A stretch of DNA of 5,297 nt. It comes from a virus. Its lineage: Duplodnaviria; Heunggongvirae; Uroviricota; Caudoviricetes. The DNA lies in the IMG/VR virus record IMGVR_UViG_2703719355_000016, positions 1 to 5,297 of that record; one strand, given 5' to 3'. The number at the start of each line of letters is the position of its first letter. The stretch's first letter is position 1. A model generated the notes under the pieces. That model had not been told where the DNA came from. It did no database searches and was given only the letters and a program-made list of their open reading frames with translations. Positions 1-5,297 of the stretch are shown here, one piece after another. The translations under genes were made by a program, and so were the position numbers.

Positions 1-3000
1 GGAATAACAATCTGCCGGTCAAACGGCTGATCGTCATAAACCCTGACGGTAATGGTCCCTGATGGCCACCGCTCCGGTGCCCGGGAGTCCCGCGGAAAAG
101 CCTTACCCACTGTTTTGACTATATCGCCTTCAATCTGGTTGGCTGACAGTTTCCCCTTAATCTGACAGTTCTCATTAATTGTGACATTGTTGAGCGTCCC
201 GGCGTTCGCATTCACACTGCCACTGATATCTGCATTTTTAGCGGTCAGCTTTCCGTCCGGTGTCAGGGAAAATGCCGGAGGATTACCGCCGCTGGTAATG
301 GTGGGAGCCGTCAGGCGTTTCAGGAACACGTCGTTCATGAATATCTGATCGCCCTGACCAACAAACATCGGCTTTGTGTTGCCATTCGCAGGATTAATCA
401 TCGCAATCCTGTCTGCCGCCAGCAGCACCTGACTCTGCATTCCTGCTGGCGTATTCTCAATACCGGCACCGATACCCGCAATATAAAGGCGTCCGTCCTT
501 CATCTGTTGCAGCTTCACAGCCCACATGCTGTTCAGATTATTATTTGTATCAACCTGAACCTTCTGTATCTGCTGGATCGCTGCACTCTGGTCTTCCAGT
601 TTCTTATTGACGGTCTGCGTGATTTCATTACTGACATCCGTGATGGACGTTCTGATTTCCGCCAGGTCAGGCGCAAGCTGACCGTTATCAATCTGAGTCC
701 ACAACTCCTGAGCCAGATGGGTTTTCCCTATCTCTCCTTTGAAAAAATCCAGATAGCCGGATGCATCATCACTCGGCTGGCCAACAGCCTCCACAAATGC
801 CGATTTGCCAACGGTGTTCACACTGCGGATATAAAAGTAATAATCATGGCCCGGTTTGATATTGATACTGGCGGCTATCCAGTACAGCCCCGTGCCAAGG
901 TAGCGGGCTGTGGTTTCAACCTGCCTGATATCGGTAATCCGCGTTTCCGAAAACCAGAACTCAAACTGTACCGTCGGGTCATACACCGCAAGACGCGGGA
1001 CCGCTGTTATCTGAAAATAGCCCGGTGTCAGCTCAATCTGTGACGGCGCTGCCGGTGCGGCAATCCGGAACGATACCGACGCCGGATCGCCCTGCTGCCC
1101 CCACGCATTTACCGCCCGGACTGTCAGCCTGTAGTTCCCCGGCGCCAGTTGCGTGAAGCGGTATGTGGTTTCCGTCGTCCGGGCCGTGCTGACCAGCCGC
1201 TCACTGCCGTCATCCGCGACCACGGTCAGGCGAAGCATAAAGCTCACGCCCTTCACCACCTTCGGCGTGTCCCATTTCGCCTGCGCCAGATACTGACCGT
1301 CAGCTGCGCTCACCTCCACCTTCAGGTGCTGCACTGCCGGAGGGATGACGCTGTTCAGGGTGCCTGACTGCGGCTCAAAGCTGGCCCCGTTATCCACGAT
1401 GGCTTCCTTTTCCGGTACGTGCTGCACCGCCGTGATGGCAAAGGTGCCGTCCGTGTTTTCCCGGATGGAGACACAGCGGAACAGGCGACGACGCAGTGAC
1501 GGCAGGGAGAGTCCCCATACACCGTATGTCTCCACACCATCAGGCAGGGTGCTGACCTGTATCCGGTCCGGCGCGGGGTGTGCAGTGATGGCCACGCTCA
1601 CCGGCTTACCGCTGCCGTTAATCAGGTTCACCGTGGCGGCACCTGTCTCCGGCAGGGTCACCTCACGGTCCAGTGTCAGGGTGCGGCTGGCGGCATCGAT
1701 GGACAGGATACGTCCGCCGGTCATGGTCCCGGCATAGTCGTTATCACAGATTTCAATAATGTCACCGGGTGTGTGACGCAGCCCCTGTGACCCGAGCGTG
1801 AAATCCACCGTCTGCGTTTCCAGCAGTCCGGTCTTTATCACCCACAGCCCGGCACGGTGGGCCTGACCGCGACTGGTGCAACCGAACGCATCCATCTTCA
1901 GCAGGTTGCGCCCGTAGCGCAGTATGGCTTCCGGGTCTTCCACCAGTTCCGTGGAGGTCTGCCAGCCGTTCTGCGGGTCGGTGTAATTCACCTCCACCGC
2001 CGTGTGGCGGTCCTTCAGGGCGCTGAAGCTGTAGCGAAACCCCACGCCGTTATCATCCACCACCACATCGCAGTTGGTGTACGGCCACACCACATCCGAC
2101 GGGCGGTCCTGAACGAACGTCAGCGTCTGGCCGTTCCATACCGGCATACAGCGCATCGCCGAGCAGAAATCACTGAGAACGTCCCACGCCTTACGCTGTT
2201 GTGACAGGTACGCATTAAAGGTCATCCGCGGCTCTGTGCCCCCGAAACCATCCGGGACCGTCTGGTCGCAGTACTGCCCGATGGCATACAGCGCCCACTT
2301 GTCAACATCCGCCGCCACCAGACGTTTTCCCATGCCGTAGCGCGGGTGAGTCAGCATGTCCCACAGGCACCAGGCCGGGTTGTTGCTGTATGCCGGTTTC
2401 AGGCTGCCGTCCCAGATGCCGCTGTACGTGCGTTTTTCCGGGTCATAGTTTGACGGTACCTGGATGATGCGACCGCGGATATGGTAGTTCACCGTCATCT
2501 GCTGACCGCCAAACTGCTCCGCATCCACCTGCAGCCCCACAATCGCCGTGTTCGGGTAGCACTGTTTCACATCGATGATTTCGGTGTATGACGACCAGAG
2601 CGTCTTATTCTGCAGCTGGTCCGAGGTGCTGTCCGCTGTCTCCCGGACCATCCGGATGTTAAAGGGCCGCTCAGGCAGATTCTCCAGAATCACCGACGCC
2701 AGGTACTGTGAGGTGGTCTTGCCGTTAATGGTGACATCCTTTTCCGTCACCCAGTTACCGTTACGCTGCAACTGAATCAGCAGTCGGACAGAAGAGGGAT
2801 TACGGTCGCCCTTTGAGGTGGTCTCCAACAGTGACTGCACCCCGAAGGTGACCCGCAGGCGGTCAATGTTCGCGGATGTAATGGTGCGCGTTACCGGCTT
2901 TGCCTTCGTCACTTCCACGCCCAGTCCGGTTTCAGCTCCGGAGGACTCAAAGCCTTCCGGTGGTGTCTGCTCCTGCTCCCCGGCGCGCCAGACCGCGGTC

Positions 3001-3191
3001 ACACCGTGTATCACAGGATTGCCGTCCGTGTCCGTCAGCGGGGTTTTGTTCACCAGGATACTCTGCAGCCCCTTCACCGGGCCTTCTATCGGTCCCTCAC
3101 CAATCGCATCAATCACACTCATCATCTGCGTGGATTTGAGATTATCCTTCGCCTCTCGAGGCGTGTGCGCCCTGCCGCCACCTTTGCCCAT
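1..3191 (-). CDS. J: Host-specificity / tail-tip central fibre protein J (lambda gpJ homologue). Partial: 1063 codons in the window, C-terminal ~70 codons (receptor-binding end) lie beyond coordinate 1.
   Basis: Reverse-complement translation from the ATG at 3191..3189 reads [38 protein letters not shown]... and stays open to coordinate 3 (3189 nt = 1063 codons). It is collinear with lambda gpJ as I recall it, including [27 protein letters not shown] and [19 protein letters not shown] near the C-terminal side. GAGAGGA lies 5 nt upstream of the ATG on the minus strand. The provided ORF track omits it only because the frame has no stop inside the window. Confidence 0.93.
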
Positions 3192-3196
3192 AATGT

Positions 3197-3203
3197 TCCT
3201 CTC
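3197..3203 (-). promoter_or_regulatory. Shine-Dalgarno sequence for J (GAGAGGA on the minus strand, 5-nt spacer to the ATG)
   Basis: Plus-strand tcctctc at 3197..3203 is GAGAGGA on the minus strand, immediately upstream of the J start codon at 3191..3189. Confidence 0.6.
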
Positions 3204-3315
3204 AATTGGTATTATTAATCGCAGTGATAGGATATTGCACAGCTATTGCGCGATATCATCAGAACGCTGTTTGTTACCCTGTAACCAGCAAGCTCAGTCT
3301 GTTAACGGAATTAAT
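3204..3315 (+). promoter_or_regulatory. Divergent intergenic region between the J start and sodC; presumed to hold the sodC promoter, position not resolved
   Basis: AT-rich 112-bp spacer between divergently oriented genes. Candidate hexamers are TTGCAC (3235..3240) and TATCAT (3254..3259), but they are only 13 nt apart, which is too short for a canonical sigma-70 promoter. I cannot place a -35/-10 pair confidently. Confidence 0.3.
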
Positions 3316-3320
3316 GAGGG
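3316..3320 (+). promoter_or_regulatory. Shine-Dalgarno sequence for sodC (GAGGG, 4-nt spacer to the ATG at 3325)
   Basis: Sequence ttaatGAGGGttttATG directly upstream of the sodC start. Confidence 0.65.
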
Positions 3321-3324
3321 TTTT

Positions 3325-3852
3325 ATGAAATGTAAAATCATTGCTGCCATTGCCATGCTGACAGCAGCATCATGCGGATACGCAGCAGAACAGGAAGTCC
3401 CAATGAACCTTGTCAGTGCTGACGGAAAAGAAGTCAGCATTGGAAAAATAACCATTCAGGAGACCCCCTACGGTCTGCTGTTCACACCAGCCCTTCACTC
3501 TCTGTCTGAAGGCATTCATGGTTTTCATGTGCACGAAAAAGGAAATTGCGCCCCGGCACTGAAAGACGGAAAACCGGTCGCAGCATTATCGGCTGGCGGT
3601 CACTTTGACCCGAAAAACACCGGCAAACATCTTGGCCCCTGGTCTCCGGATGGACACCTGGGCGACCTCCCTGCGCTGTTCGTGACGCATGACGGAAAAG
3701 CGAACTACCCGGTCCTGGCCCCGAGACTGAACTCATTAAAAGAGATTAAAGGGCGTTCTCTCATGCTTCATGCTGGCGGTGATAACCATCATGACCATCC
3801 GGAGCCCCTGGGCGGTGGTGGTGCGAGAATGGCCTGCGGCATCATTCAATAA
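3325..3852 (+). CDS. sodC: Periplasmic Cu,Zn superoxide dismutase (prophage-borne SodC), 175 aa with an N-terminal Sec signal peptide
   Basis: Translation [23 protein letters not shown]... has a signal-peptide-like N-terminus (basic n-region, hydrophobic core, GYA/AEQ cleavage context). Hallmark bacterial SodC motifs are present: [13 protein letters not shown] (copper His ligands plus disulfide Cys), GGHFDP, HLGDLP (zinc ligands) and [12 protein letters not shown] (catalytic Arg plus second disulfide Cys). The track ORF 2818..3852 is the same frame extended upstream; the ATG at 3325 is the first start with a ribosome-binding site. Stop TAA at 3850..3852. Confidence 0.93.
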
Positions 3853-3858
3853 TCAGTC

Positions 3859-3889
3859 AGGTAAGGGGCGGGCCCCTTACCTTTATTCC
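3859..3889 (+). terminator. Rho-independent terminator of sodC
   Basis: Perfect 10-bp GC-rich stem AGGTAAGGGG (3859..3868) / CCCCTTACCT (3873..3882), 4-nt loop CGGG, followed by TTATTCCT. It begins 7 nt after the sodC stop codon. Confidence 0.75.
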
Positions 3890-4418
3890 TCAGGACGATA
3901 AATCCTTTCTCCCTGAAAAGAACGGCACATCCTCCCTCTCTGAGTTAATGTTTTTGTCGTGACATAAGAATAATTCCTTACACTCAATCTTCGTAACGCT
4001 CCCGCAGTTCCTGTCCGTGAGTACTGCGGGATTTTTTCGCTTTTATGCCTGCCGCCCGATAACCACCACCTTCCCGTCACCGCCTTCATCACGGGTACTG
4101 ATGTCCTGGGAGATTCGCCGGGAGCCAACCAGCATTTCCCCGTAAGGCACCGGCATCGGGTTCCCCTGGGCAATCATGTTATCCAGCGACGAAAAGTACG
4201 TGTTCTGTTTACCGTTATCCGTTGCCCTGTATTCCGGTGTTTTTGGCTTCGGGGCCAGCATCTGTGCCACACCACCCAGTATCATGCTGGCACCCAGTGA
4301 AAACAGCATCGTGGTGGCAGAAAAACCACCGGCTGCCAGGGCTGAACCCCATAACGCCATTGATGCCCCGGCAGTGAAGAACGACCCCACGATGGCCGCC
4401 GCCCCCAGCACAATCTGC
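3872..4418. repeat. Direct repeat, copy A: 171-bp non-coding module plus the 3' 376 bp of gene I. Homology may continue to 4750, but its partner would lie beyond the window end.
   Basis: Aligns base-for-base with 4751..5297 at a constant offset of 879 bp and no indels. By-eye count: 15 mismatches in 547 bp (1 in the 171-bp non-coding part, 14 in the coding part). Confidence 0.95.
4000..4037 (+). terminator. Second plus-strand hairpin with T-tract (terminator-like) inside the 171-bp module, immediately 3' of the gene I stop
   Basis: 9-bp stem TCCCGCAGT (4000..4008) / ACTGCGGGA (4023..4031), 14-nt loop, then TTTTTT (4032..4037) and CGCTTTT. The T-tract is on the plus strand only; the minus strand has an A-run before the stem and no U-run after it. 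So it would stop plus-strand (sodC-direction or module-internal) transcription, not the tail operon. Confidence 0.5.
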
Positions 4419-4723
4419 AGTCCACCCTTTCCGGCCCCGGCCAGTCGCGGCACAATGTGGATGACCGTTCCCTCACCCAGCTGTTCGTGAAGACGGGCGT
4501 ACACCGCCTCCGGTGCCGTGTCATCACCGGCAATACGTATCTGGTACCAGCCTTCGTTCATCTGACGGCGAAAGCCCGGCATCTGCATCGACAGGGCGCG
4601 AATGGCTTCCGCTGCCGTGTTCACATACAGGCTGAGGCGGCGGCCAAATCGTTGTAAATCCCCGTGAAGGCAGATACGTGCCAGTGGCGGTGACGCCAGG
4701 CTGAATGCGTTCGTCGTTGCCAT
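4043..4723 (-). CDS. I: Tail assembly protein I (lambda gpI homologue), 226 aa
   Basis: Translation MATTNAFSLASPPLARICLHGDLQRFGRRLSLYVNTAAEAIRAL...NGKQNTYFSSLDNMIAQGNPMPVPYGEMLVGSRRISQDIS... is collinear with lambda gpI as recalled (ARICLYGDLQRFGRR, QNTYFSSLDNM, GA-rich hydrophobic segment). ATG at 4723..4721, stop TAA at 4045..4043. Confidence 0.9.
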   Translation of the reverse strand: MATTNAFSLASPPLARICLHGDLQRFGRRLSLYVNTAAEAIRALSMQMPGFRRQMNEGWYQIRIAGDDTAPEAVYARLHEQLGEGTVIHIVPRLAGAGKGGLQIVLGAAAIVGSFFTAGASMALWGSALAAGGFSATTMLFSLGASMILGGVAQMLAPKPKTPEYRATDNGKQNTYFSSLDNMIAQGNPMPVPYGEMLVGSRRISQDISTRDEGGDGKVVVIGRQA

Positions 4724-4734
4724 TTTTCGGAATA

Positions 4735-4742
4735 CCTCTCCC
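4735..4742 (-). promoter_or_regulatory. Possible Shine-Dalgarno sequence for gene I (GGGAGAGG on the minus strand, ~11-nt spacer)
   Basis: Plus-strand cctctccc at 4735..4742 is GGGAGAGG on the minus strand. The spacing to the ATG at 4723 is at the long end of the functional range. Confidence 0.4.
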
Positions 4743-4878
4743 GTTTACTAGCCCCTTACCTTTATTCCTCAGGACGATAAATCCTTTCTCCCTGAAAAGA
4801 ACGGCACATCCTCCCTCTCTGAGTTAATGTTTTTGTCGTGACATAAGAATAATTCCTTACACTCAATCTTCGTAACGC

Positions 4879-4916
4879 TCCCGCAGTTCCTGTCCGTGAG
4901 CACTGCGGGATTTTTT
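4879..4916 (+). terminator. Copy of the plus-strand hairpin plus T-tract within repeat copy B
   Basis: Same stem and T-tract as 4000..4037. The single non-coding mismatch between copies (4022 vs 4901, T to C) falls in the loop and preserves the stem. Confidence 0.45.
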
Positions 4917-4921
4917 CGCTT

Positions 4922-5297
4922 TTATGCCTGCCGCCCGATAACCACGACCTTTCCGCCCCCGCCTTCATCACGGGTACTGATGTCCTGGGAGATTCGCCGG
5001 GAGCCAACCAGCATTTCCCCGTAAGGCACCGGCATCGGGTTCCCCTGGGCAATCATGTTATCCAGCGAGGAAAAGTACGTGTTCTGTCTGCCGTTATCCG
5101 TTGCGCGGTAATCCGGTGTTTTTGCCTTCGGGGCCAGCATCTGGGCCACACCACCCAGAATCATGCTGGCCCCCAGTGAAAACAGCATCGTGGTGGCAGA
5201 AAAACCACCGGCTGCCAGGGCTGAACCCCATAACGCCATTGATGCCCCGGCAGTGAAGAACGACCCCACGATGGCCGCCGCCCCCAGCACAATCTGC
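4922..5297 (-). CDS. I: Second copy of tail assembly protein I. 5'-partial: the N-terminal part lies beyond the window end.
   Basis: In-frame translation ...LGAAAIVGSFFTAGASMALWGSALAAGGFSATTMLFSLGASMILGGVAQMLAPKAKTPDYRATDNGRQNTYFSSLDNMIAQGNPMPVPYGEMLVGSRRISQDISTRDEGGGGKVVVIGRQA* differs from the complete copy at 4 residues (KPK/KAK, E/D, K/R, D/G). Same stop context at 4922..4924. The frame is open to the window edge. Confidence 0.85.
   Translation of the reverse strand, partial: QIVLGAAAIVGSFFTAGASMALWGSALAAGGFSATTMLFSLGASMILGGVAQMLAPKAKTPDYRATDNGRQNTYFSSLDNMIAQGNPMPVPYGEMLVGSRRISQDISTRDEGGGGKVVVIGRQA

Follow-up and report, generated by a model that had tools for sequence, protein, structure and literature searches.

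Genes and signals of the I–J interval

The stretch of DNA analysed here (the window) is the entire 5,297-bp draft contig CYGN01000124.1. It carries tail genes J and I on the minus strand and, between them, a plus-strand sodC gene (Table 1). In matching genomes the J of the window is annotated as gpJ and its I as a tail assembly protein, and J gave six Pfam matches (FNIII-A_GpJ, Phage-tail_3, Ig_J, Ig_J_second, Phage_Tail_Tip, and Ig_GpJ_C). The open reading frame list and the sequence confirmed the original prediction that sodC lies antisense within an 851-bp I–J gap and has a ribosome-binding site, a signal peptide, and an intrinsic terminator of its own. The segment for which this was proposed, 3204–3889, comprises sodC together with its upstream region and terminator; comparison with relatives places the limits of the whole cassette at 3192 and about 3934. 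The GC content is 0.43–0.475 over positions 3101–3500, that is, the J-proximal edge and the first third of the cassette, versus 0.56–0.635 in the adjoining J and I.

Table 1 Positions of genes, signals, and repeats along the window
Feature	Position	Strand	Details and basis
Gene J, tail tip/host specificity	1–3191	−	5′ 3191 nt, 1063 codons open; leaves the left contig end
I-to-J gap	3192–4042		851 bp; open reading frame list and sequence
J Shine-Dalgarno sequence GAGAGGA	3197–3203	−	Sequence; inside cassette-side DNA
Invariant 32-nt block, candidate promoter/operator	3243–3274	+	Alignment with the cM8a variant, otherwise about 78% identical here
sodC ribosome-binding site GAGGG	3316–3320	+	4 nt before the ATG at 3325
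sodC (SodC-F1 type, Leu112)	3325–3852	+	175 codons and stop; 175 aa; Pfam Sod_Cu and PDB matches
Signal peptide, residues 1–20, then AEQ	3325–3384	+	Translation
Lipobox AASC, residues 14–17	3364–3375	+	Inside the sodC signal peptide
Predicted sodC intrinsic terminator	3859–3890	+	Hairpin 3859–3882, 10-bp stem, 4-nt loop, then UUUAUUCC
EcOnc22/23/24-family small-RNA relic	3935–4040	+	Body and terminator, promoterless; ends 2 nt before the I stop
Terminator of the small-RNA relic	Stem 4000–4008/4023–4031, U-run 4032–4037	+	
Gene I, tail assembly, complete	4043–4723	−	226 aa; Pfam Lambda_tail_I, E = 1.8e-16
3′ end of gene K	4724–4749	−	Last 26 nt of normal upstream sequence; comparison with L002; megablast match ends at 4749
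Second copy	4751–5297	−	3′ arm of the sodC terminator, small-RNA relic (to 4921), 3′ 375 nt of I (4922–5297); repeat family D1

At the position matching the J Shine-Dalgarno sequence, Fels-1 has CAGAGGGA, and the J leader of phages that lack sodC differs from that of the window (AAGAGGTGAT).

The hairpin of the sodC terminator folds at −17.4 kcal/mol (z = −2.19). On the opposite strand the same hairpin is followed by GACUGAUUA, without a U-run, and the terminator is predicted to act one way. Its U-tract is interrupted (UUUAUUCC), so that termination may be incomplete. In an Rfam search of the window with E values up to 1, the hairpin gave only a sub-threshold match to STnc400, which we treated as a chance match (23 bits against a cut-off of 80).

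A strict sigma-70 consensus scan of positions 3000–5297 returned no promoter, and a lenient scan returned only 8-of-12 candidates. When the region upstream of sodC was aligned with the corresponding DNA of strain cM8a, 105 of the 135 aligned columns were identical; GAGGG is kept in the variant, and the invariant block includes a −10-like TATCAT at 3254–3259. In published work, the 299 bp up to the ATG served as the sodC-F promoter of a lacZ fusion (D'Orazio et al., PMC2569942). Within these 299 bp, the sodC promoter would most likely be found around the block at 3243–3274; because no consensus sigma-70 promoter was found, this call rests on the weak −10, the conserved block, and the published reporter fragment, for which the RpoS comparison is given as ‘data not shown’. 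Weak FNR-like (TTGCG-N4-ATCAT) and PhoP-like (TGTTTG-N6-TGTAAC) motifs were also seen by eye.

The SodC protein

The sodC product matches Pfam Sod_Cu (PF00080) over profile positions 3–133 of 133 (E = 3.9e-32; 111.9 bits against a cut-off of 28.9) and gives ungapped alignments with the PDB entries 1z9n, 2wwn, and 1eqw (E about 1e-62). Its Cu ligands (H68, H70, H93, and H149) and Zn ligands (H93, H102, H111, and D114), with H93 bridging, align with the same residues in 1EQW, 1Z9N, and 2WWN and map to H46/H48/H63/H120 (Cu) and H63/H71/H80/D83 (Zn) of human SOD1. The disulfide C75–C171 aligns with Cys residues of SodCI (1EQW), and the catalytic R168 and C171 align with R143 and C146 of SOD1. No ligand or disulfide cysteine has been lost; the original prediction that the catalytic and metal-ligand motifs are intact holds, and, judged from these alignments, the protein is a Cu,Zn superoxide dismutase with all ligands, cysteines, and the catalytic Arg in place.

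The protein is 100% identical to ECs_1989 of E. coli O157:H7 Sakai and carries Leu112, the residue given for SodC-F1 (D'Orazio et al., 2008, BMC Microbiol 8:166, PMC2569942). An activity of 19,380 U/mg is published for O157 SodC-F1 (PMC2569942), and the window protein, being identical to ECs_1989, would be expected to have superoxide dismutase activity. The O157 prophage SodC is dimeric and resistant to protease and EDTA; it is made in log-phase, stationary-phase, and anaerobic cultures, is RpoS-independent, and is enriched in intracellular bacteria (PMC2569942).

It could be argued that sodC is an intact but inert passenger or pseudogene, neither expressed nor useful, as the consensus scan found no promoter and O157 triple sodC mutants are no more sensitive than single or double mutants (PMC2569942). 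We consider this very improbable. The identical enzyme, epitope-tagged, is made from the chromosome in uninduced cultures and is active, and deletion of the O157 prophage sodC genes results in greater sensitivity to hydrogen peroxide and lower survival (PMC2569942). Moreover, the I/J site of strain cM8a holds a sodC allele of 80.6% identity and, because all ligands are kept in this allele, purifying selection on sodC is indicated.

A predicted export signal stands at the N-terminus, as in bacterial periplasmic SodC proteins; either signal peptidase I can cut behind residue 20 or signal peptidase II can cut in front of Cys17. Because the lipobox AASC occupies residues 14–17, part of SodC is a membrane lipoprotein and the enzyme is not purely periplasmic-soluble. 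The periplasmic SodC originally predicted thus stands for a soluble part but not for the protein as a whole. Both the partition of the O157 prophage SodC between the soluble periplasm and the membrane and its dual processing by signal peptidases I and II have been shown experimentally (PMC2569942).

The cassette in an occupied spacer

The term moron, or lysogenic-conversion, gene follows the usage of Juhala, Hendrix et al. (2000). The sodC cassette is extra DNA between genes that are neighbours in related phages (JLK-2012, PhiR5_1, and Sakai Sp11/14/15); it has its own terminator, made of the hairpin at 3859–3882 and a U-rich tract, and it shows a deviant base composition with sharp identity boundaries. 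Insert position, terminator, and boundaries all bear out the original view of a moron cassette between I and J. Of 5,426 complete E. coli genomes, 547 contain the 743-bp cassette, and 542 records reach an identity of at least 99%. Over 3192–3934 it is 100% identical to Sakai Sp10, to the Stx2a phage Stx2_EH2201, and to NZ_CP148401; in the same comparison the flanking J is 95.5–100% and I 94.9–97% identical. In Sakai, ECs_1989 lies between I (ECs_1987) and J (ECs_1990). The segment is almost certainly sodC-F, a known prophage cargo of enterohaemorrhagic E. coli and related strains, in the I–J position where it is usually found. The original observation is correct but ordinary, as D'Orazio et al. 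have already characterised SodC-F1 by biochemical and genetic means.

Lambda had served as the reference for the spacer. I and J are indeed neighbours in lambda, separated by 60 bp; however, the nearest relatives that lack sodC and have the same I and J (the five phages and prophages named above) have a 240-bp spacer, which carries the gene for an Hfq-dependent small RNA, EcOnc22/23/24. Because these relatives have such a spacer, the cassette replaced the J-proximal part of an interval that was already occupied. EcOnc22 is a real Hfq-dependent RNA of roughly 85 nt (Tree et al., 2014, Mol Cell 55:199). The original prediction missed the small RNA of the 240-bp spacer, the promoterless relic at 3935–4040, and the second copy at 4751–5297.

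The coordinates in Table S2 of Tree et al. are about 140–146 bp lower than those of NC_002695.2 and were calibrated by Rfam matches to AgvB and Esr41. After calibration, the Hfq peaks of EcOnc22/23/24 fall in the I–J gaps of Sp15/Sp14/Sp11. Without calibration, the EcOnc22 peak would fall within the half of the spacer nearer to J; with it, the peak falls on the predicted transcript. Rfam searches of the window (E up to 1) and of five related I–J loci found no family for the spacer element. An assignment to AgvB/AsxR or to the Pas small RNAs was rejected, as these RNAs are encoded downstream of PR′ and Q rather than among the tail genes, and the Rfam AgvB match falls at another place. A full-text literature search with the small-RNA sequence gave no match, and no target of the EcOnc22/23/24 family is known from the literature.

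The relic in the window retains the body and terminator of this family, directly next to the I stop and on the strand opposite the tail genes; it is 97% identical to the I-proximal part of the JLK-2012 spacer, and its terminator folds at −16.9 kcal/mol (z = −3.75). A TTCACA-N16-TATAAT/AATAAT promoter is present about 7 nt upstream of the body in all 10 intact small-RNA units aligned, and in the same unit alignment both window copies have unrelated sequence in its place. cM8a keeps this promoter, whereas the window has a 45-bp gap there and a mutated −10.

These differences raise the question of whether sodC and the relic form a two-gene plus-strand unit, in which the promoterless EcOnc22-family RNA would be made only through a leaky sodC terminator, end at 4000–4037, and be a 3′-UTR-derived Hfq-binding RNA whose expression accompanies that of sodC. 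The small-RNA body and terminator are kept at 97–99% identity right after sodC on the same strand, the U-tract of the sodC terminator is interrupted, cM8a shows what is presumably the ancestral layout (a complete, promoter-bearing small-RNA gene after sodC), and, as noted, EcOnc22 is a real RNA. Nevertheless, we regard such a unit as doubtful. Promoter loss usually means gene decay, and the near-clonal identity of the cassette may reflect recent spread rather than selection; in addition, Table S2 of Tree et al. has no Hfq peak for the I–sodC spacer of Sp10, a weak argument as their filter disfavoured sites near same-strand coding sequences. The corresponding history is likewise improbable in our view: a 45-bp deletion would have removed the small-RNA promoter, the small RNA would come from sodC read-through or the 3′-UTR only, and the I–J gap of lambdoid prophages would be a shared slot in which sodC alleles and small-RNA genes, one to four in tandem, replace each other. 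If true, an Hfq-dependent regulator would be tied to the expression of an oxidative-stress gene.

We also considered whether the 907-bp I–J gap of RM13322 (L009) contains a decayed sodC pseudogene. It shows 91% identity with many single-base indels, and J is annotated as frameshifted there too; a noisy assembly is more likely, and this gap was left out.

The second copy at the right end of the window differs from 3872–4418 by 15 mismatches in 547 nt (97% identical), and the two copies of I are different alleles. Collinearity with all reference prophages stops at 4749. The 4749|4750 junction is absent from five collections: exact matching found none in viral, genome, or metagenome contigs, and megablast against complete E. 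coli genomes and phages gave no single-piece match. Since no other collection contains the junction and the window corresponds to an entire draft contig, the second copy is plausibly an assembly artefact. Given this abnormal junction, the contig is not fully trustworthy, with only its last 547 bases suspect. The same two facts could be taken to mean that the contig is a chimera and that the I–sodC–J arrangement itself is unreal. This is hardly credible, as positions 1–4749 are collinear with NZ_CP148401 (99.2% over the whole-window match) and the I–sodC–J segment is collinear with 541 complete genomes.

Proposed course and known systems

In sum, a cassette of about 740 bp, consisting of a control region, a ribosome-binding site, sodC, and a one-way terminator, sits antisense in the I–J slot of a lambdoid prophage. 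As reported for O157, its product is a Sec-exported dimeric Cu,Zn superoxide dismutase, part of it free in the periplasm and part lipid-anchored. In the lysogen, the late operon would be silent and sodC transcribed from its own promoter, so that SodC could remove superoxide at the cell envelope. After induction, as lambda biology suggests, Q-antiterminated late transcription would cross the cassette antisense to reach J, which would use its own Shine-Dalgarno sequence. Convergent transcription, as originally suggested, might plausibly couple sodC to the lysogenic or lytic state. Because the cassette is identical between prophages whose I and J differ by 3–5%, recombination probably carries it from one tail module to another.

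Prophage sodC is an established accessory oxidative-stress defence in enterohaemorrhagic E. coli and, as sodCI, in Salmonella. From the find it can be concluded only that a lambdoid prophage of the enterohaemorrhagic/enteropathogenic E. coli type, with a SodC-F1-type allele, is present in the source strain; the find itself holds no new biology. What it adds is context: the I–J gap is a polymorphic slot for cargo, filled either by sodC alleles sharing 80% identity or by between one and four genes for small RNAs. The promoterless small RNA next to this common cassette poses a cheap, testable question on prophage small-RNA function and decay.

Among known systems, the small RNAs EcOnc22/23/24 of Sakai Sp15/Sp14/Sp11 (Tree et al., 2014, Table S2) are homologous to 3935–4040 and have the same place and strand; unlike them, the window copy lacks a promoter. 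The chromosomal SodC of E. coli (1ESO) has the same fold and ligands, with about 61% identity of the mature proteins, but it is monomeric, RpoS-dependent, and made only in aerobic stationary phase; it is also entirely soluble and has lower activity and stability (PMC2569942). The kinship with prophage sodC genes of Salmonella and enterohaemorrhagic E. coli that was originally proposed is supported throughout. Gifsy-2 sodCI (STM1044; 1EQW), a virulence factor, lies antisense to tail genes and encodes a prophage Cu,Zn superoxide dismutase that is 58.8% identical to the window protein and has the same set of ligands; SodCI is dimeric and similarly regulated (D'Orazio et al., PMC2569942). The parallel drawn with Gifsy-2 therefore stands for homology but not for site, as sodCI lies between M/lom and L. 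The true positional parallel is Fels-1 sodCIII (STM0924), which also lies between I and J and, in the same orientation as here, runs antisense to the tail operon; its J leader is similar too. It differs from the window in having only 60.5% amino acid identity, unrelated non-coding DNA upstream and downstream, and a stop 53 bp from the I stop with no small-RNA relic. The closest system is SodC-F1/SodC-F2 of E. coli O157:H7 (Sakai ECs_1989 in Sp10; EDL933 CP-933R and CP-933V according to D'Orazio et al.). The window and Sakai Sp10 share the protein with Leu112, the cassette, its place between I and J, and its antisense orientation, whereas the I and J alleles of the window differ by 3–5% and, upstream of I, the window repeats part of I and the spacer.

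An antisense superoxide dismutase gene between tail genes I and J

The window is the entire draft contig CYGN01000124.1 of the E. coli assembly GCA_001286505.1 (5,297 bp) and carries, on its minus strand, the distal tail region of a lambdoid prophage. The original prediction placed a plus-strand sodC gene with its own ribosome-binding site, signal peptide and intrinsic terminator in an 851-bp space between the I stop and the J start. The space was measured at exactly this length and each of the elements was located in the sequence, confirming the presence of an antisense sodC between I and J. The GC content is 0.43-0.475 over positions 3101-3500, compared with 0.56-0.635 in the adjoining tail genes. 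A separate fall in GC, from about 0.62 to about 0.50, was seen within 1-900, in the part of J for the C-terminal tip/receptor-binding region, and suggests a mosaic joint inside J.

Features of the sodC region (window positions)
Feature	Position	Strand	Description
Gene I	4723..4043	-	226 aa; Pfam Lambda_tail_I
Gene J	starts 3191; left end of window reached	-	1063 codons seen; six J-specific Pfam domains
I-J gap	3192-4042		851 bp
sodC ORF	3325-3852	+	175 aa, Cu,Zn superoxide dismutase; Pfam Sod_Cu, E 3.9e-32
sodC ribosome-binding site	4 nt 5' of ATG	+	GAGGG
sodC signal peptide	protein N-terminus	+	
sodC terminator hairpin	3859-3882	+	10-bp GC-rich stem, -17.4 kcal/mol, then UUUAUUCC

The encoded protein gave gap-free alignments with bacterial SodC proteins of known structure, among them 1Z9N from Haemophilus, 2WWN from Yersinia and Salmonella SodCI 1EQW (E ~1e-62). 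By alignment with human SOD1, we mapped the copper ligands to H68, H70, H93 and H149, the zinc ligands to H93, H102, H111 and D114, the disulfide to C75-C171 and the catalytic residue to R168, the SOD1 counterparts being H46/H48/H63/H120 (Cu), H63/H71/H80/D83 (Zn), C146 and R143. None was lost in these alignments, and the predicted integrity of the catalytic and metal-ligand motifs held. The protein matches, at 100% identity, ECs_1989 of prophage Sp10 in E. coli O157:H7 Sakai, which likewise lies in antisense between I (ECs_1987) and J (ECs_1990). Its residue 112 is Leu, the residue of SodC-F1, one of the two O157:H7 prophage enzymes named by D'Orazio et al. (2008; PMC2569942), while Pro112 of the other, SodC-F2, is present in strain 143 (locus L001, 6226-6753). 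The L112P substitution falls within the conserved HLGDLP motif, flanked by zinc ligand H111 on one side and D114 on the other; SodC-F1 alone was purified, and the effect of L112P on metal binding is apparently unstudied.

As these prophage genes were characterized by D'Orazio et al. (PMC2569942), the gene and its function are already known, and the sodC feature is consequently of low interest. According to that study, SodC-F1 is a dimer with an activity of 19,380 U/mg, against 6,290 U/mg for the chromosomal SodC; it is resistant to EDTA as well as to proteinase K, with melting at 78-87 degrees C. The tagged O157 prophage SodC was produced without induction in log phase, in stationary phase and during anaerobic growth, its expression was RpoS-independent, and it was enriched in bacteria recovered from within Caco-2 cells; prophage sodC deletion mutants survived hydrogen peroxide less well. 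Through the lipobox AASC (residues 14-17 of the window protein) part of the SodC is membrane-anchored, the remainder being freed by cleavage between residues 20 and 21 (PMC2569942). Apart from corrections of detail, the original interpretation of the cassette (3192 to about 3934) is supported.

Transcription of the cassette

In the published lacZ fusion, a 299-bp fragment up to the start codon served as the sodC promoter (PMC2569942). A promoter scan found no consensus sigma-70 promoter for sodC. Comparison with the diverged cassette of E. coli strain cM8a showed that a 32-nt block at 3243-3274, containing a TATCAT hexamer at 3254-3259, is identical in both variants, although the upstream region around it is only about 78% identical; this block is the best promoter lead, as a candidate only. 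An FNR-like TTGCG-N4-ATCAT occurs in the block, an inverted repeat, GTTAC-CCT-GTAAC, lies just downstream at 3273-3285, and a PhoP-box-like TGTTTG-N6-TGTAAC spans 3268-3285.

In lambda, Q modification makes RNA polymerase that has started at PR' insensitive to terminators. By analogy, late transcription would cross the cassette in antisense and so reach J, which has its own Shine-Dalgarno sequence (3197-3203). No good terminator was seen on the minus strand of the cassette, and the sodC terminator hairpin, read on that strand, is followed by no U-run. The original suggestion that convergent transcription could make sodC expression depend on whether the phage is in its lytic or its lysogenic state is reasonable as a hypothesis. 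An orientation antisense to the tail operon is shared by the three prophage sodC genes compared (O157 type, Fels-1 and Gifsy-2).

Small-RNA genes in the I-J spacer and the right end of the contig

The distance between I and J is 60 bp in lambda, 240 bp in the nearest sodC-less relatives (JLK-2012, PhiR5_1, Sakai Sp11/Sp14/Sp15), 343 bp in ST131-like strains and 935 bp in STEC1588. In these spacers longer than that of lambda, the sodC-less site is not empty. Their I-proximal part is a compact plus-strand small-RNA unit, in which a promoter graded as good (TTCACA, 16 nt, TATAAT or AATAAT) precedes a body about 90 nt long and a terminator (CCCGCAG...CTGCGGG, then a T-run) reaching up to the I stop codon. 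In STEC1588 the gap (L010, 901-1835) consists of four unannotated tandem units of about 230 bp with conserved promoter and terminator and differing bodies, an arrangement that resembles an array of small-RNA gene variants. Hfq cross-link peaks have been reported for EcOnc22 (Sp15), EcOnc23 (Sp14) and EcOnc24 (Sp11), and EcOnc22 is about 85 nt by northern blotting and destabilized without Hfq (Tree et al., 2014, Table S2). The Table S2 coordinates lie about 140-146 bp below those of NC_002695.2, as calibrated by the Rfam AgvB and Esr41 matches, and the corrected peaks coincide with the transcripts predicted between I and J in Sp15, Sp14 and Sp11. Rfam searches of the window and related I-J loci revealed no model for this family, for which a review from 2021 gives no known target. 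On the tail-gene strand of the sodC-less spacers (L012, 1237-1262, and the equivalent in L003/L004), a GC-rich hairpin, CAGGCACC...GGTGCCTG, is followed by a T-run, forming an intrinsic-terminator-like site within the late operon directly before the J ribosome-binding site; the sodC cassette stands in its place.

In the window, a body and terminator 97-99% identical to those of intact units remain at 3935-4040 (+), on the sodC strand and 50 nt past the sodC terminator. Alignment with intact units showed that the promoter is absent. In cM8a, sodC and its terminator are followed by a small-RNA gene that is intact, promoter included. Compared with it, the window has a mutated -10, and a 45-bp gap covers the -35 region and the spacer. 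Since cM8a keeps the intact layout and the window has the gap, the cassette would, judging from these sequences, first have lain between J and the small-RNA gene, with the promoter lost later in the common O157-type cassette. The relic is either dead or made by read-through from sodC. No Hfq peak is listed at the Sp10 relic in Table S2 of Tree et al. (2014), whose filter disfavoured such positions. The fate of this promoter-less gene beside sodC is the sole point of some interest remaining.

A second copy of the relic (4814-4919) belongs to an anomalous right end. At 4749, where normal sequence runs on into gene K, collinearity with every reference ends, and from 4751 a second copy of 3872-4418 (15 mismatches in 547 nt, 97% identical) takes the place of K upstream of I. 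The repeat begins with the sodC terminator's 3' arm and continues through the relic into the 3' part of I, the two I copies being different alleles. The junction (4749/4750) coincides precisely with the first base of the terminator 3' arm, with no microhomology, and was not found in 5,426 complete E. coli genomes, the phage collection, or the viral, genome and metagenome contig collections. As the window is one short draft contig in its entirety, a strain-private tandem duplication is less likely than a mis-join in assembly or gap filling; the sodC finding is unaffected under either explanation. Two near-identical 96-aa minus-strand ORFs (3883-4173 and 4762-5052), which cross the spacer and overlap the I 3' end out of frame, are probably spurious, arising from the duplication and GC-rich overlap.

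Distribution of the cassette and comparison with other prophage sodC genes

The cassette is present in 547 of 5,426 complete E. coli genomes, at 724 places with up to five per genome, and is at least 99% identical in 542 records; matching I and J flanks, with or without it, occur in 1,836 genomes. Positions 3192-3934 are 100% identical in Sakai Sp10, the Stx2a phage Stx2_EH2201 and NZ_CP148401, while identity in the same three is 95.5-100% for the adjoining 1 kb of J and 94.9-97% for I. By sequence comparison, this is the pattern expected for a moron swapped among mosaic tail modules. The proposal that sodC is a moron gene is supported by the identical cassette between diverged flanks and by a second allele at the same site.

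This second allele, in cM8a (L019, 2495-3398), has 80.6% amino-acid identity and keeps all ligands and the lipobox Cys; its coding sequence is only 79% identical to that of the window, although J and I are 95% and 91.5% identical. Salmonella Fels-1 sodCIII (60.5% identity) shares the I/J site and the antisense orientation, whereas Gifsy-2 sodCI (58.8%) occupies a different site, between M/lom and L.

Follow-up and report, generated by a model that had tools for sequence, protein, structure and literature searches.

Why should a lambdoid prophage carry the tail assembly gene I twice in tandem, and what can the differences between the two copies tell us about how they came to lie side by side? 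The question is raised by a stretch of E. coli prophage DNA of 5,297 bp, here called the window, which is the entire draft-assembly contig CYGN01000124.1 (GCA_001286505.1). This single 5.3-kb contig, from a short-read draft assembly, is the sole source of the tandem. An earlier note on the sequence had described two minus-strand I copies with one and the same spacer behind each, and had read them as an old duplication whose diverged copies are both maintained, mentioning a recombination scar between prophages as another possibility. We compared the window with itself, with related loci and with large sequence collections, and weighed the origin of the tandem against what is known of lambdoid prophages and of assembly errors.

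The genes of the window are without exception ordinary members of known families, namely gpI, the K C40 peptidase, gpJ and prophage sodC-F, and the region is the familiar K-I-(sodC)-J tail-tip block of lambdoid prophages from EHEC/EPEC-like E. coli (Table 1). It resembles the K-I-J block of lambda and of EHEC/EPEC (Sp/CP-933-type) prophages in gene order and orientation, in the presence of Lambda_tail_I in I, in the overlap of K with the start of I and in having J next in line. It differs in that the window adds a spacer-I unit and a remnant of K, whereas all 83 reference loci have one I. The cargo gene likewise follows the sodC-F pattern of E. coli O157:H7 (sodC-F1/F2; PMC2569942), being a sodC of 175 codons that lies on the opposite strand between I and J and has its own terminator; unlike that pattern, copy 2 is accompanied only by the distal half of the terminator and a 65 bp tail, joined to K and not to sodC.

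Table 1. Features of the window, with coordinates counted from its first base.
Feature	Position	Strand	Basis
J, tail tip / host-specificity, 5' part (N-terminal 1064 codons), cut by left contig end	1..3192	-	GpJ Pfam domains; gpJ annotation in NZ_CP148401.1 (L001)
sodC, Cu/Zn superoxide dismutase, prophage cargo, opposite orientation to tail genes	3325..3852	+	Pfam Sod_Cu, E = 3.9e-32; annotated in L001, L003 and L004
sodC intrinsic-terminator hairpin, arms of 10-11 bp; repeat unit begins in its loop at 3871	3859..3882	+	Terminator scan; loop polymorphism
Spacer copy 1: sodC-cassette tail, 65 bp (3872-3936), and I-downstream part, ~106 bp (3937-4042)	3871..4042		Self-alignment; locus comparison
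I copy 1, tail assembly, complete ORF of 226 codons	4043..4723	-	Pfam Lambda_tail_I
K remnant, last 42 codons and stop; overlaps the start of I, as K does in intact prophages	4621..4749	-	Identical to C-terminus of the L001 C40-family peptidase
Non-homologous junction, internal K position to sodC terminator loop	4749..4750		Comparison with intact prophages
Spacer copy 2; of the sodC terminator only the right arm, with the 'A' loop allele	4750..4921		Self-alignment; loop polymorphism
I copy 2, 3' part only (C-terminal 125 codons, 376 bases, open frame), cut by right contig end	4922..5297	-	Alignment to copy 1

Copy 1 lies between the K remnant and sodC-J, in the position that I occupies between K (the C40 peptidase) and J in the reference loci, and it retains a start and a Shine-Dalgarno-like GGGAGAGG upstream. 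Lambda_tail_I (PF06805) is matched by its residues 15-97 (E=1.8e-16; 60.8 bits against a cutoff of 23.8); the fragment of copy 2 has no Pfam match, as the domain belongs to the missing N-terminal part. Annotations disagree on where I starts. The longest ORF, of 226 codons, overlaps K by 103 bases (4621-4723), a start that we take to be that of the lambda annotation, whereas PGAP places a 193-codon I in NZ_CP148401.1, with its start at an ATGA overlap with the K stop (8621-8624 of L001).

Alignment of the window with itself confirmed the tandem and its shared spacers as a gap-free direct repeat with a period of 879 bp, in which 3871-4418 correspond to 4750-5297 over 548 bp with 16 differences. 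The repeat begins one base earlier than had been noted, with G at 3871 against A at 4750; we count this pair into the repeat because the sodC terminator loop has a known 'A' allele. In the comparison of 3872-4418 with 4751-5297, 15 bases mismatch, of which the spacer holds one (4022) and the 376 coding bases hold the other 14, at 4067, 4073, 4077, 4079, 4190, 4209, 4211, 4226, 4228, 4232, 4246, 4265, 4280 and 4292. On translation four of the coding differences change an amino acid (P/A, E/D, K/R and D/G), and the two proteins are 97% identical in the visible C-terminal part, differing at 4 of 124 residues. Alignment and translation thus reproduce the counts given before, and the description of the changes at 4067, 4073, 4077 and 4079 as one Asp/Gly replacement and three synonymous substitutions is correct codon by codon. 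Within the repeat there are exact-match runs of 150 bp and of at least 126 bp. The 879-bp unit is made up of 65 bp of sodC-cassette tail, ~106 bp of sequence downstream of I, I itself and 27 bp from the interior of K. The non-coding module of 171 bp that the earlier note saw behind each I is indeed shared by both copies, but it is not a single unit: some 106 bp of it (4042-3937) also occur in prophages that lack sodC, and the remaining 65 bp are part of the sodC cassette.

The origin of the differences was sought among 83 related loci, 80 from IMG/VR and three from complete genomes. The I gene is single in all 83 and duplicated in none, and the arrangement, for which related prophages were to be searched, does not recur. 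At 15 of the 16 sites at which the copies differ, these single-copy genes show both states; the exception is the non-coding 4022T, which is private to the window. The differences sit in two tight blocks, 4067-4079 and 4190-4292, and both haplotypes of each are found intact elsewhere. The first block has the type of copy 1 in 23 loci and that of copy 2 in 43; the second has the type of copy 1 in nine loci and that of copy 2 in six. Since both states pre-exist in single-copy genes, the divergence is older than the juxtaposition, and the claim of an old duplication whose copies drifted apart after it arose is not supported.

The amount and the kind of divergence are also those of alleles. Of the 376 coding sites, 14 distinguish the two copies and a median of 25 distinguish pairs of single-copy alleles (5th-95th percentile, 6-38); pairs of co-resident prophages within the same IMG genomes (n=4) have 3-28 coding differences. 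The dN/dS ratio between the copies, which it had been proposed to compute, is 0.18 and indistinguishable from that between orthologous alleles, single-copy pairs having a median of 0.13 and an interquartile range of 0.08-0.18. Neither allele has a 100% match in complete genomes, the best being 98.8-98.9% identical. The excess of synonymous changes, previously taken as a sign that purifying selection keeps both copies, is inherited from two phage lineages in which I is an ordinary single-copy gene, and it is therefore silent on any selection after the copies were joined.

The prophage that matches the window best belongs to E. coli Z1323CEC0019 (NZ_CP148401.1); its single I stands in the order K, I, sodC, J. 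It is 100% identical to the window over 1-4021 and 4602-4749, and the 32 differences between the two (5.5%) all fall within 4022-4601 (8022-8601 of L001), inside I. By this comparison the interval 4022-4601 is a sharply bounded recombination patch that covers almost exactly one gene, and the packing of all 32 differences into I thus points to frequent local recombination at this gene.

The I-J intergenic region (3193-4042) is a variable cargo slot among the same 83 loci. The full spacer and sodC are present in 15 loci and neither in 36, and in 32 only the I-proximal ~106 bp (4042-3937) are found, followed by a different insert of 130-230 bp. A terminator scan also detected a terminator-like hairpin, CCCGCAGT...ACTGCGGG, with a T-run, at 4001-4036 and 4880-4915 (plus strand). 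This hairpin adjoins the stop codon of I, is antisense to I and lies within the part of the spacer that is common to sodC-less prophages; it could keep transcripts from the cargo slot from entering the late tail operon in the antisense direction. The one private base of the window, the T at 4022, adjoins its 3' arm. Two further candidates in the 171-bp spacer were set aside. As a structured RNA, Rfam offers only a sub-threshold match to STnc400 (3816-3892, plus strand; E=0.16, 23 bits against a gathering threshold of 80), which extends over the 3' end of sodC and its terminator and probably reflects only the terminator. As for a small gene, there are 96-codon ORFs at 3883-4173 and 4762-5052, each overlapping I but in a different frame, and we took them to be spurious.

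The point at which the window departs from intact prophages lies between 4749 and 4750. Intact prophages agree with the window in K as far as 4749 and go on with CAGTTG, where the window instead reads AGCCCCTTACC, the loop and right arm of the sodC terminator. The join shows no microhomology, contains no Ns and is gap-free. Upstream of copy 1 there is no intact K, only the 42-codon remnant that ends at the junction, and the remnant cannot be translated because two in-frame stops stand just upstream. The alleles of the sodC terminator loop are GCGGGC and GCGAGC, and GGGGCGAGCCCC is found in strains 90-3040 and 2012C-4227; among the 18 loci that carry the loop base (3870-3871), it is G in 13, C in three and A in two. 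Copy 1 has the 'G' allele and copy 2 the 'A' allele, a difference that speaks for different donors. On the other side of the join, the K base that follows 4749 in intact prophages is an invariant C in 82 of 82 loci, and position 4623 (4749 minus 126) is monomorphic.

Among 5,426 complete E. coli genomes and 50,697 phage records, a 121-bp probe gave no match across the junction, and the junction 32-mer had no match in IMG/VR, in GTDB species representatives or in JGI metagenomes. The 40-codon ORF that spans the junction was on no record searched, and no other contig searched carried a protein identical to that of copy 1 or to the fragment of copy 2.

The ends of the contig bear on how far this structure may be trusted. 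Copy 2 cannot be followed to the right, because the window is the complete contig. Its right end lies exactly 126 bp past the last difference between the copies, its final 127-mer is unique and its final 126-mer repeats 4293-4418; the end (5171-5297) fits a node boundary at k=127, of the kind expected where a unique path meets a repeat. That copy 2 stops here is therefore due to an assembly boundary and not to biology. The contig also contains 24 repeated 127-mers, so that it is not a simple unitig and must have passed through a repeat-resolution step, and its features suggest an assembler of the k-mer-node type at k=127 followed by such a step. Repeat-resolution steps in assembly are error-prone. 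A literature search returned no paper on assembly GCA_001286505.1 or its assembly method.

The explanation that we favour, with moderate confidence, is an illegitimate join between two sodC-carrying lambdoid prophages, which brought two I alleles head to tail. The donors would be two sodC-carrying lineages with one I allele each, here X for the allele of copy 1 and Y for that of copy 2. A single homology-independent join would connect an internal position of K (4749) in one prophage to the sodC terminator loop (4750) of the other, most simply through an illegitimate crossover between co-resident or tandemly integrated prophages or through a deletion between tandem prophages. The product would be a hybrid prophage, longer by 879 bases and of the order K - I(Y) - spacer / K remnant - I(X) - spacer - sodC - J. 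The same outcome would result if the duplication arose in place and gene conversion from co-resident prophages came later. The account infers a junction that exists in the DNA, a full-length copy 2 preceded upstream by K, and transcription of both copies as part of the late operon.

The starting condition for such an event is common, since two sodC prophages in one genome are well known; prophages with sodC-F often occur two per genome (PMC2569942). A breakpoint in a hairpin loop, a truncated gene remnant and a lack of microhomology would be the marks that illegitimate recombination leaves. In these three respects the junction is like known cases of illegitimate recombination in lambdoid phages; it is unlike them in that the event in the window is itself only deduced, and neither an enzyme nor an intermediate can be named from sequence. 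Furthermore, the left side of the junction lies at no graph boundary that would be expected, given the invariance of 4623 and of the K base after 4749, and reads containing the junction therefore seem to have been required. Against a real join stand its origin in one short-read contig, its absence everywhere else and the lack of a second I in any of the 83 loci; moreover, with its right side at a polymorphic base and the contig end at a k=127 node, the region is clearly a repeat tangle for an assembler. The recombination scar between co-resident lambdoid prophages that the earlier note had mentioned is thus the best fit to the pre-existing alleles and the non-homologous join, a fit that holds only if the junction is real. 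If so, the tandem is likeliest a young, neutral and unstable scar, because homologous recombination should readily remove a repeat whose exact runs measure 150 bp and at least 126 bp.

The main alternative, possible though in our view less likely, is that the tandem is false and that an assembler, scaffolder or gap-closer set the Y segment after X, taking the two from separate sodC prophages. Much of what has been described above is as this would have it: the whole window is a short-read draft contig, not a simple unitig given its repeated 127-mers; its end fits k=127; the Y piece starts exactly at a polymorphic site (4750); the junction is missing from all the collections searched; and a second I is missing from all 83 loci. 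In addition, the setting of diverged alleles in tandem is a kind of error documented for assemblies (Kelley & Salzberg 2010, PMC2864568; Ko et al. 2022, PMC9516828), and the window is like those false duplications in its adjacent alleles of ~97% identity and in a contig end at a k-mer boundary. It is unlike them in that theirs concern diploid haplotypes and usually show gaps or shared overlaps, whereas the join in the window is gap-free and made of non-homologous bases. Graph assemblers do not normally create joins that have neither shared bases nor Ns, and no concrete step of a pipeline that would yield one was identified. One form of this idea, that the junction is made of two k=127 nodes placed one behind the other, was discarded for its left side, where 4749 falls at no expected node boundary; 4623 and the next K base are invariant in 82-83 loci.

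An illegitimate join and an assembly error both leave the copies as alleles of two phages. The reading from which the earlier note set out, that of an old tandem duplication of I which diverged in place and was kept as a pair of functional paralogues, perhaps as two tail-tip assembly chaperones, is very unlikely. Both visible frames are open, copy 1 keeps its start and GGGAGAGG, and the dN/dS of 0.18 between the copies is low. However, the same ratio separates orthologous alleles, 15 of the 16 differences are single-copy polymorphisms in blocks found intact elsewhere and so did not arise after duplication, and the arrangement appears neither in the 83 loci nor in any of the collections searched. 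A tandem repeat of 879 bp that has such exact runs should, moreover, be lost by homologous recombination long before reaching 3% divergence, as would be expected from established RecA biology. It is likewise very unlikely that the junction is real, the hybrid prophage viable and two gpI variants, four C-terminal residues apart and made from one late operon, retained for a broader or more stable tail-tip assembly with a mosaic J or K, and nothing suggests a new function for a gpI pair.

The tandem I, known from one contig, is thus either a structural variant private to it or an error, and at most another mosaic rearrangement of the lambdoid kind. It leaves knowledge of gpI and of tail assembly unchanged. 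What it offers is, in the first place, a caution: a low dN/dS between near-identical neighbouring copies may reflect alleles from different phages, or their placement by an assembler, and in genomes rich in related prophages it is not evidence for a maintained pair of paralogues. If the junction is real, the window would provide a small, datable case of homology-independent recombination between co-resident lambdoid prophages, with its breakpoint in the loop of a terminator hairpin, and would be of modest interest for prophage mosaicism in EHEC/EPEC-like strains.

Follow-up and report, generated by a model that had tools for sequence, protein, structure and literature searches.

A promoter-less, sodC-linked variant of the PasB/EcOnc22-24 small RNA family in the tail region of a lambdoid prophage

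Introduction

The window analyzed here is a stretch of 5,297 nucleotides (positions 1 to 5,297 of the IMG/VR virus record IMGVR_UViG_2703719355_000016, Caudoviricetes) that contains a 171-bp non-coding block in two nearly identical copies, each followed by a less similar copy of a coding sequence. The question that this locus raises is what the block is, and why its copies differ less than the adjoining gene. A sequence-only reading of the window had regarded the block as one module under functional constraint, possibly holding a small RNA (sRNA), or as the trace of a recent gene conversion. Here, the block was compared with related prophage loci, published sRNAs and complete Escherichia coli genomes.

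Results and Discussion

Genomic Context

The window covers the tail end of a lambdoid prophage, in the orientation opposite to that of the late operon. Loci about 98% identical to it in Stx phages and in O157/O55 genomes are annotated as J (phage host specificity protein), sodC, tail assembly protein (I) and C40 peptidase (K). The features of the window are the following:

1..3191, minus strand: gene J, tail tip/host specificity, cut at the window start; the frame ends with ATG at 3191
3326..3852, plus strand: sodC, phage Cu,Zn superoxide dismutase, a moron of the sodC-F type; ORF, homologous loci annotated sodC
3859..3882, plus strand: sodC intrinsic terminator, with a 10-bp stem and then TTTATT
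3872..3936, plus strand: 3' flank of the sodC cassette (left part of the 171-bp block), occurring only with sodC
3942..4037, plus strand: sRNA copy A, almost certainly of the PasB/EcOnc22-24 family (alignment, covariance model, probe mapping); body and terminator without an own promoter
3972..3994, plus strand: candidate base-pairing region, AAUUCCUUA (3972-3980) and AAUCUUCGU (3986-3994), predicted single-stranded
4000..4037, plus strand: intrinsic terminator of the sRNA, 9-bp stem, 14-nt loop and T6
4043..4723, minus strand: tail assembly gene I, copy A, 226 aa, with the a-type allele at all 14 sites at which the A and B copies differ
4724..4750, minus strand: remnant of gene K, 27 bp upstream of I copy A, ending at the duplication junction 4750/4751
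4751..4815, plus strand: second flank of the sodC cassette, with half of the sodC terminator only and no adjoining sodC
4821..4916, plus strand: sRNA copy B, body and terminator, identical to the common sodC-linked allele and to Sakai Sp10
4922..5297, minus strand: copy B of tail assembly gene I, with the b-type allele and truncated at the window end

The sodC gene runs opposite to the tail operon and has the features of a lambdoid moron, being on the plus strand between late genes and having its own terminator, in which 6 of the 10 stem pairs are G-C. The sodC-F genes and the activity of the sodC-F promoter have been described previously (PMC2569942).

No plausible ORF had been seen in the block, and this holds: the only candidates, 3883-4173 (minus), which overlaps I out of frame, and 4017-4145 (plus), were rejected as a small protein, and with them a coding role. 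In phage 1720a-02, the annotation of a 50-aa hypothetical protein (AGR48338.1; L003 2493-2645, minus) covers the sRNA terminator together with the end of I, and is most likely a false gene call on top of the sRNA gene.

Two Copies of a Composite Block

The copies at 3872-4042 and 4751-4921 differ only in T4022 versus C4901, confirming the single mismatch that had been reported in the hairpin loop, of which 4022 is the last base. The plus-strand, terminator-like hairpin described at 4000..4037 is also present, with 4000-4008 paired to 4023-4031, a loop at 4009-4022 and the T6 tract at 4032-4037. In the adjoining 376 bp of I coding sequence there are 14 differences between the copies (96.3% identity, where about 96% had been given), with 4 amino-acid changes among the 124 residues compared. 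The contrast between block and gene, 1/171 against 14/376, is marginal (p = 0.045, Fisher's exact test) and carries small statistical weight; the longest mismatch-free run is 150 bp in the block, and the coding part of I has runs of 126 and 110 bp.

The block is not the single module that had been assumed, as it consists of two unrelated pieces, the sodC flank (3872-3936) and the sRNA body with its terminator (3942-4037). The repeat, which starts at 3872, opens with 11 bases that form the descending arm of the sodC terminator, and the 65 bp on the left (3872-3936) were found only in sodC-carrying loci (BLAST; 15 loci vs 16 with sodC). In relatives without sodC this flank is absent, and homology to the window begins at about 3937.

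The differences in I did not arise within the repeat. Each of the 14 is a common polymorphism in a set of 71 other loci, of which 4 have the full copy-A haplotype and 13 match the copy-B haplotype at 13/14 sites. Two blocks of sites in the 3' half of I (4067-4079 and 4190-4292, with the equivalent sites in copy B) have two common alleles each and reassort freely, also among sodC-linked loci, in which both a-type and b-type I occur. Given the common status of these alleles and their free reassortment, the I copies represent two distinct old alleles, with no divergence since the duplication. In turn, essentially one allele exists of the block linked to sodC, with three variable sites and one recombinant loop in about 11 distinct loci, as expected if all copies descend from one insertion event, and the T at 4022 is private to the window (0/71 other loci). 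Mosaic I alleles next to a single-allele block explain the contrast that had been read as constraint. Across 72 distinct related loci, the claim that the block is better conserved than the coding sequence is reversed, with a mean pairwise identity of 0.71-0.85 for the sRNA region and 0.87-0.97 for I, although these loci were chosen by I-protein similarity, which favours I. As judged from these comparisons, the near-identity of the two block copies is attributable to phage mosaicism and gives no evidence of special constraint.

The repeat extends past 4042 as a tandem duplication of 879 bp (3872-4750), with the second copy running from 4751 to the window end. The duplicated content comprises the sRNA block, gene I and 27 bp of K; the left edge lies inside the sodC terminator and the right edge 27 bp upstream of the I start codon. 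At the junction 4750/4751 there are at most 2 bp of homology, and in every E. coli genome searched the similarity to the C40 peptidase (K) gene breaks off at 4749-4752. The duplication is either a private illegitimate event, later patched through recombination with another I allele, or an assembly or chimeric-read artefact, and the identification of the sRNA given below is unaffected by this choice. It could also be held that the locus contains no element at all, the identity being a footprint of recent duplication, gene conversion or misassembly and the hairpin being incidental. This would agree with the absence of the junction from 5426 complete E. coli genomes, 132 loci, IMG/VR and JGI metagenome contigs, and with the up to 12 similar tail regions that such strains hold, which are hard for assemblers. 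However, with at most 2 bp of junction homology, an assembler would need junction-spanning reads, the single-copy form is found in 1360/5426 E. coli genomes and in Stx phages, and two homologues are experimentally detected sRNAs, all of which make this explanation highly improbable.

Assignment to the PasB/EcOnc22-24 sRNA Family

The segments 3942-4037 and 4821-4916 are, on sequence grounds, almost certainly homologous to the PasB/EcOnc22-24 family of prophage sRNAs. The earlier suggestion of a small RNA was thus well founded, the hairpin and T-tract of the block being the terminator of a PasB/EcOnc22-24 homologue. EcOnc22 (Sp15), EcOnc23 (Sp14) and EcOnc24 (Sp11) are homologous Hfq-CRAC peaks in EHEC O157:H7 Sakai (Tree et al. 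2014, PMC4104026), and for EcOnc22 a Northern band of about 85 nt and destabilization of the RNA without hfq are described (PMC4104026). PasB of EPEC E2348/69 is an 83-nt, Hfq-dependent RNA with 37 RIL-seq interactions (Pearl Mizrahi et al. 2021, PMC8550237), located on the minus strand at 1466343-1466261 between the tail assembly protein (I) gene and gpJ.

The published probes link these RNAs to the element. The Northern probe for PasB (PMC8550237 Table S6) agrees in 23/23 bases with the terminator loop of the E2348/69 I-J element, and the EcOnc22/23/24 probe (PMC4104026 Table S3C) maps immediately upstream of the hairpin, to the plus-strand RNA of the Sakai Sp15 J-I spacer; both fall on positions homologous to the window element. 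The Hfq-CRAC peak coordinates also land on the EcOnc22-24 probe site after a genome-version offset of 142 bp, which was derived from the statement on AsxR and stx2B in PMC4104026 together with the probe position. The PasB locus (L133 1262-1359, minus) and the EcOnc22-24 locus (L004 1337-1427, plus) belong to the same family and have the same I-J position. In the searchable literature, no link between PasB and EcOnc22-24 was found, and full-text search returned EcOnc22 only in a review (PMC7873438), where its function is listed as unknown; Table S6 of PMC8550237 gives EHEC homologues for PasA and PasD and none for PasB.

The window sRNA aligns over its full length with PasB (E2348/69) and EcOnc22 (Sakai). 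The motifs GCGTTA, a T-run, AAYTCCTTA, AATCTTC and CCCGCAG...CTGCGGGATTTTTT are common to the three, so that the window RNA resembles PasB in its 5' GCGUUA motif and U-run, in AAYUCCUU and AUCUUC upstream of the terminator, and in the CCCGCAG/CTGCGGG stem with its U tract. Identity to both PasB and EcOnc22 is about 62%, a gap that is bridged by graded variants at 68-97%, and BLAST ties the window element to the copies of Stx1, Stx2c and 1720a-02 phages. The sequence AUAAGAAUAAUUCCUUACACUCAAUCUUCGUAACGC is specific to the window variant, and EcOnc22/23/24, which occupy the same J-I position, differ from it in the middle region and in the terminator loop. A covariance model gave 90.4 bits for copy A and 92.7 bits for copy B, scores that are not independent, as the window is in the seed alignment. 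The seven pairs of the terminator stem CCCGCAG...CTGCGGG, followed by the U tract, are invariant in 27 distinct variants, and compensatory changes appear in 6/7 pairs once divergent paralogues are added, in an alignment fitted to the model. AATCTT is likewise invariant in the 27 variants and AAYTCCTT is kept in most of them. RNAalifold supports the terminator only, with no conserved fold beyond it; a 5' stem of the U-run with an A-run is predicted in the window copies and in PasB. The RNAs of the family are roughly 83-98 nt long.

The position of the element is also shared. In the window, the T-tract ends at 4037 and the I stop codon lies at 4043-4045, so the sRNA is antisense to I and ends about 5 nt from its stop codon; PasB, antisense between I and J with its terminator a few nucleotides from the I stop, and EcOnc22 have the same I-adjacent geometry. 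In contrast to PasB, the window copies lie downstream of sodC, which stands between the RNA and J, and are tandemly duplicated with gene I.

A search with all 4227 Rfam models gave no match in 3893-4042 or 4751-4921 at E <= 1, and there is no model for the family. A sub-threshold STnc400 match at 3816-3892 (plus; 23 bits against a gathering score of 80, E = 0.4) spans the last sodC codons and the sodC terminator, and is probably mere terminator similarity.

Comparison with Other Prophage and Hfq-Associated sRNAs

HnrS (EcOnc10-12), which represses hha (PMC13502914), is likewise a multicopy, Hfq-associated prophage sRNA with an intrinsic terminator, and shares the heptamer AAUCUUC with the window RNA. 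The PasB-family model gave a weak match on HnrS/EcOnc11 (Sakai Sp10, L134 31945-32035, minus; 20 bits, E = 0.27). Unlike the window RNA, HnrS is 66 nt long and located between lysis and packaging genes, and for this location it was rejected as the identity of the element. The hha-pairing seed of HnrS, CUUCUACCC, is complementary to the hha initiation region GGGTAGAAGTATG and is absent from the window RNA, whose pairing energy with hha (RNAduplex) did not improve on that with random windows; hha was therefore rejected as a shared target.

The anti-sRNAs AgvB and AsxR, at the PR' moron site (PMC4104026), are also short, convergent and next to a moron in lambdoid prophages; they differ in lying downstream of Q and stx, in belonging to another sequence family and in their length of about 51-60 nt. 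Neither of their Rfam models (AgvB RF02702, AsxR RF02703) matched in the window, and AgvB, AsxR, PasA, PasC and PasD, which lie near Q or lysis genes, were rejected as its identity.

CpxQ and SdhX are 3'UTR-derived, Hfq-associated sRNAs that share the terminator of the mRNA itself. The analogy would be possible if the window RNA were released from a sodC read-through transcript; unlike in CpxQ and SdhX, the sRNA body is set apart from the gene by a distinct sodC terminator, and such processing is hypothetical.

Promoter Replacement by the sodC Cassette

In E2348/69, the sRNA is directly preceded by the promoter TTCACA-16-TATAAT (11/12 matches), which the window copies lack, and in phage 1720a-02 by TTTGCA-16-TATAAT. 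The EcOnc22/23/24 copies keep the -10 element (CAATAAT) and have no sodC, the opposite of the window copies. Compared with the sodC-less relatives, the cassette at 3192-3936 replaced about 136 bp of the J-I spacer, in which the sRNA promoter and, close to the J start, a hairpin had been located. The replaced span reaches from the J start codon to the sRNA transcription start, and the sequences become homologous again with TCTCTG, which lies between the -10 element and the start site. The sRNA body is co-oriented with sodC, about 60 nt behind its terminator.

Both window copies lack an own sigma-70 promoter because the sodC cassette took the place of the native one, and the scans agree with the sequence-only reading, in which no convincing promoter had been found. 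No sigma-70-like site was detected in 3100-5297, the best result of a relaxed scan having 8/12 matches. Candidates for an internal or cassette promoter, TTAATG-18-AATAAT (3945-3974) and TTGTCG-19-TACACT (3954-3984), each with 8/12 matches, were rejected as neither is convincing. The window element is consequently described as a promoter-less, sodC-linked variant of a known prophage sRNA family, its copies being homologous RNA bodies and not complete genes of the PasB/EcOnc22-24 family.

The sRNA terminator occurs also in prophages without sodC, for which reason the earlier idea that two successive terminators insulate gene I is unneeded. A second conserved, G+C-rich hairpin is present beside the J start in sodC-less relatives (L133 1431-1454, plus; L003 2434-2411, minus; L002, about 2405-2432). 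Lying between I and J and followed by TGTTTTTG, this hairpin has the form of a terminator for transcription in the direction of the tail operon; in the window, the sodC cassette has taken its place.

Distribution

The whole 171 bp is present in 646/5426 complete E. coli genomes, in up to 8 places per genome, and was never annotated. The sRNA body alone extends to the 1360 genomes mentioned above, and the sodC-linked form was found in at least 539 of the 5426, including Sakai Sp4 and Sp10. Among phage records, the sodC-less Stx1 and Stx2c phages share only positions 66-171 of the block (window 3937-4042), and other Stx phages and 1720a-02 have copies that are 74-78% identical; in the sodC-less phages, a promoter-like site precedes the shared part and the same hairpin and T-tract follow it.

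The element does accompany gene I throughout, a point raised by the sequence-only reading and addressed in 120 IMG/VR loci retrieved from the sRNA pattern alone. In 115 of them I was adjacent and antisense, with the terminator 6-14 nt from I; of the remaining five, four have an I gene close by whose C-terminus is divergent, and the fifth lies at the end of a contig. Neither lambda nor loci with I proteins of 34-70% identity carry the element.

About one-tenth of the pattern-retrieved loci carry tandem arrays in the J-I spacer, with 2-4 complete PasB-like units of about 225 bp (L188 10000-10950, minus; L202 7600-8550, plus; L152 4300-4800, minus; L184 8050-8560, minus; also L154, L158, L185, L189, L230 and L235). 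Every unit comes with a promoter-like site (TTCACA...CATAAT/TATAAT) and a terminator, and the middle (seed) region differs from one unit to the next; in one unit the terminator stem is changed (CTCCCGT/ACGGGAG). These arrays may be undescribed, since one PasB variant per genome is reported as typical (Zhu, Shabalina and Storz 2026 preprint, 10.64898/2026.05.13.724894).

E. coli prophage or lambda I genes were also encountered on short, low-coverage contigs of assemblies labelled Streptomyces, Neobacillus, Pseudoxanthomonas, Chromatium, Bradyrhizobium and others; these contigs (L008, L011-L024, L034-L036 and others) are evidently contamination, including lambda control DNA.

Expression and Proposed Mode of Action

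A discrete, Hfq-dependent RNA, Northern bands of about 83-85 nt and many Hfq-mediated RNA pairs have been shown in the relatives only (PMC8550237, PMC4104026). By analogy with them, the window sRNA would act in trans, base-pairing through the single-stranded AAUUCCUUA...AAUCUUCGU, with the terminator and U tail as the presumed Hfq-binding handle. The region 3972-3994 is unpaired in the predicted centroid fold, and the PasB seed has been placed just upstream of the terminator (Zhu et al. preprint, 10.64898/2026.05.13.724894). As AAUUCCUUA...AAUCUUCGU is anti-Shine-Dalgarno-like, repression at ribosome-binding sites would be the likeliest mode.

A regulator acting in cis, on processing of the tail late transcript in the I-J spacer or on J expression and with no trans targets, would also account for an RNA that is perfectly complementary to this transcript and for an element that is always antisense and next to I, the more so as the sodC-less forms place it within about 240 bp of the J start. 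The 37 interactions of PasB with other RNAs on Hfq (PMC8550237) argue against it, as do a body that varies freely around invariant short motifs, which is the pattern of a trans seed, and the roughly 750 nt that sodC puts between the RNA and the J start in the window. A purely cis-acting role is therefore improbable, and pairing in trans is the mode retained here.

Expression of the window copies themselves is a separate matter, with the chances judged to be close to even or slightly below. With no own promoter, the sodC-linked RNA would be made only if transcription of sodC ran through its terminator, perhaps with later processing at the 5' end. This read-through may be low, because the terminator looks efficient, with its 10-bp stem and 6 G-C pairs. 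The sodC-linked copies of Sakai Sp4 (NC_002695.2 1202487-1202676) and Sp10 (1963484-1963673) have no peak in the list of Hfq-bound orphans of Tree et al. 2014 (PMC4104026), an absence that depends on the peak filters of that study, in which the promoter-bearing Sp11, Sp14 and Sp15 paralogues are listed.

These observations bear on the possibility that the window copies are silent relics, which lost their promoter to sodC and make no sRNA, the hairpin being at most a back-up terminator against antisense transcription into I. The native promoter was demonstrably replaced, the missing Sp4 and Sp10 peaks agree with silence, and recency alone can explain the low diversity of the sodC-linked copies. 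Against this, the approximately 11 distinct sodC-linked loci show no indels and no disruption in the terminator stem or in either conserved motif, although these copies are too recent for a test. The reported 5' end of mature PasB, about 15 nt downstream of the start predicted from the -10 element and equivalent to about 3955 in the window, is also compatible with a processed RNA that needs no own promoter, though the offset may be a mere sizing error. A silent relic is a serious possibility, rated at about one in three in our judgement. Rather unlikely is the further proposal that the sodC moron captured the sRNA gene, so that the RNA is produced by sodC read-through and processed at the mature PasB 5' site.

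Taken as a whole, the locus is, in all likelihood, best explained by a composite block, in which an sRNA body and terminator are joined to the tail of a sodC cassette, with mosaicism accounting for the near-identity of its copies.

Conclusions

A widespread, unannotated prophage block is here assigned to a known family of Hfq-associated sRNAs, and two names that are separate in the searchable literature, PasB of EPEC and EcOnc22-24 of EHEC, are joined. As a caution, identity between repeats in mosaic prophages should not be read as constraint. The insertion of a moron rewired an sRNA gene, removing its promoter and leaving the sRNA co-oriented behind a virulence-associated gene. If the sRNA was captured in this way by sodC, its production would follow sodC-F expression (log phase, anaerobiosis and intracellular growth) instead of its own promoter, and the private 879-bp duplication would add a second sRNA copy without sodC upstream.
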